Below, piece by piece: positions 1-64,000 of a stretch of DNA of 64,000 nucleotides. The stretch comes from an uncultured Nitrosomonadaceae bacterium. Its GTDB lineage: Bacteria; Chloroflexota; Anaerolineae; Anaerolineales; UBA11858. Location of the stretch: NCBI GenBank assembly GCA_964195965.1, contig CAXMRF010000003.1:121-64120 (forward strand). The letters are read 5' to 3'. How positions within the stretch are numbered: the stretch's first letter is position 1; the number at the start of each line of letters is the position of its first letter. The notes beneath the pieces are model-generated. The model was not told where the DNA came from, did not search any database, and saw only the letters and a list, made by a program, of their open reading frames with translations. The position numbers were made by a program, and so were the translations under genes.

Positions 1-20
1 TTGTATATCAAATAGTGATA

Positions 21-46
21 AAACGATTATATAATTATAATCGTTT
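21..46. repeat. perfect 11-bp inverted repeat / AT-rich hairpin
   Basis: Arms aaacgattata (21-31) and tataatcgttt (36-46) are exact reverse complements around a 4-nt loop. It lies in AT-rich non-coding DNA upstream of the TIR gene. No U-tract; function not inferable. Confidence 0.5.
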
Positions 47-298
47 CTACTCCTGGAGGGGGCCAGTACAGAATAGCTCTGTTTTAGATTAAGAATAAAT
101 AACATATTAACTCACAAGGGTTGGATTATATCTTCAGAGAGCCTTATCACCCAGGATTTTGATGATTATTCAAATTATTGAATTGATATGGATGCCAAAG
201 AGGCAGTGCGGGGAGATTGACCTAGAAAATCCTTGTCAATTAACCTTATTCATTTTATAGTTAGAAGGGATTTCTTCAGCAAAGGTACAACTTATTAA

Positions 299-2167
299 AT
301 GACAGAGAATATCTTTCTCAGCTACAGAAGGGATGATTCGCGAGGGTATACGAACGCGATTTATACCGTGCTGGAATATCACTTTGACAGTGATCAGATA
401 TTCATGGATGTCGACACACTTATTCCCGGATCTAATTTTGTTCAATCCCTGGAAGATGCTGTTGAAGCGTGCGACATTTTTTTGGCAATAATCGGCTTGC
501 GCTGGGAAAGTATTGAAGATAAAAAAGGCGTTCGAAGGCTTGAAAACCCCGAGGATTTTGTTCGCATTGAAGTCGCTCATGCCCTGAAACGAGGCATCCC
601 AGTTATCCCGGTGCTGGTCGATGGAGCCGAGATGCCTTCCTCTGAAAATTTACCAGATAACCTTAAAGATCTTGCTTACCGGCATGCCTTTTCGATCGGT
701 GACCATATGCGATCGGATGTGCAGCGATTGATCAAGGTATTAGAAAAAACTTTTGAGCGGCTGGAACGAGAACGGGTTGAACAAGAGCAAAAAGAATCAG
801 AGCTTTCAGCAAAACAAGAAGCTGAACAAAAGGCAAAAGCGCAGGCCGAAGCGGATCTAAAAGAAAAAGAGCAGGCTGAGACAGAGAAGAAAGCTGCAGA
901 AGAAAAAGAACAGCTGGCCCTTCAAAAAGCAGAACTGGAACGCCAGGAACAGGAAAAAATTGAAGCGGACAGAAAAGCCAGGGAGCAAGCAGGAGCAGAT
1001 CTAAAAGCTAAAGAGCAGGCGGAGGCAGACAGGAAGGTCAGGGAAAAAGCGGATCAAAAAGCCATGGCACAGGCCGAAGCGGATCGCCAGGCAGTAGAAA
1101 AAAAGGCAAAAAGGGAAGCGGATAAAAAAGCTAAAATAAAGGCCAAAGCGGATAGAAAAGCGCAGCAAGTGGAAAAAGCTGGTTCATCTGCACCATCTGC
1201 TTTGAAAAAGATACCTGTTTGGGTGTGGCCGGTCGCTGGAGTGGTATTAACTCTGATTGGTTATGGCCTATTTGGTGGGTTGTCGCCAACGTCACCGGAA
1301 GAACCAGGAGAAACTGAAGTAAGCCTAGCTGTCGCAGATTATACAAATTCACCAACAAGCGAGGCAATCTCCAGCACCCCCATTCCTGAAGCAACAATAA
1401 TACCTACGGCAGTTCTTACCGCAGTGCCCATTGTAGAACCTCCCGCTGGGGCTGAAATAAGCAATTTGAAGGATGGCGCGGTGATGGTTTATGTGCCTTC
1501 AGGTGATTTTATTATGGGCAGCGATAATGGAGAATCCAACGAAAGTCCCGCTCATTCAGTGTACCTGGATGGGTTCTGGATCTATAAAACCGAAATGACC
1601 AATGCCATGTACACATTGTGCGTTGAAGCCGGTGGCTGTATTCACAACGATTGGCAACTTGATATTACAGATTTGACCTATGCAAATCACCCGGTAGTAG
1701 GCATCAGCTGGAAGCAAGCTGATACCTATTGCCGCTGGGCGGAAAGCCAGCTACCAACTGAGGCGGAATGGGAAAAGGCTGCCCGTGGAACCGACGGCCG
1801 TATGTATCCCTGGGGCGAAGATTTTATTATAAGCTATGCAAATTATGCTGACACATATCACGATCCTGGAGGAGAAGGCACTGTCAAGGTTGGCAGTTAT
1901 CCGGAGGGAGCCAGCCCCTATGGTGTGCTGGATATGGCTGGAAATGTAACGGAATATGTGGCGGATTGGTATGCGGCAGGTTATTACGCAATATCTCAGT
2001 ACGAAAACCCTGCTGGTCCTGAAGACGGTCTTGAGCGAGTGGTTCGGGGAGGCTCTTTTAACAACTCATCGAGTAATCTTGTGGTTACCAAACGCAGCTC
2101 AATATTTCCAAGGGAAATACAAACTAATCAATTCGGTTTTCGTTGTGCGATTTCATATCTGCCCTAG
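299..2167 (+). CDS. TIR domain - coiled coil - single TM helix - FGE-sulfatase (SUMF1-like) fold protein
   Basis: 622-aa ORF. N-terminal IFLSYRRDD...FVRIEVAHALKRGIPVIPVLV fits the bacterial TIR_2 pattern, including the conserved Glu. Residues ~150-295 are a K/E/A/Q-rich coiled coil. One hydrophobic helix, IPVWVWPVAGVVLTLIGYGLFGG. C-terminal MVYVPSGDFIMGS, HPVVGISWKQADTYCRW, LPTEAEWEKAARG and RVVRGGSF are FGE-sulfatase fold motifs. Confidence 0.85.
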   Translation: MTENIFLSYRRDDSRGYTNAIYTVLEYHFDSDQIFMDVDTLIPGSNFVQSLEDAVEACDIFLAIIGLRWESIEDKKGVRRLENPEDFVRIEVAHALKRGIPVIPVLVDGAEMPSSENLPDNLKDLAYRHAFSIGDHMRSDVQRLIKVLEKTFERLERERVEQEQKESELSAKQEAEQKAKAQAEADLKEKEQAETEKKAAEEKEQLALQKAELERQEQEKIEADRKAREQAGADLKAKEQAEADRKVREKADQKAMAQAEADRQAVEKKAKREADKKAKIKAKADRKAQQVEKAGSSAPSALKKIPVWVWPVAGVVLTLIGYGLFGGLSPTSPEEPGETEVSLAVADYTNSPTSEAISSTPIPEATIIPTAVLTAVPIVEPPAGAEISNLKDGAVMVYVPSGDFIMGSDNGESNESPAHSVYLDGFWIYKTEMTNAMYTLCVEAGGCIHNDWQLDITDLTYANHPVVGISWKQADTYCRWAESQLPTEAEWEKAARGTDGRMYPWGEDFIISYANYADTYHDPGGEGTVKVGSYPEGASPYGVLDMAGNVTEYVADWYAAGYYAISQYENPAGPEDGLERVVRGGSFNNSSSNLVVTKRSSIFPREIQTNQFGFRCAISYLP

Positions 2168-2286
2168 ATTGTGTGTTTAGATAGTGTTTTTGGGATATTC
2201 ATTCTTTGCCCTAAATCGACCAATGGGCTGGACAAAAAGCCCACCTTCCCTTAAAATGTCCCTTCGTATATAAGAACTTGATTCAT

Positions 2287-2295
2287 TGTTATAAT
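2287..2295 (+). promoter_or_regulatory. extended -10 promoter element TGtTATAAT upstream of rpsT
   Basis: TG at 2287-2288 and TATAAT at 2290-2295, about 40 nt before the rpsT start. No convincing -35. The same 9-mer recurs upstream of argS and gyrA. Confidence 0.4.
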
Positions 2296-2335
2296 GAATT
2301 AAGGTAATAAGCAATACTTGATTGGAGGAATACCC

Positions 2336-2605
2336 TTGGGATTAAAATCATCACAAAAACGAGAACGGCAGAATGAAACACGCCGTCTGCGGAATCGTAA
2401 TTACAATAGCCGCGCCCGTACCCTGATCAGAAAAGCATTATTGGTTATGGAAGAAGGAAATTTAGATGCCGCCAAAGTTGCTACCACTGATGCTATTCAG
2501 TCTTTGGACAAAGCCGCTGCCAAAGGCGTCATTCACAAGAATAATGCTTCCCGCAGGAAAAGCCGGTTAATGGCTCGCTTGTCCAAAATGGAAAAAACCG
2601 CCTAA
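2336..2605 (+). CDS. rpsT: 30S ribosomal protein S20
   Basis: ORF 2318-2605. AAKGVIHKNNASRRKSRL matches the S20 C-terminal signature. The in-frame TTG at 2336 lies 6 nt after GGAGGA (2324-2329), so it is preferred over the TTG at 2318. Confidence 0.85.
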   Translation: MGLKSSQKRERQNETRRLRNRNYNSRARTLIRKALLVMEEGNLDAAKVATTDAIQSLDKAAAKGVIHKNNASRRKSRLMARLSKMEKTA

Positions 2606-2631
2606 ATATTTTTGATTGGATACTATCAAGC

Positions 2632-2668
2632 AGGGCTGTTCCAGATTATTCAGGACAGCCCTTTTTTG
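2632..2668 (+). terminator. intrinsic terminator after rpsT
   Basis: Stem agggctgt (2632-2639) / acagccct (2655-2662), followed by ttttt. Confidence 0.75.
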
Positions 2669-2864
2669 ATATATTTTGGCGAGAGCCAATTGACTATTTT
2701 TCCAGTTATTCAAGAAAGCCCAGAAGGGTTTGTGCGCTGCGCCTGTCAAAGGTGCATAAGTTTTGTCCTGCTTCAGCCGGCGCTGTGACCAGCCCTCTTA
2801 TTAAGGGCAGGGTCAAACCACTGTTTTTCCGACCGATACTTCCGCAGAGGTTCACAAATCAGCA

Positions 2865-2873
2865 TGTTATAAT
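2865..2873 (+). promoter_or_regulatory. extended -10 promoter element TGtTATAAT upstream of argS
   Basis: TG at 2865-2866 and TATAAT at 2868-2873, about 70 nt before the argS ATG. No clear -35. Confidence 0.35.
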
Positions 2874-2941
2874 CTTGGTGCAAATCTGAAAATTACTCAA
2901 CTGACACTTATTAACAAATCATCCATTTTCGGAGCAGGTTT

Positions 2942-4702
2942 ATGTTCCAGAAAGAACAAAAACATTTAGAACAAGAAATCCAAACCATCCTCCAGAAAAA
3001 TAATATTCCCATTCCTGAGGAGCTGAACTGGTCCTCGATCCCGTTTTCCGGTGAATGGGGGATTGCGACCTCATTTTTCAAAACCGCCTCCCTGGAGGCA
3101 AAAAGCGGTCAATCTATTAATGTGCCCCAGCGAGCTGGAGAGATTGCTTCCCTGGTAGCCGAACTGATGCCTGCCCAGAAATACTTTCCCCGGATTGAGG
3201 CCAAGGCCGGTTACCTTAACCTGTATTTCGACTCCCGCGCTTTTAGCGCCCGGGTAGTAAGTTCTGTCCTCTCCGGGGATGATTTTGGCAGGGGAGCGGT
3301 AAAGGGAGAAACCCTGATGGTGGAATTCTCCCAACCCAACACCCACAAAGCTTTTCATGTGGGTCATTTGCGCAGCGCAATCCTGGGAGATGCGGTTTGC
3401 CGGATCCTGGATTATGCTGGGTATGAAGTCATCCGGGCCAATTTTTACGGGGACATGGGTTTACATGTCATCAAATGGTTATGGAATTACCAAAATTTCC
3501 ACGCCGGAGAAACCCCTCCCGAAGATGCTACCCGCTGGATGGGGGATCTGTATGCAGAAGCCAACCGGCGTTTAGAAGAAAACCCTGACCTGGAAACGGA
3601 AATCCGGGCCCTGTATGGCAAATGGGATCAGCAGGATCCCGAGATTGTGGATTTATGGAAAAAAACCCGCCAATGGTCCATGGATGGTTTCCAGAACATG
3701 TATGAAGTCCTTGATATTCATTTTGATCGCAACTATGCCAATAGTGAGGTTGAATTTCAGGGCAAGGATCTTGTAGAAACGCTCATTAAACAGGGGATCG
3801 CTGAGGATTTACGGCCGGATGATGCCGTGATCGTTCGCCTGGATGATTTATTGGGCCTTAAAAAGGAAAAATACCGGGTCCTGGTGATTTTAAGGAGCGA
3901 CGGCACCGCGCTCTACGCCACAGAGGATCTGGCTCTGGCAAAATTGAAATTTGAAGAATATCCATTGGATAAATCTATTTATGTTGTTGATGTCCGCCAA
4001 TCACTGCATTTCCAGCAGGTATGGAAAACCCTGGAAATCGCCGGATATAAATGGGCTGAAAATTGCCAGCACCTGTCTTATGAACTGGTGAACTTGCCTG
4101 GCAACGTAGTCATGGCTTCACGGGAAGGGACAGTTGTATTATTAGAGGACCTTATCCGGGAAGCTAAATCCAGGGCCTATGAAGTTGTGGAAGAGAAAAA
4201 CCCCGGATTGGATCCGGCTGAAAAACAGGAGATTGCAAACGCAGTGGGTTTGGGCGCTATTAAATTCCCCATGCTTGATCGGGAAAATACCCGGGTGGTA
4301 ACCTTTGATTGGGAAACTGCCCTGGATTTTAATGGTCAGGCAGCGCCCTATATTCAATATGCGCACGTTCGGGCCAATAGCATTCTTAAGAAAGCCCCTG
4401 ACCTGCCTGTTAGCGTAGCAGATCCGGTTTATACACTTGCTGATAGTGAAGTGGCTTTGATAGAAAACCTTTCCCGTTTTCCCGGGGTTGTGCAAAATGC
4501 GGCCAGGGATCTGAAACCGCTCCACCTTACCCATTTATTATATGAAATTGCCCGGACATTTAATTCATTTTACCGGGAAGCGCCGGTATTATCGGCTGAA
4601 CCGGAAGTGCGTGATTTCCGTTTGCAGCTGGTTGAAGCATCCAGGAGAGTTCTTAAATCAGGTTTATCTTTATTGGGTATAGATGCTCCCCGGGCGATGT
4701 AA
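2942..4702 (+). CDS. argS: arginine--tRNA ligase
   Basis: 586 aa. Class I HIGH motif context FSQPNTHKAFHVGHLRSA. ArgRS-type C-terminal anticodon-binding region (APYIQYAHVR..., ...GIDAPRAM). Confidence 0.93.
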   Translation: MFQKEQKHLEQEIQTILQKNNIPIPEELNWSSIPFSGEWGIATSFFKTASLEAKSGQSINVPQRAGEIASLVAELMPAQKYFPRIEAKAGYLNLYFDSRAFSARVVSSVLSGDDFGRGAVKGETLMVEFSQPNTHKAFHVGHLRSAILGDAVCRILDYAGYEVIRANFYGDMGLHVIKWLWNYQNFHAGETPPEDATRWMGDLYAEANRRLEENPDLETEIRALYGKWDQQDPEIVDLWKKTRQWSMDGFQNMYEVLDIHFDRNYANSEVEFQGKDLVETLIKQGIAEDLRPDDAVIVRLDDLLGLKKEKYRVLVILRSDGTALYATEDLALAKLKFEEYPLDKSIYVVDVRQSLHFQQVWKTLEIAGYKWAENCQHLSYELVNLPGNVVMASREGTVVLLEDLIREAKSRAYEVVEEKNPGLDPAEKQEIANAVGLGAIKFPMLDRENTRVVTFDWETALDFNGQAAPYIQYAHVRANSILKKAPDLPVSVADPVYTLADSEVALIENLSRFPGVVQNAARDLKPLHLTHLLYEIARTFNSFYREAPVLSAEPEVRDFRLQLVEASRRVLKSGLSLLGIDAPRAM

Positions 4703-4814
4703 ACAAAAATCAGTCATTTGTCACTGGAATCCACCCCAATATTTTGTACAATAGATGAGCTGGAAATCCTTGATTCCCAGCCAATTAATGAACTTTTCTT
4801 TTAAGGAGAAATAA

Positions 4815-6128
4815 ATGGCCATTCGAACATTAATTATGGGCGCCGCCGGGCGCGATTTTCATAATTTTAACGTTTTCTTCAGAGAAAACAAAGATTATGA
4901 AGTGGTTGCTTTTACAGCCACGCAGATTCCCAATATTGAAGATCGGAAATATCCGGCAGCGCTTTCTGGTGAGAACTATCCTGAAGGCATTCCTATTTAT
5001 CCTGAATCCGAGTTAATCCCTCTGATTAATAAACATCAGGTTGAACAGGTGATCTTTGCCTACAGTGATGTTACTCATGAATATGTAATGCATAAAGCTT
5101 CTGAAGTGCTGGCAGCTGGAGCGGATTTCAGGTTAATGGGATTAAATACCACCCAGGTGAAATCCACAAAACCAGTGGTTTCTGTCTGCGCAGTCCGGAC
5201 TGGCAGTGGAAAAAGCCAAACCACTCGACGTGTGGCCGAAATCCTCAAGGGTTTTGGGAAAAAAGTAGCAGTGATCCGACACCCCATGCCGTATGGCGAT
5301 TTGGCCCAACAAGCGGTTCAGCGATTTGGTGAACTGTCAGACCTCGATAAACACGAATGCACCATTGAAGAACGGGAAGAATACGAACCCCATATTGTCC
5401 AGGATATACTTGTTTTTGCAGGTGTAGATTATGAAGCAATTCTCCGGGAAGCCGAGAAAGAAGCTGATGTCATTCTCTGGGACGGCGGTAATAATGACCT
5501 GTCCTTTTACAAATCAGATTTTCAAATCGTCGTGGCTGATCCGCTTCGTCCTGGCCATGAAACATCCTATCATCCGGGAGAGGCAAATGCCCGGACAGCG
5601 GATGTATTTGTGATTAATAAAGTTGACTCAGCCAATTCGGAAGACGTGCTCTATTTGCACGATTCTCTCCGGAAATTGGCTCCCGATGCGATTATCCTGG
5701 AAGGCGCTTCACCGCTCTTCGTTGAGGATCCCTCCCAAATTAAAGGGAAACGTGTATTGGTGGTGGAAGATGGCCCCACACTGACTCATGGTGGCATGGC
5801 TTACGGCGCTGGCTGGGTTGCTGCCAGGAGATTTGGCGCAGCAGAGATCGTTGATCCACGGCCATTTGCTGTGGGTACCATTCTGGCAACTTATCAGAAA
5901 TATCCCACCACTGGCGATGTGCTGCCTGCTATGGGTTATGGTGACGCGCAAATTAAAGAATTGGAACAAACGATTAATAACGCCGAGGTGGACCTGGTCA
6001 TTATTGGCACCCCGATTGATCTGTCCCGGTTGATGAAGATCAATAAACCCACCCAGCGGGTTCGTTATGAACTGCAAATTATCGGCCAGCCTACTCTTGA
6101 GGATTTGCTGAAAGAAAAATTCTCATAA
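4815..6128 (+). CDS. COG2403-type P-loop protein (annotated in databases as GTPase / cyclic 2,3-diphosphoglycerate synthetase-like)
   Basis: 437 aa. N-terminal LIMGAAGRDFHNFNVFF and Walker-A-like VRTGSGKSQTT, as I remember for this family. AGGAG RBS 8 nt upstream of the ATG. Confidence 0.6.
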   Translation: MAIRTLIMGAAGRDFHNFNVFFRENKDYEVVAFTATQIPNIEDRKYPAALSGENYPEGIPIYPESELIPLINKHQVEQVIFAYSDVTHEYVMHKASEVLAAGADFRLMGLNTTQVKSTKPVVSVCAVRTGSGKSQTTRRVAEILKGFGKKVAVIRHPMPYGDLAQQAVQRFGELSDLDKHECTIEEREEYEPHIVQDILVFAGVDYEAILREAEKEADVILWDGGNNDLSFYKSDFQIVVADPLRPGHETSYHPGEANARTADVFVINKVDSANSEDVLYLHDSLRKLAPDAIILEGASPLFVEDPSQIKGKRVLVVEDGPTLTHGGMAYGAGWVAARRFGAAEIVDPRPFAVGTILATYQKYPTTGDVLPAMGYGDAQIKELEQTINNAEVDLVIIGTPIDLSRLMKINKPTQRVRYELQIIGQPTLEDLLKEKFS

Positions 6129-6164
6129 GTTAAAACAAGTCAGGTAAAATAAGAACAATCCCAG

Positions 6165-6208
6165 GTACCCTGCGATGGAGTGCATAATTCTGATTTCCCG
6201 CAGGGTAC
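6165..6208. repeat. GC-rich 10-bp inverted repeat (stem-loop) between the COG2403 gene and the methyltransferase gene
   Basis: gtaccctgcg (6165-6174) / cgcagggtac (6199-6208) with a 24-nt loop and no U-tract. Possibly a U-tract-less terminator or protein-binding site. Confidence 0.4.
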
Positions 6209-6265
6209 ACTACTTAAAGAGCGCTGGTTTTATTTCCCAGCGTCACCTTAGCGAATTAATCTATC

Positions 6266-7549
6266 ATGCCGATATTAGACTGGTCATCTAAAACTGAAAA
6301 GCTTCTACCCGATGGTAACCTGATCACTGAGTCAGTGATTAACCCTGGCTCAGACGATAAGAGCTCCGTTACCATTGAGAATCGATTGATTCAGGGTGAT
6401 AACCTGCGGGTGATGAGCGCCCTGTTGGAAGATTATGAGGGCAAGATTGATCTGATTTATGTCGATCCTCCATTTTTCACCAACAAGGGATATGCTGCCC
6501 GGGTAGGACGTGGAGAAGACTCCCGCAAACCGGAAGAATGGCAGCTCGCTGAGGGTTATCACGATGAATGGGAAGACCTGGATTCTTATCTGGATATGCT
6601 TCACCCCAGATTGAGATTAATGCATCGTTTGCTGGCACCAACCGGTTCCCTTTATTTGCATCTGGATTGGCATGCCAATTCTTATGCCAGGATCTTATTG
6701 GATGAAATCTTCGGGTACGAGAATTTTCGGAATGAAATCGTCTGGACCTATCACGGACCCTCGCCCATTCGAAGTGCATTTAATCGCAAACACGATACGA
6801 TCCTGTTTTATACCAAAACAAATCAATATGTATTTAATGTGGATGAGGTTCGCATTCCTTACGCCTCAAATACTATAGAAACCTTTAAATCCTCCAAAAA
6901 AGCTGGATTTGGGAAAGTGCCCGATTTGGAAAGGGGTAAAGTCCCCGAGGATTGGTGGTATTTCCCGGTTGTTGCCAGGCTGCATAATGAACGCACCGGC
7001 TACCCAACCCAGAAACCGGAGCGATTGTTGGAGAGAATTATCCTTGCCTCAACCAATCCGGGAGACCTGGTGGTTGATTTCTTTGGCGGCGCGGGCACAA
7101 CGGGCGCTGTGGCTGCCCGTTTGAACAGGCGGTTTATTCTTTCTGATTTGCAGAGCAGGGCGATAACAACCGCCCGCTCCCGGCTGATACTTGACCGGCA
7201 GGGATCCGGGGATGATGACCCAGGCAGCAGGGGAAAAGCTTTTCCAATTCAGATGCAGCGGGAAGAACATTTAAAAACGAATCCTTATCTGAAGCTTGCT
7301 GATTTTGATGTGCAGGGAATGGAGTTAAAAGATAATCTGATTTCTTTGCCAGCTGATCTTGTGTCCCGGGTGGATTACTGGGAAGTGGATCCGGATTGGC
7401 AGGGGGATATTTATCGCAGTCAAGTCCAGGGGGTCAGACCCTGGCGGAAAGGGGATTTGCCAGCTTCATTGATCCTGCCGGAAAACCGGGGGAAGGTTTG
7501 TGTGCGGATTGTGCTGGTAAGCGGGGAACAAATCCAGGAAGTCCTTTAA
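6266..7549 (+). CDS. beta-class N6-adenine/N4-cytosine DNA methyltransferase with an unassigned ~120-aa C-terminal tail
   Basis: 427 aa. Motif IV DLIYVDPPF comes before motif I (YPTQKPERLLERIILASTNPGDLVVDFFGGAGTTG), which is the beta-class order. NRLIQGDNLRVM is a typical N-terminus. Confidence 0.85.
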   Translation: MPILDWSSKTEKLLPDGNLITESVINPGSDDKSSVTIENRLIQGDNLRVMSALLEDYEGKIDLIYVDPPFFTNKGYAARVGRGEDSRKPEEWQLAEGYHDEWEDLDSYLDMLHPRLRLMHRLLAPTGSLYLHLDWHANSYARILLDEIFGYENFRNEIVWTYHGPSPIRSAFNRKHDTILFYTKTNQYVFNVDEVRIPYASNTIETFKSSKKAGFGKVPDLERGKVPEDWWYFPVVARLHNERTGYPTQKPERLLERIILASTNPGDLVVDFFGGAGTTGAVAARLNRRFILSDLQSRAITTARSRLILDRQGSGDDDPGSRGKAFPIQMQREEHLKTNPYLKLADFDVQGMELKDNLISLPADLVSRVDYWEVDPDWQGDIYRSQVQGVRPWRKGDLPASLILPENRGKVCVRIVLVSGEQIQEVL

Positions 7550-7605
7550 AAGATCCAACCCCGCTAAATTGACGGGGCTGTGAAAATTTCCAGGAAACTT
7601 AATAT

Positions 7606-8331
7606 TTATAAATCGAGTTTATAACCTTTACCGCGGACGGTCAGGAGCAGTTTTGGTTTGTTGGGATCTTTTTCTATAATTTTCCGGAGCCAATTGATAT
7701 GAACATCCAGTGACCGGGTGTCTTCTGTATAGTCTGTTCTCCAGATTTTGCTGAAGAGCACTTCCCTTTTGATCACTTCACCTTTCTGCCGAATAAACAT
7801 CTTTAACAGCTCTGCCATCCGGGGCGTAACATGTTCTTCTTTTTTATTGCAGCGTATTACCTGGCGGTCTGAATCCAGGTGGATGGGACCTTCCTTGATG
7901 ATATTTTTGCCATCACCAGGAGAAAATGGGACTATTCGATTTTCCAGCTTACGGATGGTAAAAGGGTGAACAAGCTGTACCTTTGCCATAATTTCATTGG
8001 TGGGCAGATTATCTGAGCAATTAATCAGAATAATGGGAACTGTTGGGTGTTTGGCATGAACGGATTTGCAGATCCTGGAACCCGTGGTTCGCATGGAAGC
8101 AGCGTCTACAACCATTACATCCGGTTTGCGTTTATTTAATCTGAGGAGGGCGTCTTTACCTGTACTGACAAACGTGACTCTATACCCTTTGGCTTCCAGA
8201 TCCGGAACAAAAGTTGGTATATCAGCTCTTCTCTTTCCGGTCCAAAGTATTCTAGTTTTTCGGGTAGAATTGTCAATCATGAAGGTCCGCCTGCTGGAAG
8301 TCATCCAATTTTTAGCTGGATAGTTGTGCAA
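7606..8331 (-). CDS. OmpR/PhoB-type winged-helix response regulator with degenerate receiver domain
   Basis: C-terminal LTPRMAELLKMF...RSLDVHINWLRKII...LLTVRGKGYKL is a trans_reg_C domain. The receiver keeps the Asp in VMVVDAAS. The N-terminal acidic pair is replaced by WTGKRR, and the conserved Lys of KPF reads HPF. The true start may be an internal Met (MIDNST, ~8280). Confidence 0.8.
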   Translation of the reverse strand: MHNYPAKNWMTSSRRTFMIDNSTRKTRILWTGKRRADIPTFVPDLEAKGYRVTFVSTGKDALLRLNKRKPDVMVVDAASMRTTGSRICKSVHAKHPTVPIILINCSDNLPTNEIMAKVQLVHPFTIRKLENRIVPFSPGDGKNIIKEGPIHLDSDRQVIRCNKKEEHVTPRMAELLKMFIRQKGEVIKREVLFSKIWRTDYTEDTRSLDVHINWLRKIIEKDPNKPKLLLTVRGKGYKLDL

Positions 8332-8565
8332 TTATATCCTGAATGGTCATTTATAGCAATTACAATCTGTTAAGCTTACAAAACTATTTCTTAAGATTAG
8401 GATTTTCATTAACAATCAATAGAACAGGTAACAAATGTATTCGTTACTCTTCATTTTAATAAGTCTGGCGAAGATCGGTGTTTTAATAATATTGTGCTGA
8501 ACCTGAAAGGTTAATTTCGGGTGGTGATACAATTTTACTTATCAACCAATTAACACAGGTGTTTT

Positions 8566-9822
8566 ATGCTTATTCATTCTGCTTCACAAGTTCTGACAAT
8601 GGCAGGCGGTCCCCAGCGGGGAGAACGGTTAGGGGATCTGGGTTTAATCCCGGATGGTGCTGTCTTGTTTCAGTCAGGTCAGATTGTAGAGGCCGGGTCC
8701 TCTGTTGAACTGCTTAAAAAGTATCCAGGGGAAGATAAATGGGATGCAAAAGGCAAAGTTGTGATGCCTGGGTTTATCGATCCCCATACCCATACAATCT
8801 GGTCCGGAGATCGCTCAGGGGAATTTGAAAGCCGTTTGGCTGGAAAATCTTATCTGGAGATCCTGGAAGCAGGCGGCGGGATTCTTTCCACAGTTCGCGC
8901 AACCAGGGAAGCAACTATTCAGGAGTTGAAAGATCAGACACGTTCCCGGATCCAGAGCATGTTCGAACACGGCACTACCACACTGGAGATTAAATCTGGT
9001 TACGGATTGAATATTGAGACGGAACAGAAAATGCTTCAGGTATTGCTTGAGCTGGATGCTGAAGAAATGGCAGACATTGTGATTACCTACCTGGGTGCCC
9101 ATGCGGTGCCGCCTGAGTATGCTGGAAAGCCTGCTGAATACACGGATATACTTTGCCGGGAGTTTCTTCCTGCCCTGGCTGATTGGTGGCCAACCAGGAC
9201 AGAAAAACCTTTCCCTTATGTGGATGTGTTTTGTGAACGGGGCGCTTTTGATCTCCAGCAGAGCCGGCAAATTTTGAGTAAAGCAAAAGAACTTGGCTTC
9301 CCACTTAAAATTCATGCCGATGAATTTGAAAATTTGGGCGGAGCCAGCCTGGCAGTTGAATTGGGGGCTGCTTCGGCGGATCACCTGGTTGTCACCTCCA
9401 GGAAAGACATTCAAGCGTTGGGTAAATCAAACACGGTTGCGGTGGCTTTGCCGTGTACCCCCTTCGGTTTAGCTGAACCAGACTATACGCCAGCCGGGGA
9501 AATTCTGGCGGCTGATGGCCTCTTGGCAATTGCCACGGATATAAACCCAGGTACTGCCTGGTGCGAGAGTATGCAGTTTGCGGCAGCATTAGCTTGCAGG
9601 TATATGAAATTAACCCCCAATCAAGCCATAGCTGCAGCGACAATTAACGCTGCCGCAGCCATTGGACGGGATGATGTTGTTGGATCGCTTGAACCCGGGA
9701 AACAGGCTGACTTGATTGTTTTGGATATCCCGGATTACCGACATATAGGTTATCGTTTTGGTACCAACCTTGTGAAGACAGTGATTAAAAAAGGACATTT
9801 TATTATAGGAGAGGAGGTCTAG
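8566..9822 (+). CDS. hutI: imidazolonepropionase (amidohydrolase superfamily)
   Basis: 418 aa. GFIDPHTHTIWSGDRSGEFESRLAGKSYLEI...GGGILSTVRATR and HADEFENLGGASLAVELGAASADHL are HutI signatures. Confidence 0.8.
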   Translation: MLIHSASQVLTMAGGPQRGERLGDLGLIPDGAVLFQSGQIVEAGSSVELLKKYPGEDKWDAKGKVVMPGFIDPHTHTIWSGDRSGEFESRLAGKSYLEILEAGGGILSTVRATREATIQELKDQTRSRIQSMFEHGTTTLEIKSGYGLNIETEQKMLQVLLELDAEEMADIVITYLGAHAVPPEYAGKPAEYTDILCREFLPALADWWPTRTEKPFPYVDVFCERGAFDLQQSRQILSKAKELGFPLKIHADEFENLGGASLAVELGAASADHLVVTSRKDIQALGKSNTVAVALPCTPFGLAEPDYTPAGEILAADGLLAIATDINPGTAWCESMQFAAALACRYMKLTPNQAIAAATINAAAAIGRDDVVGSLEPGKQADLIVLDIPDYRHIGYRFGTNLVKTVIKKGHFIIGEEV

Positions 9823-10004
9823 TGGATTTTTTGGATAATTCACTTCTTGTTTGGATCGTAATAGCGGCGGTGGGTTTATTTGTTTTGCGCTTTATTCTTA
9901 AAGTCACAAAAAAAATTCTTACCCTGGGCATTATGATTTGCCTGGCTGTTGCAGTCTATCTGTTTATCACGCAATATCTATTCCCTGGTATTTCACTGCC
10001 TTAA
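9822..10004 (+). CDS. small two-helix membrane protein (hypothetical)
   Basis: 60 aa. GTG start overlaps the hutI stop and lies 5 nt after GAGGAGG (9810-9816). Two hydrophobic helices. Confidence 0.45.
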   Translation: MDFLDNSLLVWIVIAAVGLFVLRFILKVTKKILTLGIMICLAVAVYLFITQYLFPGISLP

Positions 10005-10048
10005 ATACAGGATTGTTCACACCCTTATTCACCCTGGAGAATTATTTC

Positions 10049-10678
10049 ATGCCAACAATTGAACAAGCCCGGGCGTTTTACCCGGAAGATGATCCTGTGC
10101 ATGGATTTTCACATGTACTGCGAGTTTATAGGCTGTGCGAAAAGATCGGAAAGGTAGAAGGCGCTCAGATCGAAATCCTCAGGGCAGCAGCGCTGCTTCA
10201 TGATGTTGAAGGGGATGTGGATGTTAGAGAACAGCATCATCTGGCAGCTGCCAATTTTGCTGAGAAAATTCTCAAGAAAGAAGGCTGGCAGGAAGAGGAT
10301 ATTCAAGCTGTGCTGCATTGTATCCGGGCCCATCGTTTTCGAAACAGAGATGAAGAACCGCAATCCCTGGAGGCAAAGATCCTTTTTGACGCTGACAAAA
10401 TTGATGCGATAGGCGCTGTGGGTGTAGCCCGGGCAGTAGCATATGCGGTGAGAGCCGGAATGGATGTATTTGCTCCGCCATCCGAACACTATCTTTCAAC
10501 CGGAGAATTAGCGCCAGGCGAATCTCAAACTGTGGCCCATGAATATTTATACAAACTCCGAAGAATTAAAGAACGATTGTATACAAAAACTGGCCGATCC
10601 CTGGCTTCAGAGCGGCATGACTTAATGGTGACCTTTTTTGATGGCTGGTTGGAAGAAATAGGGACGTATAAAGAGTAA
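10049..10678 (+). CDS. HD-domain metal-dependent phosphohydrolase
   Basis: Long ORF 9938-10678. The conserved part starts at MPTIEQARAF (ATG 10049). H...HD motif (HGFSHVLRV ... AALLHDV), then FDADKIDAIG. Confidence 0.75.
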   Translation: MPTIEQARAFYPEDDPVHGFSHVLRVYRLCEKIGKVEGAQIEILRAAALLHDVEGDVDVREQHHLAAANFAEKILKKEGWQEEDIQAVLHCIRAHRFRNRDEEPQSLEAKILFDADKIDAIGAVGVARAVAYAVRAGMDVFAPPSEHYLSTGELAPGESQTVAHEYLYKLRRIKERLYTKTGRSLASERHDLMVTFFDGWLEEIGTYKE

Positions 10679-10692
10679 ATCCCGGCCAGGGT

Positions 10693-11502
10693 TTATTTTT
10701 TCTGGAGCAGCTTCTGTAATTCTGCCAGGTCTACTCGTGAAGTAAGATCAAGGCTGAGAGGGGTAACTGCTACAACCTGCTCATTAACTACCGCGTGGGT
10801 ATCTGTCCCGGGCGGCGATTGATCCCAATCCGATGCAATCTTATAACCAAAATTATCTAAACCAGGTTCAGAATTTTCGTCCGGGCCGGTGGGTTCGTAA
10901 AACCGCTTGGTGGATAATCGGGTTGTTTGCCAGGGGGTTTCCGGCGTTGCCAGGGCGGGCACTTCCACTTTCAGAATCTGGACATCCGGGGGTAAACTTT
11001 TTTCCAGCAGCTGCCGGGAGAAGTGCTTTGTAAAATGCCCGGCGGTGGAGAAGTTAATTTCTTTTGAATAAGAGGTATGATATTTTGTTTCTGTTTCCAG
11101 GGAAATTGCCAGGGCGGGGATCCCGGCCGCAGCGCCTTCCAGGGCAGCTCCAACTGTACCGGAGATAGTCACCCCGGTGCCAACATTCAACCCGTAGTTG
11201 ATGCCAGAGACAATTAAATCGGGTTGACCGGGAATCAATGCAAAGATGCCATAAAGAACAGCCATTGCGGGTGTGCCTCCCAGGGCATGAACAGTCCATT
11301 CTTTCCCGTTCACCACCAGGGTTTCCTTATCTACTTGACCGTCAGCAGTGCTGGGAAAGCTGCGCCCGGTGCCGGATGATTGTTCCCGGGGAGCAATCAC
11401 AGTAACAAAACCCAGTTCATCCAGGGCTTCGGCTGCTGCCCATAAACCGGGACTTTGAATGCCATCGTCATTTGTCAGTAGAATTTGAGGTTCTGATTTC
11501 AT
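10693..11502 (-). CDS. surE: 5'/3'-nucleotidase SurE
   Basis: 269 aa. ILLTNDDGIQSPGL N-terminal signature and GINYGLNVG motif. Confidence 0.9.
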   Translation of the reverse strand: MKSEPQILLTNDDGIQSPGLWAAAEALDELGFVTVIAPREQSSGTGRSFPSTADGQVDKETLVVNGKEWTVHALGGTPAMAVLYGIFALIPGQPDLIVSGINYGLNVGTGVTISGTVGAALEGAAAGIPALAISLETETKYHTSYSKEINFSTAGHFTKHFSRQLLEKSLPPDVQILKVEVPALATPETPWQTTRLSTKRFYEPTGPDENSEPGLDNFGYKIASDWDQSPPGTDTHAVVNEQVVAVTPLSLDLTSRVDLAELQKLLQKK

Positions 11503-11520
11503 GAGTGCTTTTTCCTTATA

Positions 11521-11549
11521 AAAAAGAGCGGTTTTATCCGCTCATTTTT
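11521..11549 (-). terminator. short intrinsic terminator downstream of the tRNA cluster
   Basis: Stem gagcgg (11526-11531) / ccgctc (11538-11543), flanked by A5 on the left and T5 on the right. On the minus strand the hairpin is followed by ttttt. Confidence 0.55.
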
Positions 11550-11553
11550 GAGG

Positions 11554-11626
11554 CACCCTCGGCGTGATTCGAACACGCGACCCCTTACTCCGCAAGCAAG
11601 TGCTCTATCCACTGAGCTACGAGGGC
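11554..11626 (-). tRNA. tRNA-Arg (anticodon read as GCG)
   Basis: The reverse complement GCCCTCG-TA-GCTCAGTGGATAGAGC-A-CTTGC-TTGCGGA-GTAAG-GGGTC-GCGTG-TTCGAAT-CACGC-CGAGGGT-G folds as a 73-nt cloverleaf. The GTAGCTCAGTGGATAGAGC D-arm is Arg-like. G1:U72 wobble. CCA not encoded. Confidence 0.8.
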
Positions 11627-11635
11627 ATATTACTA

Positions 11636-11728
11636 TGGCGGGGAGGGTGGGATTCGAACCCACGGTCGAGCTTTAAACCCGACAACCGCTTAGCAGGCGG
11701 CCCCAATCAGCCACTCTGGCACCTCCCC
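11636..11728 (-). tRNA. tRNA-Ser (GCT)
   Basis: GGGGAGG-TG-CCAGAGTGGCTGATTGG-G-GCCGC-CTGCTAA-GCGGT, then a long variable arm, then GTGGG-TTCGAAT-CCCAC-CCTCCCC-G-CCA. 93 nt; CCA encoded. Confidence 0.9.
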
Positions 11729-11743
11729 GGGGAGATATGTGAA

Positions 11744-11832
<89 letters not shown>

Positions 11833-11858
11833 CTGTTAATCGTTCTCCGAGCGGAGAA

Positions 11859-11887
11859 ATTTTACCATAGCTGAGTAGGGTAAGCAA
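11859..11887 (-). promoter_or_regulatory. candidate promoter of the tRNA-Ser/Ser/Arg operon
   Basis: Minus strand reads TTGCTT - 17 nt - TGgTAAAAT (extended -10), about 25 nt upstream of the first tRNA. Confidence 0.5.
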
Positions 11888-11910
11888 TGCAATAACCCCT
11901 CCTTTTCCCC

Positions 11911-11939
11911 TTGACTGAACCTATACTGCACGCTACAAT
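11911..11939 (+). promoter_or_regulatory. near-consensus sigma-70-type promoter upstream of ffh
   Basis: TTGACT (11911-11916) - 17 nt - TACAAT (11934-11939). Divergent from the tRNA promoter. Confidence 0.65.
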
Positions 11940-11947
11940 GCTTGTCC

Positions 11948-11988
11948 GCGGATGGCTCCGTTTTCGGTCCTGTCATCCGCTGTTTTTT
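11948..11988 (+). promoter_or_regulatory. terminator-like hairpin plus U-tract in the ffh 5' leader
   Basis: Stem gcggatggc (11948-11956) / gtcatccgc (11972-11980, one G:U). The loop contains ccg-tttt-cgg. It is followed by tgtttttt and lies between the promoter and the ffh ATG (12014). Confidence 0.5.
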
Positions 11989-12013
11989 ATGGTACAGGAA
12001 CTAGAACACGCTT

Positions 12014-13333
12014 ATGTTTGAGCAACTAACCAATCGCCTGGATGAAATATTCCATTCTCTGCGCCGTCGGGGAAAACTTTCAGAAAATGACGTTGATATC
12101 GCCATGCGGGAAATCCGCCTGGCACTGCTGGAAGCCGATGTCCATTATGGCGTCGTCCGGGAATTTGTTTCCCGGGTAAAAGAGCGAGCGGTTGGGCAGG
12201 AGGTTTCCAAAGCAATCAATCCTGGACAGCAGGTAGTGAAAATTGTCCATGAGGAATTGATTGAAACCCTGGGAGAACCAGCAACTCTCAAAAAATCACC
12301 AGACTCCCCCTTGGTGATTTTACTGGCTGGTTTACAAGGTTCTGGAAAAACCACCGCGGCCGGAAAACTTGGTCGACTCTTAAAGAAGCGTGGAGAACAG
12401 GTATTGCTGGTTGCAGCCGATCCCTACCGGCCGGCAGCCGTGGATCAACTGCAAACATTGGGTAAAGAATTAACAATCCCGGTTTTTGCAGATCCAACTT
12501 TAAAACCGCCCCAACTGGCGAAAAAAGCTCTTCAAGAGGCTGTCCGTTTAAACAGCACCGTAATAATTTTGGACACGGCTGGACGGTCCCAGATTGATGA
12601 AAGCTTAATGGAAGAGCTTGGCGCTGTGCAAATGGCTGCCAAGCCGGATGAAATCCTGCTGGTTGTGGACGCAATGACAGGTCAGGAAGCGGTTAATATT
12701 GCCGAGGGATTTCGTGATGCCGTCCCTATTACTGGCTTGATCATGAGTAAAATGGACGGGGATGCCCGTGGTGGCTCCGCCATTTCGATCCGTTCAGTGA
12801 TTGGTGTGCCAATCAAGTTTCTGGGAACCGGTGAAAGCCTGGATGCCCTGGAAACGTATGACCCCTCTCGATTGGCGTCCAGGATCCTGGGAATGGGAGA
12901 TGTGATCGGTTTAATTGAACGAGCAGAAGAAACCTTTGATCTGGAAACTGCTCAGCAACAGACCGAACGCTTATTATCCGGAGAATTTACTCTGGAGGAT
13001 TTTTCCCAACAGATTTCTCAGGTCATGAAAATGGGATCAATTGGCAAATTGATGGGTATGCTTCCGGGAGAATTTGGTAAAATGTCTCAATCCATTGATC
13101 CTCAGGTAGCTGAGAAGCAGGTTCTCACCAGCCAGGCAATTATTTACTCGATGACGGCTGCAGAAAGACAGAACCCGAAAATCCTCAATGCCAGCCGGAG
13201 GAAACGCATCGCAGCCGGGTCCGGTACCCAGGTTTATAATGTAAATCAATTGGTAAAACAGTACCGGGATGCAAAAAGGATGTTCAAAGAGCTTAAGAAA
13301 TCAGGGTTAGGTAACCTTCCTCGATTTTCTTAA
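12014..13333 (+). CDS. ffh: signal recognition particle protein Ffh
   Basis: 439 aa. GLQGSGKTTAAGKL P-loop, DTAGR, SKMDGDARGG, and a Met-rich M domain. Confidence 0.95.
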   Translation: MFEQLTNRLDEIFHSLRRRGKLSENDVDIAMREIRLALLEADVHYGVVREFVSRVKERAVGQEVSKAINPGQQVVKIVHEELIETLGEPATLKKSPDSPLVILLAGLQGSGKTTAAGKLGRLLKKRGEQVLLVAADPYRPAAVDQLQTLGKELTIPVFADPTLKPPQLAKKALQEAVRLNSTVIILDTAGRSQIDESLMEELGAVQMAAKPDEILLVVDAMTGQEAVNIAEGFRDAVPITGLIMSKMDGDARGGSAISIRSVIGVPIKFLGTGESLDALETYDPSRLASRILGMGDVIGLIERAEETFDLETAQQQTERLLSGEFTLEDFSQQISQVMKMGSIGKLMGMLPGEFGKMSQSIDPQVAEKQVLTSQAIIYSMTAAERQNPKILNASRRKRIAAGSGTQVYNVNQLVKQYRDAKRMFKELKKSGLGNLPRFS

Positions 13334-13419
13334 CAAGTTAAGTTATGGTGTATAATAGTCTCCGCTGTGGGTTTGCCCCAGCAGAATGATGCAGGAGAAA
13401 AAATTAAGGAGTACAAGTT

Positions 13420-14178
13420 ATGGTTCGAATTAGATTACGCCGTGCTGGAGGAAAAGGACAGCCCACTCATCGTATTGTGGCTGCTCATAGAGAAAGCCCC
13501 CGTGATGGCAGATTCATAGAGATACTGGGTGATTATAATCCCAGGACTGAACCCGCCACGATCCGGGTAAAAGATGATCGTGTGTTTTACTGGCTGAGCG
13601 TTGGCGCGCAGCCATCCGATTCCGTGCTGCAGATTTTCCGCACCATCGGTTTAATGGAACGGTATCAGCGATTTAAAGATGGCGAAGATCTGGAAACCCT
13701 GGTTGCTGAAGGGAAGCAAGTTGAGCTGGATCGCAATGTTGATCCACGGACTCGACGGGATGACCTGATCAAGGCATCCAAACCTAAGAAAGTTGAGGAA
13801 CCGGTAGTAGAGGAAACTCCTGAAGCTGAAACCGAGGAAGCAGAAGAACCCGTTGTGGAAGAATCTGCTGCTGAAGTTGTAGAGCCAGAGGTTGAGCCAG
13901 AGGTTGAGCCAGAGGTTGAGCCAGAGGTTGAGCCAGAACCTGAGCCAGAACCTGAGCCAGAACCCGAGCCAGAGCCTGAGCCAGAACCCGAGCCAGAGCC
14001 TGAGCCAGACCTGGACAAAAAAGAAGAGCCAGAGCCAGAAACGGAAGCAGAGATCAAAATTACCGCTGCAGCCAAGAAATTGGCCGAAGACGCAGGTATT
14101 GATATCGCTGCTATAAAAGGCACTGGTAAAGACGGCGCGATCTTAAAATCTGATATCACCAAGTTAATCAAAGATTAA
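13420..14178 (+). CDS. rpsP: 30S ribosomal protein S16 with C-terminal acidic (PE)n linker and peripheral-subunit-binding-like domain
   Basis: Residues 1-~85, [22 protein letters not shown]...DYNP...[10 protein letters not shown], are S16. Residues ~125-205 are E/P/V-rich repeats. The last ~40 aa, [37 protein letters not shown], match the E3_binding/PSBD pattern of 2-oxoacid dehydrogenase E2 chains. Confidence 0.9.
13882..14013 (+). repeat. in-frame 12-bp tandem repeat (11 units), coding for EPEV/EPEP
   Basis: gagccagaggtt x4, then gagccagaacct / gagccagaaccc / gagccagagcct variants x7. Read directly. Confidence 0.95.
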
Positions 14179-14228
14179 CTGGATAACAACCGCTAAGGTT
14201 CCTTCAGATAAATTTTGCGGAGGAAACA

Positions 14229-14465
14229 TTGATTGATTTAATCACCTATATTGCGCGTTCACTTGTTGAGGATCCCACGCAAGTTAAAGTGACCCACCAG
14301 CGAGGCCGGGACAGTATCAATTTCCAATTAGAAGTGGCCCAGGAAGATATGGGTCGGGTTATTGGTAAAAATGGCCGGGTAGCTAATGCTATCCGTACTC
14401 TATTGAATGTGCCAGCCTCCAGTATCGGCAAAAAAGTTAATCTGGATATTGTTGAACCACGATGA
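14229..14465 (+). CDS. KH-domain RNA-binding protein (YlqC/UPF0109 family)
   Basis: 78 aa. MGRVIGKNGRVANAIRTLL is a KH GxxG motif. It holds the conserved position between rpsP and rimM. TTG start after GGAGGA. Confidence 0.85.
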   Translation: MIDLITYIARSLVEDPTQVKVTHQRGRDSINFQLEVAQEDMGRVIGKNGRVANAIRTLLNVPASSIGKKVNLDIVEPR

Positions 14466-15019
14466 AATCTGATCAGAATGAAAATACCAGCACAGGTTCG
14501 TCCCACGTGGAGGAACCTGTGTTTGTTATTATAGGGAAGTTTAGACGTCCCCACGGAATTCGGGGGGAAATTCGAATGACTGTTTTAGCAGATTTCCCGG
14601 ATTTGATTTCACCCGGAAAAACCATCTTTACCGGTGACCAACACCAGGCTTATACCATCACTGGTATTCGCTGGCATGGTGCAGATATGCTGGTATCTCT
14701 GAAAGAATTACCGGATCGTACTGCTGTAGAAATATTCCGGAACATTATGGTATATATGAAGAGCAAGGACATGCCGGAGTTGCCAGAAGGGGAGTTTTAT
14801 ACTCACCAGCTAGTGGGTCTGGAAGTCATCACAGATCAGGGGGAAAATCTGGGCAGACTCAAAGAGATCATTATTACCGGTGCAAATGACGTGTATTTGG
14901 TGGAATCACCCACTGGCAAAGAAGTTTTACTGCCCGCGATTGATGATGTGGTGCTGGACATTAATTATGAAGATAGCATCATGCTGGTTCACATCATATC
15001 GGGATTATTAGATTACTAG
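14462..15019 (+). CDS. rimM: 16S rRNA processing protein RimM
   Basis: 185 aa. IGKFRRPHGIRGEIRM and a PRC-barrel C-terminus. 4-bp overlap with the KH gene. trmD and rplS do not follow. Confidence 0.88.
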   Translation: MKSDQNENTSTGSSHVEEPVFVIIGKFRRPHGIRGEIRMTVLADFPDLISPGKTIFTGDQHQAYTITGIRWHGADMLVSLKELPDRTAVEIFRNIMVYMKSKDMPELPEGEFYTHQLVGLEVITDQGENLGRLKEIIITGANDVYLVESPTGKEVLLPAIDDVVLDINYEDSIMLVHIISGLLDY

Positions 15020-15123
15020 ATTTTCTGTTCCGGGGGAAAAATAAATAAAAAAATCACATCTGTTTTGGTCTGAATAGCAGCATCAATTAAGGTGGAGGGT
15101 TTAACCTCACCTGAAAATCTCTC

Positions 15124-15153
15124 TTGACACCGATCAAAAAATTATGGTATTCT
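15124..15153 (+). promoter_or_regulatory. promoter upstream of dprA
   Basis: TTGACA (15124-15129) - 18 nt - TGgTATTCT (extended -10, hexamer 15148-15153). Confidence 0.55.
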
Positions 15154-15155
15154 TT

Positions 15156-15187
15156 GCCCGACTTGGGTTGAAGAGGTCAAGTCGGGC
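15156..15187 (+). promoter_or_regulatory. 5'-terminal stem-loop of the dprA leader
   Basis: gcccgacttg (15156-15165) / caagtcgggc (15178-15187), a 10-bp perfect stem with a 12-nt loop. It starts right after the -10 element. Confidence 0.45.
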
Positions 15188-15204
15188 TACCATGGGGGCT
15201 ATTA

Positions 15205-16341
15205 ATGAATGAATATACCAAGTACTGGGTTGGGTTTAACCTGGTAAAAGGAATTGGTCCGGTTCGCCTGGAAAGACTTTTACATTTTTTTGGGGATATC
15301 CAGTCTGCCTGGAATGCACGAAACTATCAATTGGCAGCAGCGGGATTAAATGATAAGTTAGTTCAGCAAATGGTTCAAGTTCGGAATCAAACCAACCTGG
15401 AAGAATTGGTGGAAAGAATCCGGGAAGCTGATATACAAATCCTGACCTGGGATAATCCTCACTATCCTGAGCGTTTGCGCCAGATCAACCAGTCCCCGTT
15501 TATGCTCTATTTAAAAGGGGACTTGATTTCAGAAGACATTTGGTCGGTAGCCATAGTAGGCACCCGGCGGTTTAGTGCCTATGGCCGGCAAATTACTGAA
15601 AATATTACCCGGGTGCTGGCAGGGCACGGCATCACTGTGGTCAGTGGATTAGCCCGAGGAATCGATGGGATTGCCCATCAACAAGCTTTGGAGGCAGGAG
15701 GCAGAACCATCGCAGTTCTGGGAAGCGGCATAGATCAAATCTATCCACCAGAACACCGCCAACTGGCGGACCAAATAATTCAGCGGGGCGCCCTGGTTAG
15801 TGATTATCCATTTGGAACTCCACCCGATGGATCAAATTTCCCGCCCAGGAACCGGATCATATCGGGTTTGTCAAAAGCTACCCTGGTGATTGAAGCGGGT
15901 CGAAAAAGCGGCGCATTGATTACCGCCAACTATGCGGCTGAACAGGGAAAGGATGTTTTTGCTGTACCGGGAAAAATTACCGCCCCGACGAGCAAAGGCA
16001 CCAATTTGTTGATAAAACAAGGTGCTCATCCCCTGCTTGCTCCCCAGGATGTATTGGATCTGCTGAATATGAGTTTGATTGTAGAGCAACGGGTAGTTCG
16101 GAAAAGTCTGCCCAGTGATCCAAAGGAAGCTGTTTTATATCAAGCGGTTGGAGATGAACCTCTTCATGTAGATGAACTTTGTTCTTTGGTAAGTTTACCG
16201 ATTGAAGAAATCACAGCGACTCTGGCTTTGATGGAGTTAAAAGGAATGGTTCGAAAGACTTTTGGTATGAAATATGTTGCAGTGCAGGATATGATGATAG
16301 ACTATCGTATCGATGAGGGTCAGGACTTGAAAGGGAGATAA
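15205..16341 (+). CDS. dprA: DNA processing protein DprA
   Basis: 378 aa. VSGLARGIDGIAHQQALEAGGRTIAVLGSGIDQIYPPEH and FPPRNRIISGLS. Confidence 0.9.
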   Translation: MNEYTKYWVGFNLVKGIGPVRLERLLHFFGDIQSAWNARNYQLAAAGLNDKLVQQMVQVRNQTNLEELVERIREADIQILTWDNPHYPERLRQINQSPFMLYLKGDLISEDIWSVAIVGTRRFSAYGRQITENITRVLAGHGITVVSGLARGIDGIAHQQALEAGGRTIAVLGSGIDQIYPPEHRQLADQIIQRGALVSDYPFGTPPDGSNFPPRNRIISGLSKATLVIEAGRKSGALITANYAAEQGKDVFAVPGKITAPTSKGTNLLIKQGAHPLLAPQDVLDLLNMSLIVEQRVVRKSLPSDPKEAVLYQAVGDEPLHVDELCSLVSLPIEEITATLALMELKGMVRKTFGMKYVAVQDMMIDYRIDEGQDLKGR

Positions 16342-16342
16342 C

Positions 16343-17434
16343 ATGTACGAGAATTATTATGCGGTTATCATGGCTGGCGGCGGCGGGACCAGATTATGGC
16401 CTCTTTCGCGGAAGAGCCGTCCCAAACAAATGCTTAAGCTGGGCCAGGAAAGATCGTTATTTCAGGTTGCTGTGGACCGTTTAACAGAGTTTCTGCCTCC
16501 TGAGCGGATCCTGGTGGTGACGGTTGAAGATCAGGCCGCAGGCCTTCAGGAGCAATGCCCGGAAATTCCCGGGAACAACTTTCTTCTGGAAACCATGCCC
16601 CGGGGAACTGCCTCTGTAGTGGGATATGCTGCCGCAATTTTGAGCAAAAAAGATCCACAAGCGGTAATGGCTATCTTGACAGCTGACCATATTATTGGTA
16701 ATTTAGAGCTTTTCCAGCAAGTCTTAATCGCTGCGCATCAGGTTGCAGAAGAGGATTACCTGGTTACTCTGGGTGTGACGCCAACCTATCCTGCAACTGG
16801 CTATGGATATACACGCAGGGGAGATTTGATTGGTCAGTACCAGGAATTGGATGCTTTTCAAGTGTTGGAATTTACGGAAAAACCGATTTTAGCTGAAGCG
16901 GAAAGAATGATTTCAACCGGTGAGTATGCCTGGAATTCCGGTATGTTTATCTGGCGGGCGGATGTGATCCTGAAGGAAATTAACCGGCAGATGCCAGAAC
17001 TTTCAACACAGTTATCCCTTATAAAGGAAGCCTGGGGCACTACAGAACAGGAACAAACTATCAGGGAGGTCTGGCCGGAGATTAAACCGCAAACGATTGA
17101 TTTTGGCATCATGGAAAATGCTGAAAAAGTTGCGGTAATTCCGGCAGCAGGTTTACAATGGAACGATGTGGGCAGCTGGGAGGCAATTTTTGATTTGCTT
17201 CCGCAGGATGAAAATGGCAATATTGCTCAGGGTTGTGAACATATTGCTCTGGAAACTAAGGGCACTATCATTTACAGTGTGGATAATCCTCGCCCGGTAG
17301 TCACGATTGGGGCACAGGATTTGATTGTTGTTGATACAGGTGATATTTTGTTAATTTGCAGTAGGGATCAAGCACAGAATGTGCGCCAGGCTGTAAAAAA
17401 ATTAGAGAATGAAGGTCGGACAGACTTGATTTAG
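16343..17434 (+). CDS. mannose-1-phosphate guanylyltransferase (nucleotidyltransferase family)
   Basis: 363 aa. AVIMAGGGGTRLWPLSR and TADH motifs. No PMI domain. Confidence 0.78.
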   Translation: MYENYYAVIMAGGGGTRLWPLSRKSRPKQMLKLGQERSLFQVAVDRLTEFLPPERILVVTVEDQAAGLQEQCPEIPGNNFLLETMPRGTASVVGYAAAILSKKDPQAVMAILTADHIIGNLELFQQVLIAAHQVAEEDYLVTLGVTPTYPATGYGYTRRGDLIGQYQELDAFQVLEFTEKPILAEAERMISTGEYAWNSGMFIWRADVILKEINRQMPELSTQLSLIKEAWGTTEQEQTIREVWPEIKPQTIDFGIMENAEKVAVIPAAGLQWNDVGSWEAIFDLLPQDENGNIAQGCEHIALETKGTIIYSVDNPRPVVTIGAQDLIVVDTGDILLICSRDQAQNVRQAVKKLENEGRTDLI

Positions 17435-17465
17435 TAGTTGTCTGAGAATTTATCTGGAGGCGGCT

Positions 17466-19784
17466 TTGAAGGCTTATTGTGTAAAGTGTAAGGAAAAACG
17501 TGAAATGGGTTCGCCCGAACCTGTTTTTACCAAGACGGGGACACCAGCTACCAGGGGTGTTTGTCCGGTTTGTGAGACAAAAATGTTCCGGATGGGCAAG
17601 ACTGAGGCTCATGAAGGGCTTACTCCGCCGGAAAATACAAAACGGAAAGCTAAAGAGCCAAAACCCCGCAGTGGAAAATTAGTGATTGTGGAATCTCCAG
17701 CCAAAGCCCGTACAATTGGGCGTTACCTGGGCAAAGACTATAAAGTAGTTGCTTCTGTTGGTCATGTGCGGGATTTGCTTAGATCCAAATTGTCTGTCGA
17801 TGTTGAAAATAATTTTGAACCAAGCTATCGAGTACCTAATGATAAACGAGAGATCGTGAAAGAAATTAAAAAATTAGGCGCTGAAGCTGAAGAAATTTTT
17901 CTGGCAACAGATCTTGACAGAGAAGGCGAGGCCATTGCCTGGCACTTAATGGAATCGGCAGAATTGGAACCGGAACTGACCAAAAGGGTTGTTTTCCATG
18001 AGATCACCCGGGAGGCTATTGAAGCAGCTTTTGCCAAGCCGGCGGTGTTAAATATGGATCTGGTGGATGCCCAGCAGGGAAGAAGGGTTGTGGATCGCCT
18101 GGTGGGATTCCAAATCAGCCCTATCTTATGGGAGAAAGTTCGGGGTGGTTTAACAGCGGGACGAGTGCAGTCTATATCATTAAAATTGATTGTAGATCGG
18201 GAAAGAGAAATTGAAGCATTTAACCCTGTAGAATATTGGTCCGTCGCTGCGAAATTAAGCCCGGATGATGGTGTTGAGAGTAATACTTACCAGGCCAATC
18301 TAACGCATATTGATGGAAAGAAATTGCAAGTGAGTTCAAAAATTGAACTGGATCCAATTCTCTCAGATCTTGAAAAAGCTCATTATGAAGTCAGAAAAAT
18401 TCGCAAAGGAACCAGAGAACGAAATCCTTACCCTCCATTTATAACCAGCACAATGCAGCAGGATGCTTCCAGGCAGCTTAATTTTTCGGCTAAGAAAACT
18501 ATGGCTGTGGCGCAGCAGCTTTATCAGGGTATTGATGTCGGAAATGGTGGTGAAACGGGATTGATTACCTATATGCGAACAGATTCTACACATGTTTCCG
18601 AATCTGCCCAAACCGCTGTCCGGGAATTTGTTCAATCCAACTACGGGGATGAATATGTGCCTGACACAATTCCTCACTATAAGACAAAAAGCAAACGAGC
18701 CCAGGAAGCCCATGAAGCTATCCGGCCAACTTCTATAAACCGGACCCCAATATCAATTAAAGGTTTTCTAAAAAACGATCAATATCGTTTGTATAAACTG
18801 ATCTGGGAACGATTTGTTGCCTCTCAGATGACATCAGCTCTGTATGATACGCTTAGCGTACTTGTGGGAGGAGATGGCTCAGCCCATGCCTATGTGTTCC
18901 GCGCTTCTGGATCACGTATCAAATTCCAGGGTTTCTTAAAAGTGTACAACCGTGGCAATGGCCGTGCATCTCAAGCTGAGAAAGATCTCGAAAGTATCCC
19001 GGAAAGTCTGGCAGAAGGACAGATTCAGCGATTAATTCAATTACTGCCTGATCAGCATTTTACAAAACCACCTGCCCGATATTCCGAGGCAACCCTGGTT
19101 AGCACCCTGGAGGAAAATGGCATAGGCCGTCCTTCTACTTATGCACCCATTCTGGGGAAACTGGTTCAGCGGGGCTATGTTGTAAAAGATGCACGACGTA
19201 TGTCGCCAACAGAAACAGGAATAATTGTAAATGATCTGGTTACAGAATATTTTTCGTCAATTGTGAATATTGGATTTACGGCTGATCTGGAAAAGGAATT
19301 GGATCTGGTTGCATCTGGTGCAGAGGACTGGCGGGATACTGTTAAAGAATTTTATGGGCCTTTTTCCGATCAATTAGAATACGCGAAAAGAGAAATGCCA
19401 AAAATCGAGCCGGTATATATCTCGATTGGAAAAGAATGTCCGGAATGTGGCGGTGATCTGGTTCAGCGCTGGGGACGGTATGGGTTGTATGTAGGCTGCA
19501 GTAATAGACCGGAATGCAAACATACGGAACGCTGGATGGAGAAAATTGGTGTAATCTGTCCCCAAGATGGCGGGGAGCTAATCGAAAAGAAAACTAAGAA
19601 GGGAAGATTGTTCTTCGGATGTGAAAACTACCCTGATTGTGATTTTGCCTCTTGGAAAAGACCATTGCCTGAACCATGCCCGAGCTGCGGTGGATTATTG
19701 GTTGTGGCAAACAAAAAACATGCCCAATGTTCTGTCTGTTCTTTGGAATTTCAGCGGGATGAAATTAAAGAGAAAACGGTTTAA
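17466..19784 (+). CDS. topA: DNA topoisomerase I with extra N-terminal zinc ribbon
   Basis: 772 aa. TOPRIM LVIVESPAKARTIGRYLG. Active-site GLITYMRTDS. C-terminal CxxC...C ribbons. N-terminal CVKC...CPVC module of ~45 aa. TTG start 6 nt after GGAGG. Confidence 0.95.
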   Translation: MKAYCVKCKEKREMGSPEPVFTKTGTPATRGVCPVCETKMFRMGKTEAHEGLTPPENTKRKAKEPKPRSGKLVIVESPAKARTIGRYLGKDYKVVASVGHVRDLLRSKLSVDVENNFEPSYRVPNDKREIVKEIKKLGAEAEEIFLATDLDREGEAIAWHLMESAELEPELTKRVVFHEITREAIEAAFAKPAVLNMDLVDAQQGRRVVDRLVGFQISPILWEKVRGGLTAGRVQSISLKLIVDREREIEAFNPVEYWSVAAKLSPDDGVESNTYQANLTHIDGKKLQVSSKIELDPILSDLEKAHYEVRKIRKGTRERNPYPPFITSTMQQDASRQLNFSAKKTMAVAQQLYQGIDVGNGGETGLITYMRTDSTHVSESAQTAVREFVQSNYGDEYVPDTIPHYKTKSKRAQEAHEAIRPTSINRTPISIKGFLKNDQYRLYKLIWERFVASQMTSALYDTLSVLVGGDGSAHAYVFRASGSRIKFQGFLKVYNRGNGRASQAEKDLESIPESLAEGQIQRLIQLLPDQHFTKPPARYSEATLVSTLEENGIGRPSTYAPILGKLVQRGYVVKDARRMSPTETGIIVNDLVTEYFSSIVNIGFTADLEKELDLVASGAEDWRDTVKEFYGPFSDQLEYAKREMPKIEPVYISIGKECPECGGDLVQRWGRYGLYVGCSNRPECKHTERWMEKIGVICPQDGGELIEKKTKKGRLFFGCENYPDCDFASWKRPLPEPCPSCGGLLVVANKKHAQCSVCSLEFQRDEIKEKTV

Positions 19785-19810
19785 ATTTACTGAGTAACCC
19801 TGGTGAATGG

Positions 19811-19850
19811 AAAGCGGTGGAAAGTTTTCTTCCACCGCTTTATTATTTTA
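19811..19850 (+). terminator. intrinsic terminator after topA
   Basis: 12-bp stem aaagcggtggaa (19811-19822) / ttccaccgcttt (19830-19841), followed by a T-rich tail. Confidence 0.75.
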
Positions 19851-19971
19851 AATTGTGATACGATCCACCGGACTCAACAATTTTAACTTAATTCAGGGTA
19901 GAATTGATTTTCTTGAGGATTGGCATGGACCTTGCATCTATAGGTGGGAGGCTACAGAGGGTGCGAGAGCA

Positions 19972-20000
19972 TTGCAGGAAAACCGTCTCTCGTCTACAAT
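19972..20000 (+). promoter_or_regulatory. candidate promoter of the 20055 gene
   Basis: TTGCAG (19972-19977) - 17 nt - TACAAT (19995-20000). Confidence 0.45.
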
Positions 20001-20054
20001 ATTATCATCTGGCCTCCAGCTGCTTAAACTTTCATTACTCAATGGAGAATGATT

Positions 20055-21104
20055 ATGAATACAGTAAGGGATAGTTTTAATAAAGGAATTAATAGCCCAC
20101 CAATTATGGCCGCTGTAGGTATTGTGGTCGGGATCATCTTGGGTCTGTTATATGGTTGGGTGCTCAGCCCGGTTAAATTTGTGGATGGAAACATCGAACA
20201 ACTCCGGGAGGATCTAAAGGTTGATTATTTACGGATGACAATTGATTCCTATGCGTTGAATCAGGATGCTGGCCTGGCTGAAGAACGCTACAATCAAATG
20301 GGAGAAAATGGATCCAAAAATTTATCGGATATCGAATTTAATCCCGCCGGTCAGTTAATCAGTGATATTGACTCGTTTCGTGATGTTGTCGAGATGACTG
20401 TTTTCCCGGATATCCTGGACGATTTTGTTCCCGTGGAGGAAGAATCAAGCAATAACATTCTGAAATGGGCGCTTCTGGTTACCGCAATCCTGGCAGGCGC
20501 ACTGGTTGTGCGTTATTTCCTTGCCAGGCGTGCGCAAGGTGGAGGGGGTATTTCTCCCAAAGCTGCTGCCAATCTGGCCCAGGAAATTACTGCCAAGATT
20601 GATACTACGGATTATGGTGATAAAGGCGGCGATGCCCCGCCGATGCATCAGTTTGTGACAACTTATGTGCTGGGGGATAACCTGTTTGATGATTCCTTCA
20701 GTGTAGAATCGGCCGCCGGTGAATTTTTAGGTGAATGCGGGGTTGGTATTTCCGAAGCTATTGGCGTAGGAGAACCAAAGAGGGTGACAGCCTTTGAGGT
20801 CTGGTTATTTGATCAAAATGATATCAAGACTGTCACAAAAGTTCTGATGAGCGGTCATGCATTTTACGATGATGTCATCCGCTCGGAACTGGAAAAGAAA
20901 GGCGAACCTGTCTTGGCAGATCCGGGTGTGGAATTTATGCTCACAACCAATAATCTCAAGGTAATTGGCCGGGTAATGGATATGGGTTATGGTGAAGGCC
21001 CTCTGCCAGAAGAAAGCTTCTTCGAACGTTTATCGATTGAGTTATCCGTCTGGCCAAATGATGGTCCAGCCGAAGCAGAATCATTTGAATTTGATGAATT
21101 CTAG
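20055..21104 (+). CDS. hypothetical two-TM membrane protein
   Basis: ORF 20049-21104. The ATG at 20055 is 7 nt after GGAG. Hydrophobic helices at aa ~18-42 and ~140-158. I recognise no motif. Acidic C-terminus. Confidence 0.7.
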   Translation: MNTVRDSFNKGINSPPIMAAVGIVVGIILGLLYGWVLSPVKFVDGNIEQLREDLKVDYLRMTIDSYALNQDAGLAEERYNQMGENGSKNLSDIEFNPAGQLISDIDSFRDVVEMTVFPDILDDFVPVEEESSNNILKWALLVTAILAGALVVRYFLARRAQGGGGISPKAAANLAQEITAKIDTTDYGDKGGDAPPMHQFVTTYVLGDNLFDDSFSVESAAGEFLGECGVGISEAIGVGEPKRVTAFEVWLFDQNDIKTVTKVLMSGHAFYDDVIRSELEKKGEPVLADPGVEFMLTTNNLKVIGRVMDMGYGEGPLPEESFFERLSIELSVWPNDGPAEAESFEFDEF

Positions 21105-21118
21105 ATTCTAATTAGGTA

Positions 21119-21161
21119 TAAAAAAGCTCCTGGAGATCAAAAATCCCAGGAGCTTTTTTTA
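21119..21161. terminator. bidirectional intrinsic terminator between convergent genes
   Basis: aaaaagctcctgg (21121-21133) / ccaggagcttttt (21146-21158), with an A-tract on the left and a T-tract on the right. Confidence 0.85.
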
Positions 21162-21184
21162 TATCTGAATACTGGTTTCTATGC

Positions 21185-21658
21185 TTAATCGATTTCCAGG
21201 ATTTTTAACGAGAATTCTCCACCCGGCGTTTTGACTAACACGGTTTCACCAACTCCCTGGTCTATCAATGCGCGGCCTATGGGTGAGACATTAGATATTT
21301 TGTTCTTAAGTGGGTCTGCCTCGTGACTGCCAACCAGGTAGTAAGTTTCTGGAGGATCATCCTCTTCCTGGACTGTGACTTTACAACCGACAGCGACGTG
21401 ACCATGTTTTTGGGCATTTTCTTCTACAATAATCGCGAAATCGAGGGTGTGTTTGATCTCCATAATTTTTCCTTCCAGGAAACCCTGATCTTCCTTGGCT
21501 TTGTGGTAATCAGCGTTTTCTGAAAGATCACCCATTTCAATGGCTGATTTTAGTCTCGCGGCAATCTCAATACGGCGAGGTCCTTCCAGTTCTTCCAATT
21601 CAACCTGGAGTTCCTCTTTGCCTTGTTTTGTTAAATAAATTTTATCTTTGGACTGCAT
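21185..21658 (-). CDS. greA: transcription elongation factor GreA
   Basis: 157 aa. LT..G...L..EL..L, GDLSENADYHKAKEDQ and a typical C-terminal domain. Confidence 0.93.
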   Translation of the reverse strand: MQSKDKIYLTKQGKEELQVELEELEGPRRIEIAARLKSAIEMGDLSENADYHKAKEDQGFLEGKIMEIKHTLDFAIIVEENAQKHGHVAVGCKVTVQEEDDPPETYYLVGSHEADPLKNKISNVSPIGRALIDQGVGETVLVKTPGGEFSLKILEID

Positions 21659-21682
21659 ACTTCAATTCCCTCGTTTTGGTTA

Positions 21683-22834
21683 TTAAGGTTTTCTTGTGGG
21701 GTCGAATAATTTTTGATGTTCGTCAATGGCAAATCTGTCGGTCATGCCTGCGATATAGTCGCAGATCGATCGCTGTAACCCTTTCTTCTCTATGCCAGCC
21801 TGGATATGGGTGGGCATCATGAGGGGTTTCTTTTCATAGGCGGTAAAGAGATCACTGATGATTCCTTCTGCTTTGACCTGCATGCGTATGACCCGGTAAT
21901 TTTTGTAAAGGTTTTTAAATAAGAAATCTTTTAACTCTCGATTGTTATTCTGCATTTCATCACTGAAGCCGATTACGTTATGATCCATCTTCTGCAGCTC
22001 TTCTACTGAGGCAACTCCACTTTCTTCGATTCTCTGGTCCGTGGTTTCTATCAAGTCTTTAACTTCCAGGCCAATCATTCTGCGGATGATTCTTTTGCGG
22101 TCTAGTTCACTGAGATCTCCGCCTTTCCATCCGATACTCTTAACCAGGATTTCCCAAATTGCTAAATCTTCAAGTAAAGCAGTTGTGATTAATCCTGATC
22201 GGAGACCATCATCCAGATCATGCGCAGAATAGGCCAATTCATCTGCGGCATTGGCAATCTGCGCTTCCAGGTGGCCGCGGAGATCCGGGTCATAATCATC
22301 GGCGTCTGAGATATCATACTCTGTTTCATGTTTGACGATGCCTTCCCGGGTTTCCCAGGTCAGGTTCAAACCGGGAAATTCTTCAAACCGCTTTTCAAGT
22401 TTGGTCACAATCCGGAGGGATTGTTTATTATGGTCAAATCCTCCCTGGTCTACCATTAACTGGTTAAGAATTCGTTCTCCGGAATGGCCAAATGGAGAAT
22501 GTCCGAGATCATGAGCCAGGCAGATAGCTTCTTCCAGATCTTCATTGGCGCCTAACGCCCGGGCAACTGTCCGGCCAATCTGGGCAACTTCAAGGGTGTG
22601 AGTAAGACGAGTGCGGTAATAATCCCCTTCGGAATTAAGGAAAACCTGGGTTTTATATTCCAGGCGACGGAAAGCTGTTGTGTGCAAAATTCGATCCCGG
22701 TCACGCTGAAACGCTGTCCGGTAAACTGGTTTTACATCAGGGTATTCCCGGCCTTTACTGTCCTTGCTGCGAATGCCAAAAGGTGCCAGGCAATAATCTT
22801 CCTGTTCTTCCCGCTGTTGTCTGGTATAAGACAT
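21683..22834 (-). CDS. dgt: dGTPase-like deoxynucleoside triphosphate triphosphohydrolase (HD superfamily)
   Basis: 383 aa. RTRLTHTLEVAQIGR...CLAHDLGHSPFGH...DRFAIDEH. Confidence 0.82.
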   Translation of the reverse strand: MSYTRQQREEQEDYCLAPFGIRSKDSKGREYPDVKPVYRTAFQRDRDRILHTTAFRRLEYKTQVFLNSEGDYYRTRLTHTLEVAQIGRTVARALGANEDLEEAICLAHDLGHSPFGHSGERILNQLMVDQGGFDHNKQSLRIVTKLEKRFEEFPGLNLTWETREGIVKHETEYDISDADDYDPDLRGHLEAQIANAADELAYSAHDLDDGLRSGLITTALLEDLAIWEILVKSIGWKGGDLSELDRKRIIRRMIGLEVKDLIETTDQRIEESGVASVEELQKMDHNVIGFSDEMQNNNRELKDFLFKNLYKNYRVIRMQVKAEGIISDLFTAYEKKPLMMPTHIQAGIEKKGLQRSICDYIAGMTDRFAIDEHQKLFDPTRKP

Positions 22835-22907
22835 AATTTCCTCGCTATCCTGAAGATGGTAAGCAAATCCAGTTTAATACACTGGGTTTAGCCTGTCAAC
22901 TTACCCT

Positions 22908-24632
22908 TTAATTAGCCGATTCAATTTCATTGGTTAGCTGGGTGATTTTATCCAGGTATTTTTTTAGCGTTTGATGCGCTTTTTGATTTTTCTCGTTTTC
23001 TGAACGGATAAACCTTGTATAAGGTGTGATGGTATCTCTGATCTCCTGGGCGCTGCGATCAATTTCCTGCTTAAAGTGCCCGGTTAAGGATTCTGTGAGC
23101 TGATCGCGCATGGCTTTGACCTTTTGTCGCATTTCCTTTTTTGCGTTTCTTCGGCGGGTCGGGATGATAAACAAACCCAGGGCTGCCATCACGCCAGCCA
23201 GCAATATGCCAGTGATATCGGCCGCCATTGTGGATGCAAGGACTGCGACCAGGGTGCCCAGCCCAACTGCCCCAGCGCTAATGGCCGCGGTAGCGGCAAC
23301 CGCATTCTGAGATCGTCGAGCAATTTCATCTGCTTCCCGGGTTTTATCGTAGCTTTTAATTACCCGGTTAGCCTCATCACGGATGCTGGTAATTAAACGA
23401 TCGCGGTCATAAATAAAATTACCAATATCGCCAACCATTCGGCCCTTATGTTTTTGCCTGCCCTCGGCAACGTGATCTGTGACCGCCTGCCATTGCCTTA
23501 AATTGGCATCTACAAGCCAATCAATGATCGCTGTAACTTTATCTTCAACCTGTTCAGGGACCTTTGCGATAACCTTTTCTTCATAAATTTCCTGGATCAT
23601 ATCTTTTTTCATCAAATCAATAATCCGGGCCAACCGGATATACTCGGTAAAGAAGTCCTCTCCCCGTTGTTCCATCTCTAACAGGATTTTGATGATATCG
23701 GATATCCTGAGATCGAAACCCTCCAGCATGTCTTTTTGAAAGACAACCAATTGGTCTTCCACGTCTTTGATCAGGAGCAAGTCATCCTTGAGGAGTTTAA
23801 GGCGGTCTTTAAAAAACTCGGTATACTGGCTGGAAAGTCGCTTGCCAACACCAAGCGGATTAAGAAGTTTTAGTTTTAATCGGGCTTCCTGGTCAAGGGT
23901 ATTCAGGATATAGGTCTCCAGGTGTTCAAACCGGCTTTCTTCCCATAAGGCGGGTTGGCCTTGTTTGGCTTTTAGCGCTAATTGGGAGCTGACCGGGAAA
24001 ATTTCCGGATCGACGTTGAGGACTTTTTTGGCATTTTCGCTCACAAAAACTTGAATCTCTTCCAGGGCTTCCGGGTTTTGCAGGATATCTATTTTATTGA
24101 TTACCAGGACAACTTTTTTCCCCCAGGACTTAATTTGGTCCAGGAATATCCGTTCACTTTCTGTAAAGGGACGATCAGCCGAGGTAACAAACAGGATTAA
24201 ATCCGATCTGGGTACAAAAAGAGAAGTAATTTCTTCGTGTTCCCGGATAATTGCGTTAGTGCCAGGAGTATCAACGATGCTGATCTCTTTTAAATAAGGT
24301 GCTTTAAGATTTATGCTCTCTACATTCTCTGAAAGGATTTTCTTTTCTTTCTTTTCCCCATACCTTAGAATATTTACTTTTGTGGTTGTTGGGGTTACAC
24401 CTTCTTCAAGAATCCTTTCTCCAAGCAGGGCATTGATAAAAGCACTTTTACCCGCATTAAATTCTCCAACGACCACAAGCAAAAAGAAATCATCCAGTTG
24501 ATGGATAGAATCCATCAAGGCTTGCTGGTCTTTTTCCTGTACACCGTATTTAACCAGGGTAATTTGTAGCTGATTTAGTAATTCCCGTTCCCTGCTCAGG
24601 AGTTCTTTTTGTGTTTTATTTAATAGTTCCAT
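22908..24632 (-). CDS. bacterial dynamin-like GTPase with C-terminal membrane hairpin
   Basis: 574 aa. G1 GEFNAGKSAFINALLG, G2 TPTT, G3 DTPGTN, G4 VINKID. Hydrophobic stretch AVAATAAISAGAVGLGTLVAVLASTMAADITGILLAGVMAALGLFII near the C-terminus. Confidence 0.85.
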   Translation of the reverse strand: MELLNKTQKELLSRERELLNQLQITLVKYGVQEKDQQALMDSIHQLDDFFLLVVVGEFNAGKSAFINALLGERILEEGVTPTTTKVNILRYGEKKEKKILSENVESINLKAPYLKEISIVDTPGTNAIIREHEEITSLFVPRSDLILFVTSADRPFTESERIFLDQIKSWGKKVVLVINKIDILQNPEALEEIQVFVSENAKKVLNVDPEIFPVSSQLALKAKQGQPALWEESRFEHLETYILNTLDQEARLKLKLLNPLGVGKRLSSQYTEFFKDRLKLLKDDLLLIKDVEDQLVVFQKDMLEGFDLRISDIIKILLEMEQRGEDFFTEYIRLARIIDLMKKDMIQEIYEEKVIAKVPEQVEDKVTAIIDWLVDANLRQWQAVTDHVAEGRQKHKGRMVGDIGNFIYDRDRLITSIRDEANRVIKSYDKTREADEIARRSQNAVAATAAISAGAVGLGTLVAVLASTMAADITGILLAGVMAALGLFIIPTRRRNAKKEMRQKVKAMRDQLTESLTGHFKQEIDRSAQEIRDTITPYTRFIRSENEKNQKAHQTLKKYLDKITQLTNEIESAN

Positions 24633-24717
24633 TCATTCCTCATTCTTTCTGAAAGTGCACTTCATTATAACTGATAGGATATCCAGAACGATTGATGGTG
24701 AAATATTTACTAATTTT

Positions 24718-25542
24718 TTATATATGCAGGTGAGTCCCCAGAATTTCTCCGGAAAGGGCCTTACTAATGCTGCCGGGTTCTGCGCCAGAGAAGATCAGAC
24801 AATCCATTCCGGGCATGTTATTGATCAGTCCCAGCATTTGTTCCACTTTATCTGTCATCCCTCCGGTGACGTCCGGTGCATGGGATTGGCTGATTTTTTC
24901 AGCCAGATTCGAATGGTCTGCTGGCCTAATCCTTTTAAATAGGCGTGTGCAGTCCGGGAAATCTTCCCAGACGCCGGGGTCCTGACCGGCAAGCAGGATG
25001 CGCCGGGGTTTAAATTCATCGGCCAGGTGTACAAATAAATCCTCTGTCGATACAATAGTTCCCCCGCGGACAGAATCAAAAACCACGTCTCCAAATACAA
25101 TCGGCAGCAGCCCCTGATTTAGTGCTGAACGAATCGGTTTGAGTTCCCAGGATTTGATCTTCCCATCTTCAGTGAAAACCGCTGCAGATGGCGGAAAAGA
25201 GACAGCTGGAATTCCAGATTTATTGAGGGCAGCCATGACTAGCTGGTTTAATGAAGCGGCATCGTACCAGACCTCAGCAAATCCTAACCACTCTTCCGGA
25301 GTAGATACACCAGCGCGGGTATTATATTTTTTGCCTGAAAAATGGCCAAAGGATCCAGAACCATGTCCCAGGATAAGCTTAAGCTGGGGTTCTTTCTGCA
25401 GCACGACGGCAATTTCCTCAGTTATCCGCTGAATTACCTCGGGTCTGGCTAAGCGCGCGGTAAATTTATCGGTAATTAATGATCCGCCGAGTTTTAGGAA
25501 AACCAGTTCGTTAGCTGTTTGAGAAGTGCTGGTTTTGCTCAT
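24718..25542 (-). CDS. isopentenyl phosphate kinase (amino-acid-kinase fold)
   Basis: ORF 24718-25602 (GTG start). The conserved part begins after the Met at 25542. FLKLGGSLITDK and LILGHGSGSFGH are the IPK-type glycine-rich and His motifs. Confidence 0.75.
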   Translation of the reverse strand: MSKTSTSQTANELVFLKLGGSLITDKFTARLARPEVIQRITEEIAVVLQKEPQLKLILGHGSGSFGHFSGKKYNTRAGVSTPEEWLGFAEVWYDAASLNQLVMAALNKSGIPAVSFPPSAAVFTEDGKIKSWELKPIRSALNQGLLPIVFGDVVFDSVRGGTIVSTEDLFVHLADEFKPRRILLAGQDPGVWEDFPDCTRLFKRIRPADHSNLAEKISQSHAPDVTGGMTDKVEQMLGLINNMPGMDCLIFSGAEPGSISKALSGEILGTHLHI

Positions 25543-25581
25543 AGAAGTATTGTAGTCAGGGGTTGGTTTGGGGTCAAGAGA

Positions 25582-25612
25582 GTGAAACAGGGTCAATCTC
25601 ACCCTGTTTCAC
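25582..25612. repeat. perfect 12-bp stem-loop between the UbiA and IPK genes
   Basis: gtgaaacagggt (25582-25593) / accctgtttcac (25601-25612) with a 7-nt loop and no U-tract. Confidence 0.6.
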
Positions 25613-25646
25613 TTGGGAATCCTTGAGAATAGCGGCAAAATTTGGA

Positions 25647-26660
25647 TTAGATCCAGAATGCCGGCCAGATCATTTTTACAATAGTGTCAAGAATAATAGC
25701 CAGGAGGAATAAACCCCCGAAGCGTCTTGTATGGTGGAACGCGGCTGCAACGTAGTAATTTGGCCAGACATCGGGAAAATCAGCGGGTTTTTCATCCGGT
25801 TTGGGGTTGGAAAGAATGGGCCAGATACTAACCAGTGTTGGAATGGCCAGCAGGGTTAATAACATGACCGGGGTGAAACATCGGGTCCAGATCAGGAAAA
25901 TTACGACCAGGTAAGCCAGAATTAATAGAGCGGTCATGGTCCATCTTGCCAGGGTTTCGCCCAGGACCACAGGTAAGGTGTAAATCTTTAGGTCCTTATC
26001 CTGTTTGAGTTTGTCGATGTGTTTTCCGAATAACATCGAGGTAACTCCCAACCCGTGAGGCAAACTGGCCAGGGCAATCGTCCAATCCCAGGGCAAACCT
26101 GTGATGACATAATAACCACCGGCAACCATTAAAGGTCCCCATACAATCAGGATAGAAATTTCTCCCAGGGCAAAGTATTTCAGGGGATAGGTGTAAAAGA
26201 GAACAAAAAACGCACCCAATCCCATTAATATCCAGGTAGAATCACCTCTCATTATTCCCAGGGCAACACCGCAGGCAACAGCAATCGCGCCGGTTACTCC
26301 AGCGTATGTAAGCAGCTGTTTCTTGGTCATTAGTCCATGAAGTAAAGGATGGGGACCGTATTGGGCCCGGTAGTAATTATCAGCATCCACGCCTCTAACA
26401 AAATCAGTATAGTCATTCAGGAAGTTGTTTGTCCCATGTGCCAGGTACAAACCAATAGTTACCAATAACCAGCGCCAGAAATCAAATAAACCTACCCGAA
26501 TAGCAAATATCCCTGCAAAAGAAGCTGAAAGGATGGTTGTAATGAGGACAGCCGCCCGGGTAGCAATTAACCAGCGCGATATCAGATCCAATTCATCCCA
26601 CTCTTCTTTATTGATTTTGGGAATAATATTTAAGGCTTTTCGCCACATAGAAAAATTCAT
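25647..26660 (-). CDS. UbiA-superfamily prenyltransferase (MenA-like)
   Basis: 337 aa and about 8-9 TM helices. First Asp-rich motif NNFLNDYTDFVRGVD. Confidence 0.75.
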   Translation of the reverse strand: MNFSMWRKALNIIPKINKEEWDELDLISRWLIATRAAVLITTILSASFAGIFAIRVGLFDFWRWLLVTIGLYLAHGTNNFLNDYTDFVRGVDADNYYRAQYGPHPLLHGLMTKKQLLTYAGVTGAIAVACGVALGIMRGDSTWILMGLGAFFVLFYTYPLKYFALGEISILIVWGPLMVAGGYYVITGLPWDWTIALASLPHGLGVTSMLFGKHIDKLKQDKDLKIYTLPVVLGETLARWTMTALLILAYLVVIFLIWTRCFTPVMLLTLLAIPTLVSIWPILSNPKPDEKPADFPDVWPNYYVAAAFHHTRRFGGLFLLAIILDTIVKMIWPAFWI

Positions 26661-26799
26661 AATTAATCTTTTTCCTTTTTTAATAATTTTGCCCCAATAT
26701 CATACCATAGGGGCCATTCTGATTTGTGTTGCAGGATGGGTAAAATTGCCGGAGGAAAAGGAGAAAACCGGGCCTGTTTTTCCAATTTTTAGGACTGTT

Positions 26800-27747
26800 C
26801 TAATTCCTGTTCTTAACGGTAGTGATCCCTGTGGATGTTGCACCGGAAAGAATTAGCTTCTCGGCTATTCTTTCAGCGTCATCCTTTACCAGGGCAATCA
26901 AATGACCTCCCATACCCCCACCTGATAATTTGGCGCCTAATGCGCCTGCTTCTTTGGCTGTTTGAACCAGTTGGTCCAATTCCGGTGAGGAGACATCCAG
27001 CGCTTGCAGTAGTTCGTGGTTTTGATCCATCAATTCCCCGAGTTTGTCTGGCTGGCCTGCCTCAATTAATTCCCTTGCATTATTGCTTATCTCACCAATT
27101 CGCGAAAATATCTGGTTATATTTGTCCGGATCATTGAGCCATCCATCCCGAACATGCTTGACTGCCTCCCGGGTATGACCGGGTTTACCACTATTTGCAA
27201 TCAGGATTGAAAAAGGTTTCCCGATGGTGAGAAATTGAAATGGGTTTCCTTTTTGATAATAAACTGGTTTTTGATGGGCAATAACCGTATTGTCTATACC
27301 AGAAGGGGTACCGTGGTGGATTTTTTCTACTTCATAAGCAAAATCAGAGATTTTTTCATCAGTCAGACGCTGACCCAAAAATGCAGAAAAAGCCCGGATG
27401 ATTGCAGCTGATATAGCGGCGCTGGAGCCTAACCCGGATGAGACCGGAATTTCAGAAGAAATTTGAATACTGCAGGCCGGTGTTTCGGTAGGGTCTTTGT
27501 CTCCGAGGACAACTTTTAAGGCTGCCCGAAGCGGGTGATCGATTTCAAGTTTTTCATATGTGGTGGATAAAGAAATGTCTGGTGCTTCGATCTGAATTTC
27601 CCCGGATTTCTTTTTTACCTGGGCGGTGACAACAACCCTGACCTGGTTCGAAAAGACCGGCACCGCGATGGCAGGTTCACCATAAACGACCGCGTGTTCA
27701 CCAAAAAGGATTATTTTTCCGGGTGCTGTTGCAGAAAATGCAGGCAT
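26800..27747 (-). CDS. mvk: mevalonate kinase (GHMP family)
   Basis: 315 aa. APGKIILFGEHAVVYGEPAIA and PVSSGLGSSAA. Confidence 0.87.
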   Translation of the reverse strand: MPAFSATAPGKIILFGEHAVVYGEPAIAVPVFSNQVRVVVTAQVKKKSGEIQIEAPDISLSTTYEKLEIDHPLRAALKVVLGDKDPTETPACSIQISSEIPVSSGLGSSAAISAAIIRAFSAFLGQRLTDEKISDFAYEVEKIHHGTPSGIDNTVIAHQKPVYYQKGNPFQFLTIGKPFSILIANSGKPGHTREAVKHVRDGWLNDPDKYNQIFSRIGEISNNARELIEAGQPDKLGELMDQNHELLQALDVSSPELDQLVQTAKEAGALGAKLSGGGMGGHLIALVKDDAERIAEKLILSGATSTGITTVKNRN

Positions 27748-27750
27748 ATT

Positions 27751-28689
27751 TTAGGAGAAATAAAATACCAGTAGGATAACAATTGACCAGAAGAAAATGG
27801 CAGTTTGCAAGGGTCTGTCCGTAAGCGCAATATCTTCCGGGGCGCCTCCTTCCCCTGTTTGGATTAAGAACAAATATCGGAAAATACCATACAGCACAAA
27901 GGGAATTGATAGCATCATGGAGTGATTGGCCGGTAAATTAGGTGCAGAAAAAGTATAAAGACTGTATGCGATAATGGTAGTGCCCGAGACAATAATTATC
28001 AGCTGATCTAAAAGCTCTATAGTATAGCCATCAAGAACTGGCCGAATATTTCCCGCATTTTCCTGTTTTAGTATAAGTTCCGCGCGGCGTTTGCCAAACC
28101 CGATGAATAAGGCAAACAAGGATGTGACAACATATAACCAGGGTGAAAATCGGTCGACCTCAATCAGCGCAGTCCCGGCAACTACCCGTAGTAAATAGAA
28201 GGAAGCCAGAACCAGCACATCAATCAAAGGGACATGTTTAAGTTTGGCTGAATAAAGCAAATTGAGCCCAAAATATACAACACAGATAATCAGGAATTCC
28301 GGTGATAATAAGTATGCCAGCGGAAGTGAGATCAAGAGCAGGAGTATCCCGGCCGCCCAGGCCGTTCGAAGGGGTAGTTCCCCTGAAGCGATTGGACGAA
28401 GTTTTTTAGTGGGGTGCTGTTGATCAGATTCGCAATCAGCGAGGTCATTAAAAATATAAACAGCACTGGCAACGAGACTAAAAATGGCTGCTCCTGCCAG
28501 TGTATAGAGAAATGCAGATACATCCAGCAGTTTTCGGTCAAATACCAGGGCTGTGAAAATGAAACTATTTTTTGCCCATTGTTTGGGACGCATGGTTTTT
28601 AGCAAAGCAATCATCATATGAAAATAATAGCATGAATCAAAAAGTGGTGGTAGGTATAGAACCTTAATAGGCAAGTCTCCTTCTGGCAT
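27751..28689 (-). CDS. UbiA-superfamily enzyme resembling decaprenyl-phosphate 5-phosphoribosyltransferase
   Basis: The maximal ORF is 312 aa. The probable start is MMIALLKTMRPKQWAKN (about 28617). It has NDLADCESDQQHPTKKLRPIASGEL (NDxxD...RPxxSG). It starts 3 bp after the mvk stop-to-start junction. Confidence 0.7.
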   Translation of the reverse strand: MPEGDLPIKVLYLPPLFDSCYYFHMMIALLKTMRPKQWAKNSFIFTALVFDRKLLDVSAFLYTLAGAAIFSLVASAVYIFNDLADCESDQQHPTKKLRPIASGELPLRTAWAAGILLLLISLPLAYLLSPEFLIICVVYFGLNLLYSAKLKHVPLIDVLVLASFYLLRVVAGTALIEVDRFSPWLYVVTSLFALFIGFGKRRAELILKQENAGNIRPVLDGYTIELLDQLIIIVSGTTIIAYSLYTFSAPNLPANHSMMLSIPFVLYGIFRYLFLIQTGEGGAPEDIALTDRPLQTAIFFWSIVILLVFYFS

Positions 28690-28703
28690 GTTAAAATTGA
28701 CTT

Positions 28704-29486
28704 ATGGCAAAAAAACAGCGAGTTGATCAACTTCTGGTCAATCAAGGACTGGCAAACGATCTGGAGGAAGCCCGGCGCCTGGTAATGGCTGGCAAAGTTC
28801 TCTTCCAGGGGCAGTTAATCATGCAGGGTTCGCAGCTCATTCCAAATGCCGAAGGATTAGCTCTTGTGCCGGACCCAAGATATGTGTCCCGGGGCGGCGA
28901 TAAACTTAGGGCAGCCTTTGATCATTTTCCCATCACTGTGGATCAGAAAATCTGTGCTGATATTGGTGCCTCAACGGGTGGTTTTACCGATTGTTTGCTG
29001 AAAAATGGCGCTGATAAAGTCTACGCAATTGATGTGGGTTACGGTATTCTGGATTGGAAGCTCCGTAATCATCCCCGGGTAGTTACCCTGGAGCGCACTA
29101 ATGCGAGAAACCTTGAAGGTCTGCCTGATCCAGTGGATTTTCTCACAGCGGATGTGTCATTCATATCCCTGAAAAAAATTCTCCCGACCGCGTCCGGCTG
29201 GTTTTCAGCCAATGGCGGTCAGGCTGTTATTTTAATCAAACCACAATTTGAAGCGACCAGGGAAGAAGCGGCAAAAGGGTCGGGTGTCATTCTGGATCCG
29301 GCGATCCATCAACGAGTTTTGTCTGAGGTGTTAAGTTTTTCCAGTAAACAGCGTTACCAGACCCGGGGATTAATCCGTTCTCCTTTGCGTGGACCAGCAG
29401 GAAACGTGGAATTTTTAGCCTGGTTAGAATTTCCCAGTGATCTGGAAGTAGAAAATATTCAAAAATTTATCTCCCCATTGTTTTAA
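28704..29486 (+). CDS. tlyA: TlyA-family rRNA 2'-O-methyltransferase (S4 + FtsJ domains)
   Basis: 260 aa. RVDQLLVNQGLANDLEEARRLVMAGKV is the S4 domain. CADIGASTGGFTDCLL is the SAM motif. Confidence 0.82.
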   Translation: MAKKQRVDQLLVNQGLANDLEEARRLVMAGKVLFQGQLIMQGSQLIPNAEGLALVPDPRYVSRGGDKLRAAFDHFPITVDQKICADIGASTGGFTDCLLKNGADKVYAIDVGYGILDWKLRNHPRVVTLERTNARNLEGLPDPVDFLTADVSFISLKKILPTASGWFSANGGQAVILIKPQFEATREEAAKGSGVILDPAIHQRVLSEVLSFSSKQRYQTRGLIRSPLRGPAGNVEFLAWLEFPSDLEVENIQKFISPLF

Positions 29487-29506
29487 CGGCAGACGAGGTT
29501 TCAAAG

Positions 29507-30778
29507 ATGGGAAATCAACCCCCCGGGATAATTAAAGACAGCATGTTCTACCGTTTTTCGCTCTACGGGTTCTTAAAGAACCTGAGATTTTTTGATCCCT
29601 TTATCATCTTGATTTTCAGCTCTTACGGATTGTCTTTTTTGCAGATAGGCCTCTTGTATTCCATCAGGGATATTGCAACCAATCTCCTGGAAATCCCTAC
29701 AGGCATTCTGGCAGATTCATTTGGCAGAAGAAAAGCCATGATCGCAGCGTTTGTGGCTTATATTGCTTCATTTATGATCTTGTATTTCATCAGGGATTTC
29801 TGGTTTCTTTCTCTGGCAATGATCCTGTTTGCGTTTGGCGAGGCTGCTCGATCGGGTACTCATAAAGCGCTTATCCTGGAATACCTGAAAATTAACAAGA
29901 TCAGCGATTTGAAAATTGCTTATTATGGATTAACTCGCAGTGCTTCTCAGTTTGGATCTGCGATTAATGCATTAATTGCTGCTGGTTTAGTATTTTATAC
30001 TGGCAGTTATCGGATTATGTTCCTGGCATCCGTAATACCCTACACATTGGATCTGATTAACTTGATTTCATATCCCAAGGAACTGGATGGAGAAATCACC
30101 TATGTGAAAGGGGATGCTGTCTGGATAAATATGAAGACAACGCTGAAAAATTTATACCAGGTGATGAAAAACAGTGGTGTGCAGCGAATATTATTTAACA
30201 GTGCAAGTTTTACGGCAGTTTTCAAATCTAGCAAAGATTATTTGCAGCCTATTTTGTCTTTTCTTGCGCTTTCCCTGATTTTGAATGCTGATCTGGAAAA
30301 TATCCATAAGGAAGCGTTGGTTATCGGGGCAGTATATTTTGTAATTTATTTGCTCACAAGCCTGGCTTCACGCCAGGCTTATTCGGTTAGCCATCGTTTC
30401 AGCAGCATAACCAAGCCTGTTAATTTGACCTATTTATTGGGTGCCGGACTGTTGTTAATTTCGGGAGTGATGGTTGCCCTGGAGCGGGAGATGCTCGCGG
30501 TGATTGGTTTTATAGGACTGTATCTGCTCAATAATATTCGCCGCCCTATAAATGTTGGCATTATTAGTGATCAGATTCAATCCAATGTGATGGCCTCTGG
30601 TTTATCTACAGAGTCACAGCTAACGACAATATTTTCGGCCCTTTTTGCCCCGCTAATAGGATATTTGATAGACAACCTGGGCCTGGGAAATGGGATTAGC
30701 TTAATGGGGTTGGTAATGTTATTCCTGTATTTCTTTGTCAGAGTTCAGGGTCCCAAAAAGATCCCGGTGAGAAATTGA
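29507..30778 (+). CDS. MFS transporter
   Basis: 423 aa and about 12 TM helices. Motif A GILADSFGRRKAM. Confidence 0.8.
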   Translation: MGNQPPGIIKDSMFYRFSLYGFLKNLRFFDPFIILIFSSYGLSFLQIGLLYSIRDIATNLLEIPTGILADSFGRRKAMIAAFVAYIASFMILYFIRDFWFLSLAMILFAFGEAARSGTHKALILEYLKINKISDLKIAYYGLTRSASQFGSAINALIAAGLVFYTGSYRIMFLASVIPYTLDLINLISYPKELDGEITYVKGDAVWINMKTTLKNLYQVMKNSGVQRILFNSASFTAVFKSSKDYLQPILSFLALSLILNADLENIHKEALVIGAVYFVIYLLTSLASRQAYSVSHRFSSITKPVNLTYLLGAGLLLISGVMVALEREMLAVIGFIGLYLLNNIRRPINVGIISDQIQSNVMASGLSTESQLTTIFSALFAPLIGYLIDNLGLGNGISLMGLVMLFLYFFVRVQGPKKIPVRN

Positions 30779-30817
30779 CACCCTCAACATTCTCTCATCG
30801 GTTATACTAGGCTGCCT

Positions 30818-32620
30818 ATGGATATTAACAGGATACGTAATTTTTCAATAATTGCTCATATAGATCATGGGAAGTCTACCCTGGCGGATAGACTGCTTCA
30901 GATTACAGATACTGTTTCTGAACGTGATATGGCCGACCAGGTTCTGGACAATATGGATCTTGAGCGCGAGAAAGGCGTGACTATTAAAGCCTCCGCGGTT
31001 CAAATGAAATATAAAGCCCTGGATGGTCTGGATTATGAGTTGAATCTGATTGACACACCTGGTCATGTGGATTTCGGGTATGAGGTTTCCCGTGCACTGG
31101 AGGCTTGTGAAGGCGCGCTATTAATCGTGGATGCGGCCCAGGGTATGGAAGCGCAAACTTATGCAAATATGTATGCGGCCCTGGAAGCTGGCCTTGAAAT
31201 CATTCCCATTATTAATAAGATCGATCTGTCGGCTGCCCGGCCAGATGAAATTGCCCTGGATATCAGTGCAATCTTAGGCACCCCCCCTGATGAGATTCTT
31301 CGCATTTCAGCAAAAGAGGGAGAGAATATTCAACCGGTGCTGGAAGCAGTAATCAAAGAGGTGCCCGCGCCTGCAGAAAATGCTGGCGCACCTTTACGGG
31401 CCTTGATTTTTGATTCCCACTACAATTCCTATAAAGGTGTGATTGCCTATATCCGTGTTTTTGACGGCAAAATCACCCGGAAGGATATGCTTCGGTTAAT
31501 GGCCGCTGGTAAAAATATTGAACCGTTTGAATTAGGGGTCTTCTCACCAGCGATGACGCCAGTGGATGTGCTTTATCCTGGGGAAGTGGGGTATATTGCG
31601 ACAGGCTTGAAATCTGTGCATGACTGCCGCGTGGGAGATACTGTGACCTTTGCCCACAATCCCGCTCAGGATCCTCTCCCCGGGTACAAACAGGCTAAAC
31701 CAATGGTTTTTGCCGGATTTTTCCCAATAGATAATGAAGCTTATAGTGGTTTACGGGATGCCTTGGAAAAGCTGCAGTTGAACGATGCTGCGCTTGTGTT
31801 CGAACCGGAATCCTCCCAGGCGTTAAATTTGGGATTCCGCTGTGGTTTCCTGGGCATGTTTCATATGGAGATTATCCAGGAAAGACTGGAACGGGAATAT
31901 AATTTAGATATTATTGCAACTGCTCCTTCGGTAAAATACAGGATATTAAAACGGGATGGATCACTGGAGGAAATTAATTCCCCGGCAGAATTACCGGATA
32001 AAAGTCAAATTGAAGAGATCCAGGAACCCTGGATGGATTTACAGATCTTTCTTCCGGTGGAATATTATGGCCCCGTGATGGAACTGGTCACTGTCCGGCG
32101 AGGTACATATGTCAGCCAACAGCATCCTTCACCGACCCAGGTGCAGCTGAATTTTCAGATTCCTCTCTCGGAACTGATTGTCGATTTTTTTGATTATCTA
32201 AAATCCGTTTCCAGGGGATATGCTTCGATGGATTATGCTTTTGCCGGCTACAGGAATGAGGATTTGGTCAAGTTGGAAATTCTGGTTAATGGAGAGTCTG
32301 TAGATGGTATGGCTTCTATAGTCCATAGAGAAAAAGCTTATCGAAAAGGGAAAGTTTTGGTTACCCGATTGAAGGATCTGATACCTCCGCAACATTTTGC
32401 AGTGCCCATCCAGGCTACTGCAGGCGGAAAAATCATTGCCCGCACCGATGTAAAGGCTCTCCGAAAAGATGTCACTGCAAAACTGTATGGTGGTGATGTC
32501 ACCCGGAAACGCAAATTGCTTGAAAATCAGAAAGATGGACGAAAACGACTCAAACGGGTCGGGAGTGTAGATATTCCCCAGGATGCGTTTATGGCAGTCT
32601 TAAGGCTAGATGATGATTGA
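30818..32620 (+). CDS. lepA: elongation factor 4 (LepA)
   Basis: 600 aa. NFSIIAHIDHGKSTLADRLL, DTPGHVDF, NKIDL, and a LepA C-terminal domain. Confidence 0.95.
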   Translation: MDINRIRNFSIIAHIDHGKSTLADRLLQITDTVSERDMADQVLDNMDLEREKGVTIKASAVQMKYKALDGLDYELNLIDTPGHVDFGYEVSRALEACEGALLIVDAAQGMEAQTYANMYAALEAGLEIIPIINKIDLSAARPDEIALDISAILGTPPDEILRISAKEGENIQPVLEAVIKEVPAPAENAGAPLRALIFDSHYNSYKGVIAYIRVFDGKITRKDMLRLMAAGKNIEPFELGVFSPAMTPVDVLYPGEVGYIATGLKSVHDCRVGDTVTFAHNPAQDPLPGYKQAKPMVFAGFFPIDNEAYSGLRDALEKLQLNDAALVFEPESSQALNLGFRCGFLGMFHMEIIQERLEREYNLDIIATAPSVKYRILKRDGSLEEINSPAELPDKSQIEEIQEPWMDLQIFLPVEYYGPVMELVTVRRGTYVSQQHPSPTQVQLNFQIPLSELIVDFFDYLKSVSRGYASMDYAFAGYRNEDLVKLEILVNGESVDGMASIVHREKAYRKGKVLVTRLKDLIPPQHFAVPIQATAGGKIIARTDVKALRKDVTAKLYGGDVTRKRKLLENQKDGRKRLKRVGSVDIPQDAFMAVLRLDDD

Positions 32621-33620
32621 TAAAAAACCTGCCCGATCTCAGATCAGAATGGGACTGGGTTTTTTAATCAGTCTTGTAGCGCTGGTTGTTTTGATCCCAT
32701 CAATTGATGGAGAACAAGTTCTCGCAGCCATGAAACAAGTCCGTTTGATTATTGTTCTGCCCGGACTGGCTTTATTATTAATTTCATTATTGACCCGGGC
32801 GGCAGCCTGGCGTGTACTATTGCAAGAAAAAATTTCTCTCTGGCAATCATTTTTGCTCATAAATACCGGATACTTTGTAAATACGGTCCTGCCTTTTCGT
32901 TTGGGAGAATTTGGTAGAGCATTATTATTAAAATCCTCGGGGTTTAGTTTTTGGGAAGCATTTCCAACAATACTTCTGGAACGTTTATTTGATTTTGCTT
33001 TTGCTCTCATCCTGTTTTTTATTGGATTGCCATTTGTTTTAAATTTTTCCCAGGAAATCGGATTCTTTTATCTGCTGTCAGGTTTTATCCTGCTGGGAGT
33101 AGTTGTTTTAATCCTTCTGGTGAAATACCGGGCCAAGTTAATAAACTGGTTGGAGGGAAAGAACAGTTCCCAATCATTGTTGTTCACCCGATTGGTTAAT
33201 TTCCTGCAATCTATTCTCTCCAGCATGGCTGTGCTTTCTGATCCTGGTCGGCTGGCTAGAGTATTCCTGGGGATGTTTCTAAGCTGGGCAATTGCCCTGA
33301 TCTATCAATATTTGCTGCTCCGGGCTTTTATTCCGGACGCAAAGTTGATTTGGGCGGTATTTGCACTGGGGGCAGTTGCTCTGGGTGTGTCCATTCCCTC
33401 TTCCCCTGGTAATATTGGATTATATGAAGCGAGTATGACCCTGGCTTTATCGGCTTTTGGCGTTGACCAATCTGTTGCTTTTAGCTATGCTCTCACAAGT
33501 CATTTTTTAAGCCTGGGCGTGACTACCCTGTTTGGGTCTTTTGGTCTGGTGCGGGAAGGATTTGGGCTGCGGGATGTTTGGCAGTTTAGCGAACAACATC
33601 AAAAGGAAAATGATCTATGA
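32610..33620 (+). CDS. flippase-like / lysylphosphatidylglycerol-synthase-TM-domain family membrane protein
   Basis: 336 aa and about 8 TM helices. LRAAAWRVLL...NTVLPFRLGEFGRA is typical of the UPF0104/LPG_synthase_TM family. It overlaps the lepA stop by 11 bp. Confidence 0.7.
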   Translation: MMIDKKPARSQIRMGLGFLISLVALVVLIPSIDGEQVLAAMKQVRLIIVLPGLALLLISLLTRAAAWRVLLQEKISLWQSFLLINTGYFVNTVLPFRLGEFGRALLLKSSGFSFWEAFPTILLERLFDFAFALILFFIGLPFVLNFSQEIGFFYLLSGFILLGVVVLILLVKYRAKLINWLEGKNSSQSLLFTRLVNFLQSILSSMAVLSDPGRLARVFLGMFLSWAIALIYQYLLLRAFIPDAKLIWAVFALGAVALGVSIPSSPGNIGLYEASMTLALSAFGVDQSVAFSYALTSHFLSLGVTTLFGSFGLVREGFGLRDVWQFSEQHQKENDL

Positions 33621-34642
33621 GCACATCAACTTTAATAACAGGTGGCGCGGGTTTTATTGGTATCAATTACGCATCCCGTTTGTTAGAGCGAGGAGACCAG
33701 GTTACCATTTTTGATAATTTATCCAGGATCGGTACCTCGGGAAATATCGAGTGGCTCAAGAAAGCTTATGGAGAAAAATCTTTTAAATTAATTATTGGCG
33801 ATGTCAGAGATGCAGAGGCTTTACAACCTGCCGTTCAGGATATAGACCTGATACTTCACCTGGCTGCCCAGGTTGCAGTGACCACTTCAGTAATTGATCC
33901 GAGAACAGATTTTGAGATCAATGCTCTGGGTACGTTAAACGTTTTAGAAGCAGCCAGGCAAGCTTCGATTCAGCCACCGGTGATTTATGCTTCTACCAAC
34001 AAAGTATATGGAAACTTGGAAGATGTTAAAGTTGCCGAAGGGGATACAAGCTATTATTTCCCGGAGAATCCAGAAGGTATTTCGGAATCGCAATTGATGG
34101 ATTTCCATTCTCCATATGGATGTTCCAAGGGAGCCGGAGATCAATATGTTCGGGATTACCATCGCATTTTTGGCCTGCCAACTGTAGTTTTTCGACAAAG
34201 TTGTATTTATGGTCCACATCAATTCGGGATTGAAGATCAGGGCTGGGTGGCCTGGTTTGTGATCGCTGCTGTAACAGGTAAACCGATTACCATCTACGGA
34301 GATGGAAAACAGGTCAGGGACCTATTATTTGTGGATGATCTTCTTGCGGCCTATGATCTGGCAGCTAAAAATATTGATAAGACCGCGGGACAAATATATA
34401 ATATTGGTGGTGGTAAAGAGAATACTCTTTCCATATGGAAGGAATTTGGTCCACTATTAGAAAAAGAACTTGGACAGGAAATCCCTGTATCCCGGGAAAC
34501 CTGGCGTCCAGGTGATCAGCGGGTGTTTGTTGCTGATATTCAAAAAGCGGCCCGGGATTTTGATTGGAAGCCTGAGGTCAATGTTGAAGCCGGTATCCGA
34601 AAGGTTTTTGATTGGGTCCGGGCCAACCGGGATTTGTTTTAA
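33617..34642 (+). CDS. extended-SDR NAD-dependent sugar epimerase/dehydratase (CDP-paratose-2-epimerase-like)
   Basis: 341 aa. TGGAGFIGINYA, DNLSRIGTSGNIEWL, STNKVYG, YGCSKGAGDQY (YxxxK). Confidence 0.8.
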   Translation: MSTSTLITGGAGFIGINYASRLLERGDQVTIFDNLSRIGTSGNIEWLKKAYGEKSFKLIIGDVRDAEALQPAVQDIDLILHLAAQVAVTTSVIDPRTDFEINALGTLNVLEAARQASIQPPVIYASTNKVYGNLEDVKVAEGDTSYYFPENPEGISESQLMDFHSPYGCSKGAGDQYVRDYHRIFGLPTVVFRQSCIYGPHQFGIEDQGWVAWFVIAAVTGKPITIYGDGKQVRDLLFVDDLLAAYDLAAKNIDKTAGQIYNIGGGKENTLSIWKEFGPLLEKELGQEIPVSRETWRPGDQRVFVADIQKAARDFDWKPEVNVEAGIRKVFDWVRANRDLF

Positions 34643-34680
34643 GATTTCCCCCTGGAGCTTAACCAATTTAGATTGGATTA

Positions 34681-35850
34681 ATGGGCATGAAGATTTTAAC
34701 TGTTCTCACATATTATCGTCCCCATACGAGCGGGCTAACTATTTATGTGGAGCGTTTGGCAAAATCCCTGGTAAAAATGGGTCATGAAGTGACCGTTTTA
34801 ACCTCTCAATATGATAAAAACTTACCAGGAGAAGAAATCCAGGATGGCGTTCGGATCGTTCGCGCCCCGGTTTTATTTAGAATCAGCAAGGGTGTGATTA
34901 TGCCCACCTTTGGCTGGTTAGCCTGGAAATTGGTTCTGAACCACGATGTGGTTCACCTGCATCTCCCTCAATTTGATGCGGCCGGGATTGCCTTGCGCGG
35001 TCGGTTAGCACAAAAGCCAACATTGATTACATACCATTGTGATCTTTTGCTTCCCATATCATTTATTAATCGAATCATTAATAGCGTTGTTCATCTGATG
35101 AACAATTTGGCTGGTGTGCTGGCAGACAGAATCTGTGCCTACACAGAGGATTTTGCAGCTCACTCACCTTATTTACTCCGTTTTAAGAAAAAGGTTCGGG
35201 TAATTTTGCCGCCTGTGAGCATGCCTACAGTAACGCAGGAAGCAATCCGGGAGTTCCAGGAGAAAACCAATCCAGAAAGTTTCTCCCCTGTTATCGGCAT
35301 GGCAACCCGATTTGCTTCCGAAAAAGGTGTCGAAATCCTTTTAAATGCCCTGCCGGAAGTGATGAGAAAGTATCCGGATGCCAAAGTTCTTTATGCCGGT
35401 CAGTATCAGGACGTGATGGGGGAACAAGACTATTATGAAAGCTTGCTTCCTGTTATCCAAGCTTATCAAGAGAAGGGACAATGGGATTTTTTGGGGGTAT
35501 TGGACCCGGTAACAATGTCCCTGTTTTATAACTGTTTGGATGTGCTGGTAATTCCCAGTCTCAATTCCACAGAAACTTTTGGGTTGGTCCAAATAGAGGC
35601 CATGATCCAGGGAACGCCCACAATTGCTTCGAATTTACCGGGTGTTAGGGTGCCACCCCGACTTACCAATATGGGTGAGGTGGTACCCATTGGTGATTCG
35701 GCTGCCCTGGCAGAAGCGATCATAAAAATTATTTCTTCGCCGGAGAAATATAAGGGATCTCCTCGAGAGGTGGAAAAGACCTTCGATCCGATGACCAATG
35801 CTGCTGCGTATGAAGAAATTTATAAAAAACTGCTCGGAGAACTAATTTGA
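34681..35850 (+). CDS. GT4-family (GT-B fold) glycosyltransferase
   Basis: 389 aa. KILTVLTYYRPHTSGLTIYVERLAKSLVKMGHEVTVLT is the N-terminus. ETFGLVQIEAM is the EX7E-type motif. Confidence 0.82.
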   Translation: MGMKILTVLTYYRPHTSGLTIYVERLAKSLVKMGHEVTVLTSQYDKNLPGEEIQDGVRIVRAPVLFRISKGVIMPTFGWLAWKLVLNHDVVHLHLPQFDAAGIALRGRLAQKPTLITYHCDLLLPISFINRIINSVVHLMNNLAGVLADRICAYTEDFAAHSPYLLRFKKKVRVILPPVSMPTVTQEAIREFQEKTNPESFSPVIGMATRFASEKGVEILLNALPEVMRKYPDAKVLYAGQYQDVMGEQDYYESLLPVIQAYQEKGQWDFLGVLDPVTMSLFYNCLDVLVIPSLNSTETFGLVQIEAMIQGTPTIASNLPGVRVPPRLTNMGEVVPIGDSAALAEAIIKIISSPEKYKGSPREVEKTFDPMTNAAAYEEIYKKLLGELI

Positions 35851-36632
35851 GCGATTTCTTAACTCCCCACTTAAAGGACCTTCCCTATTTCCGGGCCTTG
35901 CTGCGTGCGGTAGAGGCTCGTTTTTATGAGGATATTTCCTTGCCTTCCCCGGTCCTTGACCTGGGCTGTGGGGATGGCCATTTTGCATCTCTGACATTCG
36001 AAATGCCATTAGAGGTTGGGCTGGATCCCTGGTGGGGTCCCATTCAGGAGGCTGCAACTTACAAATCTTATCAGGACCTGGTCTGTGCAGCGGGGGATAA
36101 AATTCCGTATCCGAATAATTATTTTGCCAGCGCCATCAGTAATTCAGTCCTGGAGCATATCCCGGACCTTGATCCTGTAATCGCTGAAACCGCCCGGGTA
36201 TTAAAACCCGGGGCTCCATTTATCTTTTGTGTGCCCAATCATCGCTTCCTGGACACTTTATCAATTGCCAAAGGGCTGGATAAAATTAAACTTCGCGGAT
36301 TGGCCAATTTTTACCGAAGATTTTTTAATCGAATCTCCCGGCATTATAATTGTGATTCATATGATGTCTGGAAAATTAGATTAGAAAAGTATGGTTTTGA
36401 GATTGAACAGCACTGGGATTATTTTCCGCCCCGATCACTAATTGTGCTGGAATGGGGTCATTTTTTTGGCGTGCCGTCCTGGGTAAGTAAAATTCTCTTT
36501 AAACGCTGGATTATCGCGCCAACTTCCTGGAATTTATGGCTGACCAACCGACTGGTTAGGCCTCATTATGATAACAACCCGATCAGTCCGGTTGGTGTTT
36601 ACTCTTTTTATATAACAAAATGGGTTGGTTGA
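35847..36632 (+). CDS. class I SAM-dependent methyltransferase
   Basis: 261 aa. Motif I VLDLGCGDGHF; VLEHIPD; LKPGAPFIF. 4-bp overlap with the GT4 gene. Confidence 0.8.
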   Translation: MSDFLTPHLKDLPYFRALLRAVEARFYEDISLPSPVLDLGCGDGHFASLTFEMPLEVGLDPWWGPIQEAATYKSYQDLVCAAGDKIPYPNNYFASAISNSVLEHIPDLDPVIAETARVLKPGAPFIFCVPNHRFLDTLSIAKGLDKIKLRGLANFYRRFFNRISRHYNCDSYDVWKIRLEKYGFEIEQHWDYFPPRSLIVLEWGHFFGVPSWVSKILFKRWIIAPTSWNLWLTNRLVRPHYDNNPISPVGVYSFYITKWVG

Positions 36633-36658
36633 TTCGATTTGTCTGAGAGTATTTAATT

Positions 36659-38749
36659 ATGGAAGAACCTAGTGTCCTTGACTTTGTATTGGAAAAACTG
36701 ACTTTCTGGCGGAAAAGCACGTTGAGTATTCCTGCAGCTGAGGAAGAACCCACGCCAGAAATTCCGGAAGAGAGTAAAAGATGGATGAAAAGCGGTTTCT
36801 GGAAGAGAAACCTGGTTTTTCTGCCTGCTTTATTTGCTATTACCGCCCAAATTTTCAGTGAACCGGAAAACCGGTCCCTTGACCTGGTCTTGTTTTTCTA
36901 TACCGCCGCCGCTAGTAGTTTAATCCTTTTAATTGTCATTACCTATTGGAAGACTGATGCGTTAAAGCCAGATGAAGGGGAAGCAGGAGAATTCACCGTT
37001 CGATGGGTGCAGTTTCTGGTTGGCAGTTGTATTTCCATGCTGGCTTTTTTCTTTTTTACTGGCAACTTGTTTAATTCGATTAATGTCACTCTCTGGATCA
37101 TTGGATTCGGTTTAATTTGGTGGTCTGTCCGGGAACCCCTGGATTGGCTGGGAAAAGCGAAATCCTCCTGGAAGCGATTTGTTGCAGGTGGATTTCAAAT
37201 TTCACCCTGGACGATATTGGTTGGGGTCGTTTTTCTGGTGGCAGCATTTTACCGTTTTTATCTACTTAATCAGGTTCCACCGGAAATGTTCAGTGACCAT
37301 GCTGAAAAATTGATTGATGTTTCTAATGTCCTGCGGGGAGAATTTTATATATTCTTTCCCAGGAATACAGGACGGGAAGCGTTTCAGATGTATCTGACCG
37401 CAGCTATGGCAAAAGTATTCGGCACAGGAATTTCTTTCTTGAGCCTAAAATTGGGTACTTGTCTGATGGGTTTATTTTCGCTGCCTTTTATTTACCTGCT
37501 TGGTAAGGAAATAAAAAATAAAGAAGTTGGCTTGCTGGCTATGTTTTTCGCCGGGATTGCCTACTGGCCCAATGTGATTTCCAGGGTGGCATTAAGATTT
37601 GCACTTTATCCAGCGTTTTTTGCGCCGACTCTGTATTTCCTCGTACGTGGTATTAAAAGAAAACGTTGGAATGATTTTCTCCTTGCGGGACTTTTCCTGG
37701 GAATAGGTCTTCATGGATACAGCCCCTTTCGGATTGTGCCATTTGCAGTGATCATAATTTTGCTGATCTATTTTCTGCATACAAAGTCAAAAGAAAATCG
37801 CCGCATGGCTGTGATCGCTCTCTTGTTGGTAGGGTTAATTTCCCTGGTTGTCTTCCTCCCGCTTGGTCGATACGCAATGACTGACTATGAACTGTTTTCC
37901 TACCGGATGCAAACCAGGATGACAGGTATTGAACATGCTCTGCCGGGATCGGCCTTGAGTATTTTCCTCTCAAATTTATGGAAAGCGTTATTTATGTTCC
38001 AATGGGATAACGGTCAAATCTGGGTGCATTCCATAACCGGCAGACCTGCCCTGGACGTGGTTTCAGCAGCGATGTTTAGCCTGGGAGTGGTTTTGCTTGT
38101 GGTGCGTTATTTAAAAAAACGTCACTGGATGGACCTGGTTCTGCTTGTGTTAATCCCGCTATTAATGCTGCCGTCCATTCTATCGATTGCTTTCCCGGAT
38201 GAAAACCCGTCTCTGAATCGATCTGGAGGCGCAATCATTCCAGTCTTTATCATAATTGCCATTGCTGTAGAAAATCTATTTGTAAATCTTAAAACCCACC
38301 TGGATAAAAAGGGAGGGAAATGGATTTCCTGGGCTGTTATCCTGCTGCTTGCCGGAATTAGCATGCAAGCCAATGCTCGTCTGGTTTTTGTCGATTATTA
38401 TCAACAATTCAAATCACAGGCCTGGAATACTTCTGAGATAGGTGGAGTTATCCGTCAGTTTTCTGATACGATCGGGGACGAGGATCATGCCTGGGTTGTC
38501 CCATATCCACATTGGGTGGATACCCGCCTGGTTGGAATAAACGTGATTGGACGGGTGGAGGATTTTGCCCTCTGGCCATCTGATATCTCTTATACTACAG
38601 GGGCATCCGTTCCCAAGTTGTATATTTATAAACCGGAGGATGAAGAAACTTATCAAATCCTCCAGGAATTGTACCCGGATGGTATTAATGAGAGGTTTGA
38701 ATCCGAGGTTGATGGCAGAGATTTTATGCTTTATTATGTGCTCCAGTAA
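36659..38749 (+). CDS. GT-C-type polytopic membrane glycosyltransferase (PMT_2/ArnT-like, putative)
   Basis: 696 aa and more than 12 predicted TM helices. Acidic loop motif PPEMFSDHAEKLIDV after the first helices. Soluble C-terminal ~130 aa. Confidence 0.6.
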   Translation: MEEPSVLDFVLEKLTFWRKSTLSIPAAEEEPTPEIPEESKRWMKSGFWKRNLVFLPALFAITAQIFSEPENRSLDLVLFFYTAAASSLILLIVITYWKTDALKPDEGEAGEFTVRWVQFLVGSCISMLAFFFFTGNLFNSINVTLWIIGFGLIWWSVREPLDWLGKAKSSWKRFVAGGFQISPWTILVGVVFLVAAFYRFYLLNQVPPEMFSDHAEKLIDVSNVLRGEFYIFFPRNTGREAFQMYLTAAMAKVFGTGISFLSLKLGTCLMGLFSLPFIYLLGKEIKNKEVGLLAMFFAGIAYWPNVISRVALRFALYPAFFAPTLYFLVRGIKRKRWNDFLLAGLFLGIGLHGYSPFRIVPFAVIIILLIYFLHTKSKENRRMAVIALLLVGLISLVVFLPLGRYAMTDYELFSYRMQTRMTGIEHALPGSALSIFLSNLWKALFMFQWDNGQIWVHSITGRPALDVVSAAMFSLGVVLLVVRYLKKRHWMDLVLLVLIPLLMLPSILSIAFPDENPSLNRSGGAIIPVFIIIAIAVENLFVNLKTHLDKKGGKWISWAVILLLAGISMQANARLVFVDYYQQFKSQAWNTSEIGGVIRQFSDTIGDEDHAWVVPYPHWVDTRLVGINVIGRVEDFALWPSDISYTTGASVPKLYIYKPEDEETYQILQELYPDGINERFESEVDGRDFMLYYVLQ

Positions 38750-38768
38750 ACCGCCGGAATAAATTTTT

Positions 38769-41700
38769 ATGGAAATAAAAACAACTCCTGACTTGAAACG
38801 ATGGCTGACCGCCCTGTTATTGATTTTAATTGTGGCTGCCGGCGCTTATTTGCGTTTTATTGGCCTTGATTGGGATAATGAGCAGCACCTTCATCCTGAT
38901 GAACGCTTTTTAACCATGGTGGAATCCAGCCTTCTGCCAGTAGACTCACTTGATGCTTATTTCGATACTAATCAATCTACCCTGAATCCCAATAACCAGG
39001 GATTTGGGTTTTATGTGTATGGCACACTGCCAATATTTATGGTCAGGTACCTGGCAGAATGGATCGGCACTACGGGTTATGGAAGCATTTACCTTGTGGG
39101 GCGTGCTCTTTCAGCCACGATGGATTTGCTCTCAGTTGTCCTGGTATTTTTTATAGGCACCCGATTATATGGCAGACGTGTGGGGATCATTGCCGCTGCT
39201 TTTTCTGCGCTGGCTGTACTTCAAATCCAGCAATCCCATTTTTTCACAGTGGATACCTTTGCCACTTTTTTCACCTTGTTGGCAGTCTATTTTTCGGTTG
39301 AAGTGATAACGGCAAATAATGAGCGTATTGACCTGGTCTCTTATCTGTTTTTTGGCCTCGCGCTCGGGATGGCTGTTGCTTCCAAAATCAATACAGCGCC
39401 GGTTGCTATAACCCTGCCCCTGGCTGCCTTGGTCCAATGGCTGGCTTTAGATGAAGAGAAGAAGACCAAACTGGCGCCCAAAATTTTCTTATATCTGGTA
39501 CTGGCTGCGTTTGTCAGCCTGATTACATTCCGAATTTGCCAACCTTATGCCTTTAATGGCCCCGGGTTCTTTAATATAGGGCTGAATGAAAATTGGGTTA
39601 ACGGATTAAGATCTCTTCAGGCTCAAACTTCCGGTGATGTTGACTTTCCCCCTGCTCTTCAATGGGCCAGACGGCCGATTTGGTTCTCTCTCCAAAATAT
39701 GGTGGTGTGGGGTTTAGGGATTCCATTTGGTATTCTCGCCTGGTCTGGTTTTGCGTGGATGGGATGGAAATTATTTACAACCCGATCCTGGAAACCTAAC
39801 CTGGTTGTGTGGGTTTGGACTGGTTTCTACTTTGTCTGGCAATCCATGCAGTGGAACAGCACGATGCGTTACCAGCTCCCCATTTATCCTTTGATGGCTG
39901 TGTTTGCAGGATGGATGCTTGTTGAGATCTGGAAGGGCTTGAAAAATACCGCTGATCAGTCAAATACTTACCGAAAATCTTTCCGTATTCTGGCAATTGT
40001 TGTTGGTGTGATTTCTATATTGTTTACAGCGGGTTGGGCTTATGCATTTTCCCGGATTTATACCACACCACATCCCCGGGTAGCGGCCACGAGTTGGATA
40101 TTTGAACATATACCGGGTCCCGCTACCTTGTATGTAGATGACGAAGAAGGAACCCATCAACAATTGATATCGTATCCACAGGGGATGGTCATCCAGGGAG
40201 AATCCCGCTGGCTGGCAAGTTTTGAATCAAAATTTAATGGGCAGCTATCGTCTATTTATTTTCCCAGTATCATCAATCAGAATCCTTCTTTATCGCCCTT
40301 GACGCTGGAAGTCTCGTTTAATGATTCGTCAGGCCAGGTTTTGGCCACAAACCAAGGGTTGTTTTCATTCTCGGAAGGAATTTCTTCTGGCGAAATAAAA
40401 TTCAACACACCTGTATCTGTATCGGCAGGGGAGGTTTACCAGGTGCAAGTTGGGGTGCTGGATCCGATGGGCGCTATTACACTGCAGGGAACCGGGATAG
40501 CCAATGAAAGTTCCTGGGATGATGGATTGCCTTTGCGCATGGAAGGGTATGATCCCTTTGGCGGTATTTACCAGGGCGGATTAAATTTTGAATTGTACTG
40601 GGATGATAATCCAGAAAAATTGGACCGTTTTCTGTCCACGATGAACCAGGCAGATTACATCTTAATCACTTCCAGCCGGCAGTGGGCAACTACCACCCGG
40701 GTTCCAGAAAGATATCCATTAACGACGGAATATTACCGTCAATTAATGGGTTGCCCGCTGGAGATCACGATTGAATCCTGTTATAACAAGGCTCTTCCTG
40801 GTTTTTACCAGGGGAAGTTGGGGTTTGAATTGATAGAAACTTTCCAATCCAACCCTTCTCTGGGATTCATAGAGATAAATGATCAGCCTGCCGAAGAAGC
40901 CTATACGGTTTATGATCATCCTAAGGTTTTCGTCTTTAAAAAGTCCGCAGATTTTTCTCTGAAAAAAACCGCTGGAATATTATCTGCGGTAGATCTTTCC
41001 AAGGTGATTCATATTACACCGAAACAAGCTGACAGCCATCCCGGTGATTTGCTATTGCCTCCAGACCGCCTGGTTGCCCAGCGGGAAGGTGGGACCTGGG
41101 GGGAACTCTTTGATTTTGATGGTCTCCAGAATCGGAACCAGTTTGTGGGAGCTATTTTCTGGTATGTGGCTGTGTTCCTGCTGGGTATTATGGTTTACCC
41201 CCTGATGCGGCTGGTATTAAATGGCCTGACAGATTCAGGATATCCATTGGCTCGAACTTTTGGACTGCTGTTGTTATCTTACTTGGTCTGGCTGGCTGGA
41301 TCTGCAGGGTTGCCTTTCTTGAGGATCACGATATTTTGTTTCTTGATTCTAATGGCCGGAGTTGGTATTTATGCCGGATATCGGCAGCGCGAATCGCTGC
41401 TCCAGGAATGGCGGGAAGCCAAACGCTATTTTATATATATTGAGATCCTGGCCCTGGCATTATTTATCGGGGCTTTGTTAATCCGGTTTGGGAATCCTGA
41501 TTTATGGCATCCCTGGAAGGGCGGGGAGAGACCGATGGATTTCTCCTACTTTAATGCCGTCCTTAAGAGCACAACTTTCCCGCCTTATGATCCCTGGTTT
41601 GCCGGTGGATATATCAATTATTACTATTACGGATTTGTATTTGTTGGTGTCTTGACCAAGCTGTTGGGGATTGTCCCATCCTTCGCCTACAACTTAATCC

Positions 41701-43574
41701 TGCCGACTATTTTTATGATGCTTGGCTTGGGGGCTTTTTCAATTGCCTGGAATTTACTCAATGGAAAAATGGCTGAAACCAAATTACATGATTTGCCTTA
41801 TCTGGCGGGGGGAAGCAGTGTTTTGGGGTTGGCTATTTTTGGCAATCTGGGTGTGCTCCGGATGGTTTTCCAAGGTATTCAACGATTGGCATCTGCAGGC
41901 ATGAATGTTTTGGAAGGAAGTTTTATCCAGCGTCTCAAATGGACCCTGGTGGGGTTTGTTCAACTCTTTAAGACAAAATCCCTTCATTACCGACTGGATG
42001 AATGGTATTGGAATCCCAGCCGGGTGATTGGTGGTGAACATGGCGGTCCTATTACAGAGTTTCCTTTCTTTACCTTCCTGTATGGGGATCCCCATGCTCA
42101 TTTTATAGCTTTACCGCTTACTCTCCTGGCTTTGGCCTGGATATTATCTGTTATCAAATCGACCCGGAATCCAGCGGGTTCCCAAACGCGCATTGTCAAT
42201 CTGTTCGGCCTGCCTTTGTTTGGCGCTTTAGCAGTGGGTGTCTTGCGTCCTACCAATACCTGGGATTTTTACCCTTATCTTGCCCTGGGCGCTGTTGCGC
42301 TGCTATATGCCTGGTGGCAGGAAAGCAAACGCTCAGATTATGCCTGGTACCGACCAGCACTCCGATTTATATTGTTCTTGTTTTTTGCATTTATTACTTT
42401 CCAACCCTATGCAAACTGGTATGGTGAGGGCTACACCAGCATAAAACCATGGTTTGGATCCCACACACCTATTAATGATTACCTCACTCATTGGGGATTC
42501 TTCCTGCTGATTATTATTTCCTGGATGATTGCCGAAACCATTGACTGGATGGCTACTACACCAGTTTCTGCGCTTCGAAAATTAACAAAGTACAGGGAAT
42601 TGATTATTGCTGCCTTGTTAATCTTGCTGGTGGTCACGATAAGTTTTGGTGTTACCCTGGAAAACAAAGTGTCCCTGAGAGGGTTTACTATTCTGGGCGG
42701 CGGCGTTCATATCATCTGGCTGGTGCTCCCCATGATGGCCTGGGCATTGGTCCTGCTGCTGAGACCAGGCCAGGAATTGATGAAGGGTTTTGTTTTATTC
42801 CTGGTTGGGACGGGTTTTGCGATTACCCTGATGGTCGAATTGGTTTATGTTGAGGGGGATATCGGGCGGATGAACACGGTATTTAAGTTCTACCTGCAGG
42901 CCTGGACTTTGTTTGCCGTCAGTGCTGCCGCTGCTTTATGCTGGCTGTTTGCTTCTCTCCGAAAATGGAATTCCCCGCTTCGAATAATCTGGCAAATATT
43001 CTTTGCAGTTTTACTGACCAGTGCAGCTTTGTATCCTTTGCTGGGTGGAGTAGCAAAAATCAAAGATCGAATGGTAATGGATGCTCCCCTGACCCTGGAC
43101 GGCATGACTTTTATGAAGTATGCCACTTACCACGATCTGGATACAGCCCTGGATCTTTCCCAGGACTATGATGCCATTCGGTGGATGCAGGATAATATTC
43201 AAGGCTCTCCGGTCATTGTAGAGGCCAACCAGGTTGAATATCATTGGGCCACAAGGTACACTGTATATACAGGACTGCCTGGTGTGGTTGGCTGGAATTG
43301 GCATCAACGCCAACAACGAACCCTGACTCCCCATGACTGGGTGTATTCCCGGGTTGACGATGTAAATTTCTTTTACGATACAACGGATTTAAAATTGGCC
43401 AGAGAATTTTTGGTGGAATACCAGGTGAGTTATATTATTGTTGGACAATTGGAACGGGCTAAGTACCTTCCTGAAGGGATTAATAAATTTAACCAGGGTG
43501 AAGGCAGCCTCTGGCAGGTGGTTTATCAGGATCAAGAGACCACAATTTATCAAACACTCACACTGATTGAATAA
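38769..43574 (+). CDS. giant membrane protein: N-terminal GT-C-like module + soluble domain + C-terminal Chlor_Arch_YYY/DUF2298 module
   Basis: 1601 aa. Residues 1-430 are multi-TM with the loop motif HLHPDERFLTMV. Residues ~431-789 are hydrophilic. Residues ~790-1601 align along their length with the next ORF and contain GGYINYYYYGF. Confidence 0.75.
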   Translation: MEIKTTPDLKRWLTALLLILIVAAGAYLRFIGLDWDNEQHLHPDERFLTMVESSLLPVDSLDAYFDTNQSTLNPNNQGFGFYVYGTLPIFMVRYLAEWIGTTGYGSIYLVGRALSATMDLLSVVLVFFIGTRLYGRRVGIIAAAFSALAVLQIQQSHFFTVDTFATFFTLLAVYFSVEVITANNERIDLVSYLFFGLALGMAVASKINTAPVAITLPLAALVQWLALDEEKKTKLAPKIFLYLVLAAFVSLITFRICQPYAFNGPGFFNIGLNENWVNGLRSLQAQTSGDVDFPPALQWARRPIWFSLQNMVVWGLGIPFGILAWSGFAWMGWKLFTTRSWKPNLVVWVWTGFYFVWQSMQWNSTMRYQLPIYPLMAVFAGWMLVEIWKGLKNTADQSNTYRKSFRILAIVVGVISILFTAGWAYAFSRIYTTPHPRVAATSWIFEHIPGPATLYVDDEEGTHQQLISYPQGMVIQGESRWLASFESKFNGQLSSIYFPSIINQNPSLSPLTLEVSFNDSSGQVLATNQGLFSFSEGISSGEIKFNTPVSVSAGEVYQVQVGVLDPMGAITLQGTGIANESSWDDGLPLRMEGYDPFGGIYQGGLNFELYWDDNPEKLDRFLSTMNQADYILITSSRQWATTTRVPERYPLTTEYYRQLMGCPLEITIESCYNKALPGFYQGKLGFELIETFQSNPSLGFIEINDQPAEEAYTVYDHPKVFVFKKSADFSLKKTAGILSAVDLSKVIHITPKQADSHPGDLLLPPDRLVAQREGGTWGELFDFDGLQNRNQFVGAIFWYVAVFLLGIMVYPLMRLVLNGLTDSGYPLARTFGLLLLSYLVWLAGSAGLPFLRITIFCFLILMAGVGIYAGYRQRESLLQEWREAKRYFIYIEILALALFIGALLIRFGNPDLWHPWKGGERPMDFSYFNAVLKSTTFPPYDPWFAGGYINYYYYGFVFVGVLTKLLGIVPSFAYNLILPTIFMMLGLGAFSIAWNLLNGKMAETKLHDLPYLAGGSSVLGLAIFGNLGVLRMVFQGIQRLASAGMNVLEGSFIQRLKWTLVGFVQLFKTKSLHYRLDEWYWNPSRVIGGEHGGPITEFPFFTFLYGDPHAHFIALPLTLLALAWILSVIKSTRNPAGSQTRIVNLFGLPLFGALAVGVLRPTNTWDFYPYLALGAVALLYAWWQESKRSDYAWYRPALRFILFLFFAFITFQPYANWYGEGYTSIKPWFGSHTPINDYLTHWGFFLLIIISWMIAETIDWMATTPVSALRKLTKYRELIIAALLILLVVTISFGVTLENKVSLRGFTILGGGVHIIWLVLPMMAWALVLLLRPGQELMKGFVLFLVGTGFAITLMVELVYVEGDIGRMNTVFKFYLQAWTLFAVSAAAALCWLFASLRKWNSPLRIIWQIFFAVLLTSAALYPLLGGVAKIKDRMVMDAPLTLDGMTFMKYATYHDLDTALDLSQDYDAIRWMQDNIQGSPVIVEANQVEYHWATRYTVYTGLPGVVGWNWHQRQQRTLTPHDWVYSRVDDVNFFYDTTDLKLAREFLVEYQVSYIIVGQLERAKYLPEGINKFNQGEGSLWQVVYQDQETTIYQTLTLIE

Positions 43575-43589
43575 CAAATCGGGAAGTTT

Positions 43590-46058
43590 ATGCTAGATTT
43601 TATAACCTGGTATGTGATTGTTACTGTGCTGGGCTGGATAAGTTTCCCGCTTATCTTCCATCTGCTTCGTGATCTGCCCGGCAAGGGTTTCACATTCTCA
43701 AAAATCTTTGGGTTGCTGCTTTGGGGTTATCTGTACTGGATCCTCGGGCGATTGGGATTTACCGCAAATAATCTGGCAGGTTTGGTTTTTGCTCTGTTTA
43801 TAGTTGCTGGAGCTAGCCTTAGCATACTCCGAAAAAAAGGATTATCAGAATTAAAGTTATGGATTCAGTCCCACTTTTCTTTAATAATGACCACGGAAAT
43901 ATTATTCCTGCTGTCATTTGCATCATGGGCGCTGATTCGTTCCTTAAATCCTGAAATCCTTGGAACGGAAAAACCTATGGAGCTGGCTTTTATTAATGCC
44001 ATCCTCCAATCCGAAACTTTGCCGCCCAACGATCCCTGGTTGTCCGGCTACGCAATTTCCTATTATTACTTTGGTTATATACTGGTGGCCATGCTGGCAA
44101 AATTGGCTGGCACATTAGGTAGTGTCGCATTTAACCTGGGTGTGTCATTGACTTTTGCCTTGGCTGCTGTGGGTTCATTTGGGGTTTTATTTAACCTGCT
44201 TGCCCTCAGAAAATCAAAATGGCAAACACAATTAATGCCAGCTTTGATGGCCCCATTTTTTACTTTGATTCTAAGCAATTGGGAGGGTTTTTTACATTAT
44301 CTTCACTCCCGGGGATTGTTTTGGCGCGAATTGCCCGGCCAAACCAGTTCTCCTTTCTGGTCTTGGCTGGATATTCAGAATTTGGTGAATCCTCCCGGAG
44401 GAGATTCATTTGGTCATTGGTGGTGGTGGCGTGCATCCCGGGTGATCCAGGACTATGATTTTTCTGGGTTTGGCAAGGAAGTTATTAGCGAATTTCCCTT
44501 TTTCTCGTTTTTGTTGGCAGACTTGCATCCCCACGTATTGTCTATCCCCTATGTGTTTTTAATCCTGGGATTCGCTTTAGCGCTTTATTTGCGCCCGAAA
44601 GAGAATTCTTTCCGCTGGTTGAAACTTGTCCCAATTGATATTTCACCACTTTTTTTCCTGGTCCTGGCCTGGTTATCTGGGGGAATGGCTTTTCTGAATA
44701 CCTGGAATTTTCCGATGTACGTTGGGATCCTGGCAGGGGCTTACGCGCTGCGCAATCATCAAGATCGGGATAGTTGGGAAGCAGGAGAACTGATCAAGGA
44801 TTTCCTGTTCCTGGGTGTTACTCTGGGTGTTACCGGGGGCGTTCTTTACCTGCCCTGGTATCTTGGATTTGCCTCTCAGGCTGGAGGTATAATTCCCAAC
44901 GTTTTATACGTTACCAGGGGATCCCAGTTCTGGGTCATGTTTGGACCGCTGTTGATCCCCATCTTTGCCTGGTTGATAATCACCTGGCTAAAACACAAAA
45001 ATGATCGGGATATAGTTTCTGGATTTTCCCTGACTGGCATTCTGTTTCTGGGTTTGTTTCTTTTAATGCTGATAATAGTTGGATTGATGGCCTGGCTTCC
45101 CATCGAATCTGATGGTAATCCATTGGTTCAGATTTTCCTTGGATCAGTGGGGGGATCAGACCTTTCCCAGGTAATGGCAGAGGGTTTGTTGCGCAGGATT
45201 ACCGTACCGGGAACATTAATTACTTTAGTGATTCTCTCCACGCTGGGCTGGGGTTTGGTTTTTTACCGGAAGGACAATAAAGAGAATATTGATCGGCATC
45301 GCTCTGAAGAGGGTTTCATATTGCTGCTGATTTTGAGCGGTATGGCGTTGACGGTATTTCCGGAATTCTTATTCTTAAGAGACCTGTTTGGCTATCGGAT
45401 AAACACAATATTTAAGTTTTACTATCAGGCCTGGCTGCTCTGGAGCATTGCTGCTGCTTATGGTACGGTTGTTTTGTTCCAATCCTTAAAATCACCTGTT
45501 CGCTACCTGGTTTATTTCGGATTGGCAGGATCATTAATTATGGGATTGTTTTATCCAATCATGGGTATTCAATCTAAGACCAATAATTTTACAAGGGATG
45601 CAGGATTGTCCCTGGACGGCGCTTATCTTTACCCATCATCTGATTATGAAGGGGTGGAATGGCTTCGAACTGCTTCGCCAGGTGTGATCGCGGAAGCAGT
45701 AGGCGGCAGTTATTCATCAGCCCATGCTCGATTGGCAACTTACACAGGCAATCCTACCATTTTGGGATGGGATTTTCATGAAATTCAATGGAGGGGCGGA
45801 GCTGAGCTGGTTATGCCCAGAAAAGAAGATGTAGCAACTATCTACTGTACTCACCAGTGGGACAATGCCTGGCTGCTGCTTGAGAAATATAACGTTCGCT
45901 ATCTGGCGGTGGGTGATGTGGAATATACTACTTATATAGCTGGCAGTGACTACTGCCCAAACGGCATTAATGTGGAAAAATTTAACCTTCATATGCAGCC
46001 GGTTTTTCAGAATGAGAGGTTGATAATATACAAGGTGCCGGCTTCCCGGACGGATTAG
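43590..46058 (+). CDS. Chlor_Arch_YYY / DUF2298 family polytopic membrane protein
   Basis: 822 aa. EKPMELAFINAIL...PPNDPWLSGYAISYYYFGY (YYYxG motif). ISEFPFFSFLLADLHPH. NTIFKFYYQAW. Confidence 0.75.
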   Translation: MLDFITWYVIVTVLGWISFPLIFHLLRDLPGKGFTFSKIFGLLLWGYLYWILGRLGFTANNLAGLVFALFIVAGASLSILRKKGLSELKLWIQSHFSLIMTTEILFLLSFASWALIRSLNPEILGTEKPMELAFINAILQSETLPPNDPWLSGYAISYYYFGYILVAMLAKLAGTLGSVAFNLGVSLTFALAAVGSFGVLFNLLALRKSKWQTQLMPALMAPFFTLILSNWEGFLHYLHSRGLFWRELPGQTSSPFWSWLDIQNLVNPPGGDSFGHWWWWRASRVIQDYDFSGFGKEVISEFPFFSFLLADLHPHVLSIPYVFLILGFALALYLRPKENSFRWLKLVPIDISPLFFLVLAWLSGGMAFLNTWNFPMYVGILAGAYALRNHQDRDSWEAGELIKDFLFLGVTLGVTGGVLYLPWYLGFASQAGGIIPNVLYVTRGSQFWVMFGPLLIPIFAWLIITWLKHKNDRDIVSGFSLTGILFLGLFLLMLIIVGLMAWLPIESDGNPLVQIFLGSVGGSDLSQVMAEGLLRRITVPGTLITLVILSTLGWGLVFYRKDNKENIDRHRSEEGFILLLILSGMALTVFPEFLFLRDLFGYRINTIFKFYYQAWLLWSIAAAYGTVVLFQSLKSPVRYLVYFGLAGSLIMGLFYPIMGIQSKTNNFTRDAGLSLDGAYLYPSSDYEGVEWLRTASPGVIAEAVGGSYSSAHARLATYTGNPTILGWDFHEIQWRGGAELVMPRKEDVATIYCTHQWDNAWLLLEKYNVRYLAVGDVEYTTYIAGSDYCPNGINVEKFNLHMQPVFQNERLIIYKVPASRTD

Positions 46059-46103
46059 TAGATTTTTGGAATTCGTTTTGTTAGCGGACTGGATGAAACA
46101 CGT

Positions 46104-47810
46104 ATGAAAAGACAAATTGGGATTTCTCGAGAAATTTTCATGTACTGTCTGATTTTTTGCGCAGCTCTTCTGGTGCGACTGGTATTGCTGGGAAGGGTGT
46201 CGTTGATTGAATCAGAAGCTTCCTGGGCTTTTCAAGCCTGGCAGCTTTACAAAGATGGTGGAGCTGCAGTAGGGTCCCAGGTGGGCTATTTGGCTTTTAC
46301 AGAAGGATTGTTTACTCTCTTTGGGGGGAATGATTATCTGGCCCGTATTTGGCCGGCGCTGGTTGGCAGCCTGATTGTATGGGTTCCATTTCAGTTCCGG
46401 AAGCACCTGGATCGCATTCCTGCCCTTCTTCTGGCATTTGGACTGGCTTTGGATCCGGGCCTGGTTTCTGTTTCTCGCATAGTCGGAGGTCCAATTCCGG
46501 CACTGGTCTTTTTATTCCTTGCAGCAGGCGCTTTTCAGGCTTATAAAATCCACTGGTTTATATTTTTACTGGGATTGGGTTTGTTTTCAGGTCCTGCCTT
46601 CTGGTTGGGAGCGATCATGTTGGGAATAACTCTGGGATTGGGAAGTTTATTGGGATATATCAATCTCAGGCAGTACATCCAGGCCAGAGTTGATATTATT
46701 AGGCAAACTGCGAATTCTGGAATCTCCGGGTATGGGACCATTTTTTCCCCTTTGTTATTTCTTGGTGTTGTGGGATCGTTTTTCTTTACAAATATCCAGG
46801 GGTTGAGTGCCTGGATGGAGTCCGTGCCTTCGTTTTTCGCCAGTTGGGGTTATCAAACTGGTTTTCATCCCTTCCAGGTATTGATTAATTTAGCCATCAG
46901 TAATCCATTAATCCTGATTTTTGGTGGTTTGGGATTTATTGCTGCCTGGCTGAAAAATGACCGGATTGGCAAAATGGCTTCAATCTGGTTTGGGATTTCT
47001 TTACTCGTTATCCTGATATATCCGGGAAGGAAAATTGTTGATTTAATCTGGTTGGCGCTCCCCTTATGGGTTTCAACGGCCAGGGAAATTATTCGGATAT
47101 TTAACCTTGCGAAAAAATCATGGGTTGTTAACATGTTGGTGGCTTTGGTTGGCGTGTTATTTGTTTTGAATTGGTTAACATTTACCGGCATGATCTTTCA
47201 AATTGGAAATGCCCAGGCTCTTCTCCTTCAAGGGGGTTTAATTGCGGCCTCATTGGCGTTGATCGTATTATCTATGACCATGGTTGCCTCGGAATGGGGT
47301 TGGTCTGCAGGGAAAAAAGGTTTAGCCCTCGGCGCGGCTGGAATGCTGGTCGTCTATATGATTTCGGCCCTGGTCCAGGGTGCTTTTCTACGAGCGGGAG
47401 ATCCCCGATCGTTATGGTCCGATGGGTTTGGAGTGGGCCAGGATAAATTACTGCTGGATTCAATCGTTGATGCCAGTATATCCCGGGCCGGACGTGGAGA
47501 TGCGATCCAGGGAGTAGTTATTGATGGAAGTGATATATTGCGCTGGACCTTGCGAGATCTGGAGGGAATTGAGTTTAATGAGAGCCTTGATCCTGAGAAC
47601 AAACCCCCGATTGTAATCACATCTGAAAACGAATATTATCTGGTGGATCAAGAAATTTACCGCGGCCAGGATTTTGTGTTATTGACAACACCCGGTTGGG
47701 ATGGATTCATTCCGAATGATTGGATTAGTTGGATCGCTTTTCGATCCGGTCCTATTGAAAACGAAGATATAATCCTTTGGGTTCGGAACGATGTTTTGTC
47801 TGGATATTAA
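46104..47810 (+). CDS. polytopic membrane protein, GT-C-like (putative)
   Basis: 568 aa with about 12 TM helices followed by a ~130-aa soluble C-terminus. Acidic loop motif SLIESEASWAFQAW after the first helix. Confidence 0.5.
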   Translation: MKRQIGISREIFMYCLIFCAALLVRLVLLGRVSLIESEASWAFQAWQLYKDGGAAVGSQVGYLAFTEGLFTLFGGNDYLARIWPALVGSLIVWVPFQFRKHLDRIPALLLAFGLALDPGLVSVSRIVGGPIPALVFLFLAAGAFQAYKIHWFIFLLGLGLFSGPAFWLGAIMLGITLGLGSLLGYINLRQYIQARVDIIRQTANSGISGYGTIFSPLLFLGVVGSFFFTNIQGLSAWMESVPSFFASWGYQTGFHPFQVLINLAISNPLILIFGGLGFIAAWLKNDRIGKMASIWFGISLLVILIYPGRKIVDLIWLALPLWVSTAREIIRIFNLAKKSWVVNMLVALVGVLFVLNWLTFTGMIFQIGNAQALLLQGGLIAASLALIVLSMTMVASEWGWSAGKKGLALGAAGMLVVYMISALVQGAFLRAGDPRSLWSDGFGVGQDKLLLDSIVDASISRAGRGDAIQGVVIDGSDILRWTLRDLEGIEFNESLDPENKPPIVITSENEYYLVDQEIYRGQDFVLLTTPGWDGFIPNDWISWIAFRSGPIENEDIILWVRNDVLSGY

Positions 47811-47863
47811 CCAGCCCCGTGAACTAGTAGTATAAAAGGACAACGGTCAGATTAAGGAAGTGT

Positions 47864-48553
47864 ATGAAATATCCAAGAATTGTAGCAATTGATGGACCTG
47901 CAGCATCCGGAAAAACCACTGTAGCAAATCAGCTGGCGGAAAAATGGGGGTATTTGTTTTTTGATACAGGTGTTATGTATCGGGCTGTGACCTGGGTTGC
48001 CCTGGATAAAGATATATCAACCAAGGACGAGTCAGCTGTCTCAAAAATTGCGAAAAAAGTGCAAATAGATGTCGCACCACCCTCGAAAGATGATGGACGG
48101 GAATATGACGTTCTGGCGGATGGAACTGATGTAACCTGGCAAATTAGAGACCAGCGCGTGGATAAAAAAGTATCCAGAGTATCTGCCTATCCCGCAGTTA
48201 GAAAAGCACTCACAAAACAACAGCGCCGAATTGGATTGAAGGGCAATGTTATCATGGTGGGCAGAGATATTGGTACCGTAGTTTTACCTGAAGCGGAATT
48301 GAAAATTTATCTGGACGCCACTGTTGATGAAAGAGCCCGGCGTAGATTTAATCAACGAATCGATCGTGGTGAACAGGCGGATTTCCTGAAAATATTAAAG
48401 AACCTCAAGAAACGTGATAAAAAGGATTCCACTCGAGAAATTGCCCCGTTACGGGCGGCTGATGATGCTGTTGTAATTAATACAGATACTCTCTCTATTG
48501 CAGATGTTATCTTTCAAATTGAAAATATGGCCCAAAAAAGAATGAAGGACTGA
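47864..48553 (+). CDS. cmk: cytidylate kinase
   Basis: 229 aa. IAIDGPAASGKTTVA, DTGVMYRA, GRDIGTVV. Confidence 0.9.
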   Translation: MKYPRIVAIDGPAASGKTTVANQLAEKWGYLFFDTGVMYRAVTWVALDKDISTKDESAVSKIAKKVQIDVAPPSKDDGREYDVLADGTDVTWQIRDQRVDKKVSRVSAYPAVRKALTKQQRRIGLKGNVIMVGRDIGTVVLPEAELKIYLDATVDERARRRFNQRIDRGEQADFLKILKNLKKRDKKDSTREIAPLRAADDAVVINTDTLSIADVIFQIENMAQKRMKD

Positions 48554-48554
48554 C

Positions 48555-49277
48555 ATGGATGATCAATACCATATCCCATTAAGAATCAAGATTTCACGAA
48601 AATTCTTACAAATTTTCTTTAAGGCTCTTTTCCGTACACTCGGCAAGGTGGAATTAATAGGTCTGGATAATATTCCCAATCATAATAAATATGTGGTGGC
48701 TTTTAATCATATTTCTATGGTTGAAATCCCGTTTATTGGTAGTTTCTGGCCGACACCTCTTGAAATCATTGGTGCTCTCGCAGTTTGGAGCCGGGGGTAT
48801 CAGGGATTGGTTGCCAGGATGTGGGCTGGAATCCAGGTAGATAGAACCGGGTTTGACCGGGAGGTTTTTAATCAAGTGCAGAAGATCTTTGATGCTGATA
48901 GGCCATTGATGATCTCTCCAGAAGGAACGAGATCACATACCCCAGGATTGGCCCGTGGAAAACCAGGTATTGCTTATATTGCTGACAAAGTAGATGCTGT
49001 GATTGTACCTGTGGCTGTGATAGGGAATACAATGGAGTTTCTTCATCAAGGTATCCGCGGAAAAAAACCACTTATCCAAATGATTGTGGGGGAGCCATTT
49101 AAGTTACCTGCTCTGGAAGGTCGGGGCAAAGAACGCCGCATGATGCGCCAGAATAATACGGATTACATTATGGCCCGGGTGGCTGCTATGCTGCCGGAAT
49201 CCTACCAGGGTGTTTATAAAGAATATGAAAAAATCCTGGCGGGTGAACCGGTAATATTTGAGGAACCTAAAGCCTGA
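48555..49277 (+). CDS. plsC: lysophospholipid (1-acyl-glycerol-3-phosphate) acyltransferase family protein
   Basis: 240 aa. The NHISMVE block is an HX4(D/E) variant. ISPEGTRS motif. Confidence 0.7.
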   Translation: MDDQYHIPLRIKISRKFLQIFFKALFRTLGKVELIGLDNIPNHNKYVVAFNHISMVEIPFIGSFWPTPLEIIGALAVWSRGYQGLVARMWAGIQVDRTGFDREVFNQVQKIFDADRPLMISPEGTRSHTPGLARGKPGIAYIADKVDAVIVPVAVIGNTMEFLHQGIRGKKPLIQMIVGEPFKLPALEGRGKERRMMRQNNTDYIMARVAAMLPESYQGVYKEYEKILAGEPVIFEEPKA

Positions 49278-49283
49278 ATCTAG

Positions 49284-52200
49284 TTGCTCCTGTATGCTCA
49301 GGGGGAATGCCTTAACTTGAACCATGACCATGCTATAATCGAGTATGGATTTCAACCAGCCACAAATGAACTCTTCCAGGATATGATGCCCTTCATCCTC
49401 ACCTTATTTAATGCGCCCGCATATCTGGTCTGGCCGGCAAGCCAGGTGGGTATTGCGGCGCTGGTTATTATGGCTGGGGGACTGGTTTACGGAAACTGGC
49501 ATTGGCGGGAATATCAACGGGAGATGAAAGAATCTCTTTGGTTCCTGTTCGGAATTTTGCTTACTTTAGCCCCTATTACTGTTTTATTACTGGGTTTTAG
49601 GCTGCCCCAATGGGGTGCGATTCCCCTTCCCAATATGTCCCTGGAATCAACCGGGGGCGCATTAATGATCCTGGCAGCCATTCCCGCAATAGTGGCAGGC
49701 TGGATCCTGGGACCGATCAGCGCATCAGTTGTGGGGTTAATTTCAGGGTTATGCCTGGCTTATTGGGATACCCACTCACCTTTTACCATTATTGAATTTG
49801 TTTTCTTCTCTATGATGGTTTCTGTCGCGATCCGGCAGCGTTATCGAACAGCAATGTTCAGTATTCTTCGCCGGCCTTTTCTCGCCAGTTTGTTGATTAC
49901 AGGCATCCATGCCCTGGTTTTTATCACCGGCGCCTTTTTTTGGGCCTCGGGTTCTGTTGTTGAAAACCTGGATTTTGCCATTTCTAATGCCAGGTCTGGC
50001 GTGACTGCCCTGGCGGGTAGTTTTGCCATTGCTGGATTATTGATGGAATTTGCCATGGTCGCTCTGCCCAGGGCTGATGGTATTAAACAGAAGCTAAAAC
50101 CTTCCCCTTCAGAAACCAGCATTAAGGTCCGTTTTCTTCATTATGTGATTTCCTTAACCCTCGTATTGGTATTGGTCCTTTTATTAGTAAATTGGTTTGT
50201 TGCTGGGGACTCAGCGGAGAAAATGGTTCAAACGCAATTGGAAAATATTGCCAGAACGACCACTAATAAAATCCCCTTTTTCTTTAATACTGGACAGAGC
50301 CTGATCAGCCAATATGCCTCAGATCTTTCAGGAGATTTTGAAACTCCAGAGGATCTTGGAGAGGTGTTAAGGAAGAGTTTTCGGGCCATTCCATTTTTCT
50401 CGCAATTCTATGTTTTTGATAGTAACACCGAGTTAATTAATGCTTATCCAGATCAGAATATTCTGGACTTATCCTTTGCGCCGGAGTTTCAGATTGGTTT
50501 AGGATCTGCATTACATGGCGTGCCTGTTCAGGTTCATGTTTCACCTCCATCCGGTGTCAGGAATAAAACGGTTATTACCTTTATGGGTAGCATCTCCTCT
50601 TCGGAAGGGGTGTCCTCTGGTGTGCTGGTTGGTTTGGTTGATCTTGAGTCCAATCCTTTTACACAACCCATACTCAGCGATTTAAAAGGCATTAATGAAT
50701 TAGGCGGGGTGGGTTATTTGCTGGATGAACAAGGCCGGGTTCTCTACTCATCTGAAGAAAGTCTCTTTGGGATTTTCTTCCCGAGTTTTGACCTGCGCCA
50801 TGAAGAAGTGTTTTCGAAACAAACTACAGCTGATGGCATCCGCCAGCTGGTATATATTCGCTCTGCGCTAGGACGTCCCTGGACGATAATGCTAACCCTG
50901 CCAGCCGTTAAAGCCCAGCAGCTTGCGTTGGATCTTGCAGCGCCGTTGTCCGGCGTGGTGTTATTGATTGCCCTGATCACAATGACCGTGATGTATTTTG
51001 GGTTAAGTTCAGTTGCGGATTCGCTCCATGTGCTAACGGAAGAAGCCGATCGAATTACAAAAGGCGAGTTGGATCATCCCTTGCGAATGACACCCAGAGT
51101 GGATGAAGTGGGACAATTGCGCCGGGCATTTGAGAAAATGCGCCGGAGTTTAAGAAATCGTATGGTTGAGTTAAACCGATTGCTTACCGTCAGCCAGGGT
51201 GTGGCATCCTCTCTGGAGATGACGGATGCGGTGGATACTATTTTAACTTCAGCCCTGGAGATAGGCGCTTGCTCCGCCAGGATAGTACTTGATAAAGATA
51301 TTCTTCCAGAAGTGTTATCTGAGGATGGAAAAATGACCAGTATTGGCAGAGGAGAAGATACTTCTGCTTTTGCTTATCTTGATTCCCAGATTCTTGAGAT
51401 AGCCCGTAATCGTTCTCCTGTGATGCTTTCCAATCCAGCCAGAATGCCTTTGCTGGATTTACAGGAAGATGATCCGGTTCCTGGAGCAATGTTAATCGTG
51501 GCGCTTCAGCACGAGCAGCGATATTACGGAACGATCTGGCTGGCATACATCGAACCGCATTCTTTTAGCGATAGTGAAGTTCGCTATATTGTTACCCTGG
51601 CGGGTCAGGCTGCCCTGGCGGCAACTAACTCTTCGCTCTTCAGCCGCGCTGAAATTGGGCGGAAAAGGTTGGCTGCTATCCTGGCTTCTACCCCGGACCC
51701 TATCCTTGTTCTGGATCATCAGGATAAACTTTTATTGACCAATCCAGCCGCTGCGAAGCTGCTCGGCATTGAGGATGATTTTGGTCTTGGAGAGTCCATT
51801 CAGGGGATCACAGACCAGCAAGAACTCATTGACTTGCTGGATGGCGGGCAGGGAGGACGAACCTCTAAAGAGGTCAAGCTGGAAGACGGCCGGATATTTT
51901 TAGCGACTGCGTCACCCGTGATTTCCGGCGAACATCAATTAGGGCGAGTGTGTGTGCTCCAGGACATCTCCCAATTGAAAGAAATGGATGAATTGAAATC
52001 TGACTTTGTGGCCACCGTTAGCCATGATTTGAGGTCCCCGCTGACATTAATGCGTGGATATGCAACTATGTTGGAAATGGTGGGCGAGCTGAATGAACAG
52101 CAACAGAATTATGTCCATAAGATTATTACCGGTGTGGAGAGTATGTCCCACCTTGTGCAAAATCTCCTCGATCTGGGCAGGATAGAGGCCGAAGTTGGAC

Positions 52201-52694
52201 TTAAACTGGATATGATCTCAGCGCCTGATATTATCTCCGAAGTTGCAGATTCATTTAAAATCAGAGCCTCCCAGAAGAAAATCAGAATACACATATCTCC
52301 TCCCAATCAAACCATCCCGTTTATTTCCGCGGATAAAGCGTTGCTTCAGCAAGCGCTCAGAAATTTAGTTGATAACGCGATAAATTTTAATCAGCAGGGC
52401 GGCGAAGTCCGTGTTCGATATAAAATGGAAGACGGGCAAATTATCTTTGAAGTTGAAGACAACGGCATAGGGATTTCCCCGGTAGATCAACAGCGCTTAT
52501 TTGAAAAATTTTACAGAGTAGAAAGCCGTGAAAAAGACAAACAAGGTGGTACTGGATTGGGCCTGGCTATCGTAAAATCGATTGCTGAAAGACACGGTGG
52601 AGACGCCTGGATAAAAAGTGAATTAGGGTCAGGTAGTACCTTCTTCCTGGCTATCCCGGTTCGTCAACCCGAGAAAAGAATCAAGACAGAATAA
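49284..52694 (+). CDS. multi-domain sensor histidine kinase (polytopic N-terminus, extracytoplasmic domain, HAMP, GAF, PAS, HisKA, HATPase_c)
   Basis: 1136-aa ORF (TTG). The likely start is MMPFIL at 49383. H-box VATVSHDLRSPLTLMRGY. N, G1 and G2 boxes: NLVDNAINF, DNGIGI, GGTGLGLAIV. Confidence 0.85.
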   Translation: MLLYAQGECLNLNHDHAIIEYGFQPATNELFQDMMPFILTLFNAPAYLVWPASQVGIAALVIMAGGLVYGNWHWREYQREMKESLWFLFGILLTLAPITVLLLGFRLPQWGAIPLPNMSLESTGGALMILAAIPAIVAGWILGPISASVVGLISGLCLAYWDTHSPFTIIEFVFFSMMVSVAIRQRYRTAMFSILRRPFLASLLITGIHALVFITGAFFWASGSVVENLDFAISNARSGVTALAGSFAIAGLLMEFAMVALPRADGIKQKLKPSPSETSIKVRFLHYVISLTLVLVLVLLLVNWFVAGDSAEKMVQTQLENIARTTTNKIPFFFNTGQSLISQYASDLSGDFETPEDLGEVLRKSFRAIPFFSQFYVFDSNTELINAYPDQNILDLSFAPEFQIGLGSALHGVPVQVHVSPPSGVRNKTVITFMGSISSSEGVSSGVLVGLVDLESNPFTQPILSDLKGINELGGVGYLLDEQGRVLYSSEESLFGIFFPSFDLRHEEVFSKQTTADGIRQLVYIRSALGRPWTIMLTLPAVKAQQLALDLAAPLSGVVLLIALITMTVMYFGLSSVADSLHVLTEEADRITKGELDHPLRMTPRVDEVGQLRRAFEKMRRSLRNRMVELNRLLTVSQGVASSLEMTDAVDTILTSALEIGACSARIVLDKDILPEVLSEDGKMTSIGRGEDTSAFAYLDSQILEIARNRSPVMLSNPARMPLLDLQEDDPVPGAMLIVALQHEQRYYGTIWLAYIEPHSFSDSEVRYIVTLAGQAALAATNSSLFSRAEIGRKRLAAILASTPDPILVLDHQDKLLLTNPAAAKLLGIEDDFGLGESIQGITDQQELIDLLDGGQGGRTSKEVKLEDGRIFLATASPVISGEHQLGRVCVLQDISQLKEMDELKSDFVATVSHDLRSPLTLMRGYATMLEMVGELNEQQQNYVHKIITGVESMSHLVQNLLDLGRIEAEVGLKLDMISAPDIISEVADSFKIRASQKKIRIHISPPNQTIPFISADKALLQQALRNLVDNAINFNQQGGEVRVRYKMEDGQIIFEVEDNGIGISPVDQQRLFEKFYRVESREKDKQGGTGLGLAIVKSIAERHGGDAWIKSELGSGSTFFLAIPVRQPEKRIKTE

Positions 52695-52802
52695 ACATGG
52701 AACGAAGGGAAGGATTGTGGTAGACTGTTGCTGCAGTCACCTAGAGGGGAATTATTAGTTTGTTTCAGGAGAAAGAAATCACAAAAAAGTGGTTCAGTCC
52801 TC

Positions 52803-52831
52803 TTGACTGACCCCTAAACAGACTGTATAAT
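52803..52831 (+). promoter_or_regulatory. consensus sigma-70-type promoter upstream of rpoC
   Basis: TTGACT (52803-52808) - 17 nt - TATAAT (52826-52831). It would give a ~300-nt leader. Confidence 0.65.
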
Positions 52832-53133
52832 TGTCTGTTGCATGTTAAATATCAATCCCCTCACATAACGCTAGCGCTAAAGAGCGATCTCTCTTGCGCT
52901 TGATTTTGTGCGTGCTGGTACTAAAACATCCGTTCTGCCTGGCGGTGCCGTTTTTTGGACACAAACAGATCTTACAAATGATAAACAAGAATGACCTAAA
53001 TACCTGATTGCTCAGCGGAGTTTTCAGGGAGAGAGTTTATTGTCAGGTAAGAAGGAATTAGATTGGATGGTTCTGGCTGGTGAGGGATTATATATTCAGC
53101 GGTTGAGTGTGAGACAAAACAGGAGGTTTTCGA

Positions 53134-56100
53134 GTGAAAACTAAGGGGTTACAAAAACTTCGAATTGGGATAGCTTCACCAGAAATCATCCGCAGCTGGT
53201 CTTACGGGGAAGTATTGGAACCAGAGACCATCAACTACCGGCGCTTGCGTCCGGAAAAAGATGGTTTGTTCTGTGAGGCCATTTTCGGTCCTACCCGTGA
53301 TTATCAATGTCACTGTGGAAAATACAAAAATATTCGTTATAAGGGTATCGTTTGCGATAAATGCGGTGTGGAAGTAACTCGCTCTGCAGTTCGCCGTGAA
53401 CGAATGGGTCATATTGAACTGGCTGCCCCGGTTGCGCATTTATGGTTTTCCCGACGTATTCCCTCCATCCTCGGACGTTTGCTGGATATGTCGCGCAGGG
53501 ACCTGGACAGAGTATTATATTTTGCCCAATATATCGTCACGTATGTAGATGAAGAAGGCCGTACCCGAGGCCTGGAACAGCTGGATACCCGTTTCACTTC
53601 GGGGGAAGGGGAAGTTGGGGCGGAATTCACCGAAGGGATAAAACTTAAAGAAATTGAACGGGAAGATCGATTGGCTGAATTGGACGCCAAACAAGATGAA
53701 ATTAAAACCCGTTTTGATGAACAAATAGCAGCTGATTTGGAACCTGTGATTAAACAGGGACAACGCCTTGAAAAAACACTTCAAGGCAGCGTTGATGAAG
53801 CGGCCAAAGATGATTTGATTTTCCCCGAGACCAAGGTAGTGATTGTCAAAAAGGGTACAAAAATCAGCACAGCCCATATCGCCAATATTCAGGATGTAGT
53901 AAAACAGCGCTTAACTGATATTGAAGAAAGCCTTCAGGAAGCAAGAGATAATGAGCTGGAACATATCAAACTGGATGTGGCCCGGGTCAGAGCGGAAACT
54001 ACCCAGGCAATCAGCCAGCTGAGAGATAATCTGGATTTAGCCATTGAATCTGCTCAATCTGAATATAAACGCCTCCGGTCGGAACTGCTGGACCTGCAGC
54101 CGCTGATATTCCTTGGTGAAGCAGAGTATCGAGAACTGCGTTCCCGTTGGGGACAAATCTTCCAGGCGGAAATGGGGGCAGAGGCTTTTTATGATATCCT
54201 CAAACGCCTTGACCTGGATGCGCTTTCTAAAGACCTCTGGAATGAAATTCGTACGACTGGAAGTAAACAGAAACGAAAAAAAGCCATTAAACGATTAAAA
54301 GTTGTGGATTCTTTCCAGAATACAAAAAATCAACCAGAATGGATGATCCTGACAGTGCTTCCGGTAATTCCGCCTGATTTGCGCCCGATGGTGCAGCTGG
54401 ATGGCGGCCGATTTGCTACATCTGATTTGAATGACCTCTACCGCCGGGTGATTAACCGGAATAACCGGCTGAAACGACTGCTTGAATTGGGTGCGCCGGA
54501 TGTTATTGTAAGAAATGAAAAACGTATGTTGCAGGAAGCTGTAGATTCCCTGATCGACAATTCCCAACGTGGAAAAGCTCTGTCTCGCCGTGGTCGTAGA
54601 GAATTAAAATCCCTCAGCGATATGTTAAAGGGAAAGAAAGGCCGTTTCCGCAGGAATTTGCTTGGTAAACGTGTTGATTATTCCGGCCGTTCAGTGATTG
54701 TTTCCGGGCCCAAACTGGAAATGTCTCAGTGCGGTTTACCCAAGAAGATGGCCTTGGAATTGTTCCGGCCCTTTGTAATTTCGATCCTGGAAAAACGCGG
54801 CTTTGCGACCAATGTTAAGGGAGCCAAGCGATTGATTGAACGCAACCGGCCAGAAGTTTGGGAAGCCTTGGAAGAAGCGATTAAAAGCCGCCCTGTTCTT
54901 CTCAACCGTGCGCCGACTTTGCACCGCCTTGGTATTCAAGCCTTCGAACCACAATTAATTGAAGGCAGCGCCATTCAGCTTCACCCCCTGGTTTGCCCGG
55001 CATTCAATGCTGACTTTGACGGTGACCAAATGGCTGTCCACGTGCCGCTTTCACAGAGGGCCGTTACAGAAGCCCGGGAGCTGATGCTCTCCACTAAAAA
55101 CTTACTTAAGCCCGCTAATGGCGAGCCTATTATTGCGCCATCCAAAGATATGGTTTTGGGTGTATTTTTCTTGACCCGGGAAGATGAACGATCCTATCCG
55201 GGTGATGGACGGATTTTCTCTACAATGGATGAAGTGGAATTAGCCTACCACTTGGATCAGGTGAAAATACCGACCAAAATTAAACTACTCGCTGAAACCT
55301 GGTATGACGGTGATGGTGAACGCATGAATGCTCCCGAGGAGCGAGTAATTGATACCACTGTAGGCCGAGCTATCTTTAATCTTTCCCTTCCATACGAAGT
55401 CCAGTTTATGAATTGGGCGCTGGTGAAAGGTGACGTCAAAGATTTGATTACAGAAATTTACGAATATTGCGATAACGACACCACAACACGTGCAGCAGAC
55501 AGTATTAAAAATCTGGGTTTCGAATTTGCAACCAAGTCTGGTTATTCAATCGCTGTGGCCGATTTGGAAATTCCACCAGAGAAAGAGGAAATTGTTGCTG
55601 AAGCACTTCAAAAAGTCAGCGTTGTGGAACGCAGTTTCCGCCGTGGATTATTGACAGCTCAGGAGCAGGATGATCGGGTAATAGATATTTGGCAAAAAAC
55701 CACCGCAGTTGTTGGTGATGCTGTTAAAGCCAACATGGATCCACATGGCAACATGGCCGTGATGGCGCTTTCCGGCGCTACCAAAGGTGGATTTGGTCCA
55801 GTTTCTCAGTTGGCTGGTATGCGAGGATTGATGGCAGATCCCTCCGGTCAGATTATTCCGCTTCCGATCCGATCCAGCTTCCGCGAAGGGTTAACCGCGT
55901 TGGAATATTTCATTTCCAGCCATGGTGCCCGGAAAGGTTTGGCTGATACGGCTCTTAGAACAGCGGATGCCGGGTATTTGACCAGGCGCCTGGTAGATGT
56001 TTCCCAGGATGCGATTATTAATTCCGAAGATTGCGGTACTGACACTTCAATTCTTTTGTTACGCGCTGATGATATTGCCGGGCAAACCCTGCAAGACCGG

Positions 56101-57441
56101 GTTTTTAGCCGGGTGATTGCAGAACATGTGGTGGATGATGAAACTGGGGAAATCCTGGTAGAAAAAAACACCCTGGCTTCCCGGGAAATCGCTCGCATGA
56201 TCCAGAAATCCAATGTAGAAAGTGTGCGGGTATTTTCACCGCTAACCTGTGAATCGGAATTTGGTTTATGCGCTAAGTGCTACGGTCTTGACCTTGGTCG
56301 AGGTCAACCAGTGGAGAAAGGCGCAACAGTGGGTATTGTTGCTGCCCAGTCTATTGGTGAGCCAGGCACTCAGCTTACATTGAGGACTTTCCATACCGGT
56401 GGTGTTGCTGCTGCAAGTGATATCACGACAGGTTTGCCCAGGATTGAAGAGTTATTTGAGGCTCGAAAGGCACCCAAAGGTGAAGCTGTCCTGACTGAAA
56501 TAGCTGGTAATGTAAGCATTGAAAAATCCGATCGCTACAGTGATATGCGCGTGGTCCGGATTACTCACAGTGAAATGATCAGCGATGTTTATGCGTTAGA
56601 AAAACATTGGCGGAAACGTGTAAAAGACGAAGACAAGATTGAAGAAGGTGATGTTGTGGCCTCGCTGGATGCAGATAATAAACTAATAGCCAGGAATGGC
56701 GGCCGGGTTCGCATCGAGGGCAGAAGCATCATTGTTTCTTATGAAATCAATGAGGAAAAGTTTTACGAAATCCCCAGTAATGCCCGTTTGGCTGTAGTTG
56801 ATGGTGAGGTGGTTGAACCAGCCCAGCGATTAACTGAGGGTTCCTTGAATACGCATGACATTCTCCGGATCAGTGGGCGTGAAGCCTGCCAGCAGTATAT
56901 GATCACGGAAGTACAACGAGTATATCGTTCCCAGGGTCAGAATATCCATGACAAACACTTCGAAATTGTGATTGCCAAGATGATGTCACGGGTGAATGTG
57001 ACAGACTCCGGGGATTCGGAAACCCTGCCGCGGGAATTAGCCAGTCGAATGGGAGTAATTGCAGAAAATGAGCAGCTTCTTCAAGAAGGCAAACTCCCTC
57101 TTAAATATGACGATATCCTGTTGGGTATTACAAAAGCTTCCCTGAGTACAGACTCCTTCCTGTCAGCTGCTTCCTTCCAGCATACAATCAAGATCCTGAC
57201 CCAGGCTGCTGTTAACGGGGACGAAGATCCGCTATTTGGTCTGAAGGAAAATGTGATCATCGGTAAATTGATTCCAGCCGGGACAGGCTTTAGGGGAGGC
57301 CCGAGCGCACCTGAAGATGAACTTGCTGAAACAGAAGAAGCCGAAGCAGGTTCGGATGATGTTGATGCGAAAATTAAGCTTGATGAAATTGATGCGGATA
57401 CTGTTATCGAAGACCTTGAGGTAGAAATCTCTGAAGAATAA
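53134..57441 (+). CDS. rpoC: DNA-directed RNA polymerase subunit beta-prime
   Basis: 1435 aa. GTG start 7 nt after AGGAGG. Zn-binding CHCGKY...CDKCGV. The [12 protein letters not shown] catalytic motif is present. Confidence 0.97.
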
Positions 57442-57463
57442 AACAAAATCCCTTGTTATTTAG

Positions 57464-57509
57464 AATCAGGAAACGGTTAGCTGGATGAAACCGTTTCCTG
57501 ATTTTTTTA
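57464..57509 (+). terminator. intrinsic terminator after rpoC
   Basis: 15-bp perfect stem aatcaggaaacggtt (57464-57478) / aaccgtttcctgatt (57489-57503), followed by tttttt. Confidence 0.9.
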
Positions 57510-57551
57510 TATACCCCATCGGAGTAAGTTGAAAGAGTGCAGCTCTTTTCG

Positions 57552-57560
57552 TGTTATAAT
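57552..57560 (+). promoter_or_regulatory. extended -10 promoter element TGtTATAAT upstream of gyrA
   Basis: TG at 57552-57553 and TATAAT at 57555-57560. TTGAAA at 57529-57534 is 20 nt away, so it is probably not a functional -35. Confidence 0.45.
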
Positions 57561-57605
57561 GCTCATCGGTTAAAATCCCTTAATAGTCTAAATGTGGAAA
57601 AAATT

Positions 57606-57651
57606 ACGGAATACGAAATGTGAAGAACTAGACGCAATCATCGTATTCCGT
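57606..57651 (+). promoter_or_regulatory. stem-loop in the gyrA 5' leader
   Basis: acggaatacga (57606-57616) / tcgtattccgt (57641-57651), an 11-bp perfect stem with a 24-nt loop. It ends 13 nt before the GGAGG RBS. Confidence 0.45.
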
Positions 57652-57674
57652 GTTGTGTTGTAGTTGGAGGAAAT

Positions 57675-60122
57675 ATGGATATAGGATTGGTCCGATCGAT
57701 AGATATTGATGATGAAATGCAGCAAGCATATCTGGATTATGCCATGAGCGTAATAATTTCTCGGGCGCTTCCAGATGCAAGGGATGGACTAAAACCCGTC
57801 CATCGCAGGATCCTGTACGCCATGCATGACATGAACATGGGCCCCGATGCTGTTTATAAGAAATCTGCCCGAATTGTGGGAGAGGTATTGGGTAAATATC
57901 ACCCTCACGGCGATATGGCTGTGTATGAATCTATGGCCAGGATGGCCCAGGATTTTTCCATGCGTTATCCGCTGGTAGATGGACAGGGTAACTATGGCTC
58001 GATCGATGGCGACTCACCGGCAGCGATGAGGTATACAGAAGCCCGGATGGCTTCTCCGGCCACTTTGATGTTGAATGATCTCGAGAAAAGCACAGTTGAG
58101 TTCCGGGATAATTTTGACGGTACCTTGAAGGAACCCAGCGTGCTGCCAGGATCTTTCCCAAATTTACTGGTGAATGGCGTTACGGGTATCGCGGTGGGTA
58201 TGTCCACCAGTATTCCTCCCCACAACCTGGGAGAGATTGTGGATGCGCTGGAATTTATGTTGAATAATTGGAAATCCATAGACAAGATCACCGTAGAGGA
58301 ACTAACCCAATTTATTCAAGGGCCTGACTTCCCAACAGGTGGTGTGATCATAGAGGACCAAAGACGCAGTGGATTGAAAAGCGCTTATGGATCCGGTCGA
58401 GGAAAAGTTCGTGTCCGGGCAAAAGCTATTGTTGAAGAAATGTCACGGGGACGGAATCGGATTGTGGTTACTGAAATTCCCTATATGACCAAGAAGGTCA
58501 CAGTTTTGGAGAGAATTGCCAAACTGGTCCGAGATGAAGAATTGGATGGTGTTGCTGACTTAAGAGACGAATCCGATCGACAGGGTATGCGCATCGTTAT
58601 TGAATTGACGAAATCAGCTCAACCGGAAGAAGTATTAGAGACCCTTTTCAAGCGCACTACTTTAGAAAATACTTTTAGCATTATTATTTTGGCGTTGGTG
58701 AACGAGGAGCCTAAACTCCTTAACCTGAAAGGCGCCTTGCTGGTTTACCTGGAACACAGGCTGGATATTATTAAACGCAGAAGCCAGCATGATTTAAAGA
58801 AAGCCCAAGCCCGGGAACATTTCTTAACCGGGTTAACAATTGCGCTGGATAACCTGGATGCTGTAATTGACTTAATTAGGAAATCTCGCTCCGCTCAAAC
58901 GGCAAAAAATAACTTGATGCGAGAATTATCTCTGACGGAAATTCAAGCTCAGGCTATTCTTGATATGCCCCTTCGCCGCCTTGCTGGATTAGAACGCAAG
59001 AAGATTGAAGATGAATTTAAACAAATCCAGAAGAAAATTAAAGAACTCAGAGCTCTGCTGAAATCACCCAAAAAGATGCGGGAAGTAGTTGCTTTAGCTC
59101 TTCAAGAAATTAAAGAGGAATTTAATGATGCCCGCAGGACCCAGATCGCCATGGTGGAAGGTGGTTTGGAGGCAGCTCCCATGCAGCTTACCCAGCTCAC
59201 TCCATCTGAAAAAGTTTGGGTGATGATAAATCGGGATGGATTGGTGTCCCGCACTCCAGCGGATGATCCTCCTCGGCCAAGTGGATGGGATGTGCCTAAT
59301 TGGCTGGTGAGAGTGAATACACGTGATACGCTTTTTCTTGTCTCCGAAACTGGCGAGACTGCTGCTATTCCTGCTCACACAGTGCCAGAAACGCCCAAGC
59401 CCAGCCAGGGGACCCACTTATCTAAATTAACCCCCTTTAATAATGAAGTCAAATTAAGTTCAGTATTTGGACTGCCGCCAAAAGAAAACCGTGATGAAAA
59501 GTGGCATGTCGTTACAATAACCGAACAAAGTATGTTAAAGAAAAGTGAAATCAGTGAATTGCCCGGACCATCCGCTCAACTTTTTACCCTGGTCAAAGTG
59601 AATGACAAAGACAAATTGATTTCTGTCCGTCTAAGTGATGGTACCAAGGATATATTCCTGGCAACAAACCAGGGGATGGCGATTCGATTTAAAGAAGGGG
59701 ATATCCGTCCAATGGGTTTGCTGGCTGCCGGCGTTAATGGTATGAAATTGATGGAAGGAGATCGAATTATAGGTATGGAAACTCTTCCCAAAAAAGGGGA
59801 GCTATATTTTTTGACAGCATCAGGCAGAGCAAAACGGGTTAACCCGGAAGATTTCCCCTTGCAAGGCAGATATGGAAAAGGGGTTATAGCCTGGAAATTC
59901 CCGGAAGGAGATTCTCTGGCAGGCATGACAATTGGCAAAGGTACCATGCGGGTAACTGTGCATTTGGAAAAATTTGCGCCCAAATCTACCCGGTTGGATG
60001 ATGCTCCTTTGCAAACCAGGGTCGCTCAAAAGGGTAGAGAAGTTGTGGAGATGCGTGAAGACGATCAGGTAACTCTATTAACCATCCCCTGGGAAATGGT
60101 ACGTCCGGTATCTGAAGATTAA
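57675..60122 (+). CDS. gyrA: DNA gyrase subunit A
   Basis: 815 aa. [20 protein letters not shown]. Active-site [11 protein letters not shown]-terminal beta-pinwheel repeats. Confidence 0.97.
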
Positions 60123-60142
60123 TCCAGGGTACTAAACCGGGC

Positions 60143-61240
60143 TTATTTATTGACTGTAAATTCAGAGAAATGATAGGCAATTTTGCCGTCGATCAGGCCT
60201 ATTGTGTCACTGCCGTTTTGCACATTACCTATAGCTGAACTTGCAGTCCAATTAATTTGCCTGGTGTTGCCCGTGCCGCTGAAACCTGCCAGGGTGAAGG
60301 TTGCATTAGGTAGAAGCTGTGAGAACATAGTGCTAAACCAGCTCTTGATAGCCTCCTTGCCCTGGACAGTTCTTTCACTTGTTATATGGACCGCATCTTC
60401 TCGGTAGAGGGCCAGTAATTGATCCGTGCTGTGAGCATTAAGCGCATCAATGATTTCTTCTGCGACATCTTTGGGCGGTGTTGGTCCGTCATCCCATGCA
60501 AAATCCCGTATTGTACGATAATATTCTGCTGGCAAGTAATTATGTAGATTGCCCCATTCCCAGAAATTAAATCCAGGTAAGTTAAGTTCTTTTGCTTTTT
60601 GCATAAATTCTTTTACTTCACCGATTGTAGGCGTCCACCCAAATTCAGTAAAAGAAGCGCCTGTGGGGAAAATCGGCGGGGTATATTTCATGTTCTTAAA
60701 TTCTGCAATACACATTTTTAGCTGTGCGCCTGGATTATTAGCAAACATCCAGTATACCTGGGGCATGTTCAGGTCGCACTTCTTAAGGAACTCATTCCAG
60801 GGAAGTTGGGGATGCAGGGAAGGATACCGGTAAGAGCTTAGTGCGATAGGTATATCTTTAATAGATGCAGTTAGCTGGTCCATGAAAATGGTAGCAGAGT
60901 TGAATTTTCCCTTATAATGACCTTCTGCGTCCAATACATATCCATCCAGGCCTAATTGACGAGTGCGGCTGATAGCCTTTTGGGCTTCCAGTCCAGGCTG
61001 ATCTCCAAATAGATAATGCCAACCCCACACCTGGATACCCTCACTTTTAAGGGCAGCGCTCAATGGGGGAACCAGATCAATACTCTTTTCCCAATCGTAG
61101 TTATAGCTGTAAATTCCATTGGCGACTTTAATTAGCACGTGGGTGTAATTTGATTTGACGGCTTTCCTGGTTATTTCACTCACGCTGCCTTCATGGCATT
61201 TCTGGATTTGCCAGATGAACATTCCTTTTCCAGTTAACAT
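60143..61240 (-). CDS. putative TIM-barrel glycoside-hydrolase-like domain fused to a C-terminal NTF2/SnoaL-like domain
   Basis: 365 aa. The N-terminal ~250 aa (GMFIWQ...HVLIKVANG...VWGWHYLFG...GYVLDAE...PQVYW) resemble GH25/Rv2525c-like wall hydrolase folds; this is from memory only. The C-terminal ~110 aa (ALYREDAVHIT...GKEAIKSWF...IAYHFSEFTV) have an NTF2-like pattern. Confidence 0.4.
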   Translation of the reverse strand: MLTGKGMFIWQIQKCHEGSVSEITRKAVKSNYTHVLIKVANGIYSYNYDWEKSIDLVPPLSAALKSEGIQVWGWHYLFGDQPGLEAQKAISRTRQLGLDGYVLDAEGHYKGKFNSATIFMDQLTASIKDIPIALSSYRYPSLHPQLPWNEFLKKCDLNMPQVYWMFANNPGAQLKMCIAEFKNMKYTPPIFPTGASFTEFGWTPTIGEVKEFMQKAKELNLPGFNFWEWGNLHNYLPAEYYRTIRDFAWDDGPTPPKDVAEEIIDALNAHSTDQLLALYREDAVHITSERTVQGKEAIKSWFSTMFSQLLPNATFTLAGFSGTGNTRQINWTASSAIGNVQNGSDTIGLIDGKIAYHFSEFTVNK

Positions 61241-61342
61241 AATACGTCCTCACTCATCGTAATTTTGTTATCATCCAAATAATGATGATTATTTTGAAGT
61301 CTATGCAATTTCATGCTCCTAAACAGTATCCCACGGAGTGGT

Positions 61343-62431
61343 TCAAGGGGTGTTGAGGGCGTGGTTTAGTATATTCCGAATAATCTGAAAGTTAGGCAGC
61401 AATACCTGGGCGCCAGTAGGTGTAACCCAGTCGGTTACCGAGTCCTGGTTGATAAAATATTGAGTAATCCGGGATTTATCAGTCAATTTGGTTGCTGTTG
61501 GAATCAGGGAGAGGATAGTTGGTAGGTCCAGGTTTGTGGTCACATTATTCACATAGGTGTTATAAAGTTGAGGAATCCTCTCCAGAGTACCCAACGAGAA
61601 AAACCGATCCAGCATGGAGTTTAAAACTAGCTGACCTCGAAAACCGCGATCAAAATCATTGGTTGTGACCCGTGAACGCACATACCAGAGCGCTTCTTTG
61701 CCGTAAAAATGTTGGTTCCCTGGGTAGGTACAATGAGATAATCCATGACCCCATTTATCATCGCAGAGAGTTCGGGGAACATTCACGTAAACACCCCCCA
61801 GATCATTGACAATATATTCAAAAGCCCAGAGATTAATCAACATGTAATAATCTGGCTTAAATCCGAAATTATGCATCAAAGTGTCTTGCATGAGCTGAAA
61901 ACCGCCATGCGCAAAAGCCGTATTGATGCGCTGATCAGTCCATCTGGGAATGTATATATACAGATCCCTTGGAAAAGAAGTGACAGTTATGGTGTCTTCT
62001 TCAGTGTTTATTGTCAGTAGAATGATAGAATCGGTTCGGCCTATAGATCCTTTAAATTTTTGATCTGATCCCAGTAATAAAATTGTAATTTGATGATCAG
62101 GCAGAACGATAGGATCAACCCCATTGGTATTGCTAACCGGTCTTATCTTTTGAGGTTTGGGTGTTATGGTTGGGGTTGGGGTAGGATATGCTGTGGGGAA
62201 ATAGGTAGGTGTAGAAGCAAGTGGCTGGAAGGCGGTAGCAGTTGGCGAAGATCCAAAGGGTATATCATTGATTGCAACCCGAGTTGTTTGCCCTGAAGAA
62301 AAGGGTAATCTCCCGCTGAGCTGTAATCCAAGAAAAACCAGACCCATCAGGACAAAACCAATGATAAATATTAAATAGTTTTTATTTTTGAACATTTTGG
62401 GTAATTTCCAATACTGATAACTATCCAGCAA
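61343..62431 (-). CDS. LytR-CpsA-Psr (LCP) family glycopolymer-to-cell-wall ligase
   Basis: 362 aa. N-terminal TM anchor and a P/T-rich linker. ILLLGSDQK...GRTDSIILLTIN...SFPRDLYIYIP...RINTAF. Confidence 0.85.
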   Translation of the reverse strand: MLDSYQYWKLPKMFKNKNYLIFIIGFVLMGLVFLGLQLSGRLPFSSGQTTRVAINDIPFGSSPTATAFQPLASTPTYFPTAYPTPTPTITPKPQKIRPVSNTNGVDPIVLPDHQITILLLGSDQKFKGSIGRTDSIILLTINTEEDTITVTSFPRDLYIYIPRWTDQRINTAFAHGGFQLMQDTLMHNFGFKPDYYMLINLWAFEYIVNDLGGVYVNVPRTLCDDKWGHGLSHCTYPGNQHFYGKEALWYVRSRVTTNDFDRGFRGQLVLNSMLDRFFSLGTLERIPQLYNTYVNNVTTNLDLPTILSLIPTATKLTDKSRITQYFINQDSVTDWVTPTGAQVLLPNFQIIRNILNHALNTP

Positions 62432-62597
62432 TTTTCAGGGAATAAATTTCTCCGCTTTAACCCCTGAGTGGACCATTTATTTGGAAAAATTAATTTGGCC
62501 ACTCCCTTCGGACAGGAGGAACGGGTTCTAGCCCGATCCATCTAACGATGTAGGTAGCAAGAACCGTACCAATTATGTCATTTCCTCAATGGATTTC

Positions 62598-63752
62598 CTA
62601 GAGAAATGCTAATAGCAAACTTACTGTAGTTCCTTCCCCTGGTTTACTTTCCACCCACATTCGTCCCCCTTCATTTTCAACCAGATTTTTTGTGACAAAT
62701 AGATTTGTCATGACCTGGCTTAATTTGCCCTGTTGTTCTTTTGTTAGATGTTCATTTAACACCGCTGCAATTTCGTCCGGGAAATATCCTTGCCCCTGGT
62801 CACTAATCTTGATGTGTGCAAAGTGCTGGGTTTTGTCTTCTTCATAGAGCTGGGTCTGGATGATGACTTCTCCTCCAATATCGTTCTCCAAAATAGCGTT
62901 GGCGACCAAGAAAGAAAAGATTTCCTGGAATAAGGCATGGTTCATTTCCAGAAGGGGAATATCATCGGGTAACTCCACTTTCGTGAGGAGTTTCTTTTCC
63001 TCGATTTCTGATTTTGCATTTTCCAGGCAAGAGTTTATGGCCTCTTGTAACTCCGCCGGACGGATGCTGTCGGGGTCTGGATCAGCGGTTTTTACACTCG
63101 CTGTTTGTGGAGGAATGATTTTCTCTACCACTACTGGAGGTGGTTTATGATCTTTGATATCTTGAATTTCTTTGTCAATAACAGAAATATATTTTCTAAG
63201 CGCTTCTGTGGATTCTTTCTCGGATAAATCTATCAGCATGGCCAGATGGCGTTGAAGAGAATTGCCCCAGGTCATTAACTGGTTATGTTTTGCTTCTAAT
63301 GCGTCCTGATCCAGAAGAAGATTCTGGTGGTTCCTGGACAAGACAGCCATTTCCTCTTTAAGCCCCTGTTTGTCCTGGGCTAATTGGGTTAACTTGGAGG
63401 ATAATTCCCGAATGGTCTTTTTAACGTTTTCGGATTCGCTATCCTGAGACACAAGATGGTGGCTGAAGGCAGCTTCGAATAATTTACAGAGAATCTTGAT
63501 GTAGTCCTGATCTTCTTTCGTCCAGGGTCGGTTTGAGAAAGGTGAAAATAAGACAACGCCTATGGTCTTGTTAGCGCCTGCGATATGAACTGGTGCTGCC
63601 AGCAGGTGACCAGGTTTGCTTAATTGAAGCATATTGGCAAGGTGGGATAAATCCCGGGAGGTGCTGCTGGCTGGAATATGAAGCATCTTTCCCCGTTGGA
63701 TATAATTTGAAAGAAGAGGGATGCTTTTACTGTCCAGGGTAATCGCTTGCAT
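62598..63752 (-). CDS. GAF (truncated) - coiled coil - HATPase_c protein, 5' end cut by the terminal palindrome
   Basis: 384-aa ORF. The N-terminus starts inside a GAF-like domain (LLAAPVHIAGANKTIGVVLFSPFSNRPWTKED). C-terminal ATPase G boxes (ISDQGQGY, GGRMWVESKPGEGTTVSL). I see no canonical H-box. A stop 7 codons upstream of the ATG is created by the mirrored sequence. Confidence 0.6.
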   Translation of the reverse strand: MQAITLDSKSIPLLSNYIQRGKMLHIPASSTSRDLSHLANMLQLSKPGHLLAAPVHIAGANKTIGVVLFSPFSNRPWTKEDQDYIKILCKLFEAAFSHHLVSQDSESENVKKTIRELSSKLTQLAQDKQGLKEEMAVLSRNHQNLLLDQDALEAKHNQLMTWGNSLQRHLAMLIDLSEKESTEALRKYISVIDKEIQDIKDHKPPPVVVEKIIPPQTASVKTADPDPDSIRPAELQEAINSCLENAKSEIEEKKLLTKVELPDDIPLLEMNHALFQEIFSFLVANAILENDIGGEVIIQTQLYEEDKTQHFAHIKISDQGQGYFPDEIAAVLNEHLTKEQQGKLSQVMTNLFVTKNLVENEGGRMWVESKPGEGTTVSLLLAFL

Positions 63753-64000
63753 AGGCTCTTCGCGAAGAGCCTATGCAAGCGATTACCCTGGACAGTAAAA
63801 GCATCCCTCTTCTTTCAAATTATATCCAACGGGGAAAGATGCTTCATATTCCAGCCAGCAGCACCTCCCGGGATTTATCCCACCTTGCCAATATGCTTCA
63901 ATTAAGCAAACCTGGTCACCTGCTGGCAGCACCAGTTCATATCGCAGGCGCTAACAAGACCATAGGCGTTGTCTTATTTTCACCTTTCTCAAACCGACCC
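63525..64000. repeat. perfect zero-spacer palindrome (238-bp arms) running to the window edge
   Basis: 63763-64000 is the exact reverse complement of 63525-63762, with the symmetry centre between 63762 and 63763 (ataggctcttcg|cgaagagcctat). The + strand from 63773 re-encodes MQAITLDSKSIPLL..., the mirror image of the minus-strand ORF. Confidence 0.95.

Follow-up and report, generated by a model that had tools for sequence, protein, structure and literature searches.

The locus studied here raises the question of what a TIR domain does in a bacterium when a single membrane span joins it to a formylglycine-generating-enzyme (FGE) fold. The gene in question lies at the edge of a 64,000-nt stretch of DNA (the window) from an Anaerolineales (Chloroflexota) bacterium. 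The bacterial TIR systems known to us sense infection from within the cell. A membrane span and an ectodomain like those of Toll-like receptors seem to be absent from bacterial TIR systems, according to work on TIR defence in E. coli (PMC11350192). However, a large uncharacterised bacterial family does have the TIR-TM-ectodomain layout, which by our own count is common to 62 of the 120 best protein clusters; the wider TIR subtype, clustered at 50% identity, has about 33,000 representatives. Full-text literature searches returned no paper on TIR-TM-FGE receptors or on host RyR-domain effectors. The TIR-FGE gene may be part of an immune-type signalling system, as yet undescribed, that works from the outside in. 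If the ectodomain truly controls the TIR domain, the proteins of this family would be bacterial cell-surface pattern-recognition receptors coupled to NAD+-derived signalling.

An earlier note on this DNA, made from the letters alone, had read the protein as a solitary receptor-like sensor. Its interpretation stands as regards the binding ectodomain, a TIR domain that looks catalytically competent and the topology, and falls as regards a coiled coil, a "cysteine-less" ectodomain and a gene that "stands alone". On the points at which it could be contradicted by computation, namely the TIR match, the alignment of the Glu, the topology and a setting in sulfatase operons, nothing contradicting it was found.

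Architecture and predicted topology

The five parts that had been described as joined in one ORF were recovered in a single ORF of 622 aa (Table 1), the second of them as a charged helix. The full-length AlphaFold2 model of its product has a mean pLDDT of 75.

Table 1. Features of the TIR-FGE gene and its borders, numbered from the first letter of the window
Feature	Position	Strand	Basis or remark
Conserved upstream region	182..298	+	shared with orthologous locus L002
Whole gene	299..2167	+	ATG start, 622 aa plus stop; TIR, charged helix, TM, linker, FGE fold
SARM1-type TIR domain, predicted cytoplasmic, aa 1-145	299..733	+	Pfam, phmmer, AlphaFold2, Foldseek
E91 codon, predicted catalytic glutamate	569..571	+	aligned with SARM1 E642; invariant
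Charged A/E/K/Q helix, predicted cytoplasmic, aa 146-298	734..1192	+	AlphaFold2, composition, degenerate repeats
Single TM helix, predicted signal anchor, aa 305-327	1211..1279	+	hydropathy, charge bias
S/T/P/A-rich linker, predicted extracytoplasmic, aa 328-384	1280..1450	+	composition; predicted disordered
FGE-sulfatase (C-type-lectin-like) fold, predicted extracytoplasmic, aa 385-622	1451..2164	+	Pfam, phmmer, Foldseek
Hypervariable loop after RGGS, aa 587-612	2057..2134	+	column entropy; predicted ligand-binding surface
Junction of strain-variable segment	2168..2198	.	L083 homology resumes at 2199

The segment between the TIR domain and the membrane is modelled by AlphaFold2 as one unbroken helix (aa 137-278). 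A canonical coiled coil is unsupported for this K/E/A/Q segment, in which only 11% of the residues are hydrophobic and the best heptad a/d occupancy is 0.16; the coiled-coil stalk of about 150 aa proposed earlier has to be replaced by what looks like a charged single helix. Pairs of opposite charge at i/i+3,4 occur at 0.34 per residue versus 0.26 +/- 0.03 in shuffled sequences. The helix is composed of degenerate 10-aa (30-nt) repeats, covering approximately positions 809-1172 of the DNA, in which TRF finds no exact tandem repeat. It has a weak match to TolA, and its length varies strongly between homologues. In composition and model, the segment is similar to an ER/K single alpha-helix or to domain II of TolA.

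The protein has no N-terminal signal peptide, and one hydrophobic helix had been noted. Indeed, residues ~305-327 form the sole segment with a Kyte-Doolittle score above 1.6 (maximum 1.84). More K+R residues precede this segment than follow it in 30 of the 34 homologues, the family mean being 3.6 in the 15 aa before the span versus 0.97 after it. By the positive-inside rule, hydropathy and charge bias support an N-in/C-out topology that places the TIR domain inside and the FGE domain outside, as had been supposed. The sister TIR proteins agree with this orientation, since they carry LysM, PG_binding_1, SH3_3, TonB_C, Lectin_C and similar extracytoplasmic domains. The S/T/P-rich composition of the linker is likewise borne out; it is modelled at pLDDT <50, and neither its sequence nor its length is conserved between homologues.

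The layout is similar to that of the animal Toll-like and IL-1 receptors, which also span the membrane once, bind their ligands outside the cell and carry a TIR domain in the cytoplasm, and which are presumed to act by ligand-induced proximity. Unlike them, the protein has a predicted type II topology with the N-terminal TIR inside, and it has neither LRR (none is found by Pfam) nor Ig domains; its TIR is of the SARM1 type and not of the adaptor type of Toll-like receptors. The resemblance is an architectural analogy, not orthology.

A strain-variable gene and its RyR-domain neighbours in relatives

The window consists of core housekeeping DNA with no recognisable defence island. PADLOC and Pfam searches of 42 window ORFs for a Thoeris, CBASS or Pycsar partner yielded housekeeping look-alikes only (DprA scored as ShosA/PsyrA, a dGTPase, and dynamin-like proteins scored as LeoA). 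The gene rpsT lies downstream of the TIR-FGE gene and no ThsA-like gene appears in the lists of families for the rest of the window, both as reported earlier; among the families listed, neither the window nor the 19 TIR-FGE loci surveyed contain a known ThsA module. No paralogue of the gene was detected by tblastn in the 64 kb, and Rfam recognised no structured RNA in the 5' region, its only matches being three tRNAs elsewhere in the window. A phage origin was also considered and rejected, as 2.9 million viral contigs gave five partial matches and none with the full architecture.

The AT-rich non-coding DNA described on one side of the gene does exist, but it extends for merely 298 nt to the window edge. 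Within it, homology to an orthologous locus begins 117 nt 5' of the ATG (window 182-2169 to L002 9877-11814, 69% identity by blastn). A sigma-70-like -35/-10 pair is found at 233-261 (TTGTCA-17-TATAGT), the count of such sites in the region being not above chance. On the other side, window 2199-2950 matches positions 180-930 of the close relative L083 at 96% identity. In place of the TIR-FGE gene, L083 has rnpB beside rpsT, its positions 1-123 encoding, on the minus strand, the 5' portion of RNase P RNA. Across related genomes the slot upstream of rpsT holds four different contents, and the TIR-FGE gene behaves as an accessory, strain-variable gene. No direct or inverted repeats flank it that would mark the boundaries of a mobile element.

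That the gene seems solitary is due to the window edge, for its neighbours come into view in relatives. Orthologues at 61-87% identity adjoin a conserved pair of RyR-domain genes (loci L002, L093, L106, L108 and L151), and further single-pass TIR genes lie beside the same pair in these contigs. The RyR pair does not appear in the window, which begins 298 nt upstream of the gene, and its presence in the source organism is inferred from this synteny. Both members of the pair are host-encoded proteins of about 600-900 aa. The first is a channel-like protein with two TM helices, TrkA_N/RCK and a RyR domain; the second is a soluble RyR-domain protein with a large uncharacterised N-terminal region. 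Their RyR domains match RyR Repeat12 with E 1e-20 to 1e-30 and keep the H-x2-W motif, and in one member the catalytic-dyad Asp is retained as well.

The association with TIR genes recurs. At least one TIR gene flanks the RyR pair in five of the six genomes inspected. One genome, L097, has the pair with no TIR neighbour. Every flanking TIR protein examined has one TM helix directly after the TIR domain. The association is statistically strong in 67 metagenome loci, where the 197 kb lying no more than 3 kb from the RyR pair contain 38 TIR ORFs and the 184 kb farther out contain 2, an approximately 18-fold difference in density, and 25 of the 51 evaluable loci had a TIR ORF within 1.5 kb. The C-terminal domains of the receptors in these arrays are an FGE fold, C-type lectin, WD40, LVIVD or unassigned, and the RyR clusters also contain STAND NTPase fragments. 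Most of the TIR domains beside the pair are of another subtype, 22-24% identical to that of the query.

Outside this lineage the picture is different. In 80 loci of other phyla with the same TIR subtype, 17 of them TIR-FGE loci, no RyR neighbour was found; it follows that the TIR-RyR partnership is confined to this lineage, works in trans, or reflects nothing more than a variable hot spot beside rnpB. TIR-FGE genes do form tandem arrays of paralogues, which recur in 7 of the 19 loci, and among the families listed for these loci no other neighbour family is recurrent. A defence-island setting for TIR-FGE genes in general was rejected, as the neighbours in the 19 loci are mostly metabolic.

To our knowledge, RyR (PF02026) domains have until now been reported only in phage proteins that counteract Thoeris. 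In a 2026 preprint, RyR-domain proteins of phages are shown to bind or hydrolyse the 2'cADPR and 3'cADPR that TIR domains make (PMC13232231). Like these phage RyDEP/RyR proteins, the neighbours in the orthologous loci have genuine RyR domains that include the H-x2-W motif. They differ in that the host RyR domains are fused to a 2-TM + TrkA_N/RCK part or to a large N-terminal region.

The TIR domain and the proposed signalling

The TIR_2-type N-terminus with a conserved Glu, which the earlier note had recognised, is confirmed by a Pfam TIR_2 match at aa 5-131 (E 1.2e-9; 39.1 bits, gathering cut-off 28) and by the alignment of E91 (FVRIEVAHAL) with SARM1 E642 (WVHKEIVTAL). E91 is invariant in both homologue alignments (A1 and A4; n=34 and n=37). 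The best phmmer matches in the PDB are SARM1 TIR domains (E 1.4e-5). When a TIR-only AlphaFold2 model (pLDDT 90) was compared with the PDB by Foldseek, the top 34 matches were all SARM1/TIR-1 (best E 1.2e-8, TM up to 0.85), separated from other TIRs by an approximately 10^4-fold gap in E-value; sequence identity in these structural alignments is only about 20%. A search with the family profile matched, among TIR structures, SARM1/TIR-1 alone (6e-10). Elsewhere the protein has only weak, partial ThsB matches in PADLOC (E 1e-7 and 0.008) and a weak ThcB4 match in NCBIfam.

The family invariants F6, Y9, R10, R11, D37, G44, F47, D86, F87 and E91 align with SARM1 F565, Y568, R569, R570, D594, G601, F603, D637, W638 and E642, the SARM1 numbers being our own count from E642. 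Of these, Y568, R569, R570, D594, G601, F603 and W638 are taken to be residues of the NAD+ pocket and BB loop. The position of W638 is occupied by the invariant F87; the BB-loop Gly is kept, while the position of BB-loop K597 is not conserved (T40 here). Thus, in sequence and predicted structure, the TIR domain looks catalytically competent and SARM1-like. SARM1 and TIR-1 are the closest solved TIRs both by sequence and by fold, with the catalytic Glu and aligned pocket residues kept. On the other hand, the present protein lacks their ARM and SAM domains, and its TIR is N-terminal and membrane-tethered, so that regulation here would be by the ectodomain and not by an NMN/NAD+-sensing ARM domain.

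Another parallel is offered by Thoeris, in which ThsB TIR sensors act with a ThsA-type effector that binds a cADPR isomer made by the TIR. As in Thoeris, a TIR domain with a catalytic Glu is found, often in several TIR genes beside one constant effector locus, together with a putative effector domain that recognises an ADPR-derived signal. In contrast to Thoeris, the TIR proteins here are single-pass membrane proteins with large predicted extracytoplasmic domains, and the candidate readers carry RyR (PF02026), have not been described among Thoeris effectors and have no SIR2/SLOG, Macro or other known ThsA module. Some Thoeris effectors are themselves membrane proteins (10.64898/2025.12.03.692087).

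The following course of events is proposed. The ectodomain would bind an extracellular or cell-surface ligand, which could be a glycan or protein of an invader, of a neighbour or of the cell's own wall. The charged helix, of about 150 residues and variable in length, would hold the TIR domain away from the membrane. TIR NADases need an oligomer for activity. Given a stalk that is long and variable and forms no tight coiled coil, ligand binding would most likely cluster the receptors and unite their TIR domains into an oligomer, with no conformational relay. The activated TIR would cleave NAD+, probably yielding a cyclic-ADPR-type product. As orthologous loci suggest, the gene would be one of a variable set of single-pass TIR receptor genes arrayed around the RyR pair. 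The proteins of that pair may detect the TIR product, much as ThsA detects that of ThsB, or may degrade it. The sensing cell in the filament would then stop growing or die.

On the basis of sequence comparison and structural models, we give an even chance to a Thoeris-like system in which the TIR protein senses from the outside in and RyR-domain proteins act as readers. The fuller pathway, in which the Anaerolineales would combine arrays of TIR receptors, a cyclic-ADPR-type messenger and host RyR readers including an RCK-gated 2-TM channel look-alike, is offered tentatively, as possible rather than probable. The recurrent RyR adjacency provides a concrete candidate partner. If this is true, recognition of cADPR isomers by RyR domains would extend from phage counter-defence to host signalling, and the pathway would parallel in prokaryotes the SARM1/CD38 - cADPR - ryanodine-receptor axis of animals.

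The protein could instead be a self-contained suicide or abortive effector, whose ligand-induced TIR assembly depletes NAD+ and halts the sensing cell with no partner involved. SARM1, to which the TIR domain is closest among solved structures, kills in this manner, by NAD+ depletion, once activated. Most TIR-FGE loci elsewhere have no conserved non-paralogous neighbour, and the families listed for the 62 kb downstream of the gene include no partner. E. coli is protected from phages by TIR systems that consist of a single gene, one of which includes a TM segment (PMC11350192). Nevertheless, in its own lineage the gene repeatedly adjoins RyR-domain genes, beside which TIR ORFs are strongly enriched as given above, and cyclic ADPR signals made by TIRs are recognised by RyR domains (PMC13232231); an effector of this solitary kind appears unlikely. 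Because the orthologues adjoin the RyR pair, the output is as likely to be a nucleotide signal for partner proteins as autonomous NAD+ depletion.

The same architecture would also suit a physiological, non-immune sensor of the cell's own wall or sheath, of filament neighbours or of an environmental polymer, with the TIR domain tuning development or dormancy through NAD+ or nucleotide signalling, alongside kinase-TM-FGE paralogues. Many Chloroflexota proteins carry FGE domains, 43-51% identical to the one studied here, fused across a TM helix to eukaryote-like Ser/Thr kinases; the wall-binding domains LysM, PG_binding_1, SH3_3 and TonB_C of the sister TIR proteins and the housekeeping surroundings without a defence-island signal point in the same direction. 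However, the presence and absence of the gene between near-identical strains, the hypervariable loop predicted to bind the ligand, the tandem arrays of paralogues and the STAND NTPase fragments of the RyR clusters fit conflict systems better than core physiology, and we consider a purely physiological role quite unlikely.

The TIR domain might, finally, be a non-enzymatic adaptor or scaffold that recruits a cytoplasmic partner, as in animal Toll-like receptors; many TIRs serve in assembly, and a conserved Glu does not always go together with activity (PMC7075850). Such a role is very improbable here, as the family invariants line up with the SARM1 pocket residues, the BB-loop Gly being kept though the second residue of that loop, K597, is not, and the family profile matches no solved TIRs besides SARM1/TIR-1.

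An FGE fold as a predicted binding module

The C-terminal FGE-sulfatase fold proposed earlier was readily confirmed by Pfam (aa 395-617, E 1.1e-50). The ectodomain matches FGEs at ~1e-31 in phmmer, and its Foldseek matches are FGE, PvdO, pFGE, TvpA and PorK, with E ~1e-18 against bacterial and human FGE. In true FGEs a Cys pair after the RGGS motif binds copper (C336/C341 of the human enzyme). The present protein reads RGGSFNNSSSNLVV in this region and lacks both copper-site Cys, in agreement with the earlier reading; the pair is absent from all 34 aligned homologues too. The ectodomain was nonetheless wrongly called cysteine-less, as C441, C447, C478 and C616 are present. C478 and C616 are invariant in the homologue alignment and align with the two Cys that form the structural disulfide of human FGE.

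The segment after RGGS sits where the FGE catalytic loop would be, and it is the most variable part of the protein among those compared: column entropy reaches 2.66 bits in this loop, against 1.48 for the FGE core and 0.94 for the TIR domain, and identity of the loop to even the nearest homologues is 15-38%. Its position presumably equals that of the variable region of lectin-fold proteins diversified by diversity-generating retroelements (DGR). The hypervariable loop is the predicted ligand-binding surface. The ectodomain as a non-catalytic, predicted binding module, and not a maturase, is supported by the family-wide absence of the Cys pair, by the lack of a DinB/iron domain and by the absence of sulfatases from the recurrent neighbour families listed for 19 loci. 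The same fold without the Cys pair has extracytoplasmic binding or structural roles in pFGE/SUMF2, PvdO, PorK/GldK and TvpA, none of which is fused to a TIR domain or held by an N-terminal signal-anchor helix.

FGS domains have been proposed to bind invaders; they are fused to TIR, caspase and kinase and are enriched in multicellular bacteria (PMC7159879, PMC8195603). The FGS conflict systems (Kaur, Burroughs, Iyer, Aravind; eLife 2020, 2021) are described as intracellular, centred on STAND NTPases or vWA-MoxR, and often DGR-linked (PMC7159879, PMC8195603). The present protein shares with them a C-terminal non-catalytic FGE/C-type-lectin fold after an N-terminal effector, here the TIR domain, an order of domains set out as a rule in PMC7159879. 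It differs in the TM helix, in the predicted location of the FGS domain outside the cell and in that no DGR was found; there is no NTPase in the 622-aa polypeptide or next to the gene in the window. That the loop is itself a DGR target, rewritten by reverse transcriptase from a template repeat, is suggested by its Asn/Ser-rich composition (NNSSSN), its hypervariability between homologues and the DGR linkage of conflict-system FGS domains (PMC7159879, PMC8195603). This is hardly credible, as no template-like repeat of the 3' end was found in the 64-kb window or in 17 related loci, and no reverse transcriptase is among the families listed for the window and the neighbour loci.

The weakest reading takes the ectodomain for a real enzyme that matures sulfatases or makes sulfoxides, as the source names "SUMF1/EgtB/PvdO family nonheme iron enzyme" and "formylglycine-generating enzyme" have it, and despite the strong Pfam match it can practically be dismissed in view of the Cys pair missing in all 34 homologues. 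The NCBIfam EgtB/SenA matches cover only the C-terminal part of the models (67-68 bits, far under cut-offs of 360-420), and the N-terminal DinB-like domain with its iron-binding His triad, typical of EgtB/OvsA/SenA, is absent, the TIR domain standing in its place. Sulfatase genes are no consistent neighbour, as only paralogues recur across the 19 loci: sulfatase is not among the top 25 recurrent families listed for their 126 neighbour proteins, nor among the top 25 families listed for the window. A widespread annotation is thereby corrected, in which proteins without the catalytic residues are named FGE or "nonheme iron enzyme".

The modules at the two ends of the protein vary separately. The homologue P0012 shares 85% of the TIR domain with the query and 39% of the FGE domain. 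In P0118, which matches 61% of the query at 54%, BNR/Sortilin domains replace the FGE domain. Similar FGE domains are also fused to caspase and to a trypsin-like protease. The 622-aa product itself is identical to the one on record as P0001, and a protein identical to P0001 was found only on a Logan contig of 2,290 nt.

Architecture and topology of the TIR-FGE protein

The TIR-FGE gene encodes 622 aa from an ATG start. The five parts that an earlier note had described within this single reading frame are all there by the ORF list, Pfam, hydropathy and composition: a TIR_2 domain (aa 5-131; 39.1 bits against a cut-off of 28, E 1.2e-9), an A/E/K/Q-rich segment (aa 146-298), one segment of membrane-helix-grade hydrophobicity (aa ~305-327), an S/T/P/A-rich stretch with predicted disorder, and an FGE-sulfatase domain (FGE, formylglycine-generating enzyme; aa 395-617, E 1.1e-50). 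NCBIfam gave only partial matches to the protein, all far below threshold (GldK, SenA, EgtB, PvdO, TolA), and PADLOC only weak ThsB-like ones.

The best PDB-sequence match of the TIR domain in phmmer is SARM1 TIR (E 1.4e-5), and in this alignment E91, noticed earlier as a conserved Glu, falls on SARM1 E642. The AlphaFold2 model of the TIR alone has a pLDDT of 90. When this model was compared with the PDB by Foldseek, the top 34 matches were all SARM1 or C. elegans TIR-1 (best E 1.2e-8, highest TM-score 0.85); matches to further TIRs, SPARTA and AbTir among them, began at ~1e-4. SARM1/TIR-1 was also the sole match (6e-10) of a 78-member family profile among all solved TIR structures. The family-invariant residues F6, Y9, R10, R11, D37, G44, F47, D86, F87 and E91 correspond, in the same order, to F565, Y568, R569, R570, D594, G601, F603, D637, W638 and E642 of SARM1, numbered by our own count starting at E642. 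From these matches and the aligned invariants, the domain is predicted to be able to hydrolyse or cyclise NAD+. The subtype counts 33,474 representatives of 50%-identity clusters at E <= 1e-3 and 3,951 at E <= 1e-30. Eight of 78 proteins with the same TIR subtype are uracil-DNA-glycosylase-superfamily fusions (loci L023, L039, L058, L060 and others) of ~364 aa, apparently cytoplasmic.

The A/E/K/Q segment had been read as a coiled coil, which its composition does not bear out: hydrophobic residues make up 11% and heptad a/d occupancy is at best 0.16. Opposite-charge pairs at i/i+3 and i/i+4 amount to 0.34 per residue, above the 0.26 +/- 0.03 of shuffles, and AlphaFold2 draws aa 137-278 as one unbroken helix. 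The coding DNA consists of degenerate 30-nt repeats. The segment resembles an ER/K-type single helix, or else a spacer like TolA domain II, a canonical coiled coil being unlikely.

The window protein lacks an N-terminal signal peptide. In the family, K+R average 3.6 in the 15 residues before the membrane helix versus 0.97 in the 15 after it, and 30 of 34 homologues carry more of them before than after. The domains behind the helix in proteins of the same TIR subtype or the same layout include LysM, PG_binding_1, TonB_C, SH3_3, PD40, BNR/Sortilin and C-type lectin. Charge bias and these domains lead to the conclusion of a predicted N-in/C-out topology with the TIR inside and the FGE domain outside, in line with the earlier placement on opposite membrane sides. 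By a crude hydropathy scan and our own count, roughly three in four of 80 genome loci carrying the subtype encode a hydrophobic segment after the TIR.

The ectodomain aligns with bacterial and human FGE (~1e-31), and its structural matches are FGE, PvdO, pFGE, TvpA and PorK. It had been called cysteine-less; it contains four cysteines (441, 447, 478, 616). The FGE-type Cys pair after RGGS is indeed absent, both here and in 34/34 aligned homologues. C478 and C616, both invariant across the family, align with the human FGE cysteines of the AYC and GFRC motifs, the presumed partners of the C218-C365 disulfide; conservation of such a structural disulfide is in keeping with an extracytoplasmic site. 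The loop after RGGS, standing in place of the FGE catalytic loop, has a column entropy of 2.66 bits versus 1.48 in the FGE core and 0.94 in the TIR, and just 15-38% identity, closest homologues included. Because it sits at what is presumably the variable region of lectin-fold proteins diversified by diversity-generating retroelements (DGRs), the loop is a likely, putative binding surface. Neither the window nor 17 related loci contain a DGR template repeat.

A variable slot beside rpsT and the RyR gene pair

The TIR-FGE gene is preceded in the window by 298 nt only. It is followed by rpsT, argS, a gene for a 437-aa protein, an N6/N4 DNA methylase, a response regulator, amidohydrolase, HD and SurE, and further 3' by three tRNAs, ffh and rpsP, then RNA polymerase, gyrase, topoisomerase I, DprA and similar genes. 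The order from rpsT to SurE is syntenic in relatives. Upstream of rpsT, the place of the TIR-FGE gene is taken by RNase P RNA in L083, a contig with 96% DNA identity to the window, whose homology restarts 32 nt past the TIR-FGE stop codon; by two RyR-domain genes and then rnpB in the relatives L086/L087 (ArgRS 81%); and by a DeoR/PTS block in L084/L085 (ArgRS 74%). Judged from these differing contents, the TIR-FGE gene varies in presence between strains. The slot is marked by rnpB: the TIR-FGE gene lies on opposite sides of it in contigs L093 and L002, and no such gene stands between rnpB and rpsT in L083 or L086/L087. Several small 'ORFs' (44-48 aa) called at the slot are really rnpB sequence. 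The breaks of three contigs fall within or close to rnpB, a pattern suggestive of assemblies with strain heterogeneity.

The only other source of an identical protein is a 2,290-nt contig. Window positions 1-29 differ from positions 1-41 of L001, a contig with the identical gene, and identity begins at window position 30; the mismatch again points to varying sequence or a break in the assembly immediately upstream. In one relative, an IS200-type Y1 transposase lies between rpsT and argS.

Coordinates of the TIR-FGE gene and of features in the window and compared contigs
Feature	Sequence	Positions	Strand
TIR-FGE ORF	window	299..2167	+
437-aa protein	window	4815-6128	+
N6/N4 DNA methylase	window	6266-7549	+
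rnpB	L083	1-123	-
rnpB	L087	5947-6353	-
rnpB	L093	9244-9652	-
rnpB	L002	11814-12218	-
RyR pair	L093	5350-8991 (5350-7101 and 7183-8991)	-
RyR pair	L002	5752-9423	-
RyR pair	L087	2044-5758	-
RyR pair	L096	4692-9785	+
RyR pair	L098	4710-9812	+
Y1 transposase (IS200 type)	L084	6272-6676	
Y1 transposase (IS200 type)	L085	2495-2899	
1,224-aa multi-TM protein, FGE fold at C-terminus	L010	6992-10666	
TIR protein, 387 aa	L010	14672-15832	
TIR-LysM protein, 482 aa	L010	18347-19792	

The gene had been described as standing alone. This holds in that the window has no ThsA-like gene; it does not hold for orthologues, which adjoin a pair of RyR-domain genes (TrkA_N-RyR and a soluble RyR protein). Orthologue P0013 shares a 120-kb contig with argS in the order TIR-WD40, TrkA_N-RyR, RyR, rnpB, TIR-FGE, rpe ... 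deoR, rpsT, and P0004 is placed between the same pair and rnpB. In more distant genomes, the pair is flanked by TIR-463 aa, two TIR-WD40 and TIR-LVIVD (L096), or by TIR-398 aa and TIR-C-type-lectin, together with a STAND NTPase bearing a RyR domain (L098). Each flanking TIR protein examined has a single hydrophobic helix directly behind the TIR. One genome (L097) has the pair with no TIR neighbour.

The link was tested by scanning metagenome contigs with a TrkA_N-RyR alignment, which gave 67 loci, and by running HMMs for two TIR subtypes and the RyR domain on all their ORFs. TIR ORFs numbered 38 across the 197 kb lying no more than 3 kb from the pair versus 2 across the 184 kb farther away, and 25 of 51 evaluable loci had one within 1.5 kb. 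On contigs L151 (87% over aa 1-152), L106 (83% over aa 1-72) and L108 (61% over aa 1-367), the pair likewise has a close homologue of the window protein next to it. No RyR neighbour was present at 80 loci of other phyla. Homologues of the pair number only 370 at E <= 1e-20, and it appears restricted to Anaerolineales-type metagenome contigs. For the window gene itself, the link is inferred from synteny in relatives, as the window shows no RyR pair; on this model, rnpB and the pair would be expected some 1-3 kb or less upstream of window position 1.

Candidate readers and proposed signalling

Thoeris TIRs make 2'cADPR and 3'cADPR, which phage RyR-domain (PF02026) proteins either hydrolyse or bind tightly (PMC13232231, a May 2026 preprint). 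H75, W78, H100 and D117 take part, and animal RyR Repeat12 conserves these residues. The host proteins carry genuine RyR domains (E 1e-20 to 1e-30), in which the motif positions were assigned from their spacing (H, then W at +3, H at +25 and D at +42). H and W are retained in the TrkA_N-RyR protein, which has Asn at both +25 and +42 and looks like a ligand binder; a 602-aa RyR protein, retaining H, W and D, is a possible hydrolase. The N-terminus of the former has two membrane helices around a conserved loop, TLGLISLNTG, then a KTN/RCK NAD-binding domain, a layout reminiscent of RCK-gated channels. The second protein of the pair has 600-900 aa with the RyR domain at the C-terminus, and its long versions have a weak P-loop/STAND-like region. 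Some genomes carry an ORF of 186-215 aa between the two genes, one with a faint sub-threshold SLOG (YpsA) match.

By homology and gene context, a ligand would dock on the variable ectodomain loop. The anatomy suggests that receptor clustering would follow, and not a rigid conformational relay, because the stalk is long and variable in length. Homology and gene context likewise suggest that the TIR domains would then assemble and cleave or cyclise NAD+. An alternative is plain NAD+ depletion with no partner. With the RyR-domain proteins as readers, on the same grounds, the product would be bound or degraded by them, altering the membrane or metabolic state. The proposed system would fall within TIR-based immune-type signalling. 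TIR-FGS fusions, FGS being the same fold, are noted in comparative-genomic studies of conflict systems, which describe them as intracellular, NTPase-centred and often DGR-linked (PMC7159879, PMC8195603). Domain censuses list kinase-FGE and caspase-FGE fusions with membrane helices. The literature searched contained no description of transmembrane TIR-FGE receptors, nor of host RyR-domain proteins acting as partners of TIR proteins.

Family breadth and neighbouring genes

By our own count, TIR_2 is combined with FGE-sulfatase in 62 of the 120 best protein clusters; about 32 have a Ser/Thr kinase with FGE, one a caspase and one a trypsin-like protease. Modules are swapped between members, as sequence comparison indicates: P0012 is 85% identical to the window protein in the TIR and 39% in the FGE domain, and P0118 matches at 54% across 61% of the query, with BNR/Sortilin domains replacing FGE. 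Those members that have names come from Anaerolineae or Chloroflexota MAGs, and the host, judged by an ArgRS 81-84% identical to named MAG proteins, is an Anaerolineales bacterium. Annotations such as 'SUMF1/EgtB/PvdO family nonheme iron enzyme' and 'formylglycine-generating enzyme' are misleading on function. The Anaerolinea contig L010 offers an example of a tandem paralogue array, with three TIR/FGE-type genes in 13 kb.

The 437-aa protein has no Pfam match; all syntenic relatives keep it beside argS. Their synteny block also includes the N6/N4 DNA methylase in all relatives (L084-L087, L097), with a version shortened to 159 aa in L083. This gene has the look of a core orphan methylase, not of a defence-island marker. 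A longer methylase homologue lies directly 5' of the large TM/FGE protein in L010. Window positions 14000-64000 hold two DUF2298 membrane proteins, two PMT_2 glycosyltransferases, two UbiA prenyltransferases, LytR_cpsA_psr and sugar-nucleotide enzymes, a set that suggests a cell-envelope glycosylation cluster.

Follow-up and report, generated by a model that had tools for sequence, protein, structure and literature searches.

A C-terminal module of the peripheral-subunit-binding fold on an acidic linker of ribosomal protein bS16 in Anaerolineales

Introduction

Peripheral-subunit-binding domains (PSBDs) are textbook parts of the 2-oxoacid dehydrogenase complexes, and to our knowledge their sole known job is the docking of E1 and E3. 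In the E2 chain of Bacillus stearothermophilus, we take Arg135, Arg139 and Arg156 to be the electrostatic contacts to E3 and E1, and binding of the Bacillus enzymes reportedly works as an electrostatic zipper with their acidic residues. PSBDs are movable to other scaffolds, as in E3BP of the eukaryotic PDH and in the alpha/beta-hydrolase 7qjm_A, which has an N-terminal PSBD-like segment. Both are part of or related to 2-oxoacid/acetoin dehydrogenase systems, whereas the protein described here belongs to the ribosome.

An anchor, a flexible tether that is often acidic and, at the end, an element that recruits partners are combined in bL12, in the eukaryotic and archaeal P1/P2 stalks and in the C-terminal tails of SSB, the partners being translational GTPases and DNA-repair enzymes. 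By analogy, the arm of the S16 protein described below may follow a common functional logic, although its sequence and fold are unrelated to theirs and its anchor lies in the 30S body, not on the large subunit or on DNA.

Long forms of bS16 itself occur in Actinobacteria (M. smegmatis, M. tuberculosis, C. acnes) and Bacteroidota. Where such proteins have been solved, their C-terminal extensions are found on the solvent side close to uS4 and the mRNA entry and are flexible at the far end; the C. acnes extension makes contact with uS4 close to that entry (PMC10085706).

Here we analysed a 64,000-nucleotide stretch of DNA from contig CAXMRF010000003.1 (the window), which encodes an S16 core with an extension and a flexible distal part, as in the long bS16 proteins, and with a PSBD that the long bS16 of Actinobacteria and Bacteroidota do not carry. 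Within the literature searched, bS16, PSBDs and acidic linkers are known, and their combination is undescribed, as are the relatives on bL21, IF-2 and NusA; full-text searches found no account of S16-PSBD fusions or of these relatives.

Results

The rpsP product joins an S16 core to a PSBD-family tail

An earlier note on this DNA, made from the letters alone, had described an S16 that continues without interruption via a (PE)n linker to a PSBD-like tail. This was borne out by the open reading frame and by Pfam, and the tail sequence, the E/P/V stretch and the (PE)n run given there match the frame exactly (Table 1). The frame starts with ATG and runs across 252 aa without a stop or frame break, so that neither the stop nor the frameshift between S16 and tail that the note had named as refuting is present in the window sequence.

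By Pfam, Ribosomal_S16 (PF00886) spans aa 8-66 with 73.3 bits (cut-off 27), and E3_binding (PF02817) spans aa 217-246 with 40.8 bits (cut-off 23.7, E 2.6e-10). The S16 equivalog TIGR00002 scored 88.3 bits against a cut-off of 45.3 (NCBIfam). A search of PF02817 with the 39-aa tail by itself, a check close to the one proposed beforehand, gave 45.2 bits (E 1.1e-11), above the curated threshold of Pfam. The tail carries a GTGKDGxILKxDI signature, and the linker before it has a net charge of -39 and includes (VEPE)5(PE)14. A lipoyl domain and a C-terminal catalytic domain (DHRxxDG) are absent from the fusion, for which Pfam gave S16 and E3_binding only. E2 equivalog models of NCBIfam matched the tail only and stayed far under their cut-offs (TIGR02927, 36 bits vs 423). 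The exact sequence of the window protein had no record in public assemblies.

The tail thus shares with the PSBD of E2 chains the Pfam family, the predicted fold and a preceding flexible linker rich in Pro, Glu and Ala. It differs from it in the host, which is a ribosomal protein and not an acyltransferase with lipoyl and catalytic domains; in position, being C-terminal in S16 and internal in E2; in the residue after GTGxxG, where Arg is replaced by A, N, T or G; and in charge, which shifts from basic to neutral.

Table 1 Features of the rpsP locus in the window
Feature	Position	Strand	Details and basis
ffh (SRP54), upstream neighbour	12014..13333	+	ORF; identity read from sequence; synteny in 24 loci
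Shine-Dalgarno-like AAGGAG	13406..13411	+	8 nt before the rpsP ATG; read from sequence
rpsP, complete CDS of the S16-linker-PSBD fusion	13420..14178	+	252 aa + stop; ORF call, Pfam, NCBIfam
bS16 core, aa 1-77	13420..13650	+	PF00886, TIGR00002, AF2 pLDDT, Foldseek
Helical extension, aa 78-126 (…DPRTRRDDL…PKK)	13651..13797	+	High-pLDDT helices (predicted); conserved in Anaerolineales S16 with and without PSBD
Acidic Pro/Glu/Val-rich disordered linker, aa 127-212	13798..14055	+	pLDDT, composition, length variation
12-bp tandem DNA repeat (GAGCCAGAGCCT, 11 copies) coding the (PE)n run	13882..14013	+	Tandem Repeats Finder
C-terminal 40-aa PSBD-fold module, aa 213-252	14056..14175	+	PF02817, AF2, Foldseek, dN/dS
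KhpA-type KH-domain gene	14229..14465	+	PF13083, 78.2 bits; synteny
rimM	14462..15019	+	PF01782, PF05239, PF24986; synteny

The tail is predicted to adopt the PSBD fold

In the full-length AlphaFold model, which was built on 40 homologues, the S16 core was predicted with pLDDT ~90-97 (AF2), and its top Foldseek matches were bS16 chains from solved ribosomes (rmsd ~2 Å). Behind the core, the model places helices at aa 78-86, 91-106 and 109-119 with high pLDDT and then a basic PKK patch. The linker stayed below a pLDDT of 50 over aa 126-211, and the C-terminal module appeared as two helices within aa 214-252 (pLDDT ~70-77).

When the module was modelled separately (47-aa construct, 14 tails), pLDDT was 83.5, with helices at construct residues 11-20 and 38-46. 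The top 34 Foldseek matches in the PDB were all PSBDs of E2 or E3BP (TM 0.58-0.79), with rmsd ~1-1.5 Å for most of the 34, and they include PSBDs crystallised with E1 (1w85, 9h1n) and with E3 (3rnm, 1ebd, 2eq7). Sequence matches of the tail in the PDB were likewise E2 PSBDs, except for one, the hydrolase 7qjm_A. With the Pfam match, the PDB sequence matches and a model that matches solved PSBDs alone, the assignment of the tail as a PSBD by family and predicted fold stands.

The fusion is clade-wide and its tail is under purifying selection

Among 5.8 billion proteins searched, 65 Anaerolineales clusters (90% identity) carried the module, with lengths of 235-319 aa. PF00886 and PF02817 were both on record for 64 of the 65; the last, P0071, is a copy truncated at its N-terminus that shows PF02817 alone. 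When GTDB species genomes were scanned with the tail profile, 24 Anaerolineales/Chloroflexota species proved to have the fusion, all carriers seen being metagenome-assembled genomes. Conservation of the extension in related Chloroflexota, which the earlier note had named as a check, is therefore borne out by over 60 clusters and by 24 species of GTDB. Databases label these fusions, and the related bL21 proteins described below, just 'S16' or 'L21', and the truncated P0071 is misnamed as E2.

The last 40 residues are near-invariant in 66 tails (KIT.AA+KLAEE.GID..xVKGTGKDG-x-ILKSDI.KLIKD), though GTGKDG and ILKSDI are also fold-determining in ordinary PSBDs, so that this conservation is by itself no proof of a binding surface. 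The linker kept its composition in 63 homologues (45% D/E, 2% K/R, net charge -26 to -68), but its sequence is hypervariable and its length ranges from 69 to 153 aa. By the Nei-Gojobori method, dN/dS came to 0.075 in the tail, against 0.067 in the S16 core with its extension (dS ~1.4), which indicates that the tail is constrained as tightly as the ribosomal core.

A chimeric join, a frameshift or a mis-called ORF that attached S16 to an unrelated E2 fragment has next to no probability. The repeat-rich linker is indeed fragile in assemblies, and one related genome has a frame break (L014) and another an N-run inside the linker (L021). Even so, over 60 independent protein clusters and 24 species genomes, drawn from many projects, share this fusion with frame and synteny unchanged; neither a lipoyl domain nor a catalytic E2 domain was found nearby, and the tail is under purifying selection. 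Misassembly and frameshift are ruled out by the clusters, the species and the dN/dS, and the S16-PSBD protein is a real domain fusion shared across a group of Anaerolineales.

Sister Anaerolineales S16 proteins (P0072, P0079, P0080, P0087, P0096) have the helical extension and a comparable acidic tail, without the PSBD. In view of these tails, the acidic arm may act on its own, with the PSBD as an add-on.

Gene order around the fusion is shared by related loci

Over the ~12 kb compared around each gene, the order ffh-rpsP-KH-rimM, a neighbourhood typical of rpsP, was found in 24 of 24 related loci, followed by dprA in all but one. The earlier note had called the rpsP-rimM-trmD-rplS operon truncated, which is true in the window and shared by the related loci. 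Because the same gene order recurs in the 24 related loci, with neither trmD nor rplS within 6 kb of the fusion, the 'truncated operon' is a lineage trait. Homologues of TrmD, L19 and lipoamide dehydrogenase and a second PSBD were not detectable in the 64-kb window. Promoter and terminator scans around the operon returned sites no more frequently than in shuffled sequence.

The helical extension and the long bS16 proteins

A possible homology of aa 78-126 to the actinobacterial bS16 extension was examined by sequence and by structure. Full-length alignments were suggestive: the long actinobacterial S16 model PRK14520 of NCBIfam scored 98.3 bits over aa 2-149, below its cut-off of 165, a second 'long S16' model scored 89 bits, below its cut-off of 209, and alignments to the 'long S16' models reach over aa 2-161. 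M. smegmatis bS16 aligned to aa 2-128 of the window protein. However, PDB searches with the extension alone (phmmer) and as a profile gave no solved bS16 homologue, and the structural overlay on actinobacterial bS16 was poor (rmsd 5-7 Å). Since the homology was not detected, where the tail would sit on the ribosome is suggested by analogy only, and a solvent-side location would be in line with that analogy.

The arginine interface of E2 is not kept in the S16 tails

To compare the contact residues, the tails were aligned on GxD…GTGxxG and the equivalent residues were read in 40 distinct S16 tails. The Arg135 position was K/R in 39/40. The Arg139 position, which is variable in E2, was Glu in 39/40 and Asp in the remaining one. 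The Arg156 position, directly after GTGxxG, was A, N, T or G in 40/40, compared with R/K in 76 of 90 E2 modules, a sample biased towards similarity to the S16 tail, and R/K in 35/35 Gemmatimonadota modules. Mean net charge was -0.8 for the S16 modules vs +0.7 for the E2 modules. The full set of basic E3/E1-contact residues is therefore not kept in the S16 tails, in which the Arg135 position alone is basic. As the canonical interface is not conserved, we class the module as a PSBD by fold and family and not as an E3/E1-binding domain. The likeness to E2 PSBDs drawn in the earlier note accordingly holds for family and fold, and the E3/E1 docking that it implied is weakened.

With the Arg156 equivalent never basic, canonical docking of E3 or E1 by the S16 tail appears doubtful. 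If the module did bind dihydrolipoamide dehydrogenase (E3) or a 2-oxoacid dehydrogenase E1 as E2 does, an enzyme of central metabolism would be physically coupled to the 30S subunit, and several observations fit such recruitment. The tail matches bona fide PSBDs in sequence and predicted fold, some of its closest solved relatives were crystallised together with E1 or E3 (1w85_I, 3rnm_E, 9h1n_A, 1ebd_C), and the basic Arg135 position is retained. Moreover, 14/90 E2 modules also have no basic residue at the Arg156 position; E3BP presumably has no Arg after GTGxxG, as in the S16 tails, and we assume that human E3BP has no basic residue there at all. We nevertheless regard recruitment of this kind as unlikely, given the Arg156 and Arg139 equivalents and a near-neutral module on an arm charged -26 to -68, against the electrostatic zipper of Bacillus. 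Genes for E3, E1 and E2 were absent from the 64-kb window and from the surroundings of the fusion in the 24 loci, and the related Gemmatimonadota IF-2 and NusA modules are strongly acidic, at net -5 to -10. A co-evolved E3 or E1 may still be compatible with the lost Arg and the neutral-to-acidic charge.

Related modules occur on bL21, IF-2 and NusA

A profile of the S16 tails was searched against 1.84 billion representative proteins and gave 4667 matches. Per-domain scores were 87-91 bits for S16 tails, up to 70.8 bits for bL21 modules, up to 60 bits for IF-2 modules, 52.8 bits for the NusA module and 58-73 bits for small uncharacterised proteins, compared with 53.3 bits for the best E2 module among the top matches and ~45 bits or less for other E2 modules. 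In GTDB genomes, the nearest non-S16 relatives of the tail were Gemmatimonadota proteins (55-67% identity), not E2 chains. By Pfam, these carry one to three C-terminal E3_binding modules on bL21, two in the N-terminal region of IF-2 and one at the C-terminus of NusA, and a Promineifilaceae Wzz-GGDEF protein has a C-terminal one. Acidic linkers separate the modules from their hosts in all four kinds of protein. In the databases, the Gemmatimonadota carriers go by L21, IF-2 or NusA alone. Neighbouring nusA and infB genes both encode modules in three loci. A search with one bL21-PSBD gave 839 matches at E<=1e-10, and the best 120 relatives all had PF00829 together with PF02817 (120/120).

The Gemmatimonadota modules on bL21, IF-2 and NusA are the closest non-S16 relatives (53-71 bits) and resemble the S16 module in having acidic linkers and core translation or transcription hosts. 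They differ in the hosts themselves and in phylum, they often stand in two or three tandem copies, they retain the Arg, and with a net charge of -3 to -7 they are more acidic than the S16 modules. Judged by sequence scores, the non-E2 modules resemble one another more than they resemble E2 PSBDs, and convergent acidic composition could contribute to this. From the distribution of the modules over S16, bL21, IF-2 and NusA, it follows that, in at least two phyla, core proteins of translation and transcription acquired PSBDs on acidic tethers more than once. The relatives on bL21, IF-2 and NusA point to a function tied to the gene-expression machinery.

Further non-E2 carriers were a phasin-like family with three to four modules and a Ser/Thr kinase with three. 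A viral origin of the S16-type module was considered and dropped, as a scan of IMG/VR with the tail profile gave no relative. Against PHROGs, some small PSBD proteins showed weak hints at most, and the contexts of two (P0194, P0252) are too short for interpretation.

The hosts bS16, bL21, IF-2 and NusA are all RNA-associated, and the module, with two helices and an extended loop, superficially resembles the helix-loop-helix of SAP, HeH or Rho_N-type motifs, so that it might act on rRNA, mRNA or DNA. Such nucleic-acid binding is very improbable: Pfam gave no match to SAP, HeH or Rho_N at E<=1, the structural matches were solely PSBDs, and the module is neutral to strongly acidic and sits on a polyanionic linker.

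It is also conceivable that no specific partner exists and that the polyanionic arm is the functional part, acting as an entropic bristle, a solubiliser, an RNA mimic or a modulator of ribosome-ribosome or ribosome-nucleoid contacts. The PSBD would then be a stable cap which, for example, shields the disordered end from proteolysis. In keeping with this, the related Anaerolineales S16 proteins without a PSBD have equally long acidic tails, the linker preserves its composition and not its sequence, and PSBDs are autonomous ultrafast-folding mini-domains according to the titles of PDB entries. A mere cap, however, needs no near-invariance over 40 residues and no dN/dS of 0.075; nor would it be expected in two or three tandem copies, as in bL21 and IF-2, and the internal modules of IF-2 are unable to cap an end. 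We thus consider a partner-less arm quite unlikely, slightly more so than canonical E3 or E1 recruitment.

Discussion

The reading that we favour, with moderate confidence, is that the S16 tail is a module for protein docking, held on the 30S subunit by a flexible tether, whose partner is probably bound other than via the canonical Arg interface. The S16 core, which binds rRNA, would anchor the fusion in the body of the 30S subunit. The polyanionic disordered spacer would serve as a flexible arm of freely varying length; stretched out in full, its 69-153 residues could reach across tens of nanometres. The terminal PSBD-fold domain could then act as a docking plug that holds a soluble partner close to the ribosome, much as a PSBD does for its partners on an E2 core. 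With the Arg after GTGxxG lost and the module nearly neutral, this partner is probably held by other means than the 'arginine' interface that E2 presents to E3 and E1.

A broader and more tentative reading, to which we give less than an even chance, is that a general plug-and-socket system serves the bacterial gene-expression machinery, in which PSBDs on acidic tethers would recruit a common hub protein to ribosomes and transcription complexes. The hub could be a metabolic enzyme (E3 or E1) or another factor. If true, this system would be a new recruitment arm of the ribosome on a par with the L7/L12 stalk, or would couple central metabolism to translation by direct physical contact.

In practical terms, the repeat-rich linker breaks assemblies, as in the two genomes noted above, and annotation pipelines miss or misname the fusions. 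For the docking reading, a conserved PSBD on an arm of the 30S subunit implies tethering to ribosomes or transcription complexes by a mechanism undescribed in the literature searched, an implication strengthened by the sister modules that another phylum has on bL21, IF-2 and NusA. Knowing the partner might bring to light a new ribosome-associated factor or a connection between metabolism and translation.

PSBD modules on bL21, NusA and IF-2 of Gemmatimonadota

We found that the C-terminus of bL21 in Gemmatimonadota carries 1-3 PSBD (E3_binding) modules, which follow an acidic or Ala/Pro/Lys-rich linker, and that bL21 with a C-terminal PSBD is the architecture of 120 out of 120 best database relatives. 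In the same phylum, PSBD modules were encoded by both members of the neighbouring nusA/infB pair (L039, L045, L068, L049 and L067). NusA bears a single module at its C-terminus, and IF-2 bears 1-2 modules in its N-terminal region, with acidic linkers on either side.

Location of PSBD-bearing genes and of features around rpsP (L, loci around related genes; P, proteins or clusters from database searches)
Feature	Position or members	Strand	Remark
bL21-PSBD loci (a)	L023, L025-L035, L037, L038, L040, L041, L043, L044, L046-L048		match at ~6001-6140 in most bL21-PSBD loci
bL21-PSBD loci (b)	L050-L057, L060, L063-L065
nusA and infB	L039 3509-5512 and 5590-8238		both PSBD-bearing
nusA and infB	L045 2931-5018 and 5419-8280		both PSBD-bearing
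nusA and infB	L068 4276-6174 and 6599-9463		both PSBD-bearing
Phasin-like PSBD family	P0121-P0123, P0128, P0129, P0132, P0133, P0139, P0160		representative-protein search
Wzz-GGDEF protein	L042 2328-3851
Small PSBD proteins	P0194 (L081 37-567), P0252 (L082 17-511), P0212, P0254, P0264, P0126, P0259
SurE-like gene	window 10693-11502	-	other side of tRNA cluster from ffh
tRNA-Arg-GCG, Ser-GCT, Ser-TGA	window 11552-11832	-	between SurE-like gene and ffh
TTAACA	window 13330-13335	+	15-nt spacer ahead of TATAAT
Perfect TATAAT	window 13351-13356	+	ffh-rpsP intergenic region
Long other-frame ORF	window 13665-14171	-	rejected
Long other-frame ORF	window 13892-14116	+	rejected
Topoisomerase I-like ORF	window 17466-19784	+
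S16-PSBD, frame break	L014 5842-6129
S16-PSBD, N-run	L021 5614-6132

Small PSBD proteins and other non-E2 hosts

Small uncharacterised proteins (~100-250 aa) had 1-2 C-terminal PSBD modules close to the S16 type, and in several of them the Arg after GTGxxG is missing, as in S16 tails. Since P0194 matched phrog_419 and a neighbour of P0252 matched phrog_3999, some of these proteins, found on short contigs, may be phage-encoded. A phasin-like family combined a weak N-terminal Phasin_2 match (E 0.003) with 3-4 downstream PSBD modules that have (AGQA)n-type repeats between them. The non-E2 hosts of the domain also include a Ser/Thr protein-kinase-like protein (P0130), which has three PSBD modules at its C-terminus, and a Wzz-GGDEF membrane protein from Promineifilaceae, which has one there.

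Surroundings of rpsP and the S16 linker

A promoter consensus scan around the operon gave, overall, sites no more abundant than in shuffled sequence. The topoisomerase I-like ORF has ~70 extra N-terminal residues ahead of the usual Toprim start; with its two CxxC pairs (MKAYCVKCKEK…CPVCETK), this segment is possibly a zinc ribbon. The two long other-frame ORFs, which overlap the 12-bp tandem repeat and have SGS-/LSQ-rich translations, were discarded as by-products of this repeat rather than genes.

The S16-PSBD linker is fragile for both assembly and annotation. Within the PE repeat, the gene was interrupted by a frame break in one MAG locus and by an N-run in another, and the JGI annotation of an N-terminally truncated S16-PSBD (P0071) reads 'E2 component'. 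Further Anaerolineales S16 proteins (P0072, P0079, P0080, P0087 and P0096) have the helical extension and no PSBD, and end in poly-acidic tails of 60-120 aa, e.g. DEEDEDEEDDEESDVD repeats. The acidic arm may be older than the PSBD, or the PSBD may have been lost from it.
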